From Acidimicrobiia bacterium (GTDB taxonomy: Bacteria > Actinomycetota > Acidimicrobiia > Spongiisociales > ZC4RG35): a DNA stretch of 64,000 nt. Where the stretch lies: contig OZ244034.1 of assembly GCA_965215185.1 (NCBI GenBank), forward strand, positions 736,001 through 800,000, given 5' to 3'. The notes below the pieces were generated by a model. That model made no database searches and was not told where the DNA came from. It was given only the letters and a program-made list of their open reading frames with translations. The translations under genes and the position numbers were made by a program. Positions 1-64,000 of the stretch are shown here, piece by piece (the first letter of the stretch is position 1; each line of letters opens with the position of its first letter).

Positions 1-2
1 AA

Positions 3-635
3 AGCACGGCCACCTTTGCGGTCGGGCCGGCCGGCACGGGTAAGACCTATCTGGCGATGGCGGCGGCGGTGGAGGCTTTGGTGCAGGGTAATTGCCGAAG
101 AATCGTTCTCACCCGCCCAGCAGTGGAGGCAGGAGAGCGACTCGGCTTTCTCCCCGGGGATCTTACCGCCAAGGTCGACCCTTATCTGCGTCCTCTCTAT
201 GACGCATTGTGGGACATGCTTGGTCATGATGAGACTGCTCGCTTGATTGAGCGGGGAACCATCGAGATCGCGCCGCTCGCCTATATGAGGGGACGCACTC
301 TCAACGATGCCTGCGTGATCCTCGATGAGGCGCAGAACACCTCTCCCGAGCAGATGAAGATGTTCTTGACCAGGTTGGGCTTCAACTCCAAGATGATCAT
401 CACCGGCGATCTCACCCAGACCGACCTACCTTCGGGACGATCATCAGGTCTGAGCGTGGTCCGCCGGATCCTCCGCGACATTCCGGGAGTGGCGTTCGTG
501 GAACTTACCAGCCGGGACGTGGTGCGTCACCGGGTGGTTGCCGACATTATCGATGCCTATCAACGCTACGAGGATGCCGACTCCTCGGGCGCCCAGCAGG
601 TTTCGAGAAGAGAGAACCATGCACGCCCAAGGTAA
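3..635 (+). CDS. phoH: PhoH family ATPase (5' truncated by window edge)
   Basis: Walker A GPAGTGKT upstream of the called ORF start; [29 protein letters not shown] motifs. Confidence 0.95.
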
Positions 636-3405
636 TGGCACTTCCCCACGGTGGGATCAGCCGCTGGTCCGCGGATTGGTGCTGGTGTCTACGGTGGTAC
701 TGGCCTGGGCAATCCTGACCATCGGGGCGGCCAGTGGAGAAGTGGATCTACGAGAAGGTGAACTGGCGACTCGAAACTATATTGCTCAGCGTTCCAACGA
801 GGTGGTGGATCAAAACGCCACCCAGGCCCTGCAGGATGCGGCCGCCGAACAGGTTGAGAGTGTGACCAGTCGGGATGAAAGCATGGAACAACAGGTCAAT
901 AGGGACCTTTCCGAATTGTTCGCGGCGGTGAGAAGCGGGGTGCTCTCACCTGCGCCGGAGTGGGTGGAAACGCTTTCTCTCCCGCCCACCAGCACCACGA
1001 CCACCACAACACCCACCACCGCTTCGACTCCCACCGCCGAACCGAGCACTACCACCTCAAGCCTCACCACTGTCACGGAACCGGCTTCGTCCACCGAAGG
1101 GGAGGATGATTCTGCCACACCCACCGATGGCGAACCTGAAACTGGTGCCGAAGGAGAGAGCGAGGGTGAAGCGCCCGTCACCACCGCTGCGCCCACCACC
1201 GCCGCCCCTTCGACCACTGAGGCCCCTCCCGAATCATTGGTGAGCACTCCGCTCCCCCCGGCCAGAGTTACCCTCACCGGCCGGGTCTTTTTGGATTTCG
1301 ACTCCGACGGTGCGATCACCGAGTCGGGGACCTATCCGGAGGTGGGGTTGGAGTTGATGACGGTGAGGGCTATTTCACCTTTCGGCGAGGGTTATGACAC
1401 CTTCACCCAGTCCAACGGTGATTTCAGCTTGGAGGTGCCCGAAGGGGTGTGGGAAGTGGTGGTGGACAGTCAGGACGCTGATCTTCCCCCGGGCTTCACG
1501 ATTTACTTACCCAGCCGGAGCCAACAGGTGGTGTGCTTGGGAGCGGACGCGGAATGTCCGGTCGACCCGGTTCCCTTCCTTCCGTTGATCCGGCCCATCC
1601 AGTTGCAGAACCAAGAGATTCTCCGGTCCTATCCCCAGTTGAACACGAGTTCGGTGGCCACCCTGGTGGAAGTTGCCGCAGACGACGTGATCCGCCAAGT
1701 GTCGGGGATTGCCCCCGGACTGGTGGAAATCGAGCGGGCCGCTCTCACCTTGATGGTGGATTCTTTCGCCGATGAGATCAAGAGCGAGGATCTGCTGTCC
1801 GCCCAGAGCAGCATCCTCTCCGACCCGCCCGTGGTGTTTATCGACGATGCCCGCAATCCGACTGCCGGTGAGACGGCCGCTGATATCGCCGCTTCCTTCC
1901 TGAGGCCCAATTCGTTATTCGACACCGGCGCCACTGCGGAATTGCGCCAGGAGGCCCGCGAGGCGCAGGAAGCGGTGACAGTCTCATTCCGATCTGGCCA
2001 GCCCATCATCGACGAAGGACAGCCGCTGACCCGGCTAGCCATCGATGCCATCTCCCAGACCGGCGCGGCCACCGGCAGACCCGCGCAGGAGGCGGGAGTG
2101 TTGGTGGTGTTGGGAGCGGTAGTGGCGGTCCTGTCCCTGTATCTGTACCGATTCCGGCTCGATCTGTGGGAACGTGTTCAACTCATAACTCTTTTCGGAC
2201 TGCTGACGGTGCTCGCCGCCGGCGCTGTCAGGGGCGCCACCTTCATAGGGGATGTCTTCGGCTACGAGGTGGGTATCTATGTGCTACCGGCGGTGGCTTT
2301 CGGGTACTTTGCAGCCGTCCTGCTGGACAACCGGGTTGGAATCCTTATGGCGGTGGCTCTGGCGGTGATTACCGCGGTGGGGACCCGAGACGCGGGCGCC
2401 ACCACCTACGCCCTGCTGGCCACCCTGGCTCCGGTGGGGTTTGTCTCCGCCGCTTCCAGCCGCCGGGCCTTCCGCAACTCGGTGGCCGTCTCGGCGGCGT
2501 CTTTGGCGGTGATCGCCGCGGCCACCGCCTGGATTTTCCACACCAGCATCGCCCAAGCCCCAGGGGGCATCATGCTGCAGGCCGGGGTATTGGCCTTCGC
2601 TTCTTCCCTGATCGCCGCGCTGGTGGCGCTGGCGGCCATGTCCTTCTTCGAGAGCATTTTCGATGTGACCACTACTCTGCGGCTGCTGGATCTCACCGAC
2701 CGAAACCACGAGGCCCTGCAACTGCTACAGGAAAAGGCCTTCGGAACATTCAACCATTCCTTAATGGTTGGGACTCTGGCCAGCGCCGCGGCCACCGCCA
2801 TCGGCGCCAATAATCTTCTGGCCCGGGCGGCCGCCTATTACCACGATTTGGGTAAGACCGAGAACCCCCAGTTCTTCATCGAAAACCAGTTCGGAACGAT
2901 CAACCCTCATGATCAGATGCCTCCCGAGCAATCCGCGGAGGTTATTCGCCGTCATGTCATCGATGGGATGAATCTGGCCACGCGCTATCGGATTCCCTCG
3001 GCGGTTACCGAGGGAATCGTTACCCATCACGGCACAGGAATAATCCGTTTTTTCTATGACAAGGCGCTGGGCGTTTACGGGGAGGAACAGGTCAACGTGG
3101 ACGACTATCGGCATGTGGGGGAAAAACCCCGATCTAGGGAGATGGCCATTGTGATGCTGGCCGATGGGGTGGAGGGGGCGTGTCGAGCCGCTTTCCAGAC
3201 GGGTTATGGGGAAGGAGCACCCCCCGAACCGACGCTGCAAGCCATCGGCTCGGTTATAGACGGGATCATCCGCGAAAAGATGTCCGACTTTCAATTGAAC
3301 GAGGCCTCTCTCACTTTTGCTGAGCTTCAATCCATTCGCAATGCCTTCGTGGAGGCCATGTCAGGCCACTACCATCAGCGCATCAAGTACCCCAACTTCC
3401 CTTGA
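619..3405 (+). CDS. 7TM-HD (HDIG) membrane phosphodiesterase, PgpH-like, with an enlarged extracellular region
   Basis: N-terminal TM, multi-TM block, TFNHS...YYHDLGK...THHGT...MLADGVEGA motifs; phoH-HD-ybeY synteny; ATG 619 overlaps phoH end. Confidence 0.85.
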
Positions 3406-3467
3406 ATGGAAGAGCCTTCATCTATCAGTCCAGAAGAACCTTCTGATCCGATCCGCAAGGTTCTCCG

Positions 3468-3935
3468 ATGAACGTGCAGGTCATCGACGAGCAGCATTCA
3501 ACGGTGGATCTGGATCTTCTGGGACGTTTGGCTTCCGCGGTGTTGGTCGAGGAGGGATACGGGCCCGGTTGCATGGTGGATGTAACGCTGGTGGGGGACG
3601 ACCGCATGATGGAGATGAACCTTCGGCATCTCGGCCGTGGCGGTCCTACCGACGTGTTGGCGCTTCCCCTACAGGAGATTGAACCGGGGGACCGGCCATC
3701 TGCGGCGTCCCAGGACGGACCGCCTTTGCACTTGGGGGATGTAGTGATCGCTCCCGACTATGTGAGCCGCCAGTCGGCGCGCCATGGAACAGAATTCTCA
3801 GAGGAGATGGGGCTGATGGTGGTGCACGGGCTTCTACATCTGTTGGGTTATCGCCATGACTCCGACCAGCAAACCATCATCATGGAAGAGCGGGAACGCC
3901 GCTACTTGGCTAATGAGGGACTGAGGAGACGATGA
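3468..3935 (+). CDS. ybeY: rRNA maturation RNase YbeY
   Basis: PTDVLA, LGDVVI and HGLLHLLGYRH metal-binding motif. Confidence 0.93.
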   Translation: MNVQVIDEQHSTVDLDLLGRLASAVLVEEGYGPGCMVDVTLVGDDRMMEMNLRHLGRGGPTDVLALPLQEIEPGDRPSAASQDGPPLHLGDVVIAPDYVSRQSARHGTEFSEEMGLMVVHGLLHLLGYRHDSDQQTIIMEERERRYLANEGLRRR

Positions 3936-5116
3936 TCTTGATCTGGGTGGGAGCAGGGTTGTTGGTGAGCGCCTGTCTGCTGCTCGCGGGGCTGGGGGCC
4001 TTGGCCGTCATGGACCGGGCGGGGGAAGCACAGGCAGCGGCCGAAGGGCTTCGCCGTGCAGATCGGCACAACCGCATCCTGGGACGCGATCAATGGATGG
4101 TTCTTGCAGGGTGGCGGATGGAGGCGGCTATCACCATTGTGGCGGTGGCACTGATGACGGCGGGGCTTTCCTCCATCGGTTTGGCGGGCTGGGCGGCGGC
4201 GAGTTGGGCAGTGGCGATCACCCTCGGATGCCGACTAGTTGCCGGGTTGATAGGCCGTCGATGGGAAAGCGCAGAGCGGATTATCGGATTGGCGGAGATG
4301 GCTGCTCGAATGCACTACCGGCTGTGGGGACTGAGGTCCCCACTTGACTTCGACACCGCTGACTCCGAGGAACAAAACCACTCGGAGGAAAAAGAAATGA
4401 TCTCCTCGGTACTGGAGTTCTCCGAGACCATCGTAAGGGAGGTCATGGTCCCTCGCCCCGACATGGTGACCGTCCGAGCGGATGCCGGGTTGGATGAGTT
4501 GGCTGAGATAGTCAAGGAGTATGGCTTCTCCCGCTTTCCCGTTCTAGATGGCGGCATCGACCGCGTGGTGGGAATGGCGTTGGCCAAGGACTTGATTTCT
4601 GTCCTGGTAGGGGGCGAAAGCGACGCCACCGTGGCCGACATAAAGAGGAATCCTCTCTACATTCCAGAGACCAAGGCGGTCTCCGACTTGTTGCGGGAGA
4701 TGCGGCGCAACGGTGAACACATGGCGGTGGTGATCGACGAGCATGGCGGTACGGCAGGTCTGGTGACAATCGAGGATCTGTTGGAGGAGTTGGTGGGGGA
4801 GATCGTGGATGAGCACGATGAGGAGGACGAGTGGGTCCGGGCGGAAGAGGGAGGCGTGTGGTTTGTGGATGGACGGTTCCCGGTGGATGATCTGGGCGAT
4901 CTGTTGGGGGTTACCTTGCCTCAGGAGGACTGGGACACGGTGGGGGGTTTGGTATTGGCCTTGGCCGGCCGAGTCCCGAAAGTGGGGGAGACCCTGGCCA
5001 CCGAAGGCGTGGACTTCATGGTCAAAGAGGTCCTTGGGCATCGGGTATCGGAGTTGAGGGTGCATCGGAGTGGGGAGACTGCGGGGGGAGAGGTTAGAGC
5101 CGCGGCCGCCGGGTAG
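3932..5116 (+). CDS. Hemolysin/CorC-family CBS-domain membrane protein
   Basis: N-terminal TMs; VREVMVPR, FSRFPV, VIDEHGGTAGLVTIEDLLEELVGEI; CorC_HlyC tail. Confidence 0.9.
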   Translation: MILIWVGAGLLVSACLLLAGLGALAVMDRAGEAQAAAEGLRRADRHNRILGRDQWMVLAGWRMEAAITIVAVALMTAGLSSIGLAGWAAASWAVAITLGCRLVAGLIGRRWESAERIIGLAEMAARMHYRLWGLRSPLDFDTADSEEQNHSEEKEMISSVLEFSETIVREVMVPRPDMVTVRADAGLDELAEIVKEYGFSRFPVLDGGIDRVVGMALAKDLISVLVGGESDATVADIKRNPLYIPETKAVSDLLREMRRNGEHMAVVIDEHGGTAGLVTIEDLLEELVGEIVDEHDEEDEWVRAEEGGVWFVDGRFPVDDLGDLLGVTLPQEDWDTVGGLVLALAGRVPKVGETLATEGVDFMVKEVLGHRVSELRVHRSGETAGGEVRAAAAG

Positions 5117-5144
5117 GCGGGCCGGCAGATCAGCGGTGACGATC

Positions 5145-6032
5145 ATGAGGTCGGGGTTCGTGTCGGTAGTGGGGCGACCCAATGTCGGCAAGTCGACATT
5201 GGTGAACGCTTTGGTGGGCCAAAAGGTGGCAATCACCTCACAACGGCCACAGACCACCCGCAACACCATCCGGGGTGTGGTCACCGATTCCGATGCAGAC
5301 CCACCCACATGGCAGATGGTACTGGTGGATACCCCCGGTCTGCACAAGCCTCGAAATGAACTGGGTGATCGCCTCAACCGGCTGGTGTATGGAGCCTTGG
5401 CGGATTCGGATGTCATCGCCTTTTTGGTGGACGCCCGCCAATCCATTGGCCCTGGGGACCGCAGGATCGCCGAGCGCCTGGCCAAGGATCGCTCCAAGGT
5501 GGTGGTTCTGGTCAACAAGACGGACCGGTTCTCCAAGGAAAAGATCGCCTCATGCCTGATGGAGGCGGCCCTGTGGGATTTTGCCGCCTACGTGCCGATC
5601 AGCGCTTTGCGCGGGGACAACCTCAAAGCGGCGGCCTCCGAGCTGTGCAGCCGCCTGCCAGAGGGTCCGATGTATTTTCCTCCAGGCGTGATCAGTGATC
5701 AGCCCGACTCCTTCTATGCCTCCGAGGTGATCCGGGAGAAATTCCTGGCCGGACTACGCCAAGAACTCCCGCATTCCCTTTTGGTGGCGGTGGAGGATTT
5801 CCACTATCGCCACGATGGGCTGGTGACAGTTGAGGCCAAGCTGGTGGTGGAGAGCAATTCGCAGAAGGGGATCGTAATCGGCAAGGGTGGGGCCCGGCTG
5901 CAGGGTGCGGGAAGCGCGGCGCGCCGGGAGTTGGAGTCCTTCTTTGGGGCCAAAGTATATCTGGATCTGCGGGTTGTGGTGGAAAAGAAGTGGCAACGCC
6001 AGCCGGTGCTCCTCGACCGCTTCGGGTTCTAA
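5145..6032 (+). CDS. era: GTPase Era
   Basis: GRPNVGKST, PQTTR, DTPG, NKTD and KH domain VIGKGG; start set to ATG 5145. Confidence 0.96.
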   Translation: MRSGFVSVVGRPNVGKSTLVNALVGQKVAITSQRPQTTRNTIRGVVTDSDADPPTWQMVLVDTPGLHKPRNELGDRLNRLVYGALADSDVIAFLVDARQSIGPGDRRIAERLAKDRSKVVVLVNKTDRFSKEKIASCLMEAALWDFAAYVPISALRGDNLKAAASELCSRLPEGPMYFPPGVISDQPDSFYASEVIREKFLAGLRQELPHSLLVAVEDFHYRHDGLVTVEAKLVVESNSQKGIVIGKGGARLQGAGSAARRELESFFGAKVYLDLRVVVEKKWQRQPVLLDRFGF

Positions 6033-6277
6033 AAGCGCCTGGAGCGTTAGTGGGCCGCCATTGCGGTATGGTGGGTGGATGGGCTCCTCCCAGTTAATGG
6101 CGTCCGATTCTGACCGCGTTATCGCCGTAAGGGTTGACTTACGTTGTTGACGGGGCGCCAATCAAAGCCCCCTCGGGGGAGCGGTCCACCAACGGTGCAG
6201 CCCGTTTGACCGACCAGGGACGGTCACCCAAAACGCTGGCGGATGGAGACATTTGTTGATAATCTAGGACGGGCATC

Positions 6278-9200
6278 ATGAAGAAAATCATGGCCGCCAA
6301 CCGGGGCGAGATAGCCATCCGGATCATGAGGGCCGCGACCGAACTCGGCCTGCGCACCGCCACCATCTACCCGAGCGAGGATCGTTTCAGCCTCCACCGC
6401 TTCAAAGCGGATGAGGCCTACGAGATCGGCAGCGACAAAGGGCCGGTAGCAGCCTATTTGGACATCGACGCCATCGTCGCCTTAGCCAAGGAGCGGGAGG
6501 TTGACGCCATCCATCCCGGATACGGGTTCCTATCCGAAAACAGCAGGTTCTCAAGAGCGTGTGCGCAGGCAGGTATCACCTTCATCGGCCCGCCGCCTGA
6601 GTTGCTCGAGTCTCTGGGTGACAAGACCGCTGCTCGGAGCCTTGCCAAGCGGGCGGGGGTGCCCACCGTCCCCGGAACCGGTCTTGCGCCGGCTGATCCC
6701 CGGGAGATTCTCCTCAGTGCCGAGTCGGTGGGTTATCCGTTGATCGTCAAGGCCTCCTTCGGCGGCGGCGGCCGTGGCATGCGGGTGGTCAACCATCCCG
6801 ATGAGCTGTTGGGAAGGCTGGAGGAGGCGAGCGGGGAGGCTCAGCGCAGCTTCGGAGATGGTTCGGTCTTTCTCGAACGCTACATTTCCCGAGCGCGGCA
6901 CATCGAAGTGCAGATTCTGGCCGACTCCCACGGTTCGGTGGTGCATCTCTGGGAACGTGATTGCTCGGTCCAGCGGCGCCATCAAAAGGTGGTGGAATTG
7001 GCGCCGGCGCCAAACCTACCCGACCAACTCCGCGACAAGATTTGTGCGGCGGCTATCCGGGTGGCCCAGACAACCGGTTACGTGAACGCCGGCACTGTCG
7101 AGTTCCTAGTGGATGCCGATACCGGCGAGTGGTTCTTCATCGAGGTGAACCCGCGCATCCAGGTGGAGCACACCGTGACGGAGTTGGTCACCGGTGTCGA
7201 CCTAGTCCGGTCCCAGATTTTGGTGGCGCAGGGATGCCGGCTCCACGAGGCGCCGCTCTCCATTCCGCTTCAGAGCGAGATCCCCCGCCGGGGGACCGCC
7301 ATACAGTGCCGCATAACCACCGAGGATCCCAAAAACGAGTTCTCGCCGGACTACGGGCGCCTGCAGACCTACCGTAGCCCCGGTGGGCTGGGTATCCGGC
7401 TCGACGGAACTGCTTATGCCGGAGCGGTGCTCAGCCCGTTTTACGACTCGCTTCTTGTCAAACTCACCGCGTCGGACACAAACCTTCCTGACGCCTGCAC
7501 GCGAGCCGATCGAGCTTTGCAAGAGTTCCGGATCCGGGGGGTTGAGACCAACATTCAGTTTCTGCGCAATGTGATCAACCATCCCGATTTCCGCAATGGC
7601 GTTGTAACGACTCATTTCCTGGACGAGACCCCCGAACTCTTCGATATCCGGCCACCCCGCGATCGCGCCAACAGGCTGCTCAGCTATATCGGCGACACGA
7701 TCCTCAACGGGAATCCCACCGTGGCCGGAAAGGAACACCCGAAGAAACTAAAGGCTCCTCCCGTGGTGCCGGTAGACATGAGCGCCAAGCCACCTCCCGG
7801 GACCCGCGATCTGTTGCTGGAACTGGGACCGGACAGGTTTGCCGAGTGGGTCTGGGAGCAAGAGCGGCTTCTGGTGACCGACACCACCTTCCGTGACGCC
7901 CACCAGTCGCTCTTGGCAACCCGGGTGCGCACATACGACTTGTTGGGTACCGCCGGGGCAGTGGCAAGACGCCTCCCGAACCTGTTCAGCGTCGAGATGT
8001 GGGGAGGCGCCACGTTCGATGCGGCGCTCAGGTTCCTGTACGAGGATCCATGGGAGCGTCTCCGTCTGATGCGGGAGGCGATTCCCAACATCTGCTTCCA
8101 GATGCTGCTGCGAGCCTCAAACGCGGTCGGGTACACCAGTTACCCCGACAATGTGGTGCGAGAGTTCACCATCGAGGCCGCCCGGCAGGGTATCGACGTC
8201 TTCCGGGTCTTTGACTCTCTGAACGACGTGCGAAACATGGAGGTGGCCATTGAAGCAGTGCGCAGTACTCATGCCATTTGTGAGGCCGCCATCTGTTACA
8301 CCGGCGATCTTCTTGATCCGGGGAGACCCAAGTACAGCCTGACCTACTACATGGATCTGGCCCGGCAACTCAAGGCGATGGGAGCGCACATACTCTGCAT
8401 CAAGGACATGGCTGGGCTGTGCCGTCCGTATGCGGCCGATCAATTGGTGAGGGTGCTACGGGAGGAACTGGGCATGCCGATCCATTTCCATACGCACGAC
8501 GCCAGCGGGGTGCAGGCGGCCACCCTCCTAAAGGGATGCGAAGCCGGGATCGATATCATCGACGCGGCTGTGGCCGCGGTTTCGGGCTCCACCAGCCAAC
8601 CAAACCTAAACACGATTGTCGGCTCGCTTAGAGGTACCGAGCGGGATACTGAGCTCGACTCGCAGGCTTTAGGCGACTGCTCGCTGTATTGGGAAACGGT
8701 CCGCACCTACTATCAGCCCTTCGACAACTCGCCCAAGTCGGGGAGCGCCCGGCTCTACGACCACGAAATCCCGGGTGGACAGTTCACCAACCTCCAACAG
8801 CAGGCGACGGCCTTGGGTCTTGGGCAACGCTGGCGAGAGGTTGAGGAGATGTATGCGGATGTCAACCAGATGCTGGGTGACATCGTCAAAGTCACACCGT
8901 CCAGCAAGGTGGTGGGTGATCTGGCTCTGTTCCTGCTCTCCAAGGGGATGACGTGTGATGAGGTTCGACGGCTTCCCCCCGACCACAACATCGGGTTCCC
9001 CGAGTCGGTGGTCGACATGATGCGGGGGTCCCTCGGTGAACCTCCCGGCGGGTGGCCGGAGGACATCCGGCAAATACTGCTGTGCCGCAACGAACCGATC
9101 GAGGGGCGGGCAGGCGGGAACCTGCCTAGCGCCGATATCGACGCCTCCGTCGAGACTGCGACGGCGTTGCTCGGGCGGGAAGGGGAGTGGGCCGACGGCC

Positions 9201-9718
9201 TCAGCTACCTGCTCTATCCTGCGGAGTTCACCAAATTTGCCGAGACCCGCCGGAAATTCGCCGATGTTGGCTTGCTTCCCACCCCGGTTTTCTTTTACGG
9301 GCTGGAAGAAGGTGAGGAGTGCGTATTCGACATCGAGCCGGGGAAACGCCTTATTGTGCAGTATCACACCGTGGGCGAACCACAGCCCGACGGAACCCGC
9401 ACGATCTTCTTCGATCTCAATGGAGCGCCCCGGGAGATACGGGTTCGCGACCGGTCCCTCCAATCGGAGAGACCCGCCGCTCGTAAGGCTGATAGCGGTA
9501 ATCCGCAGCACGTCGGCGCTCCGACCCCGGGTGTGGTGACCGGTCTGTTCGTAGCTGTTGGGGACGAGGTGACGGCCACCAGCAAATTGCTGACACTGGA
9601 GGCGATGAAGATGCAGAGCACCATTTACGCTCCGGACTCGGGTCGGGTCAAGGAACTACTGGTTCAAGCGGGAAGCCAGGTCGAGGCCAAGGATCTGCTG
9701 GTGGTGGTGGAATCGTGA
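6278..9718 (+). CDS. pyc: Pyruvate carboxylase
   Basis: ANRGEIA biotin carboxylase, RDAHQS carboxyltransferase, EAMKM biotinylation motif. Confidence 0.97.
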   Translation: MKKIMAANRGEIAIRIMRAATELGLRTATIYPSEDRFSLHRFKADEAYEIGSDKGPVAAYLDIDAIVALAKEREVDAIHPGYGFLSENSRFSRACAQAGITFIGPPPELLESLGDKTAARSLAKRAGVPTVPGTGLAPADPREILLSAESVGYPLIVKASFGGGGRGMRVVNHPDELLGRLEEASGEAQRSFGDGSVFLERYISRARHIEVQILADSHGSVVHLWERDCSVQRRHQKVVELAPAPNLPDQLRDKICAAAIRVAQTTGYVNAGTVEFLVDADTGEWFFIEVNPRIQVEHTVTELVTGVDLVRSQILVAQGCRLHEAPLSIPLQSEIPRRGTAIQCRITTEDPKNEFSPDYGRLQTYRSPGGLGIRLDGTAYAGAVLSPFYDSLLVKLTASDTNLPDACTRADRALQEFRIRGVETNIQFLRNVINHPDFRNGVVTTHFLDETPELFDIRPPRDRANRLLSYIGDTILNGNPTVAGKEHPKKLKAPPVVPVDMSAKPPPGTRDLLLELGPDRFAEWVWEQERLLVTDTTFRDAHQSLLATRVRTYDLLGTAGAVARRLPNLFSVEMWGGATFDAALRFLYEDPWERLRLMREAIPNICFQMLLRASNAVGYTSYPDNVVREFTIEAARQGIDVFRVFDSLNDVRNMEVAIEAVRSTHAICEAAICYTGDLLDPGRPKYSLTYYMDLARQLKAMGAHILCIKDMAGLCRPYAADQLVRVLREELGMPIHFHTHDASGVQAATLLKGCEAGIDIIDAAVAAVSGSTSQPNLNTIVGSLRGTERDTELDSQALGDCSLYWETVRTYYQPFDNSPKSGSARLYDHEIPGGQFTNLQQQATALGLGQRWREVEEMYADVNQMLGDIVKVTPSSKVVGDLALFLLSKGMTCDEVRRLPPDHNIGFPESVVDMMRGSLGEPPGGWPEDIRQILLCRNEPIEGRAGGNLPSADIDASVETATALLGREGEWADGLSYLLYPAEFTKFAETRRKFADVGLLPTPVFFYGLEEGEECVFDIEPGKRLIVQYHTVGEPQPDGTRTIFFDLNGAPREIRVRDRSLQSERPAARKADSGNPQHVGAPTPGVVTGLFVAVGDEVTATSKLLTLEAMKMQSTIYAPDSGRVKELLVQAGSQVEAKDLLVVVES

Positions 9719-9925
9719 TGAGTTGTCAATCCCGGTGGAGCGATCTTCCCACAACCTGACCAGATGCAACAGATCGCCCATCCTGGTGGCATCGAGTAGC
9801 ACCTGTTGACAGGGGCAATCGTGCCAGGGAGGGTACACCTTGGACACCGCCCGGCTGGGATGCTGACAAGACGGTGTAATCTGCTTGATGGCCAAAGTAT
9901 CCCAGGGTTGAGGTTGTGATAGAAG

Positions 9926-11128
9926 ATGCCGGAGAAAATCCAGAAGAGTGCCGAGGGGCTTTCGATCCCCGACCATCCCATTATTCCCTTCATAGAGGGC
10001 GATGGGATAGGACCTGACGTGTGGCGGGCAGCCCGGCGGGTGTTTGACGCCGCGGTCGCCAAAGCCTATGGGGGCGACCGGCGCATCGAATGGCTGGAAG
10101 TGTTGGCCGGGCAGAAAGCCTTCGACCAGACCGGATCTTGGCTTCCGGACGAGACTGTTGACGCCATCAGGGAGTATTTGGTGGCGATCAAGGGTCCGTT
10201 GACGACGCCGGTGGGGGGCGGGATACGCAGCATCAATGTCGCCTTACGCCAGATCCTCGATCTGTATGCGTGTATTAGGCCGGTGCGGTGGCTGCGGGGA
10301 GTGCCTTCTCCGGTGGTGCATCCCCATTTGGTGGACATGGTGATATTCCGGGAGAACACCGAAGACCTGTACAGAGGGTTGGAATTGAAGGCAGGAAGTC
10401 CTGAGGCGATTCGGCTGCTGGCCCATCTGCAAGCCGATTTGGGCTGGGAGATCCGGCCCGACTCGGGGATCGGTATCAAGCCGATTTCGGAGACGGGGAC
10501 CAAACGCCTGGTGCGGGCGGCCGTTCAGCACGCGCTCGACAATGGTCGCCGATCGGTGACCATAGTTCACAAAGGCAACATCATGAAATTCACCGAGGGA
10601 GCGTTCCGGGAATGGGGTTACGAATTGGTCCGTGAGGAGTTCGCCGATAGGGCGGTGAGTTGGGAAGATTGCGGTGGGGAACCTGGTGACCGTCTCTTGG
10701 TGCAAGATGTGATCGCCGACGCCTTTCTGCAGAAGATTCTCACTCGACCCGCCGAGTTCGATGTGATAGCCACGATGAATCTCAACGGTGACTATATATC
10801 GGACGCCTTGGCGGCCCAGGTGGGGGGGGTCGGCTTGGCCCCGGGGGGCAACATCAACTTTCAGGTTGGCTTTGCCCTTTTCGAGGCCACCCATGGGACC
10901 GCTCCCAGCTATGCCGGACTGGACAAGGTGAATCCGGGTTCGCTGATACTTTCCGGAGAGATGATGCTTCGTTATATTGGGTGGTCGGAGGCGGCTGACC
11001 TGATTCCGGCCGCGATGGAGAAGTCCATCATCGATAAGGTGGTCACCTATGACTTGGCCAGGCTCACCGAAGGTGCCACCACAGTGGGGACATCGGAATT
11101 CGCCTCAGCGGTGATCGAGAGAATGTAA
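9926..11128 (+). CDS. icd: NADP-dependent isocitrate dehydrogenase
   Basis: [33 protein letters not shown] motifs. Confidence 0.96.
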
Positions 11129-11210
11129 GCTGCGAGTATGGCTTTTGTGGCTGGAAGGTGAACAACAGGGCGGAGTATTCTTGTCCTACACCCTTTGAGG
11201 TAGACCGACA

Positions 11211-12182
11211 GTGACCGTAGCCACCCTCGAAATATCCCGCAAGCCTTCGGTGTTTCCCGCCGAAGAGCGAGCCGCCCTTGAGCCGCTCATCCAGGAGATC
11301 GAACAGCTCAAAGCGGATCGCAATGCACTGATCACCGCCCACAACTACATGACCCCCGATATCTATTACGGGGTGGCCGACCTGGTGGGGGACTCCCTGG
11401 CGTTGGCCCAGATGGCGGCTCGAAGCGACGCCGAAGTGATCCTGATGGCCGGCGTTCATTTCATGGCCGAGACCTCCAAGCTCTTAAACCCCGACGCCAC
11501 CGTGCTAATTCCGGATCTGCGGGCGGGGTGCTCTTTGGCCGAGGGAATCACCGCCCAGGATGTGCGGCGTCTCAAGGGTCTGTATCCGGGGACTCCGGTG
11601 GTCAGTTATGTGAACACCACTGCGGAAGTGAAGGCCGAGTCCGACATTTGTTGCACCTCGGGAAACGCAGTGGCTGTGGTCGAATCGCTGGAGACCGACC
11701 GGGTGATCTTTCTACCCGACGGGTTCCTGGGCCGGTATGTCGCCTCCCATACCGATGTGGAGATCATCATTTGGGAGGGAAGGTGCATCGTTCACGACCG
11801 GTTCAGTGGCCAGGAGTTGGAGGAATTTCGGCAGATGCTTCCCAATGTGCCGGTGATCGCCCATCCCGAGTGCGCCCCCGACGTTTTGGAGCAGGCCGAC
11901 TTCGTGGGATCTACCCACGGGATTGTGAACTGGGTGCGTGAGTTGCGGCCTCCCCAGGTGATGATGCTCACCGAATGCTCGATGGCCGACAACGTTGCAT
12001 ACGAGTTGGAGGGCGTGGAGATCTTACGGCCATGCAACCTTTGTCCTCACATGAAGAAGATCACGCTGGAGAACATAAGGCACTCGCTTTTGACCATGAC
12101 CCATGAGGTGGTGTTGGATCCCGAAATAGCCGCGCGGGCCCGGGTGTCGGTGGAGCGGATGCTTGAGGTGGGGCGCAGCTGA
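11211..12182 (+). CDS. nadA: Quinolinate synthase
   Basis: AHNY, GVHFMAET, AGCSLA, AHPEC, CPHM (Fe-S cysteines). Confidence 0.95.
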   Translation: MTVATLEISRKPSVFPAEERAALEPLIQEIEQLKADRNALITAHNYMTPDIYYGVADLVGDSLALAQMAARSDAEVILMAGVHFMAETSKLLNPDATVLIPDLRAGCSLAEGITAQDVRRLKGLYPGTPVVSYVNTTAEVKAESDICCTSGNAVAVVESLETDRVIFLPDGFLGRYVASHTDVEIIIWEGRCIVHDRFSGQELEEFRQMLPNVPVIAHPECAPDVLEQADFVGSTHGIVNWVRELRPPQVMMLTECSMADNVAYELEGVEILRPCNLCPHMKKITLENIRHSLLTMTHEVVLDPEIAARARVSVERMLEVGRS

Positions 12183-13021
12183 CCTATCCGGGAGACCTCC
12201 ATAACCTCTTGGAACGGGCCTTTTCGGAAGATCTGGGCACGGCGGGGGACCTAACCTCCTCAGCTCTCATCGACGAGAGTCAGATGGCGGTGGGGATACT
12301 GGTATTCAAGTCGGAGGGAAGGGTTGCGGGTCTCAGCGTGGCGGAGGCTGCTTTCCGCTTTCTGGACCAGCGGGTGGGTTTCGAGCCGATGACCACTGAT
12401 GGGACGGATTTAGGGGAAGGATCGCAGGTGGCGATGGTGAGCGGTCCGGCCCGCGGGATACTGTCGGCAGAGAGAGTGGCGCTCAACCTGTTGGGTCGCC
12501 TGTCGGGCATTGCCACGGCTACTCGTGACCTGGTGCGGGCGGTGGCCGGAACCCGAGCCCGGATCAGCGACACCCGCAAGACCACCCCCGGCTTGCGCCC
12601 CTGGGAGAAGGAAGCGGTCCGGGTTGGAGGGGGAATCAACCATCGCATGGGACTATGGGACGCGGTTCTGATCAAGGACAACCATCTAGCCCTACTGGAA
12701 GACGCGGCCCAAGCGGTGCGAACCGCCCGGGAGAAGACGGGGGGGAAGGTGCCAGTGGTGATCGAGGTCTCTGATCTGTCCCAACTCAAGGAGGTAGTGG
12801 AGGCCGGGCCCGATGTGATGTTGTTGGACAATATGCCTCCCGCGCAAATGACCGAGGCGGTGCGCCGTGTGGGAAATAGGTTGACCCTGGAGGCCAGCGG
12901 GGGAATCTCCTTGGCCAATGTCCGACAGGTGGCGGAGACCGGCGTGGACATCATCTCAACAGGCTGGATAACCCATTCGGCGCCGGTGGTAGATGTCAGT
13001 CTGCGGTTGTCCAGTGTCTGA
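12179..13021 (+). CDS. nadC: Nicotinate-nucleotide diphosphorylase (QAPRTase); start uncertain (CTG 12179 or TTG 12209)
   Basis: EDLG..GDLT, DTRKTTPG, NHRMGL, IKDNH, LLDN, EASGGI motifs. Confidence 0.93.
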   Translation: MTYPGDLHNLLERAFSEDLGTAGDLTSSALIDESQMAVGILVFKSEGRVAGLSVAEAAFRFLDQRVGFEPMTTDGTDLGEGSQVAMVSGPARGILSAERVALNLLGRLSGIATATRDLVRAVAGTRARISDTRKTTPGLRPWEKEAVRVGGGINHRMGLWDAVLIKDNHLALLEDAAQAVRTAREKTGGKVPVVIEVSDLSQLKEVVEAGPDVMLLDNMPPAQMTEAVRRVGNRLTLEASGGISLANVRQVAETGVDIISTGWITHSAPVVDVSLRLSSV

Positions 13022-14135
13022 GTCGCCCGTCGCTTCCACCGAGGCGTCCGGGTTGAAGATACGTTTGCGGGTGGTGATCCCCGCCCATGACGAGGAGACG
13101 GTTGTAGGTGCCCTGGTCACAGATCTCCGCGGTCAGGATTACCCCTCCACCGCCTACTCGATGTGGGTGTTGGCCGACCGGTGCGGGGACGACACGGCCG
13201 GGGTGGCAGTCGGGGCGGGGGCTCAGGTAGTGACTCGCACCCTTGGTCCGGACGGCAAGGGAGAACTCTTGAAGTGGTATCTATCCCATCATCCGTTGTC
13301 CGGGGACGAGGCGTTGGTGGTTTTGGACGCCGACAACCGGGTGGACAAGGATTTCTTGACCCGGTTGGCCGAGGGGTTGGAACGCAGTGGCGGTGTGGTG
13401 CAGGCTTCGGTGCTTCCCTCCAATCTCGACGCCTCCCCGATCGCCGCGGCTGCCGGGTTGGGTGATTGGATGGCCAGGGAGATGGTTTATAAGAAGATGG
13501 CAAAGCGGGGTTGGCCGATGGAACTGGGCGGGACTGGGTTCGCAGCAACCGCGGCTGTGCTATCCGAGGCTGGTGGTTGGAGCGGGTCGTTCACCGAGGA
13601 CCTCGATCTGACGGTCAGATTGTTGTTGGCGGGCCATCAGGTCAGGTACCTACCCGGGGCCAGGGTTTGGGATGAAAAGCCAGCCCGGCTCGGGACCGCC
13701 GTCGGGCAGCGAAGGAGGTGGGCGCAGGGCCGCACCGGGGTGCGTAGGACCTGGGGAGGGAAGCTATGGATGGCCGCCCTGAGGAAACGATCCTTGCCCA
13801 TGATGATCATGGCCCTGCGTCTGGCTGTTCCCGGGAGGTCTGTGCGGCTGCTGGGTACGTTCGCCCTGGGTCTTCTGTCCGTGATGTGGGAATGGAGTTT
13901 TCCATTCTCCTGGCCGGTCTGGACAGTGGTCGCCTTGTGGTTGGGTGGCCGTCCGCTGTGGGCTTTGTGGTCGGTTAGGGAAGTTCGTCCCTATTTGCGT
14001 TGGTATCCGCTCACCCTGATGTGGGGCTTTGTGTGGCTGTGGGTTCGATTGGGTCCCCGTCGGCGGGATTGGTATCACACACCCCATCATGGAAAGCGTT
14101 CGGACCGCCGGAAAAACCGCTACTCAAACCCCTAA
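13014..14135 (+). CDS. GT2 family glycosyltransferase with C-terminal TMs
   Basis: VVIPAHDE, DAD, TEDLD, QRRRW motifs; GTG 13014 overlaps nadC end. Confidence 0.88.
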   Translation: MSESPVASTEASGLKIRLRVVIPAHDEETVVGALVTDLRGQDYPSTAYSMWVLADRCGDDTAGVAVGAGAQVVTRTLGPDGKGELLKWYLSHHPLSGDEALVVLDADNRVDKDFLTRLAEGLERSGGVVQASVLPSNLDASPIAAAAGLGDWMAREMVYKKMAKRGWPMELGGTGFAATAAVLSEAGGWSGSFTEDLDLTVRLLLAGHQVRYLPGARVWDEKPARLGTAVGQRRRWAQGRTGVRRTWGGKLWMAALRKRSLPMMIMALRLAVPGRSVRLLGTFALGLLSVMWEWSFPFSWPVWTVVALWLGGRPLWALWSVREVRPYLRWYPLTLMWGFVWLWVRLGPRRRDWYHTPHHGKRSDRRKNRYSNP

Positions 14136-14143
14136 TTTGGGTT

Positions 14144-14172
14144 TTGTCTGGGGGGATCAAGGTGTATATACT
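14144..14172 (+). promoter_or_regulatory. Putative sigmaA promoter of the str operon
   Basis: TTGTCT-17 nt-TATACT upstream of rpsL. Confidence 0.6.
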
Positions 14173-14328
14173 TGCCCTTCGTGGTCGTAGTACCTCAAGC
14201 CGTCTCATAGGGGCTCTCCGCCTGACCCAGTACCGGAGTGTCCTCCGGGTGCGGTCCGAAACGCAGAAATAGGTAAAACGGTCTCTCCTGCGTGTGCGGG
14301 GTGATCGAAATTCCGGTGAAGGAAAGCA

Positions 14329-14700
14329 ATGCCGACGATCCAACAGTTGGTGCGCCGCGGGCGCAAACCAAAGAAGAAGAAAGTCAAGACAGCCGGTTTG
14401 GCCGGGGCTCCCCAGCGAAGGGGAGTATGCACCCGCGTCTACACCGTTACCCCCAAGAAGCCGAATTCGGCGATGCGTAAAGTGTGCCGGGTTAGGTTGT
14501 CGTCGGGCATTGAAGTGACTGCTTACATTCCCGGAGAAGGGCACAATCTTCAGGAGCACTCCATTGTGCTGGTGAGAGGCGGCCGGGTCCGTGACTTGCC
14601 GGGAGTTCGTTACAAGGTGATCCGCGGGACATTGGACGCGTCGGGGGTCTCCGAGCGTCGGCAGGCCCGTTCCCGCTATGGCGCGAGGAAAGGGCGATGA
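14329..14700 (+). CDS. rpsL: 30S ribosomal protein S12
   Basis: [23 protein letters not shown]. Confidence 0.98.
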
Positions 14701-15164
14701 GGAGATCAGCCGCCACCCCGCGGAAGATCGATCCCGATCCGGTGTTTCGCAATGTCCTGGTCAGCCAGGTCATCAACAAGGTGTTGTGGAAGGGAAAAAA
14801 GGATCTTGCCCGCCGGATCGTCTATTCGGCTTTGGAGCGGGTGGAACTGCGCACCCGCCAAGATCCGGTAAGCGTGCTGAAAAGGGCCATCGACAACCTC
14901 AAGCCTCAGATGGAGGTGCGGTCCCGACGAGTGGGAGGATCTTCCTACCAGGTGCCCGTGGATGTGCGTCCTGACCGGGCCAGTTGCCTGGCCATCCGGT
15001 GGTTGGTCGGTTACGCTCGCCGTCGGCGAGAGCCCACCATGGCGTTGCGGTTGGCCGGGGAGATACTCGATGCGGCTAATAACACCGGGTCTGCGTTCAA
15101 AAGACGCGAAGACATACACAAGATGGCGGAGTCCAACAAGGCTTTCGCCCACTACCGCTGGTAG
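14697..15164 (+). CDS. rpsG: 30S ribosomal protein S7
   Basis: [18 protein letters not shown]. Confidence 0.98.
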
Positions 15165-15174
15165 AGGTTTTGTT

Positions 15175-17289
15175 GTGGCTGCTGACCGGGAAAATCGTCT
15201 CCTGCGCATGCGCCAGGTGCCTCTGAGCCGCACCCGCAACATCGGCATCATGGCACATATCGACGCCGGCAAGACGACGCTCACTGAACGGATTCTCTAC
15301 TACACCGGTCGAAACTACAAGATCGGCGAGGTGCACGAGGGCGCCGCCACCATGGACTGGATGGCCCAGGAGCAGGAGCGGGGGATCACCATCACTTCGG
15401 CCGCCACCACCTGCATCTGGCACGACCACAGCATCAACATCATCGACACTCCCGGGCACGTTGACTTTACGGTCGAGGTGGAGCGAAGCCTGCGGGTATT
15501 GGACGGCGCGGTGGCGGTATTCGACGGAGTGGCGGGAGTTGAGCCGCAGTCAGAGACGGTTTGGCGCCAAGCCGACCGCTACCAGGTTCCCCGCATTTGC
15601 TTCATCAACAAGCTTGATCGGGTGGGGGCCGACTTCTTCGCGGATGTAGAGTCCATTCGCACCCGCCTGCAGGCCAAACCTCTGGTTCTTCAGCTTCCTG
15701 TGGGAGAGGAGAGCGGTTTTCGGGGAGTTGTCGATCTGGTGGAAATGCAGCTTCACGAGTGGCGGGGAGATGACGGCAAGCAGTGGGACACCGGGGAGAT
15801 TCCCGAGTCGATGCTGGACCTCGCCTACGAATACCGGGCACGGATGCTGGAACAAGTGGCTGAAGTGGATGAGAAGCTCCTTATCAAGTTCCTCGAAGAT
15901 TTGTACATCACCCCCGAGGAGATACGTGCGGCGATTCGGGTGGGTGTCTTGCAGCACATGTTTGTGCCGGTGCTATGCGGCGCGGCTTTCAAGAACAAAG
16001 GGGTCCAGCTGCTGCTGGACGCCATTGTCCATTACCTGCCCAGCCCGTTGGATCTTCCTGCGGTGCAAGGCTTCGCTCCCAAGAATCCCGAAGAGATCTT
16101 GGATCGCAAACCCCAGGACGACGAGCCCTTCTCGGCTTTGGCGTTCAAAATCATGACTGACCCCCATGTGGGCAAGCTCACCTACTTTCGGGTCTATTCG
16201 GGGTCGGCCTCCAAGGGCGGAGCGGTGCTCAACACCTCCAGCGGTAAAAAGGAGCGTTTGGGCCGGTTGCTTCGCATGCATGCCAACCGCCGCGAGGACA
16301 TCAATGACGTGTACGCGGGTGACATTGTGGCCGCGGTGGGACTGCACAGCACAACCACCGGAGACACGCTCTCCTCTATCCACGATCCCATCAGCCTGGA
16401 GTCCATGGCCTTTCCCGCTCCGGTGATCTGGGTAGCTATCGAGCCCCGCACTCGGGTCGACCAGGATAGGTTGTCCTCATCGCTTCAAAAGCTCTCCGAA
16501 GAGGATCCCACCTTCCTGGTGCGAAGCGATGAGGAGACCGGTCAGACCATCATCGCCGGAATGGGGGAGTTGCATTTGGAAGTGTTGGTGGATCGACTGG
16601 TCCGGGAGTTCAAAGTCGCCGCCAACATCGGTAAGCCGCAGGTCGCCTATCGGGAGACCATTGAATCGGAGTCGGGGAAGGTCGAAGGCCGCTACGTGCG
16701 ACAGAGTGGCGGCCGCGGTCAATACGGTCATGTGGTCATCGCCCTCGAGCCCACCGGCCCAGGAGGGGGTTACGAGTTCGTCAACAAGATCAGGGGGGGC
16801 CGTGTCCCTCGCGAATACATTCCGGCCGTGGCCGCCGGTATCGAGGAGGCTCTGGACGGCGGCTTCTTGGCCGGCTATCCGGTGGTGGATTTGAGGGTCA
16901 CCCTCCTTGACGGTTCGTATCACGATGTAGATTCTTCCGAGTTGGCCTTTCGGATAGCCGGGTCCATGGCAGTGCGCTCTGCCGCTAAGCAGGCGGGAAT
17001 GAAGCTGCTGGAACCGGTGATGGAAGTGGAAGTGGTCGCTCCCGAGGATTACATGGGAGATGTGATCGCTGATATTTCCTCGCGCCGAGGCCGAATCGAA
17101 GAAACCGATCAGCGGGGAACGTCTCGGATTATCACCGCAGCCGTGCCGCTGGGCGACATGTTCGGCTTTGCCACTGATATCCGTTCTCGGACACAGGGGC
17201 GAGCAACGTATACGATGCAGTTCAAGGCTTACCAAGATGTTCCAGCATCAATTTGTGAAGAGTTGCTTCACATGCGAACAGGTAAGTAA
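15175..17289 (+). CDS. fusA: Elongation factor G (start GTG 15175 or ATG 15208)
   Basis: [36 protein letters not shown]. Confidence 0.97.
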
Positions 17290-18516
17290 TACAGAAAAGG
17301 GGGTGTTTGGTTGTGGGTAAGGTGAGGTTTGAGCGGGTGAAGCCGCATTTGAATGTGGGGACTATGGGTCATATTGATCATGGGAAGACGACGTTGACGG
17401 CTGCGATTACGCGGGTGTTGTCTGAGCGGGTTGGTGGGAGGAATGTGTTTACTGGGTTTGATGATATTGATCGTGCTCCTGAGGAGCGTGAGCGTGGTAT
17501 TACGATTCAGATTGCGCATGTTGAGTATGAGACTGTGTTGCGTCATTATGCGCATGTGGATATGCCGGGGCATGCGGATTATATTAAGAATATGATTACG
17601 GGGGCGGCTCAGGTGGATGGGGCGGTGTTGGTGGTTTCGGCTGTGGATGGTCCGATGCCGCAGACGCGTGAGCATGTGTTGTTGGCGCGGCAGGTGGGTG
17701 TGCCGCGGATTGTGGTGTTTTTGAATAAGTGTGATTTGGTGGATGATGAGGAGTTGTTGGATTTGGTGGAGTTGGAGGTTCGGGATTTGTTGACGGAGTA
17801 TGAGTTTCCGGGTGATGATGTTCCGGTGGTGAGGGGTTCTGCTTTGCGGGCGTTGGAGGGTGATGTTGTGGCTGGTGATGGTGTGATGGAGTTGATGGGT
17901 GTGGTGGATGAGTATGTGGATATTCCGGTTCGGGATATGGAGCGTCCGTTTTTGATGCCGATTGAGGATGTGTTTTCGATTACTGGTCGGGGGACGGTGG
18001 TGACTGGTCGTGTGGAGCAGGGGGTGTTGAAGGTTGGTTCGGCTGTTGAGGTGGTGGGGTTGCGTGAGACGCGTGGTTCGGTGGCGACTGGTGTTGAGAT
18101 GTTTAGGAAGTTGTTGGATGAGGGTCGGGCTGGTGATAATGTGGGTGTGTTGTTGCGGGGGGTGGGTAAGAGTGAGGTGGAGCGTGGTCAGGTGTTGGCT
18201 GCTCCGGGTTCGATTTTGCCGCATGTGGGGTTTGAGGCGCAGGTGTATGTGTTGACTAAGGAGGAGGGGGGGCGGCATAATCCGTTTTTTTCGGGTTATC
18301 GTCCTCAGTTTTATTTTCGTACGACTGATGTGACGGGTTCGGTGGTGTTGCCGGGTGGTGTGCAGATGGTGATGCCGGGTGATAATGTGGAGTTGTCGGT
18401 GGAGTTGATTGCTCCGATTGCGATGACGGTGGGGTTGGATTTCGCGATTCGTGAGGGTGGTCGGACTGTGGGGGCGGGTCGGGTCACCAAAATCACCAAA
18501 TAACCCCCAAACCAAA
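17288..18516 (+). repeat. Copy 1 of 1,229-bp direct repeat (tuf plus short flanks), extreme G/T skew
   Basis: Matches 53269-54497 at a constant offset of 35,981 from AATACAGAAAAGGGGG to TAACCCCCAAACCAAA; sense and antisense translations identical. Confidence 0.95.
17313..18503 (+). CDS. tuf: Elongation factor Tu, copy 1 (str operon)
   Basis: [40 protein letters not shown]; GTG 17313 after SD AAGGGGGTG. Confidence 0.97.
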
Positions 18517-18588
18517 AACTTTGTAAGAAGCAGACTTAGAAAACTAAAGACCAGAAAACCGGATAAGCGAGGACAGTAGAAGAGACCA

Positions 18589-18900
18589 ATGAACGGTTCC
18601 CAGAAGATCCGCATAAAGCTAAAGGCTTATGACCACCAGAGTGTGGATGAGTCGGCGCGCAAGATCGCTGCTACGGTCACTCGTACTCAGGCCAAGATCA
18701 AAGGTCCTATACCTTTGCCCACCGAGATTCATAGATACTGTGTTATTCGCGGACCCCACGTTGACAAAGACTCCCGGGAACATTTCGAGATGCGCATCCA
18801 CAAACGTCTGATTGATATTCTTGATCCGACCGCGAAAACGGTGGATTCATTAATGCGTCTTGACCTGCCTTCCGGGGTGGAAGTGGAGATAAAGCTGTGA
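18589..18900 (+). CDS. rpsJ: 30S ribosomal protein S10
   Basis: [23 protein letters not shown]. Confidence 0.98.
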
Positions 18901-19535
18901 ACACCATCCTGGGAACCAAACTCGGTATGAGCCAGATCTTCAGTGAGGACGCTCGGGCTTTGCCGGTCACCGTCATCAAGGCGGGCCCATGCCGGGTGGT
19001 ACAGGTCAAAACCGCGGAGACGGACGGTTATGAAGCCGTTCAACTGGCGTTGGAAGTCAGTAAACCGGCCAAGGTGGGGAAGGCCTTGGCAGGACATTTC
19101 GCCAAAGCGGGTGTGGCTCCCTCTCCCCATTTAGTGGAGACGTTGGTGGACGACTCGGGAGCGTTCCAGCCAGGATCGACCATCAATGTGGACGAGATCT
19201 TTGAACCAGGTGTGCGCGCCGACGTCACCGGCGTCTCAAGAGGCAAGGGCTTCGCGGGCGTGATGAAGAGACACAATTTCTCAGGACTGTGCGCCTCTCA
19301 CGGGACCCACAAGAAACACCGTTCAGGAGGATCGATCGGCGCCTGCGCCACCCCCTCGCGGGTATTCAAGGGAAAGTCGATGCCCGGCCGGATGGGCTCC
19401 GAGCGCACCACTGTTTTGAACATCGAAGTGGTGAGGGTATTGGCCGAAGAAGGGCTTTTGCTGCTGAGGGGAGCGGTACCCGGACCCAAGGGCGGATTGG
19501 TGATGGTCCGAAAGGCGGTCAAGGCCGGTGGATGA
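18897..19535 (+). CDS. rplC: 50S ribosomal protein L3
   Basis: [19 protein letters not shown]. Confidence 0.97.
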
Positions 19536-20187
19536 ACTGACCGCCCCTCTCTACGACCCGCAGGGGTCCCTTTGTGGAGAGAAGCCGCTCGATCCCTCGG
19601 TATTCGGTGTGACTCCCAACCTGCCAGTGCTCCATCAAGTGGTCACCGCTCAAATGGCCGGCAAACGTTCAGGAACCGCTTCCACCAAGACCCGGGCGGA
19701 GGTGAGGGGCGGAGGTCGCAAGCCTTGGCGCCAAAAGGGGACCGGAAGGGCCCGGCACGGCTCGAGTCGTTCGCCGATATGGCGGGGAGGAGGAGTCTCC
19801 CACGGACCCAAGCCCCGTGATTACCATCAGCGCACGCCGGCCAAGATGCGTCGGCTTGCCCTGCGGGGCGCTCTTTCGGCCCGTGCTTCGGAGGGGGCCA
19901 TCTACGCGACTCTCCCTTGGGATTGGGAGGTTCCGCGTACCAAGGCGGCGGTGGCTTTCTTGGAGGCGATAGGTTTGTCGGCAAAGACGCTGCTGGTTTT
20001 GGAGCGGTTGGGCGGTGTGGAACATCGATCATTTCGCAACATTCCGGCAATAAGGATTATTGAGGCCCGGTATATAACTCCCTACGACGTGCTGTGGGCC
20101 AGGGATCTGGTGTTCTGCGGCGATTCTTTGGATATTGTCACCATGGTGGGCGCCGCGCAAGATACTGCGAAGGCCAAGGCTTCATGA
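19528..20187 (+). CDS. rplD: 50S ribosomal protein L4
   Basis: [23 protein letters not shown]. Confidence 0.97.
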
Positions 20188-20471
20188 AGTACCCTCACGA
20201 CGTGATTCTGGGACCGGTGGTCTCTGAGAAGTCTTTCGATCTGATCGAAACCTTCAACACCTATTCCTTTCTGGTTGACCCACGCTCCAACAAGACCGAG
20301 ATCCGTCAGTCGGTGGAAGCCATTTTCGAAGTGGATGTTCTCTCGGTCAACACCTACAACCGGCGGGGCAAGAGGAAGCGCACCCGTCGTATGCTCGGCA
20401 AGCGGAAGGACACCAAGCGGGCCTTGGTGACGCTGGCCGAGGGCGATTCCATCGATCTATTCGGGTTATAA
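20184..20471 (+). CDS. rplW: 50S ribosomal protein L23
   Basis: [17 protein letters not shown]; ATG 20184; operon position. Confidence 0.96.
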
Positions 20472-20473
20472 AC

Positions 20474-21307
20474 ATGGCAGTAAAAAAACGCAAGCCCACA
20501 TCTGCGGGACGACGCTTTCAGACCGTCTCTGATTTTTCGGACATCACCAGCAGTAGCCCCGAGAAGTCACTGCTGGCTCCTCGGCCCTCCAAGGGGGGCC
20601 GGAACAGCTATGGTCGTGTCACCTCCCGTCACCGGGGCGGAGGCCACAAACGTCGCTACCGGGTCATTGATTTTCGAAGAACCAAAGATGGGATACCCGC
20701 CAAGGTGGCGGCCATCGAATACGACCCGAACCGCAACGCCCGTATCGCCCTGCTGCATTATGTGGACGGGGAAAAGCGCTACATACTGGCTCCGGTGGGA
20801 GTCGGGGTAGGGGACCGGATCAGTTCGGGTCCCAAGGCTGAGATCAGGCCGGGCAACGCCTTAGCTCTGCGCAACGTCCCGGCGGGAAGCACCGTTCACG
20901 CGGTGGAGATGCGTCCGGGCGGAGGCGCCAAAATGGCTCGGTCGGCCGGGGCGTCGGTCCAGTTGATGTCCAAGGAAGGCGGGATGGCTTTGCTCCGCTT
21001 GCCGTCCGGGGAGGTGCGCATGGTTCCATTGGATTGCCGGGCAACAATCGGCCAGGTGGGCAACACCGAGGCCGAGCTGGTAAAGCTTGGCAAAGCGGGA
21101 CGCAACCGCTGGAAGGGAGTGCGTCCTCAGACCAGGGGAGTGGCCATGAATCCCGTCGACCATCCCCTGGGAGGTGGGGAAGGCAAGTCTTCTGGTGGTA
21201 GGCCGCCGGTTAGCCCGTGGGGAAAGCCGGAGGGACGTACGCGTCGCAAGAACAAGCAGAGCAACAAGGACATTGTTCGCCGTCGTTACGCCAAAGGTCG
21301 GAGGTAG
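20474..21307 (+). CDS. rplB: 50S ribosomal protein L2
   Basis: [23 protein letters not shown]. Confidence 0.98.
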
Positions 21308-21309
21308 CC

Positions 21310-21597
21310 GTGGGTAGAAGTTTGAAGAAGGGCCCTTTCGTTGACGATCATCTCTTGGAGAAGGTCGAGGAACTCAATCAAGCTCGTCAAAAGAAAGTGA
21401 TCCGCACCTGGAGCCGACGTTCCACCGTGATTCCCGCCATGATTGGCCACACCATCGCCGTTCACGATGGGCGCCGCCACGTACCCGTTTATCTGACGGA
21501 GTCGATGGTCGGACACAAGCTGGGGGAATTCGCCCCCACCCGCACCTTTCGTAAGCATCCGGGCGGGAAACGGGACAAGGTGGTGAGAAAGCGGTGA
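21310..21597 (+). CDS. rpsS: 30S ribosomal protein S19
   Basis: [22 protein letters not shown]; GTG 21310. Confidence 0.97.
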
Positions 21598-21947
21598 GAA
21601 CCCAGGCCCGCGCTCGTTATCTCCGCCATTCTCCCTACAAGATGAGGCGGGTGGCCGACTTGGTGAGAGGAAAACCGGTGGAAGAAGCCCAAGACCTGCT
21701 GACTCACATAAACCGGGGCGCCGCTCCCGCTATTCTCAAGGTCTTGGACTCGGCAGTGGCGAATGCCGAAAACAATCTGGAACTGGACGTCGACCAACTG
21801 AAGGTAGCGGCCGTCTATGTTGACGAAGGTCCTACTTTGCGGTCTTTTCGCGCTCGGGCCAGAGGTAGCGTGAACCGTATTCGCAAACGCACCAGCCATG
21901 TGACGGTCGTGGTCGCCGACTCCCAACATGACGAGGAGACAAACTGA
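21594..21947 (+). CDS. rplV: 50S ribosomal protein L22
   Basis: [18 protein letters not shown]. Confidence 0.97.
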
Positions 21948-22963
21948 TGGGACAGAAGACTAACCCCTATTCCTTCCGACTGGGTGTGGTGACGGACTGG
22001 AAGTCCAAGTGGTATTCGGACAAGGATTATGTGAACTTGGTGAACGAGGATTGGCAGATCCGCGACTATCTTCGAGGGATGCTCCTGCGAGGAGCCGTTT
22101 CCCGGATAGAAGTGGAGAGGACCAGGGACCGAGTGGTGGTGGAGATCCACACCGCCCGCCCTGGAGTGGTGATCGGTCGACGGGGAACGGAGGCGGAGCG
22201 GTTGCGCAAGGGCTTGGAAAAGCTCACCTCCAAGTCCATAAAGCTCAACATCATCGAGGTGAAGGACCCCGAGTTGGATGCTCAACTTCTCGCCCAAGGA
22301 ATCGCCGATCAGCTTGAAAACCGGGTCGCCTTCCGCCGCGCTATGAAACGGGCCTTAGGTACCGCCGGGAAAGCCGGCGCACAAGGGGTCCGAGTGGAGT
22401 GCAAGGGCAGATTGGGCGGCTCCGACATGGGTCGTCGCGAGTGGTACTTGGAGGGCCGTGTGCCGCTTCACACCATCCGCGCCGATATTGATTACGGGGT
22501 AGCCACCGCCCACACCATGGTTGGATCGGTCGGCGTCAAGGTTTGGGTCTACAAGGGAGATGTGTTCAAGACCCGTTCTTCAGGGGAGAAGATGGCCGCC
22601 GAGGTGGCCTTGGCCGCCGGAGGCCCCACTCGTCGGCGCCGTACCCCTGCCAAGGCGCGGGCCGAAGCAGCGGCCGGCCGCAAAGGTCCTCGCCTGATCG
22701 AGGCGGGTGGCGGAAAGCGTCCGGTAGAGGCCACGGCTCCCAAACGGGATGGCCGCAAACGCTTGATCGAGGCGGGCGGCGGGCGCAAGCGATCCGAGCA
22801 GACCTCTCCCGAAATCTGGGACACGGAGGACGACGTGTCGGGCGCCGACGCCACGGTCCAGACTGAAACAGCCCCCGGCGCCGACGCCACGGTCCAGACT
22901 GAAACAGCCCCCGGCGCCGACGCCACGGTCCAGACTGAAACAGCCCCCGAGGAGCGTACCTGA
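21947..22963 (+). CDS. rpsC: 30S ribosomal protein S3 with long repetitive C-terminal extension
   Basis: [33 protein letters not shown], then ~130 aa low-complexity tail. Confidence 0.97.
22841..22948 (+). repeat. Three perfect tandem 36-bp units encoding [12 protein letters not shown]
   Basis: GGCGCCGACGCCACGGTCCAGACTGAAACAGCCCCC x3, in frame in rpsC. Confidence 0.97.
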
Positions 22964-22964
22964 G

Positions 22965-23378
22965 ATGTTGATGCCCAAGAGGTCCCGTCACCGTAAGGTG
23001 CATCGGGGCCGCAGGAAGGGTGTTGCCAAGGGCGGCACCAAAGTGAATTTCGGCCAGTATGGTATTCAGGCCCTGACGGCAGGATGGATAACCGCTCGCC
23101 AGATCGAGTCGGCCCGAGTGGCCATCACCCGTTCGGTCCGCCGCGGAGGCCGGGTGTGGATAACCATCTTTCCCGATAAACCGGTGACCGCCAAGCCCGC
23201 TGAGACCCGGATGGGTTCAGGGAAGGGCAACCCCGAATTCTGGGTGGCGGTGGTTAAACCTGGGCGGGTCATGTTCGAGTTGTCCGGTGTTCCCGAAGAC
23301 TTGGCCCGCGAGGCGATGCGCAAGGCAGGGCACAAACTTCCCATCAGGACCAGGTTCGTAATGCGGGAGGAATCATGA
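22965..23378 (+). CDS. rplP: 50S ribosomal protein L16
   Basis: ETRMGSGKG. Confidence 0.98.
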
Positions 23379-23599
23379 AGACGGCGCAGTTGCGGGAACT
23401 CAACCATCGAGAACTCATGGAGAAGCTAGCCGAATCCAAGAAAGAGCTTTTCAATTTGCGTTTCCAATTGGCTACCAATCAATTGGACAACACCGCTCGA
23501 GTGAAGGCGGTCAAGAAAACGGTGGCTCGCGTCCGCACCATCCTCAGAGACCGCGAGATACAGCTTTGGTATGCCCAGCAGGAGGATTCCAATGAGTGA
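23375..23599 (+). CDS. rpmC: 50S ribosomal protein L29
   Basis: [11 protein letters not shown]. Confidence 0.96.
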
Positions 23600-23849
23600 G
23601 CGTCCCAGACGCAAGACCCGGGTGGGTGTGGTGGTGTCGGATCAGCGCGACCGAACGATCTCGGTGAAGGTCGCGACCTCCTACAAGCATCCCCGCTATC
23701 ACAAGGTGGTTCGCAAGAGCACCTTGTATCACGTCCACGACCAGGACAACGACGCCCGGACAGGTGATACGGTGCGCATTGTGGAGACCCGTCCGCTCTC
23801 CAAACAGAAGCGTTGGCGGATGACCGAAGTCATGGAGCGCGCCAAGTGA
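23592..23849 (+). CDS. rpsQ: 30S ribosomal protein S17
   Basis: GVVVSD, HPRY, ETRPLSK; ATG 23592. Confidence 0.97.
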
Positions 23850-24214
23850 TCCAGAAAGAGAGCAGGCTGCGGGTGGCTGACAACACCGGGGCGCGCTCAG
23901 TGTTGTGCATTGGGTTGGTGGGTGGCACCCGTCGTCGCTATGCCCGAGTGGGGGATGAGATCATGGCGAGCGTCAAGGAGGCGGTTCCCGGAGGAGTGAT
24001 CAAGAAGGGTGAAGTGGTACGGGCGGTCGTGGTGCGCACCCGCAAGGAGCGTCGCCGAGCCGACGGGACTTATATCCGTTTTGATGACAACGCCTGTGTG
24101 ATCGTCGATCCCCAGCGTCAGCCCCGCGGCACCCGGATCTTTGGACCGGTGGCTCGGGAACTGCGCGAGAAGAAGTTCATGAGGATCGTTTCCCTGGCGC
24201 CGGAGGTGCTATGA
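23846..24214 (+). CDS. rplN: 50S ribosomal protein L14
   Basis: [15 protein letters not shown]; GTG 23846. Confidence 0.98.
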
Positions 24215-24513
24215 AGCTGCGTGTAGGAGACCGAGTGAAGGTCATCACCGGCAAGGATGTCGGACGAGAGTCGCGGGTTTCTCGTGTGATCCCCAAGCTC
24301 AATAAGGTGATCGTGGAAGGCGTTAACACCGCCAAGCGTCATCAGCGTCCCCAAAGCGGGACCATGCAAGGTGGAATCATCGACAAGGACATGCCGATTC
24401 ACGCCTCGAATGTGATGATTGTTTGCGAGGAGTGCGGCCCCACCAAGATCGGAAAACGGTCTGACGAGCGGGGCAAGCGCCGCGTATGCCGCAAATGCGG
24501 AGGTGACCTGTGA
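24211..24513 (+). CDS. rplX: 50S ribosomal protein L24
   Basis: [14 protein letters not shown] motif, PIHASNV. Confidence 0.97.
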
Positions 24514-25091
24514 GTCAGTCGGTAAGCGCTTCGACGCCTCCCCGGCTCAAGGAGCGGTATCGGAGGGAAATCGCCTCTTCGCTCCAGGACGATTTGGGTC
24601 TGTCCAACCCCATGCAGGTTCCCTGTTTGGAAAAGATCGTGGTGAACATGGGGATCGGAGGAGCCATTCGTGATCGCAAGCAGGTCGGTAGCGCCATGGA
24701 AGAACTGGCCCTAATCGCCGGTCAGAAGCCTCGTTTGAACCTGGCCCGCAAGTCGGTGGCCGGTTTCAAAATCAGAAAGGGGATGCCGGTGGGTGTGTCG
24801 GTGACGCTGCGGGGCGACCGAATGTGGGAATTCTTCGACCGGATCATGTCGATCGCCATCCCCAGGGTGCGCGACTTCCGGGGCATGAAGCCCACCTCTT
24901 TCGATGGCAGGGGAAACTATTCGTTCGGTTTCGACGAACAGTTGGTATTTCCCGAGATACATTACGACCAGGTTTCGGAAACCCGCGGTATGGACATCAC
25001 CATCTGCACCACGGCTACCGGTGATGACCACGGCCGAGCTCTTCTGTCGGCTTTCGGTTTTCCCTTCCGAGTCACTGAATCGTTGCACTAA
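24510..25091 (+). CDS. rplE: 50S ribosomal protein L5
   Basis: [22 protein letters not shown]. Confidence 0.97.
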
Positions 25092-25100
25092 GGAGTTTTC

Positions 25101-25286
25101 GTGGCGCGCAAATCACTAATAGCTAAAGCCAAACGGCCCCCCAAATTCAAGGTGCGGGGTTATAACCGCTGTCGTAAGTGTGGTCGGTCACGCTCCGTTT
25201 TGCGTGACTTCGGCATGTGCCGGATATGTGTACGCGAGTTGGCTTCCCGCGGGGAGTTGCCCGGAGTGAGAAAGGCGTCCTGGTAG
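25101..25286 (+). CDS. rpsZ: 30S ribosomal protein S14 (zinc-binding type Z)
   Basis: 61 aa, CRKCGR...[13 protein letters not shown]. Confidence 0.95.
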
Positions 25287-25288
25287 CC

Positions 25289-25693
25289 ATGATGACCGAC
25301 CCGGTCGCCGACATGTTGACCCGCATTCGCAACGGGATATCCGCCCGCCACTCCCAGGTCGAGATGCCTTCTTCCCAGCTTAAGGAAAGGATTGCCCGCA
25401 TTCTCTCTGCCGAGGGGTTCGTAGACGGCTTCTCGGTCAGCGCGGTGGACGATTCCAGACCGCATAGGACGCTGAAGATCAAGTTGAGATACTCCCCAGA
25501 GAAGGTTTCAGCCATCTCCGGTGTGCGGAGGATCTCTAAGCCCGGCCATCGCCGCTACAGTGCCGCGTCCGACATCACCCGCGTGCAGGGCGGCATGGGG
25601 ATAGTCATCGTTTCCACGTCCCAGGGCCTGCTCACCGATCGTGCAGCTCGGCGTCGGCGCCTGGGTGGCGAGATCCTCTGCGAGGTGTGGTGA
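25289..25693 (+). CDS. rpsH: 30S ribosomal protein S8
   Basis: TDPVADMLTRIRN, STSQG; ATG 25289. Confidence 0.97.
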   Translation: MMTDPVADMLTRIRNGISARHSQVEMPSSQLKERIARILSAEGFVDGFSVSAVDDSRPHRTLKIKLRYSPEKVSAISGVRRISKPGHRRYSAASDITRVQGGMGIVIVSTSQGLLTDRAARRRRLGGEILCEVW

Positions 25694-26232
25694 TGAGCAG
25701 GGTAGGAATGGTGCCAGTAGAAATCCCCTCCGGAGTGGACTTGACGGTTGATGGGTCGACAGTGCGGGTGAAGGGCCCCAAGGGCGAGTTGTCCCGGACT
25801 TTCCATGAACGGGTGAAGATCGAGGTTGAAGACAGCCGGGCGGTGGTGACCCGGGTGGACGAATCTAGGATGTCTCGTTCCCTTCACGGCCTGTCCCGCA
25901 CCCTTTTGGCCAATATGGTGACCGGGGTGGTGAATGGTTACCAGAAGGAACTGACTGTGGTGGGAGTCGGTTATCGGGCGCAACTGCGAGGAAGTGGTCT
26001 GGTCATGCAGTTAGGATTCAGCCATCCGGTCGAGATAGACGCGCCAGAGGGGATCACCTTCGAATCCCCCCAGCTCACCCGGATAGTCATCAAGGGCATC
26101 GACAAGCAGCAGGTGGGTCAGGTGGCGGCTGAGATCCGACGTATCCGTCCTCCCGAGCCCTACAAAGGCAAGGGAATTCGCTATAACGACGAGAAGGTCC
26201 GTCGTAAGGCGGGCAAGGCAGGAAGAATATGA
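25693..26232 (+). CDS. rplF: 50S ribosomal protein L6
   Basis: [16 protein letters not shown]. Confidence 0.97.
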
Positions 26233-26582
26233 AATCCACCCGTGGTCAGGCTCGGCTTCGGCGTCACCGGCGGGTGCGCAGGAAAGTTCGCGGCAACTCC
26301 GAACGGCCCAGGTTGGCCGTGTATCGCTCCAACCGCTACATATACGCACAGGTCATCAACGACGATCAGGGTCACACCGTGGCCGCCGCCTCGTCTGTGG
26401 AACCAGAGCTTCGCAACCGTTCCCTGACCGTGGAGACGGCCGGGATCGTTGGTAAACTGTTGGCTGAACGTTGCCGCCGCGTCGGGGTGGAAACCGTGGT
26501 ATTTGATCGCGGTGGGTACCAGTTTGCGGGGAGAGTCAAGGCCTTGGCCGAGGCCGCTCGGGCCGACGGACTGAATTTTTGA
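26229..26582 (+). CDS. rplR: 50S ribosomal protein L18
   Basis: [18 protein letters not shown]. Confidence 0.97.
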
Positions 26583-26589
26583 GGTAGCC

Positions 26590-27141
26590 ATGGCTGAGAT
26601 ACAACAATACGAAGAGCGGGTCATCAAGATAAGCCGTGTGGCCAAGGTGGTGAAAGGCGGACGTAGGTTCTCATTCACCGCCCTGGTGGCGGTGGGAGAC
26701 GGCGCTGGCCGGGTGGGAATCGCCCATGGCCGAGCCAAAGAAGTGCCCGTCGCCATCCAAAAGGCTATGGAGATGGCTCGCCGTTCCATGATCACCGTCC
26801 CCATGACCGGCGCCACCGTCATCCACCAGACCACCGGTAAACATGATGCTTCGCGGGTGCTCATCAAACCGGCTTCGCCCGGTACGGGAGTGATAGCGGG
26901 TGGTGCGGTGCGCCAGATTCTGGAGGCGGCCGGTATCAAAGACGCCCTCGCCAAGTCGCTCGGTTCCTCGTCCCATCTCAATGTGGCCCGGGCGACCATG
27001 AACGCCCTGAAGGGGCAGCGTCGTCCCGATGAGGTCGCACGCCTGCGAGGCAAACGTCCCGAAGAGTTTGTTCCCCCCGCCCTGCTGGATGCCTACCGTT
27101 CCACCGAAGCGATGCGCGCCGCTCCCAAGTCCGTACGATGA
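26590..27141 (+). CDS. rpsE: 30S ribosomal protein S5
   Basis: RVAKVVKGGRRFSF, GTGVIAGG. Confidence 0.98.
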   Translation: MAEIQQYEERVIKISRVAKVVKGGRRFSFTALVAVGDGAGRVGIAHGRAKEVPVAIQKAMEMARRSMITVPMTGATVIHQTTGKHDASRVLIKPASPGTGVIAGGAVRQILEAAGIKDALAKSLGSSSHLNVARATMNALKGQRRPDEVARLRGKRPEEFVPPALLDAYRSTEAMRAAPKSVR

Positions 27142-27332
27142 GTGAGCGTAAGACCCTTCGGGTAACGTTGCGTCGTAGTTTGATTGGCGAAAAACCCAAG
27201 ACGCGTCGCACGGTGCGAGGTCTGGGTCTCACCCGAATCGACCACACCGTTGAGCATGCTGATCGCCCCGAGATTCGGGGAATGATCCACCGGGTGCGTC
27301 ATCTGGTGGAAGTGGAGGAATCTCATGTCTGA
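27138..27332 (+). CDS. rpmD: 50S ribosomal protein L30
   Basis: RSLIG, LGL, IRGMI..VRHLV. Confidence 0.95.
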   Translation: MSERKTLRVTLRRSLIGEKPKTRRTVRGLGLTRIDHTVEHADRPEIRGMIHRVRHLVEVEESHV

Positions 27333-27774
27333 CCGCTTAATGCTTCATGATCTTAAACCAGCGCCGGGCTCCCGGAAAACCCGCATTCGAGTGGGTAGGG
27401 GCGCCTCCGCCCGCCGGGGTAAGAAAGCCGGTAGGGGAACAAAGGGCACCAACGCCCGAAACAAGCTTCGTCCCGGATTCGAAGGCGGCCAGACTCCGCT
27501 TGCTCGTCGCCTGCCGAAGCTGAAAGGCTTCAAGAACCCTCACCGGGAGGAGTACGCTGTGGTGAACCTTGGCGCCCTGTCCGGTTTCGGCGATGGGACC
27601 TTGATAGACCCCCAAACTCTTCGGGAAAAGGGATTGGCAAAACGGCGAGGCAAAATAAAGATCCTGGCTGACGGAGAATTGGCGTCGGCGGTGAACGTTC
27701 AAGCCCATGCCTTCAGCGCCTCGGCCCGCCAGAAGATCGAGGCTGCCGGAGGGAAATGGGAAATAGTCAGTTGA
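27325..27774 (+). CDS. rplO: 50S ribosomal protein L15
   Basis: GFEGGQTPL, KIEAAGG. Confidence 0.97.
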   Translation: MSDRLMLHDLKPAPGSRKTRIRVGRGASARRGKKAGRGTKGTNARNKLRPGFEGGQTPLARRLPKLKGFKNPHREEYAVVNLGALSGFGDGTLIDPQTLREKGLAKRRGKIKILADGELASAVNVQAHAFSASARQKIEAAGGKWEIVS

Positions 27775-27808
27775 TGACGTCGGTTCCCGGGATGGCAGGG
27801 GCAAGGCG

Positions 27809-29119
27809 ATGCTGAGCATATACCGCAATATGTTCAAAGTCCCCGATCTGCGGGGCAAGATTCTCTTCACGCTCGCCATGTTCGGCGTTTATCGGCTGGG
27901 AGCGACCATTCCGGTGCCCGGAATTGATCTTGAGGCGGTGCGGGCTTTCCAGGAACAGCAGCAGGCTGGTGGAATCTACGGTCTGCTCAACCTGTTCTCA
28001 GGAGGAGCCTTGGAGCAGTTCTCGGTCTTTTCGCTGGGAATCATTCCCTACATCACTGCCTCGATCATGATGCAGCTTTTGACTGTGGTCATCCCTAAAT
28101 TACAGGCTCTGCAGGACGAGGGTGAAGCAGGACGGAAGGTGATCACTCAGTGGACCCGCTACACGACCGTGGTCCTGGCTCTCATCCAGTCGACCGGCTT
28201 CACATACCTTTTCCACGTCGGCCGCTTCACCAATGGCATCGACTTGGTGCCCAATTACACGCCGGGGCGGGTTGCCTTGATCGTGTTGACCATGACCGCC
28301 GGCACCGCCTTCGTGATGTGGCTGGGTGAGCAGATCAGCCAGCGCGGTATCGGGAACGGGATGTCGTTAATAATCTTTGTTTCCATCCTCAGTCAGTTCC
28401 CCTTTGTGTTCGGTCAGATCTGGGGACAGACGGCTGCGGTGGGATTGTTCCTCCGCTTTGTGGTCATCATCTTGGTTTTCATGGTGGTGATCGTCACCAT
28501 CATTTACGTCGATCAAGGTCAACGACGAATTCCGGTTTCTTTCGCTAAACGGGTGCGAGGTCGGCGGGTGATGGGGGGCCAGAACACCTACATTCCCCTC
28601 AAGGTGAACACCGCTGGGGTTATCCCCGTGATTTTCGCCACCTCGATGCTGCTGTTCCCCTCTCTGCTTGTCACCGCTATACCATCCGACGCAGCCTTTG
28701 TGCAGGCCCTTTATAGATGGGTGGATCAAAACCTGGGCGGAGGTGGCCGCATCAGTTGGTGGTATGTGTTGCTCCTGTTCTCGCTCATCATCTTTTTCAC
28801 CTACTTCTACAATGCCATCCAGTTTGACCCCACCAGGCAGGCGGAAATGCTGCAACGCCAGGGCGGCTTTATCCCGGGTGTGCGTCCGGGCGGTCAGACC
28901 GCTTCATTCCTGGGCAAGATTCTCAACCGGATCACCCTCCCCGGTTCGGTTTTCCTGGCCGTGATTGCGGTGTTGCCTGCTTTGGCAGGGTTGCTGTGGA
29001 ATATTCCGATCAGCTTTTCGGGAGTCTCCATCCTCATTGTGGTGGGCGTTGCCCTGGAGACGATGAAGCAGATCGAAAGCCAACTCACCATGCGCAACTA
29101 CGAAGGCTTTCTCACTTGA
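27809..29119 (+). CDS. secY: Preprotein translocase SecY
   Basis: 10-TM pattern; LGIIPYITASI, GIGNGMSL, IPGVRPG. Confidence 0.98.
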   Translation: MLSIYRNMFKVPDLRGKILFTLAMFGVYRLGATIPVPGIDLEAVRAFQEQQQAGGIYGLLNLFSGGALEQFSVFSLGIIPYITASIMMQLLTVVIPKLQALQDEGEAGRKVITQWTRYTTVVLALIQSTGFTYLFHVGRFTNGIDLVPNYTPGRVALIVLTMTAGTAFVMWLGEQISQRGIGNGMSLIIFVSILSQFPFVFGQIWGQTAAVGLFLRFVVIILVFMVVIVTIIYVDQGQRRIPVSFAKRVRGRRVMGGQNTYIPLKVNTAGVIPVIFATSMLLFPSLLVTAIPSDAAFVQALYRWVDQNLGGGGRISWWYVLLLFSLIIFFTYFYNAIQFDPTRQAEMLQRQGGFIPGVRPGGQTASFLGKILNRITLPGSVFLAVIAVLPALAGLLWNIPISFSGVSILIVVGVALETMKQIESQLTMRNYEGFLT

Positions 29120-29138
29120 TGATGGGAGGTCGGGATCG

Positions 29139-29681
29139 ATGAGGCTCTTACTCGTCGGCCCCCCGGGCTCAGGCAAGGGCACTCAGGCGGTGCGGGTAGC
29201 CGTGCGGATGGGCATCCCGCACATTTCCACCGGCGAGATGTTCCGTCAACACGTCTCCTTGGGAACGAAATTGGGGAAGCAGGTCAAGGCTTTGATGGAG
29301 GCCGGTGAATATGTTCCCGACGACATTACCGGGAAGATGCTGGCGCAACGTTTGACGCACTCCGATAGCTCCGAGGGGTTCATTTTGGACGGCTTTCCTC
29401 GCACCATCCCTCAAGCAGAGCTGTTGGATGACCTCTTGGGAGACAATTCCTTGGATCAAGTTGTTTCCTTGGAAGTGGACAGCGGAGATCTGATGGAGAG
29501 GATGCTGGTCCGAGGTAGAGCGGATGACACTGCCGATACGATCCGTCGGCGCCTGGAGGTCTATCACAGCCAGACCGCCCCTCTACTCGATTTCTACTCC
29601 GGTCGGGGACTGATCCAACCGATAGACGGAGCAGGCGACATCGACGAGATAACCGAGCGGATCATGGCGGTGCTTCGATGA
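29139..29681 (+). CDS. adk: Adenylate kinase (short, reduced LID)
   Basis: GPPGSGKGT, LDGFPR, RGRADD. Confidence 0.96.
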   Translation: MRLLLVGPPGSGKGTQAVRVAVRMGIPHISTGEMFRQHVSLGTKLGKQVKALMEAGEYVPDDITGKMLAQRLTHSDSSEGFILDGFPRTIPQAELLDDLLGDNSLDQVVSLEVDSGDLMERMLVRGRADDTADTIRRRLEVYHSQTAPLLDFYSGRGLIQPIDGAGDIDEITERIMAVLR

Positions 29682-29691
29682 CGCCCTTTGC

Positions 29692-30483
29692 GTGGTCTCT
29701 TTGATCACTTTCAAGACCCCTGCCCAGTTCAAAAAGATGGAGATGGCCGGGCGCTGTGTGGCCAAGGCTCATGAGGCGATCCGTTCCGCGGTTCGTCCGG
29801 GAGTCACCACCATTGAGTTGGACCAGATGGCAGAGAAGGTGATCCGTGGCGAGGGGTGCATTCCGTCGTTCTTGGGGTATCGGGGTTTTCCCGCTTCGAT
29901 ATGCGCCTCGCCCAACGATGTGATCGTGCATGGGATTCCCAACTTTCGTCAAATGCGGTCGGGTGATCTGCTGTCCATCGACGTGGGAGCGATCTACCAG
30001 GGTTTTCATGCCGACGCGGCATTTTCGGTTGCAGTGGGAGAGATCTCTGGGGAGGCGGCCGCCCTTTGTAGCGCCGCCGAGACAGCGCTGTGGGCGGGTC
30101 TTGCCAAAGCACGTCCCGGAGGGAGGGTCGGCGATATCGGATCAGCGGTGGAGTCGGTGGCCCGCCGGGATGGCTATGGGGTGGTTGAAGGCTATGTCGG
30201 CCACGGGATCGGTCTGCAGATGCATGAGAAGCCTGAGGTTCCCAACGTGGGTCAGGCTGGTAAAGGAGTACGGCTGCGGGTGGGGATGGCGTTGTGTGTC
30301 GAGCCAATGTTCAACCTGGGAGGAGCGGCCACTCGGGTGGATCCAGATGGATGGACGGTGCGTACTGCTGACGGAAGCATTTCGGCCCATTGGGAGCACA
30401 CCGTTTGTCTCACTCCGGATGGGCCGTTGGTGACTACCTTGGCGGCTCCCGCAAATTTGCTTGAAAGATTGAACAGGTACTAA
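29692..30483 (+). CDS. map: Methionine aminopeptidase type I
   Basis: HGIP, GHGIG..MHE, EPM, HWEHT. Confidence 0.96.
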   Translation: MVSLITFKTPAQFKKMEMAGRCVAKAHEAIRSAVRPGVTTIELDQMAEKVIRGEGCIPSFLGYRGFPASICASPNDVIVHGIPNFRQMRSGDLLSIDVGAIYQGFHADAAFSVAVGEISGEAAALCSAAETALWAGLAKARPGGRVGDIGSAVESVARRDGYGVVEGYVGHGIGLQMHEKPEVPNVGQAGKGVRLRVGMALCVEPMFNLGGAATRVDPDGWTVRTADGSISAHWEHTVCLTPDGPLVTTLAAPANLLERLNRY

Positions 30484-30513
30484 GATGTACCAAGTTGGCA
30501 CGAGAAACATCGA

Positions 30514-30735
30514 ATGACTGAAGACGATTCTGTCGTTCGGGTGCAAGGTACCGTCCTTCAAAACCTTCCGAATGCCACATTCAAGGTGGAAGTAGACGGT
30601 GGCTTGGTGGTTTTGGCTCATGTTTCGGGGAAAATGCGTATGAGATACATCCGGATTCTTCCTGGTGACCGAGTGGACCTTGAGTTGTCGGCCTACGACC
30701 CCAGCCGGGGACGAATCGTCTGGAGATACAGATGA
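30514..30735 (+). CDS. infA: Translation initiation factor IF-1
   Basis: LPNATF, SGKMR, PGDRV. Confidence 0.97.
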
Positions 30736-30845
30736 AAGTAAAACCTTCAACTCGGAAACTGTGTGAGAAGTGCCGGATTATCCGGCGCCACGGCCGCGTG
30801 TGGGTGATTTGCGAAAACCCCCGGCACAAGCAGAGGCAAGGTTAG
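30732..30845 (+). CDS. rpmJ: 50S ribosomal protein L36 (below ORF-track length cutoff)
   Basis: Hand translation [37 protein letters not shown]; ATGA overlap with infA. Confidence 0.96.
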
Positions 30846-30848
30846 GGC

Positions 30849-31229
30849 ATGGCCAGAATCGCCGGTATTGACTTGCCCCGCGACAAGCGGCTGGAGATCT
30901 CTCTCACCTATATCTTCGGGCTGGGCCGTTCGCGGGCGCTGGATATCTGCGACTACATGAGAATTGACCCTGGAACCAAGGTGAGGGACCTGACCGAGGA
31001 GGAAGCCGCATCCATCCGCCGGTTCATTGACGCCAACTACCAGGTGGAAGGGGACCTGCGGCGCCAGATCAGTCAGGACATCCGCCGCAAGACCGAAATC
31101 AGTTGCTATCAAGGTGTCAGGCATCGTCGGGGGCTGCCCGTGCGCGGACAGCGAACCCATACCAACGGTCGGACCCGCAAAGGTAGACGGATAGCGATTG
31201 CTGGCAAGAAAAAAGTCGGCAAGCACTAA
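30849..31229 (+). CDS. rpsM: 30S ribosomal protein S13
   Basis: [20 protein letters not shown]. Confidence 0.98.
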
Positions 31230-31238
31230 AGGACGGAA

Positions 31239-31634
31239 ATGGCTGCCAGAGGACCGCAAAAACGGGTGCGTCGACGTGAGCGCAAGAACATTTCTCACGC
31301 CAAGGCGCACATCAAAGCGAGTTTCAACAACACCATCATCAACATCACCGACCAGCAGGGCAACACGATCGTGTGGACGTCCGGTGGCTCGGTGGGATTC
31401 AAGGGTTCCCGCAAATCCACTCCCTACGCCGCCCAATTGGCGGCAGAGGAAGCGGCACGCCAGGCCGGGGAACACGGTGTAAGAAAAATCGAGGTGATAA
31501 TCAGCGGGACTGGTCCGGGTAAGGATGCGTGGCGGACTCTTCAGCATATGGGTCTTGAGGTTTCCGGTTCACCCCGCGACGCCACCCCCACCGTTCACAA
31601 CGGCTGTCGCCCCAAGAAGCGGAGGAGAGGCTGA
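31239..31634 (+). CDS. rpsK: 30S ribosomal protein S11
   Basis: [24 protein letters not shown]. Confidence 0.98.
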
Positions 31635-32239
31635 TGGCGCGATACACCGGTCCCCGTCACAAAGCGTGTCGCCGGGCGCGTCAGGCAATCTGCCAGTCGC
31701 GCAAGTGCCCGGTCGAGCGCCGCCCCTATCCACCCGGTGAGCACGGGCGTCGGCGGATCAGGGAGAGCGATTATCTGATCCGTCTTCGGGAGAAGCAAAA
31801 GCTCCGGGCGATGTACGGAGTATTGGAAAGGCAGTTCCGTGGTTATTACAAGAAGGCCGACCGCGGTGAGGGAATCACCGGGGAAAGTCTGCTCAGGCTC
31901 TTGGAATTGCGCCTCGACAACATAGTGTGGCGTTCCGGCATGGCCGCCACCCGGGCGCAGGCCCGTCAGTTGGTCAACCACGGGCATTTCTCAGTTAATG
32001 GTGCGAAGGTGGACATTCCCTCCTATCAAGTGAGGCAGGGGGATGTGGTGACGCTTCGGGAGAAGAGTCTCGACCTGATCATCGTGCAACATGCCATCGA
32101 CACCCTCAGCCGCAATGTTCCCGAGTGGTTGACTGTGGATCATGAGGGGCGCCGAATCGAAGTTTTCAGTCTGCCCAACAGGGCAGAGATCGACACAGCC
32201 ATCAACGAGCAGTTGATCGTTGAGCTTTACTCCAAGTAA
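31634..32239 (+). CDS. rpsD: 30S ribosomal protein S4
   Basis: MARYTGP, LELRLDN, ARQLVNHGH, IVELYSK. Confidence 0.98.
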   Translation: MARYTGPRHKACRRARQAICQSRKCPVERRPYPPGEHGRRRIRESDYLIRLREKQKLRAMYGVLERQFRGYYKKADRGEGITGESLLRLLELRLDNIVWRSGMAATRAQARQLVNHGHFSVNGAKVDIPSYQVRQGDVVTLREKSLDLIIVQHAIDTLSRNVPEWLTVDHEGRRIEVFSLPNRAEIDTAINEQLIVELYSK

Positions 32240-32266
32240 TACGAAGGGGAGAAGGGGTTTTTCACC

Positions 32267-33226
32267 ATGTTGATAGTTCAACGTCCCGAAATCGAGGAAA
32301 CAGAAGTCAGCGGGGTTCGCTCGAAATTCGTGATGGAGCCGCTTGAGCCTGGATTGGGCCATACCCTAGGCAACACGATCCGTCGTGCTCTGTTGTCCCG
32401 GGTGCCGGGTGCCGCCATAACCGCCATACAGATCGAAGGCGCCGATCACGAATTCACCACCATTCCCGGAGTGGTGGAGGATGCGGTGGACATCATTCTC
32501 AACTTAAAGGCGGTTGTGATCCGTATGGAGGAAAGTGGACCGGAGCGACTGGTGCTGAGGGCCATGGGCTCCGGACCGGTTTTGGCGGGCGCTCTTGAGG
32601 CTCCCGCCGGGGTATCGGTGATTAACCCCACCACCCATATCGCCACCCTTTCCAAGAATGGCCGCTTGGAGATCGAAGCCTGGGTGCATGCGGGAGTGGG
32701 CTACCGGTCGGCCGAGGACAACAAGTCCAAGACCAGCGGTGCAGTGGGAGTAATCCCCATCGACTCCATTTTTTCGCCGGTAAGGCGGGTCTCCTATGCG
32801 GTTGAGAACACCCAGGTCGGACAGATGACCAACTACGAACGGCTCATCCTCGACATTGAAACCAATGGATCGATACGTCCCGCCCAAGCAGTGTCTTCGG
32901 TGGGCAAAACTCTCGGCGAACTGGTAGGGCTCTTTGCCGCCGCCGGCGAGGGAATGGGACTGGAGTTAGGCGACTTCACGGTCCCCGAAACCGGCAGCGA
33001 CGACTTGCACCTTCCTATCGAGGCTCTGGAACTCTCCGAACGTCCTCGCAACTGTCTGCGGCGTTCGGGGATCGCCACGGTGGGGGATCTTGTCAATTCC
33101 ACCTCCGGTCAGCTACTGGACATAACCAATTTTGGCCAGAGGAGTCTCGAAGAAGTGCAAGAGCGTCTCGACGAAATGGGTCTAAGCCTCAGTGATCAGG
33201 AAACTACCGATGCCTCGTCCCTCTAA
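32267..33226 (+). CDS. rpoA: RNA polymerase alpha subunit
   Basis: [32 protein letters not shown]. Confidence 0.97.
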
Positions 33227-33560
33227 GGGTACTCGCTTGGGCGGGTCTCCTGCCCACCACCACAGATTGTTGGCCAATTTGGCCGCATCTGTGATCACCG
33301 AGGAAAAGATCACCACTACTCATACCCGGGCCCGCTTAGTCCGCCCCTTGGTGGAAAAGCTGATCACTCGCGCCCGGAAGGGTGACTTACACTCCCGCCG
33401 GATCGTGCTCAAGACCATTCAGAGCACCGACGTGGTAACCAAACTCTTCGATGAAGTCGCGCCCCGCTACAACCACCGTACGGGCGGCTATACCCGCATC
33501 GTAAAGCTGGGTCCCCGGCGAGGGGATGGAGCGGAGATGGCCGTCATCGAGTTGGTTTGA
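33210..33560 (+). CDS. rplQ: 50S ribosomal protein L17
   Basis: ITTT, GGYTRI, RRGDGA; ATG 33210. Confidence 0.97.
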
Positions 33561-33597
33561 GGCCCGCAGCCGCGAAGTTACGCCGCAGTTCGCATTC

Positions 33598-34089
33598 ATG
33601 ATCTTGCTGCGGCGGGCGGTGGGTGCGGCCCTTCTCAGACGTAACTTTCTTTTCGACATCTCCCTGGATCAACGGGCCACCGCCGACGCGGCCCTTTTGG
33701 TGTCGGGGGTTTCGGGGGCCGTCTATCTATGGGATGTGATGTCGGGAAGGGGATTCTCTCTTCGGGAATTTGTGTCAGTGCTTATCAACTCACTGATGGT
33801 ATGGATAGTGATGGCGGGCCTTACCTCCCTGGTGGGCAAGTTGCTGAGTCAGTCAGAGACACGCATGCCGACGGTGATGCGCCTGCAGGGCTTTTGCTAT
33901 CTTCCTCTTCTTCTCGCGGCCATTCAACCTGTGGCGCTGTTGGGGCGGATATGGTTTCTGGTTGCCTTGGTGGTCGCCACCGCTGAAGCGCTTGAGACCG
34001 TTTATTGGCGGGCAGCGGTAGCGGTGGCCGCCAGTTTTGTAGGGCTGTTGCTGGTCGGCCAACTGCTCTGGGGTGGCCGGCTGATTTAG
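33598..34089 (+). CDS. Membrane protein, possibly Yip1-like
   Basis: About 5 hydrophobic segments; co-oriented between rplQ and truA. Confidence 0.6.
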   Translation: MILLRRAVGAALLRRNFLFDISLDQRATADAALLVSGVSGAVYLWDVMSGRGFSLREFVSVLINSLMVWIVMAGLTSLVGKLLSQSETRMPTVMRLQGFCYLPLLLAAIQPVALLGRIWFLVALVVATAEALETVYWRAAVAVAASFVGLLLVGQLLWGGRLI

Positions 34090-34113
34090 ATGGCGGGTTA
34101 GTGGATTCTTCGA

Positions 34114-34884
34114 ATGTTCGGTTACCGGCTCGATCTCGCTTATGAGGGGACCGACTTTCATGGTTTCGCTCGTCAACCCTCGGTGCGCACCGTTCAAGGC
34201 GAATTAGAAGCAGCGCTGGCGGTGGTACTGCGAGAGGATGCATCCACCACTTGCGCGGGACGTACCGACAAGGGAGTGCATGCTCGCCAGCAGGTGGTAA
34301 GCATGGTGCTCTCCCGACCCATTGAGGACCCGACGACGGTGATGCGCTCTCTCAATCGCCTTCTTTCTTCCGACATGGCGGTACACTGGTTTGCGCCTGC
34401 TGAGCAGGACTGGAGCGCGCGGTTTGCAGCGAGTTGGCGGGCCTATCGATATTTCCTGCGAACCGACCCCCAGGCCGATCCTTTGCGCCGCCGCATGCTG
34501 TGGCATGTGAGGCTGCCGCTTGACATTGAGGCCATGAACAAGGCGGCGGCCGTTCTGGTTGGGCGCCACGATTTTGCATCGTTTTGCCGCCAAGCGGAGG
34601 GTCGCGCGACCGTCCGGGATGTGCGGGTGGCGCATTGGAGTGAGAATGAACCGGGCCACCCGGTGTTCGATATCGTGGCGTCCTCCTTTTGCCGCCAGAT
34701 GGTGAGGTCGGTGGTGGGGTGGTGTGTGGAGGTGGGGCGAGGGCGTAGAGTAGCCTCGGAGACCCTGCAAGTGCTGGCCGCCCGCAACCGCCAGGCGGCC
34801 GGTCCGGTAGCTCCTCCCCGGGGGTTGGTCCTATGGGAGGTAGGTTACGGAGAGCCCCGGAGCCGATCAGGAGACGAATCTTGA
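34114..34884 (+). CDS. truA: tRNA pseudouridine(38-40) synthase
   Basis: YEGTDFHG, AGRTDKGVHA, GRHDF. Confidence 0.96.
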   Translation: MFGYRLDLAYEGTDFHGFARQPSVRTVQGELEAALAVVLREDASTTCAGRTDKGVHARQQVVSMVLSRPIEDPTTVMRSLNRLLSSDMAVHWFAPAEQDWSARFAASWRAYRYFLRTDPQADPLRRRMLWHVRLPLDIEAMNKAAAVLVGRHDFASFCRQAEGRATVRDVRVAHWSENEPGHPVFDIVASSFCRQMVRSVVGWCVEVGRGRRVASETLQVLAARNRQAAGPVAPPRGLVLWEVGYGEPRSRSGDES

Positions 34885-35558
34885 CATTGAAAGCTGTGCT
34901 ATTTGATGCGGGAGGCACGTTGGTGCTCCAACACCCCGCCCTGATGGGCAGGGTGTTGGGGGTGGAATTGGGGCAGGACTCCTGTTTCGAGGCGCACTAT
35001 CTGGCGATGGACGCCTATTCGCGGCTCCGATCAGGTGGAAACCATGATCATGGATGGGAATGGTGGCTGGAGCACTATTTCACCACCCTGGGGGTTCCAT
35101 CGCCGTCACAGGCCGGTCCGAAGATCGACTACGGACACGGTATGTGGACCCTTCCTCTGCCCGGAGTGAAGGAGGGTGTTTCCCGTCTTCTCGATCAGGG
35201 GACACGCTGTGCGGTCATCTCCAATTCAGACGGCTCAATTCGCGCATCATTGGATGATGCCGGGCTTTCCCACCTGTTTGAATTCGTGATCGATTCCGCG
35301 GAGGTGGGTTTCGCAAAGCCCCAGCCGCAGATCTTTGCCATGGCGTTGGAGAAGTTGGGAGGCGTTTGCCCTCAACAGGTGGCCTATGTGGGCGACTCTT
35401 TGTTTCACGATGTGAAAGGCGCTCATCGGGCAGGGTATGGCCAGGCGTGGTTGGTGGACCCACTGGGTTTGTATCCTGATCAAACTCGGCGTGTGTCTTC
35501 CGTGGCGGAAATACCTGAAGCGCTGAACAGCCTTCCTTCCACCCGTGGTCGGTTTTGA
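34881..35558 (+). CDS. HAD family hydrolase
   Basis: FDAGGTL, VISN, KP, YVGDS..HD; TTG 34881. Confidence 0.88.
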   Translation: MTLKAVLFDAGGTLVLQHPALMGRVLGVELGQDSCFEAHYLAMDAYSRLRSGGNHDHGWEWWLEHYFTTLGVPSPSQAGPKIDYGHGMWTLPLPGVKEGVSRLLDQGTRCAVISNSDGSIRASLDDAGLSHLFEFVIDSAEVGFAKPQPQIFAMALEKLGGVCPQQVAYVGDSLFHDVKGAHRAGYGQAWLVDPLGLYPDQTRRVSSVAEIPEALNSLPSTRGRF

Positions 35559-35643
35559 TGCCACGGCAGGTTGCTATCATTAACAGGTCGGGTTGGGCAT
35601 CCGCTCGGCTCGCTTCTATTCTTATCTAAATGGAGTCTTTGGC

Positions 35644-36123
35644 TTGACTGCGCGAACTAAACCCGTAATCTCCAGAACCTTTTCTCCCTCGGCCCAGCAG
35701 GCCAGGCCGGACTGGTGGGTGGTGGATGCCGCTGATCTTCCCTTGGGGAGGTTGGCGTCGGAGGTAGCGCAAATCATCCGCGGAAAACACAAGCCCACCT
35801 TCGCTCCCCATGTAGATGGAGGCGATTTTGTGGTAGTTGTCAACGCTGACCGGGTTGGGCTTACTTCCTCAAAGAGCGAACGCAAGGTTTACTATCATCA
35901 CTCGGGCTTCCCGGGGGGAATCAAGAGCGAGACTTTTGAGTCACTCATAGAGCGGAAACCCGAGGCAGTGATCGAACGGGCCGTGCGAGGGATGCTCCCC
36001 AAGAACCGATTAGGCAGGAAGATGTTCAGAAAACTCAAGGTATACGCCGGACCCTCCCATCCTCATGCTTCCCAGAAGCCCGTTGAGTTGAAGTTCAATA
36101 TCCGCCATGTGGAAAGCCGATGA
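35644..36123 (+). CDS. rplM: 50S ribosomal protein L13 (start approximate)
   Basis: [22 protein letters not shown]. Confidence 0.95.
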
Positions 36124-36512
36124 GCGTTCCACTGGTGCAGTCCACCGGACGGCGCAAGCGGTCGGTGGCGCGAGTGAGGCTCTATGAGGGCAGCGGACAG
36201 ATAACTTTAAACGACCGGACCATTGAGGACTATTTTCCCACCATCGCTCGCCGGATCCGGGTACTGGAGCCTTTGGAGGTCACCAGTACCAGAGGCCGAT
36301 ATGATGTAAAAGCCACCCTGCATGGGGGAGGCGTCACGGGTCAGACCGATGCGCTGCGATTGGGAATCGCCCGGGCGCTGGCCGAGATGGAGCCCGGACT
36401 GCGGCTGACGCTCAAGAGGAACGGGATGCTGCGTCGGGACGCCCGGGTGGTGGAGAGCAAGAAGTACGGCCTCAGAAAAGCCCGCCGCGCTCCGCAGTAC
36501 ACCAAGCGCTAG
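36120..36512 (+). CDS. rpsI: 30S ribosomal protein S9
   Basis: TGRRK, GGGVTGQ, APQYTKR. Confidence 0.97.
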
Positions 36513-36543
36513 ACCTTCTTCTGCTGCGAGACCCCAGGGTCAA

Positions 36544-37896
36544 ATGTCGGGGAAAGCAGAAAGCCTGTTCGGTACCGATGGGATAAGGGGAATATTCGGT
36601 AAAGACTTGACGTCTGGATTGGCGTTTGGAGTTGGAAGAGCCGCCGGCCAGGTTGCGGGGGGAGGCAAAGTGCTGGTGGGAATGGATACTCGACCTTCGG
36701 GGCCTGAGCTTTCCTACGCCGTCCGCACCGGTCTGGAGACGGTGGGTCTGGAGCCCGTCGACTTGGGCGTGATGCCGGCAGGAGGGATTAGCTATCTGAC
36801 CGTTGAGGCCAAAGCGGTGATGGGGGTGGTGATATCCGCATCCCACAATCCGGCCCCCTATAACGGAATAAAGCTGCTGGGTCCCGACGGGGCGAAGCTC
36901 TCCGACCAAAGAGAGGCGGAGATCTCCGCTCGCGTCCGAACAGTCGATTGTCAGTGGTCTTCTCCACTCGAAAAGATCCCGGTCGGATCAGATTGGCCGG
37001 AAGGACTCGATGTTTACACCGATTGGCTGGCTGGAACGGTGACTACCGACCTGTCGGGACTTTCAGTGATGGTTGACTGTGCCAACGGAGCTGCCTTCCG
37101 CGCCGCGCCGCAAGTGCTCCGGTCGTTGGGGGTTGACACTGAAAGCACCGCCGACAGTCCGGATGGGTCGGCCATTAACCACCGGTGCGGAGCTACTCAT
37201 CCCCAGTGGGTGGCGTCGCAAGCCGGGGGGCACATAGGGCTTGCCCTGGACGGGGACGCCGATCGTCTGATCGCCGTGGATGAGAACGCAGTGGTGGTGG
37301 ATGGTGACTTTTTGATGGCGATCCTGGCCCGCTATCTCCACCGGCAAGAGCGGTTGGCGCCTCCACTGGTGGTGGCCACTGTCATGTCCAACCTGGGATT
37401 CAGGATGGCCATGTCTTCTCAGGGGATCGAGACGGCCCTGACCAGCGTGGGGGATCGATATGTACGGGAAGAGATGATTCACCGGGGAGCAATGTTGGGG
37501 GGTGAGCAGTCTGGACACATCATTTTCGGGAACTTGGCGGTTACCGGGGACGGGTTGCTAACCGCGCTGCAACTGTTGGAAGTGATCTCGGCCACCGGCA
37601 AGACGCTGGCCGAATTGCGGGCGGAGGCCATGCGGCGATACCCCCAGGTGTTGGTGAATGTGGAGGTGGCCAACCCGGCCGAGGTGGAAAGGTTTCCCGA
37701 GGTCTGGGAGGAGGTTTCCAGAGTGGAGCAGGAAATGGGTGAAGCGGGACGGGTCTTGGTGCGACCTTCGGGGACTGAGCCTTTAGTGCGGGTGATGGTG
37801 GAATGTCTTGAGTCGGAACTGGCGGAGCGGTATGCTCAGGAATTGGCGGAGGTGATCGCCTCGGCCATGAATCGTTCGACCAGAGAAAGGGGATAA
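36544..37896 (+). CDS. glmM: Phosphoglucosamine mutase
   Basis: FGTDGIRG, SASHNP, DGDADR, GGEQSGH, RPSGTEP. Confidence 0.96.
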   Translation: MSGKAESLFGTDGIRGIFGKDLTSGLAFGVGRAAGQVAGGGKVLVGMDTRPSGPELSYAVRTGLETVGLEPVDLGVMPAGGISYLTVEAKAVMGVVISASHNPAPYNGIKLLGPDGAKLSDQREAEISARVRTVDCQWSSPLEKIPVGSDWPEGLDVYTDWLAGTVTTDLSGLSVMVDCANGAAFRAAPQVLRSLGVDTESTADSPDGSAINHRCGATHPQWVASQAGGHIGLALDGDADRLIAVDENAVVVDGDFLMAILARYLHRQERLAPPLVVATVMSNLGFRMAMSSQGIETALTSVGDRYVREEMIHRGAMLGGEQSGHIIFGNLAVTGDGLLTALQLLEVISATGKTLAELRAEAMRRYPQVLVNVEVANPAEVERFPEVWEEVSRVEQEMGEAGRVLVRPSGTEPLVRVMVECLESELAERYAQELAEVIASAMNRSTRERG

Positions 37897-37939
37897 TCCC
37901 CGGCCCGCGACGCGGCGCCAAGCGAAGTGATAGAAGCAG

Positions 37940-38095
37940 ACACCAAGCGCCCGACCTTTTGGACCTCCCCATGGGTAGTCCCAGAGGTGACGAGGAGAAA
38001 GGCGATCGAACCTTCGGCGGATGCCTTTCCGGCCAACACAGTCGTAACGATCGGAGCAAAACCCGCTGGCGACGGCGGGGACAAACGCCGTTCGA
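37940..38095 (+). ncRNA. glmS ribozyme (GlcN6P-activated self-cleaving riboswitch)
   Basis: AGCGCCCGACCT-[P1]-AGGTGACGAGG...ATCGA...TCGGCGGATGCC..CCGG..CAGTCG..AAAAC-hairpin-ACAAA follows the glmS consensus order; directly upstream of glmS. Confidence 0.9.
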
Positions 38096-38148
38096 TGTGG
38101 GTGCTTCGCATGTGGTCGCGTCCGTAATGGACCAGGAGGTAAGCGAAC

Positions 38149-39984
38149 ATGTGTGGCATTGTTGGTTATGTAGGATCCCGTCCTGCCCAAGAGTTGCTTT
38201 TGGGAGGCTTGGCCCGCCTTGAGTATCGCGGTTACGACTCGGCGGGGTTGGTGATCGGAGAAAACGGCATCCTCAAGAGTGTGCGCCAAGTGGGGAAGAT
38301 CGCCGACCTGGCGGCGGCGGTAGCGCAAGGGACAGAACCGGTTCCTGGTAACTACGGGGTGGGACACACCCGTTGGGCTACTCATGGCGCTCCCACCGCA
38401 CCAAACGCCCATCCCCACTTCGACTGCGCGGGGGAGGTGGCGATCGTCCACAACGGAATCATCGAAAACTGGGTCGAATTAAAGGGATGGCTGGAGGGTC
38501 GGGGGCACGGCTTCGCTTCCGAAACCGACACGGAAGTTGCGGCGCACCTCATTGAAGAGTTGTCATCGCTTCCGTTGGCCGAGGCAGTGGCGGAGGTATT
38601 GCGACGCTGTGAGGGGGCGTTGGCTTTGGCCGTCATCCGCCGGTCCGATCCGGGCTTGGTGGTGGGAGGCCGCAAGGGGAGTCCCCTGGTGGTGGGACGG
38701 GGGTCGGGGGAGAACTTCCTGGCGTCGGATATTCCTGCCTTTATGGAACACACTCGGCGGATGATGGTGGTTCCCGAGGAAAGGGTGGTGGAGATACGCT
38801 CCGAATCGGTGCGCATCTGCGACCTGTTCGGCAATGAGCATGAACCAGAGGAGCGCGAAGTGGAGTGGGATGTGGAAGGCGCCGAGAAGGGCGGCTACCC
38901 CTCCTTCATGCTCAAGGAGATACATGAGCAGCCGCGGGCAGTGGCGGAGACTCTCCTGGGCCGCATCAGCCCCACCGGGGAGCCCCTGCTGGAGGAGACG
39001 GGGTTGACCCCTGAAATCGCCAGGGATGTGGATAAGGTGTTCGTGGTGGCCTGCGGGACCTCCTATCACGCCGGGATGATGGCCAAATACGCGTTAGAAC
39101 GATGGGCCAAGATCCCGGTGGAGGTGGATCTGTCCTCGGAGTTCCGTTATCGTGATCCGGTGCTCAACTCCCGTTCGCTGGTGATCGGGATCAGCCAATC
39201 CGGCGAGACCGCCGACACTTTGGGGGCTGTCCGGTATGCGATCGGCCAGGGGGCGAAGGTTGCGGCGGTTACCAACGTGGTGGGATCGTCCCTGGCAAGG
39301 GAGGCGCACATGCTGCTGCAGACCCGGGCCGGACCCGAGATAGGAGTGGCTGCTTCGAAGACTTTCATCACACAGGTAGCGCTTCTCCAATTGTTGGGAC
39401 TGCACATGGCCATTGAGAGAGGCGTGATGACCCCGGACGAGGCGACCGGACCGGCGCACGCGCTGCGTAGCCTGCCGGATCGCCTGGAAGAGGTGTTGGA
39501 CCTCTCCGAAAAGATGAAGGAACTGGCCGAAGGTTGGTTGGGGGTAAGGGACTTCTTCTTCCTGGGAAGATCGGTCGACTACCCGGCGGCCTTGGAGGGC
39601 GCCCTCAAACTCAAAGAACTGGCTTATGTGCGAGCGGAGGGATACGCGGCGGGAGAGATGAAGCATGGTCCGATCGCCTTGATCGAGCCCGGAGTAATAG
39701 TAATCGGGGTGGCGACCGACCGGCGCCTGCGTTCCAAGATGTTCTCCAACCTCTCGGAGATGAAGGCGCGGGGAGGAACTGTCATGACCTTGGTGGGTGC
39801 CGAGGATCAGGCGGAGGCGGCGATCACCTCCGATCTGGTCATCCCTCTTCCCGAGGCCGCCGATCTGATTGGCGCGGTGTTGGCGGTGGTTCCTCTCCAA
39901 CTCTTCTCCTATCACCTCGCCACCCTGAAGGGACTCAACGTCGACCAACCCCGCAACCTCGCCAAAACCGTGACCGTAGAGTAA
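38149..39984 (+). CDS. glmS: Glutamine-fructose-6-phosphate aminotransferase
   Basis: MCGIVG, HTRWATHG, SQSGETAD, PRNLAKTVTVE. Confidence 0.98.
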   Translation: MCGIVGYVGSRPAQELLLGGLARLEYRGYDSAGLVIGENGILKSVRQVGKIADLAAAVAQGTEPVPGNYGVGHTRWATHGAPTAPNAHPHFDCAGEVAIVHNGIIENWVELKGWLEGRGHGFASETDTEVAAHLIEELSSLPLAEAVAEVLRRCEGALALAVIRRSDPGLVVGGRKGSPLVVGRGSGENFLASDIPAFMEHTRRMMVVPEERVVEIRSESVRICDLFGNEHEPEEREVEWDVEGAEKGGYPSFMLKEIHEQPRAVAETLLGRISPTGEPLLEETGLTPEIARDVDKVFVVACGTSYHAGMMAKYALERWAKIPVEVDLSSEFRYRDPVLNSRSLVIGISQSGETADTLGAVRYAIGQGAKVAAVTNVVGSSLAREAHMLLQTRAGPEIGVAASKTFITQVALLQLLGLHMAIERGVMTPDEATGPAHALRSLPDRLEEVLDLSEKMKELAEGWLGVRDFFFLGRSVDYPAALEGALKLKELAYVRAEGYAAGEMKHGPIALIEPGVIVIGVATDRRLRSKMFSNLSEMKARGGTVMTLVGAEDQAEAAITSDLVIPLPEAADLIGAVLAVVPLQLFSYHLATLKGLNVDQPRNLAKTVTVE

Positions 39985-40261
39985 ACGGAGGCACCGGCCA
40001 CGGCCCGATGTCTCTGACAATATAGGAGAGAATCTGACACGGGTATAGAGGCGTTGTGTTTGTGCTGACCTTCGGGAGCAGAGTGATGCTTTGCTCTGGG
40101 CGAGAGCGCTGTCCGACACTCTGCCCGTCTGCACATTAGATAAGAGTTCTCCCGAAGAGGGTGTTGTGATATCAGGACCCGCGGGGAGGCAAATGCGCCC
40201 GTAGGCATGGATAACCCAGGTCACTCATCTGCCGGGGGACCGTGGGTGCTTCGGCCGGGCG

Positions 40262-41104
40262 TTATGAGACCGTGATCTCCAGACGGCAGTGGTCACTGGG
40301 GCCCCATTGCTCCGATTCATTGATGGCATACACGCTTACCGAATCGGCCAGTCCTCGAGAGGCGAAGACGAAGTCCAACTGGCGCGTTGCGGCAGACGGG
40401 GTGCTTCCGGCCCGGAAGTAGGTGGGGACGTTCCTGCTTTCGCGGGGCACCTCACTCGGCCATGGGTCTGCCTGCCGCCCTTGCGGTGCCTGGGGACCTA
40501 CAAATACCAGCCCCAACGCCTCCATCCGCGCGAACACCGTTCCGTAACGGGAGGCCCAGTAAATGCTGCCGTGCTCTCCATGTCCGTGGAGGATGTTAAG
40601 GTCCCCGGCAGCCAGGATGCGGTGACCAACCTGTTTTCCGATTAATGCCGACAGGTCGGAGACGAGGCGGTGGGCCGAGGCGTCTGAGACAATCCAGCCG
40701 CTGCCGGTAGAAGCGTGGGGCTTCGTCCAGAGCGAGTACATCGAAACGACCACAAACGGCTCAATGTCGGGCGGCATTACGACCGCGGCGGCGAGTGTGC
40801 CAGGACGGCTGACCCCGAACTCCCTTGAGGCCGCATGCTTGAGGCACTTCGTCTCGATCCACTCCACCTCGACGAGATCCGAGAGCTTGGCGACCGCCGT
40901 CCTCCATGGCCGCCCGGCATCCGCCCCTGGGGTAAGCCAAGGTCCGGGATTGACGGCGATTTGCCCGGCAACGTCTGGCGGTGGTGCGCTGGCCTCCTGC
41001 AATAGGGCGATATCAGCACCCATTCCGGTCAGCACTCGCCAAGGCTCAATCGAACGGGCGATGTTCCAGGAGACGATCTTTACGGACAAACTGATAACCC
41101 CCAC
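40262..41104 (-). CDS. Endonuclease/exonuclease/phosphatase (EEP) family protein
   Basis: SWNI, LLQE, GDLN, LDFVF, SDH motifs. Confidence 0.85.
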   Translation of the reverse strand: MGVISLSVKIVSWNIARSIEPWRVLTGMGADIALLQEASAPPPDVAGQIAVNPGPWLTPGADAGRPWRTAVAKLSDLVEVEWIETKCLKHAASREFGVSRPGTLAAAVVMPPDIEPFVVVSMYSLWTKPHASTGSGWIVSDASAHRLVSDLSALIGKQVGHRILAAGDLNILHGHGEHGSIYWASRYGTVFARMEALGLVFVGPQAPQGRQADPWPSEVPRESRNVPTYFRAGSTPSAATRQLDFVFASRGLADSVSVYAINESEQWGPSDHCRLEITVS

Positions 41105-41191
41105 TTTCGGGGTCTGTCGGCTCTAATGCATTCAAAGCTAGTGGCAATACACACGACACTGTTAAGAGTGCCATCCGGTAGCATCGGGCTG

Positions 41192-41566
41192 GTGAGAATC
41201 ATTGGCATGGGCGTGGATTTGACGCCTGTTGAGCGGGTGAGGTTGGTTCTGGAGCGGTACCCGCGGTTTCGGGAACGCTGTTTCACTGCTCACGAGCGTG
41301 AGTACGCTGACCGTTTCGCTAAACCCGAGCGTCGGTTCGCGGCTCGGTTCGCCGGAAAAGAAGCTGTGATGAAGTCGCTGGGAACCGGCTGGAGACGCCT
41401 GCGTTGGACCGACATCGAGATCACCGGTGGGGGTAAGCCGCAGGTGAACCTGTCAGGAACCGCCCTGCGCCACGCCGACCGGCTGGGAGTTACCGAGGTG
41501 CAGGTAACCATCACCCACACCGCGGACACCGCGCTGGTTATGGCCTTGGCTCTGGGAGAGCATTGA
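41192..41566 (+). CDS. acpS: Holo-ACP synthase (possibly leaderless, TAGCAT 7 nt before GTG)
   Basis: GMGVD, AARFAGKEAVMKSLG, GKP, ITH. Confidence 0.93.
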   Translation: MRIIGMGVDLTPVERVRLVLERYPRFRERCFTAHEREYADRFAKPERRFAARFAGKEAVMKSLGTGWRRLRWTDIEITGGGKPQVNLSGTALRHADRLGVTEVQVTITHTADTALVMALALGEH

Positions 41567-41608
41567 TGACCCCGGCGCCGGTGCACGCTCACTTCTAGGA
41601 AAGGGAAG

Positions 41609-43036
41609 ATGAAACCGGTTATCTCTCCGGAGGAGGCGTTGCGCTTGGACCGGATCAGCCCAGAACCGGTGGAGATCCTGATGGAGAGGGCAGGTTGGGC
41701 GGTGGAGATAGCCGCGGCTCGGATGGGAGCGGGATACGGGAGCCGGGTAGCGGTGCTGGTTGGGCCCGGTAACAACGGTGGAGATGGCTATGTGGCGGCG
41801 GGACTGCTGCGCCGACGAGGTGCGGCAGTGGTTGTCCACCAACTGAGGGAGCCCAAGACGGCGACGGCAGGCTGGGCGAAGCGACGGGCGGTAGCTGCCG
41901 GTGTGAAGATCAAGGGTTTGGGTGCGCCGTCTGCGAAAATTGATTTGGTGGTGGATGCGGTGTTCGGAGGAGGGTACCGAGGCCAATGCCCACCCGCCTT
42001 GGCGGCCTGGATGGACCACCCCGCGCCGGTCCTGGCAGTGGACTTACCGTCCGGTCTGGATCCCGGCACCGGCCAGGTTGCCGGTCGAGCCTTTACTGCT
42101 CAACGAACCATCACCTTTCACGCCCTGAAGAGCGGCCACTTGCTGGGTGAGGGTCCTGATCGGTGCGGCATGGTGGAGGTGGTCGACATCGGCCTTCGGG
42201 GGGAGAATCCCACCATGTTGTTGGCCGAGGCTCAGGATTGCCCCCGACCGGGCCGAAGCCGAACCGCTCACAAGTGGTCAGCGGGAGCGGTGATAGTGGT
42301 GGGCGGATCCCGGGGAATGACCGGAGCGCCGCTGCTGGCCGCCCGTTCGGCTCTTCACGCTGGAGCTGGGTCGGTGGGGCTGATGGTTCCCCGTGGATGC
42401 CAGGCAACAGTGGCGGGCGCCGCTCCCGAGCTGCTGACCTTCGGACCAGGGAGGGGAGAGCATTTCGAGGCTGTGCAGGTGGACGCTTGCCTGAACAAGG
42501 CTGCACCGTTCGATGTGATGGTGATCGGTCCTGGAATCGGGAGGGCGGCGCAGACTCGTAACTGGGCCCGCCGAATGATCGAACAATGGGATGGACCGCT
42601 GGTGGTTGACGCCGATGCGTTGTGGGCCTCTGATCCGGCCCTCTTAGCGGAGCGGAAAGGGCCCACCGTGATCACTCCCCATCGAGGCGAATTGGCCTCC
42701 TTGACTTGCGCCGCCCCGGGTTTGGCCGAGGTCAAAGGCTTGGCGCTGGGGGGGATGGTGGTGTTGGCCAAGGGCAACCCGACCCTGGTGTGTGATCCGT
42801 CGGAGACCTGGGTGGTGAGAGAAGGCGGCCCCGAACTCGCAACCATCGGCACGGGTGATGTCTTGGCAGGATGGGTGGCGGCGCTATGGGCCCGCGGGCT
42901 GTCCCCGGCATCGGCTGCCCGTTCCGCGGCTTTCTGGCATGGTCGGGCAGGATCCGCATTGGCCTCGCGGCGCACCGTGACCGCCGACGCGCTGGGGGAA
43001 GAAGTAGGCCGCTGGGCCTGGGAGGGGGCCCGGTGA
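41609..43036 (+). CDS. nnr: Bifunctional NAD(P)H-hydrate epimerase/dehydratase
   Basis: GPGNNGGDG, DLPSG, TPH, GTGDVL. Confidence 0.93.
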   Translation: MKPVISPEEALRLDRISPEPVEILMERAGWAVEIAAARMGAGYGSRVAVLVGPGNNGGDGYVAAGLLRRRGAAVVVHQLREPKTATAGWAKRRAVAAGVKIKGLGAPSAKIDLVVDAVFGGGYRGQCPPALAAWMDHPAPVLAVDLPSGLDPGTGQVAGRAFTAQRTITFHALKSGHLLGEGPDRCGMVEVVDIGLRGENPTMLLAEAQDCPRPGRSRTAHKWSAGAVIVVGGSRGMTGAPLLAARSALHAGAGSVGLMVPRGCQATVAGAAPELLTFGPGRGEHFEAVQVDACLNKAAPFDVMVIGPGIGRAAQTRNWARRMIEQWDGPLVVDADALWASDPALLAERKGPTVITPHRGELASLTCAAPGLAEVKGLALGGMVVLAKGNPTLVCDPSETWVVREGGPELATIGTGDVLAGWVAALWARGLSPASAARSAAFWHGRAGSALASRRTVTADALGEEVGRWAWEGAR

Positions 43037-44151
43037 GCAGGCCATCCTGGGCGGAGGTGGACTTGGGGGCGGTGGCCCACAATGTCCGGGAGTTGGCCCG
43101 ATACGCTGCGGGGGCCCAAGTTTGCGCGGTGGTGAAAGCCAACGGCTACGGACACGGGGCGCCGGAAGTGGCCAAGACCGCTCTGGCCAACGGCGCCACA
43201 TGGCTGGCGGTAGCCACGGTGGAGGAGGGCGCCCAGTTGCGGGATGAGGGAATCGACGCGCCCGTGTTGCTGTTGTCGGAGCCCCCCGAAGCCGAGCTGG
43301 AGGAAGTGGTGAGACTCAGGATCACCCCTACCCTTTACCGGCTGCAGACCATCGACGCCCTGAGCAAGGCAGTTGGTCGTCTTGGAAGTCGGGGAGTGGA
43401 GGTCCATCTCAAGGTGGATACCGGAATGCATCGGGTGGGCGCCCCGCCCCAGGTTCTCTCTGAACTTGTGCGGCGGGTGATGGGCTCTGGTGTTCTACGG
43501 GTTGCCGGAGTATGGAGCCACTTCGCGGTCGCTGACGCCGATGCGCAGTTCACCCGCTGTCAGATCAATGACTACTGTCGGGCTGTCCAGCAGGTGACCC
43601 AGGCGCTGTCAGATGGTTCTCAACCGCCGCTGCGCCATCTGGCCAACACCCCGGGCACTCTGTTTCATCCTGAATGCCACTTTGACATGGTGCGCACCGG
43701 TCTGGGGATCTACGGCCTCCACCCCCATCCCAACTCCCACCGGCTTATCGATCTGCGCCCGGCCATGAAGGTCGTTTCCCATGTCTCCTATATTCTCCGG
43801 CACCCGGCGGGAACCCGACCCTCTTATGGACGCATTCGCCCGCTCGCGGCTTCCTCGGTGGTGGCGACCCTACCGGTGGGCTACGCCGATGGGATACCGC
43901 GCCTTATCTCCGAAGGGGGTGAGGCGCTGATCGGCGGTCGCCGCTTTCCGTTGGCCGGACGGGTGACCATGGATCAACTGGTGGTGGAGGTGGGAGAGCA
44001 TCCAGTGGCGGTGGGTGAGCAAGCGGTGTTGATCGGGGCCCAGGGATCGGAGTCCATTAGTTTTGATGACTGGGCGAACCTATCCGATACAATCAATTAC
44101 GAAGTAGTTTGTCGGGTTGGTCCCCGCTTGCCAAGGCGTTATATAACATGA
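43033..44151 (+). CDS. alr: Alanine racemase
   Basis: AVVKANGYGHG, KVDTGMHR, GYADG; GTG 43033. Confidence 0.96.
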   Translation: MSRPSWAEVDLGAVAHNVRELARYAAGAQVCAVVKANGYGHGAPEVAKTALANGATWLAVATVEEGAQLRDEGIDAPVLLLSEPPEAELEEVVRLRITPTLYRLQTIDALSKAVGRLGSRGVEVHLKVDTGMHRVGAPPQVLSELVRRVMGSGVLRVAGVWSHFAVADADAQFTRCQINDYCRAVQQVTQALSDGSQPPLRHLANTPGTLFHPECHFDMVRTGLGIYGLHPHPNSHRLIDLRPAMKVVSHVSYILRHPAGTRPSYGRIRPLAASSVVATLPVGYADGIPRLISEGGEALIGGRRFPLAGRVTMDQLVVEVGEHPVAVGEQAVLIGAQGSESISFDDWANLSDTINYEVVCRVGPRLPRRYIT

Positions 44152-45212
44152 ATCCAGCCGATTTTCCTTTAGCTCTTGCCTATGACGATGTGTTATTGGT
44201 GCCGCGCCGTTCGGCGGTGGGATCACGCCAAGAAGTGAGTCTGTCCACCAGGCTCAGTCGTCGCATTAATCTGAGCCTACCGGTGGTAGCAGCCAACATG
44301 GATACGGTCTGCGAGTGGGAGATGGCGGTGGCAATGGCGCAAATGGGTGGAGTGGGGATTATCCACCGTTTCCTCCCGGTGGAGGACCATGCCCGGCAGA
44401 TTGAGAAGGTGAAAGAGGTGGGAGCAGAGCTACTGGTTGGCGCTGCCCTGGGTGTGGGGCAGGACATGACTCTGCGCGCCAAGACCTGTGTCGCTGCCGG
44501 AGCCGATGTGCTGGTGCTGGACATCGCCCACGGGCATGCCGAGCATTCTCTTCGGGCGGTGCGGGTAATCAAGGATGAGTTTCCCGAGGTCGACCTGATC
44601 GCCGGCAATATAGCAACCGGCGAGGGAGCGGTCGATTTGGTCGAGGCCGGAGCAGACGCGGTCAAGGTGGGGGTGGGCCCGGGAGGAGTCTGCACCACCC
44701 GGGTGGTGACGGGGGTGGGCGTTCCGCAGGTCACCGCTCTTCACGATGTGATGCAATCCGGGGTGAGCGCCCCGATTATCGCTGACGGTGGCATCAGGGC
44801 AGGGGGCGACATTGCCAAAGCGTTGGCCTTGGGCGCTGATACGGTGATGTTGGGGAGCCTGTTGGCCGGAACGCGTGAGAGTCCCGGAGAGGTGGAGGAG
44901 ACATCCACGGGTCCGGTGAAGAGGGTGCGAGGGATGGCATCCCTGGAGGCTGCGGTGTTGAGGGCCGCCCGTCGGGGCGCCGAATTGGAAGACGAATATT
45001 TCGAACACCGTTCTCCGGAAGGAATAGAACGTACGGTGGCCTACCGAGGTACCGCCAGCGATGTGGTTCGTTCCCTGATGGGAGGAGTGCGAAGCGCCAT
45101 GAGCTATCTGGGCGCCAACGATCTTGAGACTTTCCGACGCAACGCCCGGTTCGTCAGAACCACGCCAGCAGGATTGGCCGAGAGCCATCCCCACGCCTTC
45201 TCGGGTCGCTAG
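44148..45212 (+). CDS. IMPDH/GMP reductase family protein without CBS domains, likely GMP reductase
   Basis: [36 protein letters not shown]. Confidence 0.8.
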
Positions 45213-45218
45213 GGGTTT

Positions 45219-45824
45219 ATGCAGGAACTGGTGGAGTTGGGTGCCCGGGCCCGGGTATGTACAGACTGTCGATTGTCGCAGACCCGTACCCAAGTGGTGT
45301 TCGGGGTGGGGAGTCCCCGCGCCCGAGTCATGATGGTGGGAGAGGCGCCGGGCCGCAATGAAGACTTGCAAGGCGAACCGTTTGTGGGCGCAGCGGGCCA
45401 TCTGCTCAACCGACTGTTGGAGGAAGTGGGCATGAAGCGAGAAGATGTGTATATCGCCAATGTTCTCAAGTGCCGCCCCCCCGGCAATCGGGACCCACGC
45501 CCTGATGAGATAGAGGCCTGCAAAGGGTATTTGTCAGCCCAGCTTGATCTGGTGGATCCCCAGGTGGTGATGACGCTTGGCAATTTCTCCACCCAATTGC
45601 TTCTACGCACCACCACCGGCATCAGCCGAATGAGGGGCCGAACCTACAAGTGGTGGAGAGACAAGATATTGATACCCACGTTCCACCCTGCTGCCGCCCT
45701 CCGGGGAGGAGATCGGGTCACTAACCAGATTCGCGAGGATCTGGCGCTGATGCGCTCGGTTTTGGACTCTTTGACCACCGGAGAGGGTGTTTCGGCTGAA
45801 CCGGAGCAGCTAGGCCTGTTCTGA
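45219..45824 (+). CDS. Uracil-DNA glycosylase family 4 (Fe-S)
   Basis: CTDC, GEAPG, KCRPP, HPAA. Confidence 0.92.
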
Positions 45825-46279
45825 TGAAGGTCCGGGTGGCTTGTGCCACCGCCGAAGACACCTACGCGGTTGCCACGCGGCTTGCTCCGCTGCTTTGTGC
45901 GGGAGACATCATAGCGCTGTCGGGTCCCATGGGGTGCGGCAAAACACTGTTCACAGGTGGATTGGCTGCCGCTTTGGGAGTGGATGGCCCGGTTCCCAGC
46001 CCTACCTTTGTTTTGGTTCGCCACTACGACGACGGCTTTCTGCCTTTGGTACACGTGGATGTTTACCGACTGGGGTCCTACAACGAGTTCTTGGATCTGG
46101 GGGTGCTGGACGCCGCCGCGGAGGGCGTCCTGGTGGTGGAATGGGGAGAGGCCGTCGAATCCCTTCTTCCCGAGCACCTGCTAGTGCGATTCCAAGTCGG
46201 ACCGGACGGAGAGCGGCTGCTGCATTTCAACGCGCCCCCTTCCTGGCAGTCCAGACCTTTGGAGGAAGTGGCCCTATGA
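45824..46279 (+). CDS. tsaE: t6A biosynthesis ATPase TsaE
   Basis: GPMGCGKT, SPTF, HVDVYRL, VVEWG. Confidence 0.94.
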   Translation: MKVRVACATAEDTYAVATRLAPLLCAGDIIALSGPMGCGKTLFTGGLAAALGVDGPVPSPTFVLVRHYDDGFLPLVHVDVYRLGSYNEFLDLGVLDAAAEGVLVVEWGEAVESLLPEHLLVRFQVGPDGERLLHFNAPPSWQSRPLEEVAL

Positions 46280-46986
46280 GGATCGTTGCGATCAGCACTT
46301 CCACTCCCGCCTCATCGGTGGCCTTGGTCGAGGGCCGGCGGGTGGTGGCGGCGGCGGAGAGCGTCAATGCCCGGGGACACGCTGGTTTCGTGGTGGCGGC
46401 CTTGGACTTTTGCTTCAACACCGCCCGGTGGTCTCCCGAAGACATAGAGTCGGTGGTAGTGGACGTGGGCCCTGGCCTGTACACCGGCATCAGGGTGGGG
46501 ATTTCAGTTGCCCAGGGGATCGGCGCCTCGGTGGGTGCCCAAGTGGCGCCGGCGTCCTCCCTGGATGCCCTGGCATTGCGGGCCACCACTGGGCATCGGC
46601 GAATCTTCGCAGTGGTGGACGTGCGCCGCGGGGAGGTGGCAGTGGCGGGCTACCGACCGGTACCCGGCGGTGTGATGCGGGACTATCCGGTGGAAGTGAC
46701 CAGTCCTGAACGTTTTGTGGCGATGCTCAGCATCCGACGGGAGAACATATTGTTGGTCGGAGACACTCCGGCGCTTGGAAAAGGAGCGCTTTCGGGCCTC
46801 CAGGGTGTGCGAGTGGGTCGGCCGCGCTACCCGACGGCCGAGGCGCTGGCCGAAGCAGGCCTGGGAATCCTCGAAAGGGGAGAGGCGCCCCATCCCGATG
46901 CGGTGCGTCCCCAATATCTGCGGGAACCCGACGTAAACATCAACTGGAAACGCCTGCATTCCCCGTTCCGATGGGAGGAGGACTGA
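46276..46986 (+). CDS. tsaB: t6A biosynthesis protein TsaB
   Basis: GPGLYTGIRVG, DVRRGEV, PQYLR; ATG 46276. Confidence 0.92.
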   Translation: MRIVAISTSTPASSVALVEGRRVVAAAESVNARGHAGFVVAALDFCFNTARWSPEDIESVVVDVGPGLYTGIRVGISVAQGIGASVGAQVAPASSLDALALRATTGHRRIFAVVDVRRGEVAVAGYRPVPGGVMRDYPVEVTSPERFVAMLSIRRENILLVGDTPALGKGALSGLQGVRVGRPRYPTAEALAEAGLGILERGEAPHPDAVRPQYLREPDVNINWKRLHSPFRWEED

Positions 46987-47471
46987 TGGTCCAGATTGTC
47001 CCTCTCACCGGGGATCGAGTACCCGAGGTGGCGGAGATCGAGCGGCGTGTCTATCCCACGCCTTGGAGCGAGCAGGTGTTTCGGGAAGAGCTTTCGGCCC
47101 CGCATCGACTCTATTTGGTGGCGCTGGTGGATGGGGAAGTGGTGGGATACGGGGGGATGATGCTGGTCTCCGACGAGGCGCACATCACCACGGTGGTCAC
47201 CCTTCCCGAGCGGCGCCGGGAGCGGGTGGGGACTCGGCTTATGCTGCGCCTGGCTTCCGAGGGGGTGAAACACGGAGCTCGCAGCCTCACTTTGGAGGTG
47301 CGTTCTTCGAACAAGGCGGCCCAGGCTCTCTATCGGCGGTTCGGAATGGTCCCGGTGGGGGTACGCAAGAAGTACTACGTTTCCGAGGACGCCCTGATCA
47401 TGTGGGTTCACGATCTCGATAGCTCCGAGTATCGCGAACGATTGGATCGCATTTCGGCGGGTCTCCAATGA
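46986..47471 (+). CDS. rimI: RimI-like N-acetyltransferase
   Basis: PWS, LEVRSSN, RKKYY..EDA. Confidence 0.92.
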   Translation: MVQIVPLTGDRVPEVAEIERRVYPTPWSEQVFREELSAPHRLYLVALVDGEVVGYGGMMLVSDEAHITTVVTLPERRRERVGTRLMLRLASEGVKHGARSLTLEVRSSNKAAQALYRRFGMVPVGVRKKYYVSEDALIMWVHDLDSSEYRERLDRISAGLQ

Positions 47472-48478
47472 GTGGGCTGATCCTGGCATTCGAAACCAGT
47501 TGCGACGAGACCGCGGTTGCCGTGGTGGAAGGCAACCGGGTGCTCTCCAATGTCCTTTCCTCCCAGGTGGAGTTGCACGCCCGGTTTGGGGGAGTGGTGC
47601 CGGAAGTGGCGGCCCGCTCTCATGTGGAGGCGATCAGGGGACTAACGCACCGCGCCTTGCTGTCCGCTGGAGTGCACCTCAACGATCTGGAGGCCGTAGC
47701 GGCCACCCAAGGTCCGGGGTTGGTGGGCTCCCTGTTGGTGGGTCACTGCTTCGCAAAAGCTCTGGCCTGGTCGAGGCGGCTGCCCTTTTTGGGAATTGAT
47801 CACATGGAAGGGCATCTTTTCTCCCCGCGGTTGGAATACCCCGATTACCGACCACCGGCGGTGGTGTTGTTGGCCTCGGGAGGCCACACCCAACTGGTCT
47901 ATATGCGGGACTGGGGGGACTATCAGGTGTTGGGGGAGACGATTGATGATGCTGCCGGGGAAGCGTTTGACAAACTGGCCAGGGTGATGGGGATGGGATT
48001 TCCAGGGGGTCCCGCCATTGACCGCGCTTCCGAGCACGGCGATCCGGCCGCCATCCGCTTCCCGAGAGCTCTGCCCAGGCGACGCCATCATTTTTCCTTT
48101 TCGGGTCTGAAGACCTCGGTTATTACTTTCTTGGAGAAGGCCGCTCAGCAAGGCAACCTTCCCAGCCGGGCGGATGTGGCGGCATCGGTGCAGGAGGCCA
48201 TAGTGGATGTGCTTGTCCAAAAGACCCTCAACGCGGCTGCGGACACCGGTGTGCAAGTGTTGGGGGCCGGGGGAGGGGTCTTGGCCAACCGCCGTCTGCT
48301 TGCTAAGCTCACCACAGCTGCCTCGGAACGGGGTTTGGAGGTGTATGTGCCCTCTCCCCAACTCTGCGTTGACAACGGGGCGATGATCGGAGCAGCCGGG
48401 GCTTTTCGCCTTGAGAGAGGTGAGGTCACTGCCTGGGGAGCGGGAGTCGATCCCGGTCTGCGGCTTGGATCCCTGTAG
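47468..48478 (+). CDS. tsaD: t6A transferase TsaD
   Basis: ETSCDET, HMEGH, SGGHT, DDAAGEAFDK, DNGAMI. Confidence 0.96.
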   Translation: MSGLILAFETSCDETAVAVVEGNRVLSNVLSSQVELHARFGGVVPEVAARSHVEAIRGLTHRALLSAGVHLNDLEAVAATQGPGLVGSLLVGHCFAKALAWSRRLPFLGIDHMEGHLFSPRLEYPDYRPPAVVLLASGGHTQLVYMRDWGDYQVLGETIDDAAGEAFDKLARVMGMGFPGGPAIDRASEHGDPAAIRFPRALPRRRHHFSFSGLKTSVITFLEKAAQQGNLPSRADVAASVQEAIVDVLVQKTLNAAADTGVQVLGAGGGVLANRRLLAKLTTAASERGLEVYVPSPQLCVDNGAMIGAAGAFRLERGEVTAWGAGVDPGLRLGSL

Positions 48479-48510
48479 GGGTCGCCAACCCAGGGTTTCA
48501 ACAAACCCGA

Positions 48511-48537
48511 TTAGCAGTCACGCGCCGAGAGTGCTAG
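48511..48537. promoter_or_regulatory. CIRCE element (HrcA operator) overlapping a -10 TAGAAT
   Basis: TTAGCAGTC-N9-GAGTGCTAG versus consensus TTAGCACTC-N9-GAGTGCTAA, upstream of groES. Confidence 0.88.
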
Positions 48538-48613
48538 AATTCTGATCAGCAGGAGGGTCCCTTCTCAAAGGTGATTTTTCCTCCTGTTTAGCCCTAAAAC
48601 GAAAGGAGATACT

Positions 48614-48904
48614 ATGAGGCTAGTGCCTCTTGGTGATCGTGTGGTCGTGGAACCCGAAGAGGATCAGAATATGAGAACCCCTTCTGGTTTGGTGATCCCC
48701 GATACCGCCAAGGAAAAGCCCCAAATGGGGAAAGTAATAGCAGTAGGTCCCGGTCGGCGTAACGACGAGGGAGAGCGTATGCCCGTAGATGTGAGCGAAG
48801 GCGACAAGGTCCTTTACTCCAAGTACGGCGGCACCGAGGTGAAGGTCGACGGAGTCGAGTACCTCGTGCTCTCCGCTAACGATCTGCTGGCCGTGGTCAA
48901 GTAG
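48614..48904 (+). CDS. groES: Co-chaperonin GroES
   Basis: [24 protein letters not shown]. Confidence 0.98.
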
Positions 48905-50557
<1,653 letters not shown>

Positions 50558-50584
50558 TCCATCGTACGAAATCGCCTAGAAGTA

Positions 50585-50623
50585 GGAAGGGACCCCCGCT
50601 CTGGCGGGGGTCCCTTCCCCTTT
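50585..50623 (+). terminator. groEL intrinsic terminator hairpin
   Basis: 15-bp perfect stem GGAAGGGACCCCCGC/GCGGGGGTCCCTTCC with 4-nt loop, short T run after. Confidence 0.85.
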
Positions 50624-50882
50624 AGGTATCTGAAGGTAGCATGGAACGAATCCCGGGTGAGTCAACGCCGTAATAGAATTACTTTCAGTGATGGCTACAG
50701 CGCCTCACGGCCGGTAACCAGAGAATGGAAATCAAGGTTACCGAAACGGATGCAAACAGTGATAGAAACACCTATACGTTCATCTACGTTCATCTTTGAT
50801 GATGTCGGGGCAGTAGTTGATCTCATCTTCGAGGGTGGAGGTCCGATAGAGTACTGCGGGAAGGAACATTTGTTTCAGTAGC

Positions 50883-51962
50883 TTGATAATGCAATCACCA
50901 TCAAACTGCTTCCTTAATAAAGTTTCTATCAATGGGCAAAGCCCTATTCCCTTTGAGGTTTTCATGGAGTCGGCCCTTTATCATCCGGAACGGGGATATT
51001 ATCAGGGAGAGAAACTCCGCTCGGTTGAGAGTGGTGATTTCCTGACCAGCCCCGAGGTGAGTTCGCTGTTCGGGGAGACACTTGCCGAATTCGTTCGCAG
51101 GGAAGCAGCCAGGAATGTCTTGTCCCATCCGGTGGTGGTGGATGTTGGAGGGGGATCGGGATCGTTTCTTCGCCCCTTGCTTTCGATACTGGGACAGGGT
51201 GTGGAGCCTTGGGCGGTGGAGGTGTCTCCGCCTGCCCGAAGTGCTCTGGCCGAGGTGGTGGGTGCTGATCGGGTCGTGTCGGACCTTGGTGGGTTGCCTG
51301 CGAAGATCCGGGGGATCATCTTCGCCAATGAACTCCTGGACAATCTTCCCATGGCTCTTGCTCGCCGAACGGCCGGGGTTTGGAGAGAATTGTGGGTGGG
51401 GGAGAAAAATGGCGAACTGGAATGGGTGGAGGTGCCGGTTCGTCCTGAGGTGGGGGACTGGTTGCAGAGATTTGCCGGGCCCACGCCGGAAGGGGGAATA
51501 GTTGAAGTTCAGATCCGTGCTTGTCAATGGGTGAGCGATGTCTTGGAACGTCTGGAGGCCGGTGCGCTGGTGGTGTTTGACTATGGAGACACGGCTGAAG
51601 GGTTGGAGGGACGCCGCTCTGAGGGGACGCTTCGCACCTATCGGGACCATCACCTTGGCCCTCATCCGCTGGTCGAACCCGGCCAGACCGATATCACCGC
51701 CGATCTGAACTTCAGTGCGATGATGGCGGCTGCTCGGGAAGCGGGAGCGACCGTTTCACTGCACCGTCAAGACGACTTCCTAGCGGACCTCGGCCTCAGA
51801 GAGCGAGTGGAAGAACTCCGCCGACAGGAAGTCGGGTATGCTCAGGCGGGAGATGAGTTACGTCGGCTGGAAAAACGCTCGCTTCGGATGGGCGCCGAGG
51901 CGCTGTTGCATCCCCGAGGGTTGGGAGACTTCCGAGTCCTGATAGCGCGCCGGAGCGTATAA
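50883..51962 (+). CDS. SAM-dependent methyltransferase, MidA/NDUFAF7-like (start uncertain)
   Basis: FME.ALY..GYY, GDFLTSPEVS, DVGGGSG, NELLDNLP, DYG, DITA. Confidence 0.88.
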   Translation: MIMQSPSNCFLNKVSINGQSPIPFEVFMESALYHPERGYYQGEKLRSVESGDFLTSPEVSSLFGETLAEFVRREAARNVLSHPVVVDVGGGSGSFLRPLLSILGQGVEPWAVEVSPPARSALAEVVGADRVVSDLGGLPAKIRGIIFANELLDNLPMALARRTAGVWRELWVGEKNGELEWVEVPVRPEVGDWLQRFAGPTPEGGIVEVQIRACQWVSDVLERLEAGALVVFDYGDTAEGLEGRRSEGTLRTYRDHHLGPHPLVEPGQTDITADLNFSAMMAAAREAGATVSLHRQDDFLADLGLRERVEELRRQEVGYAQAGDELRRLEKRSLRMGAEALLHPRGLGDFRVLIARRSV

Positions 51963-51975
51963 ACTTCTCGCTGAC

Positions 51976-52836
51976 ATGAACAACGCAAAAACCGTGATGC
52001 TTTTGGCGTTGCTGACCACTCTTCTGTGGTGGGTGAGCATCTCTCTGGTTCCCAATGGAGGCTTCTTGTTCGGGCTGGTAATTGCGGCTGTGTTCAACCT
52101 CGGCGCCTACTTTTTCTCCGACAAATTCGCATTGATGATGAGTCGCGCCAAACCTGTTTCCGAAGAGGAACTTCCCGAGGTCTATGCCATAGTGCGCATG
52201 CTGGTTGACAGTGTCAACATGCCCATGCCCCGCATCTACTTGATGGACTCTCCCCAGCCCAATGCGTTCGCCACCGGGCGCAACCCCCGACGGGGAGTGG
52301 TGGCGGTAACCACCGGACTTCTGCAGATAATGAGCACCGGCGAATTGGAAGCGGTGTTGGCTCACGAGATCTCCCACATCCGCAACCGGGACATCCTCAT
52401 CTCCTCGGTGGCGGCGATGCTGGCGGCCGCTCTCACCATTCTGGCCCGGATGGCGTTTTGGTTCGGCGGTGGAGGCCGTAATCGGAACAATCAGTTGGGT
52501 GCGATAGTTGCCATCGTGGCCATGATTGTTGCTCCCATCGCAGCCATCCTGATCAGAATGGCCATCTCCCGCTCCCGTGAGTACCAAGCTGATCGTTCCG
52601 GGGCGGGTATTACGGGCCAGCCGTTGCTGCTGGCCTCCGCGCTGGGCAAGATCGGGATTGCCACCGAACGCATTCCCATGCGGGTTAACGACGCGGTCAG
52701 CCAGCTCTACATCGAGAATCCCATAAAGAGCAACTTCCGGCGGGGAGGAGGGGGCATTATGAAACTCTTGTCCACCCATCCGCCCATCGAAAACCGCATT
52801 CGGCTGCTCGAGGAGATGGCCGACCCGTTTTCCTGA
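51976..52836 (+). CDS. htpX: Zinc metalloprotease HtpX (M48)
   Basis: PNAFATG, HEISH, SRSREYQAD, STHPP. Confidence 0.94.
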   Translation: MNNAKTVMLLALLTTLLWWVSISLVPNGGFLFGLVIAAVFNLGAYFFSDKFALMMSRAKPVSEEELPEVYAIVRMLVDSVNMPMPRIYLMDSPQPNAFATGRNPRRGVVAVTTGLLQIMSTGELEAVLAHEISHIRNRDILISSVAAMLAAALTILARMAFWFGGGGRNRNNQLGAIVAIVAMIVAPIAAILIRMAISRSREYQADRSGAGITGQPLLLASALGKIGIATERIPMRVNDAVSQLYIENPIKSNFRRGGGGIMKLLSTHPPIENRIRLLEEMADPFS

Positions 52837-52957
52837 GCTAAGGAAAAGGTTCAACGGATCCATACTTGATCTTTTCGGGGTGCCTCCTCGGGGAATAGGA
52901 ATGCGATTCTGGAGCAAACCGCGCTAAGCTATCCCATTCGGGAAAGCGGTTAAAGAG

Positions 52958-53039
52958 GCCGGGATACCCAAGCGGCCAAAGGGAGCAGACTGTAAATCTG
53001 CCGGCGATGCCTTCGGAGGTTCAAATCCTTCTCCCGGCA
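52958..53039 (+). tRNA. tRNA-Tyr(GTA)
   Basis: GCCGGGA/TCCCGGC acceptor, GCAGA-CTGTAAA-TCTGC anticodon arm, long variable arm, GGTTCAAATC. Confidence 0.96.
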
Positions 53040-53066
53040 CCGGCTCTCCTCGAAAAAAGACGAAAA

Positions 53067-53140
53067 GCCCCCTTAGCTCAGACGGCCAGAGCGCCTCCAT
53101 GGTAAGGAGGAGGTCTCCGGTTCGAATCCGGAAGGGGGCT
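53067..53140 (+). tRNA. tRNA-Thr(GGT)
   Basis: GCCCCCT/AGGGGGC acceptor, CCTCC-ATGGTAA-GGAGG, GGTTCGAATCC. Confidence 0.96.
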
Positions 53141-53171
53141 CTCCGTCCGGCTGATGTCGAAGACGGACCGA

Positions 53172-53245
53172 GGCGGCGTAGCTCAGCTGGTAAGAGCGCT
53201 CGACTCATAATCGAGAGGTCGGCAGTTCAAGTCTGCCCGCCGCTA
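53172..53245 (+). tRNA. tRNA-Met(CAT), elongator type
   Basis: GGCGGCG/CGCCGCT acceptor, CTCGA-CTCATAA-TCGAG, GTTCAAGTC. Confidence 0.93.
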
Positions 53246-53268
53246 CATGGAAATAAGGCAATCTATTG

Positions 53269-54497
53269 AATACAGAAAAGGGGGTGTTTGGTTGTGGGTA
53301 AGGTGAGGTTTGAGCGGGTGAAGCCGCATTTGAATGTGGGGACTATGGGTCATATTGATCATGGGAAGACGACGTTGACGGCTGCGATTACGCGGGTGTT
53401 GTCTGAGCGGGTTGGTGGGAGGAATGTGTTTACTGGGTTTGATGATATTGATCGTGCTCCTGAGGAGCGTGAGCGTGGTATTACGATTCAGATTGCGCAT
53501 GTTGAGTATGAGACTGTGTTGCGTCATTATGCGCATGTGGATATGCCGGGGCATGCGGATTATATTAAGAATATGATTACGGGGGCGGCTCAGGTGGATG
53601 GGGCGGTGTTGGTGGTTTCGGCTGTGGATGGTCCGATGCCGCAGACGCGTGAGCATGTGTTGTTGGCGCGGCAGGTGGGTGTGCCGCGGATTGTGGTGTT
53701 TTTGAATAAGTGTGATTTGGTGGATGATGAGGAGTTGTTGGATTTGGTGGAGTTGGAGGTTCGGGATTTGTTGACGGAGTATGAGTTTCCGGGTGATGAT
53801 GTTCCGGTGGTGAGGGGTTCTGCTTTGCGGGCGTTGGAGGGTGATGTTGTGGCTGGTGATGGTGTGATGGAGTTGATGGGTGTGGTGGATGAGTATGTGG
53901 ATATTCCGGTTCGGGATATGGAGCGTCCGTTTTTGATGCCGATTGAGGATGTGTTTTCGATTACTGGTCGGGGGACGGTGGTGACTGGTCGTGTGGAGCA
54001 GGGGGTGTTGAAGGTTGGTTCGGCTGTTGAGGTGGTGGGGTTGCGTGAGACGCGTGGTTCGGTGGCGACTGGTGTTGAGATGTTTAGGAAGTTGTTGGAT
54101 GAGGGTCGGGCTGGTGATAATGTGGGTGTGTTGTTGCGGGGGGTGGGTAAGAGTGAGGTGGAGCGTGGTCAGGTGTTGGCTGCTCCGGGTTCGATTTTGC
54201 CGCATGTGGGGTTTGAGGCGCAGGTGTATGTGTTGACTAAGGAGGAGGGGGGGCGGCATAATCCGTTTTTTTCGGGTTATCGTCCTCAGTTTTATTTTCG
54301 TACGACTGATGTGACGGGTTCGGTGGTGTTGCCGGGTGGTGTGCAGATGGTGATGCCGGGTGATAATGTGGAGTTGTCGGTGGAGTTGATTGCTCCGATT
54401 GCGATGACGGTGGGGTTGGATTTCGCGATTCGTGAGGGTGGTCGGACTGTGGGGGCGGGTCGGGTCACCAAAATCACCAAATAACCCCCAAACCAAA
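53269..54497 (+). repeat. Copy 2 of 1,229-bp tuf direct repeat
   Basis: Same sequence as 17288-18516; unique sequence resumes on both sides. Confidence 0.95.
53294..54484 (+). CDS. tuf: Elongation factor Tu, copy 2 (tRNA-tuf-rpmG locus)
   Basis: Translation identical to copy 1. Confidence 0.97.
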
Positions 54498-54556
54498 CAC
54501 AAGACTCGTTTAACGCAAAAGCCCAATAACCAAGACACAAGAAAGAAAAGACCCCG

Positions 54557-54748
54557 ATGCCAAGTGACAAGAGACCCCCTGTCAGGCTCGCCTGCGCCGA
54601 GTGCAAGAGACGCAATTACGTAACCACTCGCGGTAGGGCCAACCCCACCGACAAGGAGCAACGGCGCAACCTGGTGAGAGGGAGATTGGTACTCCGCAAG
54701 TACTGCCGGTGGTGCCGTGTCCATACCTCTCACCGCGAAACCCGATAG
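54557..54748 (+). CDS. rpmG: 50S ribosomal protein L33 (zinc type) with loop insertion
   Basis: [11 protein letters not shown]...[15 protein letters not shown]. Confidence 0.93.
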
Positions 54749-54784
54749 ACCCAAGGCAAACCGCGGCGGGGAGCGGGTAACCAA

Positions 54785-55639
54785 ATGACCGTTGCCGATC
54801 TGGAGGGAATGGTCATCGGACCGAAGCCCTTGAGGATTACTCGGGAGCGGGTGACGTCCTATGTGGAGATAACGGGTGACGATCCGCAGCGTTGGGGGCG
54901 GTTCGCGCCTCCCGGTCTGGCCAGCGCCGCGCTCTTTGCGGTAGCGCCCGAACTGCTTGCCCACCCGGCGGTCATGGCCGAAGGTGGGGCGGCGGTCCAC
55001 GGCGAGCAAACTTTCTATTGGAAAGCGCCGCTCCGGCTGGAGGACACTTGGGCGGTCCGGGGAGAAGTGAAACGGGTGCGGCATCGTCGTGGCGTGTGGT
55101 TCGTTGATTTTGCTCTCACCGTTGCTGAATCCGAAGGGGCAGTCTTGGTGGAAGGGAACTCGTCGTTTCTGATCGCGGGTGGCCAGCCCCCCGCACGGAG
55201 TCAAGCTCCGGAGCCGGAGCCTGCTGCCCACCATCGGGCCGAGAACCAACCAGCATTGCCCGGCGCCCTGCCGACGATAGGCGAGGATTGTCCGCCTCTT
55301 GCCAAATCGGCGAGCCGCGCCGACCTGATTCGCTATGCAGCCGTCACCAGGGATTGGAATCCCATCCATTGGGATCACCAATCGGCACTGAGGGCGGGCC
55401 TGCCGGGGGTGGTGGTGCATGGTCTGGCCTGTTCAGCCTGGATGTGTCAGGGCATCACCCGATTAGTCGCCGGCTCGGCCCCGCTTCGCAAAGCGCGATT
55501 TCGTTATCGCAAACCACTGCGCCCCGGGATATCTGCCCAGGTGCTAGGAATGCGGAGCAGCACAGACCGTTTCACAATGCGTCTCGAGTCAGGGGGAGAG
55601 GTACTGATAGCCGCCACGATGGAGACCCCATCGGCTTGA
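54785..55639 (+). CDS. Double hot-dog MaoC dehydratase (HadA-HadB-like fusion)
   Basis: VHGEQTF N-domain; DLIRYA..DWNPIHWD..GVVVHG C-domain; rpmG-had-secE synteny as in mycobacteria. Confidence 0.82.
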   Translation: MTVADLEGMVIGPKPLRITRERVTSYVEITGDDPQRWGRFAPPGLASAALFAVAPELLAHPAVMAEGGAAVHGEQTFYWKAPLRLEDTWAVRGEVKRVRHRRGVWFVDFALTVAESEGAVLVEGNSSFLIAGGQPPARSQAPEPEPAAHHRAENQPALPGALPTIGEDCPPLAKSASRADLIRYAAVTRDWNPIHWDHQSALRAGLPGVVVHGLACSAWMCQGITRLVAGSAPLRKARFRYRKPLRPGISAQVLGMRSSTDRFTMRLESGGEVLIAATMETPSA

Positions 55640-55687
55640 ACACCCCAGCGGTTGCCATGTTGCAGGCTTGGGGTACCCTGTAACCAC

Positions 55688-56257
55688 ATGAACGCGGATC
55701 CGGTCAAAAGGGACGACGAACGCGAGTTGCTGGCCCGGGCCAGAGCCGGGGAGCAGGAAGCCTTCTCGGTTTTGGCAGCCAAACACCAGCATCAAGTGTT
55801 CACATTGGCAGTGCGTTTAGTGGGAGATAGAGAATTGGCGGCAGACATATCCCAGGAGGCCCTTCTTCGAGCTTGGCGGGGAATCGGCGGGTTCCGGGGA
55901 GACGCCCAATTCTCGTCTTGGCTCTATCGGATCACTGTAAATGTGGCATGGACACAGTTGAGCCGCCGTCGGCGAACCCAACACGTTTCTTTAGAAATAG
56001 TGGAGAACATAGCCGCTCCACCTTCCGTTTTTGAGCACCCTGAATTGGCTTTCGAGTCCGCCAATCTGCGTGGAAGGCTGCGCCGAGCCTTATTGAGGCT
56101 TCCAGAGCGAGCGCGGGTGGTTGTGGTACTGCGGGACGTATACGACTGGAGCCACGCTCAGATAGCGGAGGCGTTAGGCATCTCGGTTTCGGCCTCCAAG
56201 GTTCGTCTGCACCGCGCCCGCATGCGGCTGCGGGCCATCTTGGAGAACTCTCCATGA
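55688..56257 (+). CDS. ECF sigma-70 factor
   Basis: AADISQEA, FSSWLYRI, LPERAR..IAEALGIS..KVRLHRAR; ATG 55688. Confidence 0.92.
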   Translation: MNADPVKRDDERELLARARAGEQEAFSVLAAKHQHQVFTLAVRLVGDRELAADISQEALLRAWRGIGGFRGDAQFSSWLYRITVNVAWTQLSRRRRTQHVSLEIVENIAAPPSVFEHPELAFESANLRGRLRRALLRLPERARVVVVLRDVYDWSHAQIAEALGISVSASKVRLHRARMRLRAILENSP

Positions 56258-56613
56258 ATTTGATGCAATCCACGGTCTGTAGGGTTTCTCGGCCGTGGGT
56301 GCGACTGGTAGCGGTTGATCAAAAGGATCAGGGCAAATTGGTATCACGTCATGCGGAACAGTGTCTGCGCTGTCAAGCAGAAACCGCTATCGAACTCCGG
56401 ATCCACCGTGAGCTGGCTGCTATGGGAGGCAATCCGATGATCGCCCCGGCGGGCTTGATGCCGGCGGTGATAAGCGGTTTGGAGCAGCCCATGTCCAACC
56501 ATGAAAGCGGTTCTGGGATAGGGGCGGATAAGGTGGCTGTCGCCGCGGTAGTGGTGGGAGTGGCGTCGGTGTTGGCTTGGACAATGAGCCGCTGGGTGAG
56601 GGGCGGGGTGTAG
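56254..56613 (+). CDS. Putative membrane-anchored zinc-binding anti-sigma factor
   Basis: HAEQCLRC (HxxxCxxC) plus C-terminal TM; ATGA-coupled to the ECF gene. Confidence 0.75.
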   Translation: MNLMQSTVCRVSRPWVRLVAVDQKDQGKLVSRHAEQCLRCQAETAIELRIHRELAAMGGNPMIAPAGLMPAVISGLEQPMSNHESGSGIGADKVAVAAVVVGVASVLAWTMSRWVRGGV

Positions 56614-56647
56614 AAGCGGGGATAAGTGACCCATCTCGGATGTTGGG

Positions 56648-56676
56648 TTTACTTCACAACCGAAGGGAGGTATACT
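56648..56676 (+). promoter_or_regulatory. Putative promoter for tRNA-Trp-secE-nusG
   Basis: TTTACT-17 nt-TATACT. Confidence 0.55.
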
Positions 56677-56701
56677 CTGGGCGAGGCTGAAAACCCCTTT
56701 G

Positions 56702-56776
56702 AGGGGTGTAGCTCCAATTTGGCAGAGCGCCGGTCTCCAAAACCGGAGGTTGCGGGTTCGAGTCCCGCCGCCCCTG
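56702..56776 (+). tRNA. tRNA-Trp(CCA)
   Basis: AGGGGTG/CGCCCCT acceptor, CCGGT-CTCCAAA-ACCGG, GGTTCGAGTCC. Confidence 0.96.
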
Positions 56777-56821
56777 CTTGGCAGTCCAGATCATTCACCC
56801 AATACCTGAAGCGACGAAAGC

Positions 56822-57160
56822 ATGAACCGACAGATGCGTCGACTCGTGGAACGCGAGGAACGACGGCAGAAGAAGCAAGGCAAAGATAATCGGCAACGGC
56901 GGGTTGATCGCGCCACGGCGACCCGTGGCAAGACAAGGCCCGGGGTAGAGCGTCCGCCCATCCATGTCCGGACTGGCATTTTTCTTCGGGAGGTACGCAC
57001 CGAACTTTCCAGGGTTTCCTGGCCGACTCGTCGACAACTGCTCAACTTCACCGCGGTGACACTGGTCACCTGCGTGGTGCTGACCCTGGTAATTTTCGGG
57101 CTAGACGTCGCTCTCAAGCAGATGGTGCTGTATTTACTGGGAGGTATTCAAAGTGGCTGA
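56822..57160 (+). CDS. secE: Preprotein translocase SecE
   Basis: FLREVRTELSRVSWPTR plus single TM; precedes nusG. Confidence 0.93.
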   Translation: MNRQMRRLVEREERRQKKQGKDNRQRRVDRATATRGKTRPGVERPPIHVRTGIFLREVRTELSRVSWPTRRQLLNFTAVTLVTCVVLTLVIFGLDVALKQMVLYLLGGIQSG

Positions 57161-57770
57161 TCTTACGATGTCCGCCCCGCTGGTGGATTCAGACGAAGAG
57201 GAGCCTCAGGTCAGTCCCTATGACTTGCCGGGGGACTGGTATGTGATCCATGCCTATTCCGGTCATGAGGAGAAGGTGAAGGCGAATCTGGAGAAGCGAG
57301 TGGAGTACATGCATTTCTCCGACCGCATCTTCGATGTGCATATACCCCGTGAGGATGTCGTGGAGATCCGCAACCGCAAGAAGGTGACAGTTCCCAAGAA
57401 GGTGTTCCCCGGGTATCTGCTGGTGCGGATGAATCTGGACGATGATTCGTGGACAGCGGTGCGTGACACACCGGGAGTTACCGGGTTCGTCGCCTCCAAC
57501 ATGGGCAAACAAAACCGCCCCCCACCGCTTTCCCGTCGCGAGGTGGAACGCATGCTGGGTTTTCGGGAGACGAGGGCCAAGTCCAAGCCTCTTTTCAAAC
57601 CAGCCTGGGAAGTGGGGGAGACTGTTCGGGTCGTGTCGGGTCCATTCAACGACTTCAGCGGGATCATCGAAGACATCAATCTCGATCAGTCCAAGGTGGT
57701 GGTGTTGGTGGAGATTTTCGGCCGGGACACCCCGGTGGAACTGGGCTTTGCCGACATTCAGAAGAATTAA
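57153..57770 (+). CDS. nusG: Transcription factor NusG
   Basis: WYVIHAYSGHE, FPGYLLV, TPGVTGFV, IFGRDTPVEL. Confidence 0.97.
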   Translation: MADLTMSAPLVDSDEEEPQVSPYDLPGDWYVIHAYSGHEEKVKANLEKRVEYMHFSDRIFDVHIPREDVVEIRNRKKVTVPKKVFPGYLLVRMNLDDDSWTAVRDTPGVTGFVASNMGKQNRPPPLSRREVERMLGFRETRAKSKPLFKPAWEVGETVRVVSGPFNDFSGIIEDINLDQSKVVVLVEIFGRDTPVELGFADIQKN

Positions 57771-57798
57771 GACGCTCTTCAAATAGGAGTCCAGCAAG

Positions 57799-58227
57799 AT
57801 GGCTACCAAAGAAATAACAGCACGGGTGAAAATGCAACTCTCCGCAGGGGAAGCTTCTCCTGCCGCGCCGGTAGGGACCTCCCTGGGGCCACATGGGGTG
57901 AACCTCATGGACTTCGTTCGGGCCTACAACTCGGCCACCGAGGATAAGAAAGGGTCGATTATCCCGGTGGAGATCACGGTCTACAAGGATCGCACCTTCA
58001 CCTTTATCACCAAGACTCCGCCGGCGGCTTCTTTGCTTCGCCAAGCTGCCCGAGTGGAGAAGGGGTCGGGCGAACCTCACATCACGAAAGTGGGTTCAGT
58101 CACCTCCGAACAGGTGAGAGAGATCGCAAAAATCAAGATGCCGGACCTCAACGTCAACGACATGGAAGGCGCGATGCGGACAGTGGCTGGTACCGCCCGG
58201 TCGATGGGTATTGAGGTCGTCGGGTAG
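57799..58227 (+). CDS. rplK: 50S ribosomal protein L11
   Basis: [14 protein letters not shown]. Confidence 0.97.
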
Positions 58228-58249
58228 GAAACCGACAAGTACAACGCCA

Positions 58250-58286
58250 GTGGGAGGCCCTTTTCCATAGGGGCCGCCTGGACCAC
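58250..58286 (+). promoter_or_regulatory. Putative L1-binding mRNA element between rplK and rplA
   Basis: GTGG-GA-GGCCCTT/AGGGGCC-...-GA-CCAC stem with asymmetric internal loop just before the rplA SD. Confidence 0.6.
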
Positions 58287-58297
58287 GGAGGTTAAGA

Positions 58298-59005
58298 ATG
58301 GCAAACAATGGCAAGCGCTACCAGGATTCGTTGCGTCGGTATGACCAAGCAGCGGCATATTCACCAACCGAGGCTCTGGATCTGGTCAAGTTCATGGCTT
58401 CGGCCCGCTTCGACGAGACGATAGAAGCCGCTTTGCGGCTAGGTATCGATCCGCGCAAAGCCGACCAGATGTTGCGCGGGAACGTGTCGTATCCCAACGG
58501 CACCGGGAAGACAGTGCGGGTGGCGGTGTTCGCTCCAGAAGACCGACATGAGGAGGCGTTACAGGCAGGCGCTGATCGGGTGGGCGCAGACGATCTCGTC
58601 GCTGAGATCGCTGGAGGCGGGGCGCTCAACTTCGATGTGGCGATCGCGGTGCCCGCCATGATGCCGCGGGTGGGGAAACTGGGGAGGATCCTTGGACCGC
58701 GGGGGCTGATGCCCAATCCCAAGTCGGGCACGGTGAGCAATGACCTGGCTACCACCGTCTCGGCCTTCAAAGGCGGACGGATCGAATATCGGACCGATCG
58801 CTATGGCAATATCCATTCCGTGATTGGCAAAGTGAGCTTCAGCACCGATAAGTTGGCCGAAAACCTCGCCGCTCTTACCAATGAGTTGAACAGGGCTCGA
58901 CCGGCCGCCGCCAAAGGGCGGTACATGCGTTCGTTGACGATCGCCTCCACTATGGGCCCGGGGGTCAAGATAGACGTAAACCGTTTGGATGAGTTGATTA
59001 TTTAA
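58298..59005 (+). CDS. rplA: 50S ribosomal protein L1
   Basis: FDETIE, LGPRGLMPNPK, STMGPG. Confidence 0.98.
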   Translation: MANNGKRYQDSLRRYDQAAAYSPTEALDLVKFMASARFDETIEAALRLGIDPRKADQMLRGNVSYPNGTGKTVRVAVFAPEDRHEEALQAGADRVGADDLVAEIAGGGALNFDVAIAVPAMMPRVGKLGRILGPRGLMPNPKSGTVSNDLATTVSAFKGGRIEYRTDRYGNIHSVIGKVSFSTDKLAENLAALTNELNRARPAAAKGRYMRSLTIASTMGPGVKIDVNRLDELII

Positions 59006-59050
59006 TCCAGGCAGGAATGTACTGGCGGCTTTTGGCCGACTCAACCCGTT

Positions 59051-59079
59051 TTGTTATGAGAAGGCGATTTCTCTAAAAT
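59051..59079 (+). promoter_or_regulatory. Putative promoter for rplJL
   Basis: TTGTTA-17 nt-TAAAAT. Confidence 0.55.
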
Positions 59080-59111
59080 CTAGAAATACAACGCCAATCT
59101 CTGCACTTTGG

Positions 59112-59214
59112 CCCGAGACCGCTGGCTGCCGAAAGGCTAGAAGGAAAAAGTTCCGCCAGCGCAGGTCGGCATCACGCCCCTGGTATCTCGGTTGAGGATG
59201 CCGGGTTTTTTATT
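59112..59214 (+). ncRNA. L10 leader with attenuator-like hairpin
   Basis: CCGAGACCGCTGG..GCCGAAAGGC.AGAAGG..CCGCCAGCGCAGGTCGG, then a hairpin and T run before rplJ. Confidence 0.8.
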
Positions 59215-59226
59215 GGAGGACCGAAT

Positions 59227-59763
59227 ATGCCGATGAGCAGAGCCAAAAAGGTGGAGCAGGTTACCGCCGTACGGGAACGGATAGCAGCTGTGGAAGCCAT
59301 CTACCTGGCCGAATTCCGAGGCCTGACCGTCCAAGAACTGCAACAGGTAAGAAGGTCGCTCAGAGAGGAGGACGCCAGGATGCGGGTGGTCAAGATGTCA
59401 CTGGCCCTTCGGGCCGCGGCCGATCTGGGCTACGAGGACCTCTCCGAACATCTGACGGGACCCACGGCCTTGGTGTTCGCGGAAGGTGACCCGCTGGCTG
59501 CCGCCAAAGCGGTGAGAGAGCAGGGTCGCCAGCACCGCAAGCTGGTGTTGAAGGGGGGAATAATGGATGGAAAATTTGTAGGGAACAGCCAGGTGGGCGA
59601 GTTCGCCAAACTCGGATCACGTTCCCAACTCATGGGGAGGATGGCGGGGGGTCTGTCGGCGCCCATTCACAAGGCTGCTGGCCTGTTCGCCTCTTTTAAC
59701 CGCTCTGCAGTTGGGGCGTTTTCCCAGCTTTTGGAGCGCAAGCAGGCGGCAGAGTCAGCCTGA
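59227..59763 (+). CDS. rplJ: 50S ribosomal protein L10
   Basis: FRGLTV, LTGPTA, LKGG; operon position. Confidence 0.95.
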   Translation: MPMSRAKKVEQVTAVRERIAAVEAIYLAEFRGLTVQELQQVRRSLREEDARMRVVKMSLALRAAADLGYEDLSEHLTGPTALVFAEGDPLAAAKAVREQGRQHRKLVLKGGIMDGKFVGNSQVGEFAKLGSRSQLMGRMAGGLSAPIHKAAGLFASFNRSAVGAFSQLLERKQAAESA

Positions 59764-59790
59764 GATTCAAACGAAAGAAAGGAAAGCAAA

Positions 59791-60174
59791 ATGGCCAAGA
59801 TGAGCACTGAAGAGTTGTTGAGTGTCTTCGAACAGATGACCGTGTTGGAGTTGAAGGAGTTTCTGGACGCATTCGAAGGCCACTTTGATGTGACCGCCGC
59901 TGCACCCATGGCTATGGCGGCTGCCCCGACGGCAGGGCTCGAAGCCGAAGAAGAGGTCCAGCAAACCGAATTCGATGTGATACTAACCGCCATTGGCCCA
60001 GCCAAGATCGCGGTGATCAAAGAAGTCCGTGCGTTGACCGATCTCGGACTCCGGGAATCCAAGGCCCTGGTGGACGCCTTCCCCAAGGCCGTATTGGAGG
60101 GCGTTGATGCTACAGCCGCCGATGCCGCCAAGAAGCAATTGGAAGGCACCGGGGCCAGCGCCGAGATTCGTTGA
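59791..60174 (+). CDS. rplL: 50S ribosomal protein L7/L12
   Basis: [22 protein letters not shown]. Confidence 0.97.
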
Positions 60175-60224
60175 TCCTAGTGATCTCGTTCCGCTAACCA
60201 GCCGAACAAACAATGACAATATGG

Positions 60225-60269
60225 GTTGGCCGCCTCTTGGGGTGTGAGCTCAGGCGGCCAACTTGTTTT
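60225..60269 (+). terminator. Terminator-like hairpin after rplL
   Basis: 11-bp stem GTTGGCCGCCT/AGGCGGCCAAC followed by TTGTTTT. Confidence 0.7.
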
Positions 60270-60460
60270 GTGGGTGATATCTCCAAGGATCCCGGATCAC
60301 ATGCCATTTGACGGCGTTGTGTGGGCAATCATGTGTCGTACTCACATCCATCAGCCATGCTGATAATCGCTTGCCTCTACCGTGATTGTCGGATTGGGTA
60401 AATCTTCGGGTGTAAGCGCCGAAATGTGGCTGGCTGCCATGGCTCAAGGGCAGCTTGACA

Positions 60461-63016
60461 TCACGGCTGTCGTAGGTAGTGATTAAGCTCAGCCGCCTGA
60501 CGCTCTCTAAGCAGCACATAGGCTTGGAGCCGTTCAAGAGCTTGGGCGGTGGCCTTCTCGGCATCGGGCAATTCAGTCTGCGACAGGAAAGTGGTGACCT
60601 GTTCGGCAATCTTCGTCTGGGACAGCAAATGAACGGTGTCCACCAGACGGCTGACTGTCATGGGCGGCATCGTTGAGATGAGGTCAGGCCAAAGCGCCTG
60701 TGCTTTTTGCCATGCGTAGGGTCCGGTACGCTTGCGGCGGAACAGTCCACCCACCACCCAGGCGGCGTCCTGGGCTCGGATAGCCTTTTCCATAACGGCC
60801 TGCAAAGTGGCGTCCACGCTGGATTCGGTCTCCACGAAGCTGATCGAGCGCAGGAACCTGAGCTTCTCCTGAGGCGAATCGGCGTTCTCGTAGAGAGCGA
60901 AGAGCCGCCCGTAAGTGTGATCGTCGCCGTGGGCGGCCATTGTGAAAAGGCACGTTTCAGCAACTTCTGGATCGACCTGCCGACGGTCGGAAAGCCACAT
61001 CTCGAATTGCTGCCGGGAACGGGCTATGTAGTCGGTGTCGCCAACCAAACGGCCGGCGGAGCCCAAAACTAGTCCGCGAAGCTGGCGGGTTAGATCAGTG
61101 TCGTCGGGATGAGGATCCCATCCCAGGCGGACAAGAGTGGGCTCGATCAGTTCCATTACCAAGTCCGAAAATCGGGCCTCGTTCTCCTCTGTCACCAGAT
61201 GGTGACGCATGGTTCCCAGCCCGCCCAACACCGTCGACCAGATTACGAACTCGGTCTCGTCCCGGTAGGCGGTGGCCATCCGAAGGTAGGACGAAGCGCA
61301 GATGTTCCCGCTTTCCACCAGCGCCCATGCGTCGTCGATCAGGCAAAACCGCTCCAGATCGTCCAGGGATTCCAGGTCGGTCAGCAGCCCTTCCTGAAGT
61401 GGCGCTGAATAGGCCACCCGATAGAAGCCGTGCCCTCCGGCGTTGGCAGTGATCCACTGAGCCGAGCCTGCGGTGGGCACGGTGGAACTGCGTTGGCCGA
61501 ACACCTTCTTCAGATGGAAGGCACCGTCGGAGGTACGGCCACGCAGTTGAGCCGGGACTTGCCAAAGGGTCTGGTCGTCGGAGGGGATTTTCAGGTGGCG
61601 CCGCTGGGCTACTTTGATGTCACCCCCACTTTCCGTCAACTCCAGCAGGGGATATCCCCTCTGCAAGATCCAGGTGTCCATGATCTCACCCACCGGCTCT
61701 CCCGAGGCGTGGTTGAGGCTTTCCCACAGATCGGCGGTGTCGGTGTTGCTGTAGGCATGTTCCCTCAGATAGTTTCCGACCCCCTCCCGAAATGTCTCCT
61801 CGCCCAGGTACTGCTCGATCATCCGCAAGACCGCCGAGCCCTTCCCGTAGGTGAGGGCATCGAACATTTCGTTGGCCTCAGAAGGTGAGTTCACCTCGAA
61901 CTCCACCGGTCTGGTGCTGGCCAGCGAGTCCACCCCATAGGCCCAAGGCCGTTCCCAACCAGCGAAAGACAGCCATCGCTTCCATTCGGGCCGCATGGCG
62001 TCGGCGGCCTTCATCTCCATGAAGGAAGCGAATGCCTCGTTTAGCCAAATGCCGTTCCACCATTTCATAGTGACCAGATCACCAAACCACATGTGAGCCA
62101 ACTCGTGTGCGATCACATCAAGGATGCGGGTCAGTTCTCCGGTGGTGGCGGTAGCGGGGTCGGTGAGAAGGGCTGTCTCCCGATAGGTGATACACCCCAG
62201 GTTTTCCATGGCCCCAAACGCGAAGTCGGGGATGGCCAGGTGATCAATTTTGTCGCCAGGGTAGGGGATGCCGTAGTAGCAGCGAAAATACCTGAGACAA
62301 AAGACCGCACATTCCAGTGCATAGTCGGCCAAGTACAGTTTGCCCCGGGGAGCCACCACACGGACTGCTACTCCGTCCACATCCACCGGCGGGGTGGCCT
62401 CAAAATCCCCGATCACAAATGCCACCAGATAGGTTGACATGGAGATTGTGTCGGCGAAGACAATCTCTGCCTTCCCGGCCTCCAATTCGGTGCGGTGGAG
62501 GTTTCCGCCATTGGAGAAGACCGCGAGGTGGGCTGGAACCACCAGCGTTATCCCGAACACCGCTTTGAAATCAGGCTCATCCCAACACGGAAAAGCCCGC
62601 CGGGCATCGGTCGCCTCAAACTGGGTGGTGGCGATCACCTGCTGCTTGCCATCGACGTCGGTGAAAGTGGAGCGGTAGAATCCGTGCAGTTGATCGTTTA
62701 GAACACCGGTGAATTCCATCACCAGTAGCCCGCGGCCGGCCGGGGCAGTGTCATTTAAGGTGACGACGGCCCGCTGGAGATCGGTTTGATAGTCGATCTC
62801 TGTCTCCAGTCGGCTTCCGGCGCTCGTCATCAGAGTGGGTTGGGATATCTCGAGATCTACCGCGTTGAGAACGATCTGATCCACCGGCTCGGTGATCTCC
62901 ACTTCAATCTCCACCCGACCTCCGAAGGTGCACTGCTCAAAGTCGGGTTCGATCCGCAAGTCATAGCGGTGCGGGACCACCGAGCGGGGGAGTCGGTGGG
63001 GATCGACCTTGCTCAT
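60461..63016 (-). CDS. M1 family aminopeptidase (puromycin-sensitive/PepN type)
   Basis: GAMEN, HELAH-x18-E, ERAP1-like C-terminus; ATG 63016. Confidence 0.93.
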   Translation of the reverse strand: MSKVDPHRLPRSVVPHRYDLRIEPDFEQCTFGGRVEIEVEITEPVDQIVLNAVDLEISQPTLMTSAGSRLETEIDYQTDLQRAVVTLNDTAPAGRGLLVMEFTGVLNDQLHGFYRSTFTDVDGKQQVIATTQFEATDARRAFPCWDEPDFKAVFGITLVVPAHLAVFSNGGNLHRTELEAGKAEIVFADTISMSTYLVAFVIGDFEATPPVDVDGVAVRVVAPRGKLYLADYALECAVFCLRYFRCYYGIPYPGDKIDHLAIPDFAFGAMENLGCITYRETALLTDPATATTGELTRILDVIAHELAHMWFGDLVTMKWWNGIWLNEAFASFMEMKAADAMRPEWKRWLSFAGWERPWAYGVDSLASTRPVEFEVNSPSEANEMFDALTYGKGSAVLRMIEQYLGEETFREGVGNYLREHAYSNTDTADLWESLNHASGEPVGEIMDTWILQRGYPLLELTESGGDIKVAQRRHLKIPSDDQTLWQVPAQLRGRTSDGAFHLKKVFGQRSSTVPTAGSAQWITANAGGHGFYRVAYSAPLQEGLLTDLESLDDLERFCLIDDAWALVESGNICASSYLRMATAYRDETEFVIWSTVLGGLGTMRHHLVTEENEARFSDLVMELIEPTLVRLGWDPHPDDTDLTRQLRGLVLGSAGRLVGDTDYIARSRQQFEMWLSDRRQVDPEVAETCLFTMAAHGDDHTYGRLFALYENADSPQEKLRFLRSISFVETESSVDATLQAVMEKAIRAQDAAWVVGGLFRRKRTGPYAWQKAQALWPDLISTMPPMTVSRLVDTVHLLSQTKIAEQVTTFLSQTELPDAEKATAQALERLQAYVLLRERQAAELNHYLRQP

Positions 63017-63018
63017 TG

Positions 63019-63999
63019 TCAAGCCGGATCGGGGTTGGGAGAGGACCAATCGGTGTGGAAATGCTCCTCGGCAGGCCGATCGATTCTCTGATAGGTGTGT
63101 GCCCCGAAATAGTCCCGTTGTGCGGCAACCAGGTTGGCTGGAAGTATTGCCGAGCGAAAGCCGTCGTAGAAAGCCAACGCGCTGGAATAACCCGGCGCAG
63201 GAATGCCTGCCAGGGCCGCTTTGGCCACCACCAGCCGCCACCCTTCAGAAGCCGTGGCTATCGCCCGGGTGAAATGCTCATGGACCAAGAGGTTGTCCGG
63301 CCGCGGATCCGAGCGGAAAGCGGAGATCACCTCTTCCAGAAGCCGGGCGCGGATGATGCAGCCGTTCCTCCACACTTCGGCGATACGCGCCAGGTCGAGA
63401 TCCCAGCCGAATTCTTGGGAGGCGGCATTCAACACCATGAACCCCTGCGCATACGAGACGATCTTGGAGGCGTATAGGGCGTCGTGAATCCAGCCGGCCA
63501 GCCGCGCCCGGTCTCCACTGAGAATGGGTGTCCCGGAACCGACTCCCGGGCCCGACAGCAGCGGGGAGGAGGCGACTCGATCCTCTTTGAGCATGGATAC
63601 CCCTCGGGCCATCACCGCTTCGGCCACCAGGGTCATGGGCTGGCCGAGGTCGAGCGCCACCTTGACCGTGTCCCGGCCGGTGCCTTTTTGTGAGGCCATG
63701 TCCAGAATCTTGGTCAAGAGAGGCTCGCCGTCTTCGTCCCGGCGAGCCAGTATTTCGGTCGTGATGTCAACCAAGTAGGAATCGAGTGGGCCACTGCGCC
63801 AAACGTCAAATAACTCGCTCATCTCCTGGTGGGTCATGCCGGTGGCTCCCAGCAATTGATAGGCCTCCGCCAAAAGTTGCATGTCTCCGTATTCGATGCC
63901 GTTGTGGACCATCTTCACAAAGTGCCCTGCCCCGTCGGGACCCAGCAGATCGCAGCAGGGAGTTCCGTCGTCCAGCTTGGCGGAGATGGCGGTGAGGGG
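63019..63999 (-). CDS. gnd: 6-phosphogluconate dehydrogenase, decarboxylating (5' truncated by window edge)
   Basis: KMVHNGIEYGDMQ, QKGTG, GCIIRA, QRDYFGAH. Confidence 0.96.
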   Translation of the reverse strand, partial: PLTAISAKLDDGTPCCDLLGPDGAGHFVKMVHNGIEYGDMQLLAEAYQLLGATGMTHQEMSELFDVWRSGPLDSYLVDITTEILARRDEDGEPLLTKILDMASQKGTGRDTVKVALDLGQPMTLVAEAVMARGVSMLKEDRVASSPLLSGPGVGSGTPILSGDRARLAGWIHDALYASKIVSYAQGFMVLNAASQEFGWDLDLARIAEVWRNGCIIRARLLEEVISAFRSDPRPDNLLVHEHFTRAIATASEGWRLVVAKAALAGIPAPGYSSALAFYDGFRSAILPANLVAAQRDYFGAHTYQRIDRPAEEHFHTDWSSPNPDPA

Positions 64000-64000
64000 A

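Follow-up and report, generated by a model that had tools for sequence, protein, structure and literature searches.

The closest described relatives of the sequence pattern reported here are GRINS, which were described in 2021 and are defined as duplicated DNA of >500 bp with >80% identity and a mean absolute GC and TA skew of >0.15 in 150-nt windows (PMC8256042). GRINS display intense, positively correlated GC and TA skews with a peak at third codon positions, an enrichment of Gly, Val, Cys and Trp with a depletion of Pro, Thr, His and Gln, a tie to gene conversion and a sharp switch from G+T to C+A sequence (PMC8256042). The reported examples are polyketide synthase modules and mobile-element genes, and the authors describe skews of both signs (PMC8256042). 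They call the mechanism unknown; their study reports an association with RuvA and proposes tautomer-driven polymerase errors (PMC8256042). The main text of this paper contains no mention of tuf, elongation factor, NucS or mismatch, and its supplementary lists may hold tuf.

Duplicated tuf genes are themselves a described case of concerted evolution. In six phyla, Actinobacteria among them, gene conversion has kept the tufA and tufB copies alike over very long periods (PMC6053082), and conversion between the tuf genes of Salmonella initiates uniformly and proceeds bidirectionally (PMC5485169). The mismatch endonuclease NucS/EndoMS cleaves G/T, G/G and T/T mismatches (PMC6159521), whereas C-A and other mismatches pass the NucS-dependent repair (PMC11551767). 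In vivo, NucS acts on the heteroduplex that arises when single-stranded DNA anneals to the lagging-strand template (PMC11551767), and deletion of nucS severely impairs gene conversion in Haloferax (PMC11276520). A role of NucS in biasing conversion between paralogues is only hinted at in the literature that we found, namely in a 2026 preprint on M. tuberculosis paralogues that speculates on repair asymmetry during recombination (PMC13061034).

Results

The window analysed here is a stretch of 64,000 nucleotides, positions 736001-800000 of a single-contig genome of 3.12 Mb with 60.7% G+C (G000). It contains two copies of tuf, and the named relatives of the encoded EF-Tu protein are Acidimicrobiia metagenome-assembled genomes. 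Copy 1 (17313-18503, forward strand; GTG start, TAA stop) lies between fusA upstream and rpsJ downstream. Its 397 codons including the stop carry 229 G, 160 T, 5 C and 3 A at the third position. As originally predicted, codons 1-390 (tract 17313-18482, forward strand; GC skew 0.56, TA skew 0.35) have G or T in third place in 389 cases, with TTC (codon 377, 18441-18443) as the sole exception, and Leu is encoded by TTG in 32 of 32 cases. All other C/A-ending codons are codons 391-397 (GTC ACC AAA ATC ACC AAA TAA). Copy 2 (53294-54484, forward strand) is identical to copy 1, again in agreement with the prediction. It lies downstream of tRNA-Tyr, tRNA-Thr and tRNA-Met (52958-53246) and is followed by a short ORF identified by eye as rpmG. 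The complete repeat units (17288-18516 and 53269-54497, both forward strand) are 100% identical over 1229 bp, composed of 25 nt upstream of the start codon plus 1204 nt. The shared upstream segment (17288-17312, forward strand) consists of a G-rich ribosome-binding stretch and a G/T-only spacer, and the 3' end of the repeat (18483-18516, forward strand), which holds the six final sense codons, the stop codon and a further 13 nt, is A/C-rich throughout without G/T coding. The reading frame is open and the EF-Tu domains are complete (PF00009 GTP_EFTU, 6e-61; PF03144 D2; PF03143 D3).

The original prediction had pointed to an in-register antisense ORF, which is indeed present (17268-18614, reverse strand, 448 aa). 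It is open because no in-register antisense codon can begin with T; it is thus a mechanical by-product of the G/T wobble, with no sign of being a gene. The longest-ORF gene proxy took this frame over tuf, which makes it an annotation pitfall.

To describe the skew we used GT3, the share of codons ending in G or T, with 2810 ORF proxies from the 3.12-Mb genome as background. These showed a mean GT3 of 0.501 (SD 0.068) and a maximum of 0.831, compared to 0.982 for tuf; chance is excluded as the source of the tuf skew. A phase-aware scan of the genome with a 95% threshold revealed 26 stretches, among them the two tuf stretches with 1203 and 1206 bp; the next longest measured 525 bp. Single-copy, highly expressed neighbours had been predicted to be normal, and the adjacent, co-oriented genes rpsL, fusA, rpsJ, rplC and following, groES/EL and rplA/J/L have GT3 values of 0.46-0.60. 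Because the adjoining ribosomal protein genes are normal, translational selection via tRNAs was rejected as an explanation. Pairing of the A/C-rich 3' tail with the G/T-rich leader was also dropped; by eye, the C-run after the stop in the flanks is not conserved across the genus.

The G/T coding recurs in all complete tuf genes of the genus. Full-length tuf was found in 12 of its 17 genomes, with a GT3 of 0.975-0.992 in each of the 12; G010 carries tuf in two pieces (GT3 0.92 and 1.00), and four fragmented assemblies gave no tuf match. The stretch is present, whole or in part, in runs from 10 studies. Pieces of tuf with 0-5 differences also occur on contigs of public runs, three in number and all from other studies, and the variant places in these three runs are T>G in 27-32 cases per run and G>T in 14-16, with at most 8 for each other type. 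An assembly or consensus artefact, which the original prediction had named as an alternative, has nothing in its favour that we could find and is contradicted by the 12 independent genus assemblies, by dozens of order-level genomes and by the contigs of the three further studies; its probability is negligible. The RNA run X15 was discarded as proof of expression, as its tuf contigs are 90-95% alike and probably belong to a relative, and the RNA library may hold DNA.

Other repeats of the genome were compared with the GRINS thresholds. The genome has 137 repeat regions that measure 500 bp or more; 53 of them exceed the skew thresholds, with tuf as the most extreme of all. GC and TA skew are correlated with r = 0.63 in repeated DNA versus 0.25 elsewhere in the genome. 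The expectation that other multi-copy sequences are outliers was therefore borne out in part: milder correlated skews occur in repeats other than tuf and repeats as a class are more skewed than unique DNA, but many individual repeats have a normal composition, and the statement that all repeats are skewed was discarded. The tuf pair itself combines a duplication of 1229 bp at 100% identity with GC and TA skews of 0.56 and 0.35, both positive, and shows the correlated skews, the third-position pattern and the amino-acid shifts of GRINS. It fits the GRINS definition, and the phenomenon is not new in kind.

The copies evolve in concert. In the 11 two-copy genomes of the genus, seven pairs have no mismatch between the copies and the others have at most six, whereas proteins of different species of the genus diverge by 4-7%; the paralogues are more alike within a genome than the orthologues are between genomes. 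The fusA-side and tRNA-side flanks of the pair are conserved. Upstream homology extends over 17-25 nt in 10 of 11 genomes and over 6 nt in G007, where the locus stops at the contig end. The homologous start codon is GTG in the genus and ATG in order-level relatives, and the spacer of the genus is G/T-only. In every member of the genus, G/T coding is complete over codons 1-390 and codons 391-396 remain C/A-ending. Differences between the copies are confined to the last few codons (390-396) in G002, G011 and G005; those of G008 lie in the 3' end and also at five interior positions. The 3' differences in these four genomes mark the edge of the homogenised tract, and since they sit where the skew stops, the skewed tract matches the homogenised tract.

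GT3 of tuf spans 0.42-0.99 across the order. Where it is intermediate, the share of G/T-ending codons declines steeply from 5' to 3', as in G059, where consecutive bins of 33 codons have values of 1.00, 0.97, 0.97, 0.97, 0.94, 0.94, 0.85, 0.64, 0.48, 0.48, 0.30 and 0.10; similar gradients were found in G053, G089, G071 and G077. The gradient looks like a front moving in from the 5' boundary, and the 3' part also holds more of the mismatches between copies, with 59 in codons 250-400 and 39 in codons 0-250. By cumulative GC skew, replication starts near 2.53 Mb and ends near 1.11 Mb, so that both tuf copies lie on the leading strand and their coding strand is the lagging-strand template. The background of this replichore has a GC skew of about +0.05 and a TA skew of about +0.03.

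Relatives with one and with two tuf copies were compared within five NucS-bearing families (f1, f2, f12, f14, f22). Singly detected or diverged tuf genes have a GT3 of 0.39-0.51 (0.58 in G227), versus 0.68-0.99 in two-copy members, and all five within-family contrasts point the same way and appear as neighbours in a quick EF-Tu tree. Diverged pairs are found in G050 (158 mismatches; GT3 0.45/0.48), G086 (177 mismatches; 0.51/0.49) and G227 (40 mismatches; 0.58). Single tuf genes are found in G121 and G129 (0.505 and 0.47; assemblies of 3 and 9 contigs), G187 (0.39), and G150 and G204 (0.43 each), single detections in G029, G048 and G060 (0.46-0.49); the NucS-bearing G193, with a single or diverged tuf, has 0.42. 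The proposed comparison of one- and two-copy relatives thus found skew only in pairs evolving in concert, which supports that strong skew needs two such copies. Against this requirement stands G040 (GT3 0.90), in which only one tuf was found; the flanks of this gene are assembled on both sides, and the assembly yielded no piece of another copy. At E <= 1e-100, 49 of 111 order genomes gave no tuf match; tuf is lost from or collapsed in short-read assemblies.

A search for mismatch repair proteins in G000 revealed a NucS protein with NucS_N and NucS_C domains and no match to the MutS_V domain. NucS was found in 17 of 17 genomes of the genus. The original prediction had proposed that nucS and mutS be looked up alongside the skew, and NucS does co-occur with it. 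Among genomes with two assembled near-identical tuf copies, GT3 is at least 0.68 in all 48 in which NucS was found (38 within the order, 10 elsewhere in the phylum), versus 0.37-0.66 in 23 of the 24 in which it was not; the exception is G090 with 0.85. A prediction set before testing, that unskewed two-copy genomes are without NucS, was borne out in G024 and G021, and three skewed genomes tested alongside each had a NucS match. The absence in G024, which is counted as NucS-less and unskewed, is weak evidence, because its assembly is 85% complete and its congener G032 carries the gene. Elsewhere in the phylum, where the outcome had likewise been predicted in advance, five of five unskewed two-copy genomes are without canonical NucS (G246 has only a 29-bit partial match) and five of five skewed genomes have NucS (111-136 bits). 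Five NucS-less genomes were checked for MutS; G140 has it, and in the other four neither protein was found.

The same separation is seen within the order between f4, which is NucS-less and unskewed, and seven families that have NucS and in which two near-identical copies are assembled. It recurs in other classes, with f22 and f54 set against f26, f29, f40 and others. For f4, the lack of NucS and the unskewed two-copy tuf, which is collapsed, are drawn from two unpublished genomes, G021 and G034, and the ten NucS-less single-copy genomes include the unpublished G130, G174 and G235. Two skewed genomes run against a role of NucS: G090 (three copies; 10 contigs, 96% complete) gave no NucS by family or protein search, and NucS was not found in G119, an assembly of 91% completeness whose tuf (GT3 0.92) lies at a contig edge. 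The presence of NucS follows family lines, and the 48 and 24 genomes therefore represent far fewer independent events. The link between NucS and skew is a correlation, in part confounded with phylogeny.

The skew extends to the protein. Keto content at the other two codon positions rises with GT3; over 108 genomes, the Spearman coefficient is 0.85 for position 1 and 0.61 for position 2. The keto fraction of tuf is 0.98 at position 3, 0.65 at position 1 and 0.55 at position 2. In the genus and in family f10, the sum of Val, Gly, Phe, Leu, Trp and Cys has risen from about 0.30 to 0.39-0.42, and that of Thr, Pro, Lys, Asn, Gln and His has dropped from about 0.26 to 0.19. Like the GTG start of the genus in place of ATG, these shifts show a driving force that targets nucleotides rather than codon choice. 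In a quick maximum-likelihood tree of EF-Tu, the genus joins f10 (SH-aLRT 98) on long stems, apart from its own family. This grouping is consistent with convergent replacements induced by the drive; alternatively, tuf may have been transferred between the lineages.

Discussion

We consider strand-polar biased gene conversion, filtered by a NucS that repairs G:T but not A:C, the best reading of the tuf pair and a probable one. Frequent gene conversion would keep the tuf copies identical, and every conversion would produce heteroduplex with one strand from each copy. In an organism with NucS/EndoMS and without MutS, G:T mismatches (also G:G and T:T) would be removed and A:C mismatches ignored. 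If the antisense strand is consistently transferred, it would pair with the resident coding strand, i.e. the lagging-strand template, and where the incoming strand sets A against a resident C, or C against a resident A, the resident base would escape repair and become T or G, respectively, after replication. Changes in the opposite direction would give G:T mismatches and be erased. Heteroduplex would survive only at C/A opposite A/C, and therefore only C>T and A>G conversions would pass. The outcome would be a one-way C>T and A>G drive on the coding strand, confined to the homogenised tract and strong enough to fix all synonymous sites and to push replaceable residues to G/T-rich codons.

Published specificity and the comparative association suggest that NucS acts on the tuf-tuf heteroduplex and discriminates G:T from A:C. 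For the transferred strand we infer its identity, and the model takes its consistent choice as an assumption. Against the model stand the skews of both signs that the GRINS authors describe (PMC8256042) and the presence of GRINS in phyla that are not known to carry NucS. The steep gradient is not predicted by uniform bidirectional conversion as described for Salmonella tuf (PMC5485169) and needs an extra assumption. One speculative possibility is that exchange of the antisense strand runs 5'-to-3' towards the 5' end of the gene until homology stops; exchanges ending at this boundary would then give it the highest coverage. The original proposal that recombination between the copies drives C>T and A>G is largely supported, in that the skew tracks concerted evolution, and unequal handling of G:T and A:C by NucS, one of two routes it had suggested, gains correlational support from the 48 of 48 and 23 of 24 genomes. 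Its other route is deamination. A version that needs no recombination would have the coding strand deaminated (C to U, A to hypoxanthine) while heavy transcription or replication exposes it. The direction of change agrees with the leading-strand skew (GC about +0.05, TA about +0.03), and the coding strand serves as lagging-strand template and is also the one that is not transcribed. The tuf skew nevertheless ends six codons before the stop, spares co-transcribed neighbours and is absent from the single-copy tuf of relatives and from 23 of 24 NucS-less two-copy genomes, which leaves the deamination route unsupported and highly improbable.

Few bacterial proteins are as abundant, as conserved or as highly expressed as EF-Tu, and the sequence preferences of RNases and Rho may give a reason why its mRNA could be selected for a C/A-poor message with fewer RNase sites, no Rho loading and weak secondary structure. 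C and A are scarce in the coding strand and plentiful in the 3' flank, the latter as expected of a Rho loading site, and the gradient could reflect stronger selection early in the message. Selection of this kind is very unlikely in our view: highly expressed neighbours are normal, as is the single-copy tuf of close relatives with the same message needs, T-ending two-fold codons are wobble-read, G-rich sequence makes many internal motifs resembling ribosome-binding sites, the amino-acid sequence of a highly conserved protein is shifted as well, and the link to NucS is left without a reason. It is also possible, though rather unlikely, that the pair is a GRINS-type element skewed by some other recombination-linked process, such as error-prone conversion synthesis or a feature of branch migration, with NucS as a phylogenetic marker only. 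Dependence on concerted evolution fits any such mechanism, NucS status is clade-structured, and G090 and G119 are skewed with NucS not found. The RuvA association and the polymerase errors proposed for GRINS (PMC8256042) point in the same direction. However, error-prone synthesis making G:T should leave more skew where G:T repair is lacking, and the opposite is seen, with 23 of 24 NucS-less genomes unskewed. The separation by NucS also repeats within the order (f4 versus seven families) and in other classes.

The NucS-filtered conversion proposed here shares features with several known systems. GC-biased gene conversion is a non-adaptive fixation bias that arises from the handling of heteroduplex mismatches and can override selection. 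The tuf bias would likewise be a non-adaptive fixation bias from mismatch handling; in contrast to GC-biased conversion, which is strand-symmetric and favours G and C, it is strand-polar and favours G and T. Fungal RIP produces C-to-T changes on both strands of duplicated DNA and destroys genes. Transitions concentrated in duplicated DNA are common to both, and a likeness to RIP had been suggested originally. This likeness fails, as the tuf changes are polar, being limited to one strand, A-to-G occurs among them, and the gene keeps an intact ORF with all its domains. With the tufA/tufB pairs of other bacteria the locus shares its two copies and their fusA and tRNA contexts (PMC6053082), whereas these studies report no compositional drive (PMC6053082, PMC5485169). 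Likewise, the inferred repair asymmetry matches the specificity of NucS/EndoMS, which acts on G:T, G:G and T:T and not on A:C (PMC6159521, PMC11551767); the enzyme is known as a replication-error repair system, and here it would bias conversion between paralogues. The locus resembles GRINS in its intense, positively correlated skews peaking at third codon positions, in the enriched and depleted amino acids, in its tie to gene conversion and in the sharp switch from G+T to C+A sequence (PMC8256042). It differs from them as an essential universal gene with one sign of skew over 1170 bp, near-complete saturation, order-wide persistence, a 5'-to-3' gradient and a link to NucS. A literature search gave no paper that describes a G/T-coded tuf or connects NucS with GRINS. 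New here are the essential universal gene, the saturation, the gradient and the comparative pointer to NucS as the source of asymmetry.

Whether the mechanism is a general one is evenly balanced in our judgement: blindness of NucS to A:C would turn ectopic conversion into a strand-polar keto drive, would be the general mechanism of GRINS in NucS-bearing bacteria and would have changed roughly a tenth of EF-Tu residues, apparently convergently in genus g1 and family f10. For annotation and phylogeny it matters that longest-ORF gene callers choose the antisense frame over tuf and that convergent composition can mislead EF-Tu trees. If the reading is correct, GRINS, which are relevant to the evolution and engineering of polyketide synthases, would gain a concrete and testable cause in a repair enzyme that recognises just one of the two transition mismatches. 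In this lineage, a process at the DNA level would then have fixed every synonymous site of tuf and altered the composition of EF-Tu, a clear instance of selection on an essential gene being overridden by a non-adaptive drive.

Recovery and annotation of tuf

Of 111 order-level genomes, all of which are at least 90% complete, 49 yielded no hit to tuf, the gene for EF-Tu, at a cut-off of E <= 1e-100. In fragmented order-level assemblies, the recovered tuf frequently lay alone on a contig edge. The identical 1.2-kb tuf repeat seems to make short-read assemblies fragment or merge the copies, and the tuf copy number is therefore systematically under-reported in the order-level genomes.

The window contains an open antisense frame in register with tuf copy 1 (17268-18614, minus strand), which at 448 aa exceeds the length of tuf itself. 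With a gene proxy picking the longest ORF, both tuf genes were displaced by the antisense frame; automated annotation could call recoded genes of this kind on the wrong strand.

Other skewed sequences

Beyond the window, the repeats ranking next after tuf in skew intensity were located at 1087613-1088652, 1093372-1094414 and 3090715-3091386 of the same genome, with GC skews of 0.40-0.48, TA skews of 0.44-0.57 and keto values of 0.69-0.73. They adjoin large multi-copy ORFs, possibly mobile-element genes. Two genes elsewhere in this genome (604329-605639, minus strand; 2442959-2444242, plus strand) encode proteins with extended low-complexity stretches, which comprise a Thr-rich type containing His-Asn/His-Pro repeats and a (TTTAP)n type. 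The coding strands of both genes are nearly all A/C (keto 0.08-0.14).

A third tuf-like copy (L194) was detected in genome G090 (G090:C13:172621-173805) with 71% identity to the query. It carries three in-frame TGA codons, and the fraction of its codons ending in G or T (GT3) is nonetheless 0.82; it is possibly a pseudogene in decay. Among genomes with two assembled near-identical tuf copies, G090 is the sole skewed one without detectable NucS, the mismatch repair enzyme; G119, with tuf at a contig edge, is a second exception.

The tuf pairs of family f10

In the f10 genomes G059 (L188/L189) and G053 (L174/L175), G/T-ending codons were scarce at the tuf 3' end, over the last ~33-66 codons. The G/T-ending fraction of the last bin was 0.10 and 0.13, respectively, lower than in all unskewed relatives (0.29-0.52), which suggests a C/A skew of opposite sign past the advancing front. 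Such a reversal would resemble the sudden switches of skew sign reported in GRINS, the repeat-linked skew elements (PMC8256042). The two G059 copies differ at codons 268, 269, 285 and 305, located at the gradient front; all four differences are transitions, with the C/A allele consistently in one copy and the T/G allele in the other, and they may represent the front caught before homogenisation.

Eight f10 genomes (G046, G053, G071, G083, G095, G112, G116, G124) carry inverted tuf copies separated by 0.4-1 Mb or more; the two copies probably lie in different replichores. These pairs differ at just 0-8 bases and are strongly skewed; therefore, neither proximity nor direct orientation is necessary for conversion and the proposed one-way C>T, A>G drive between tuf copies.
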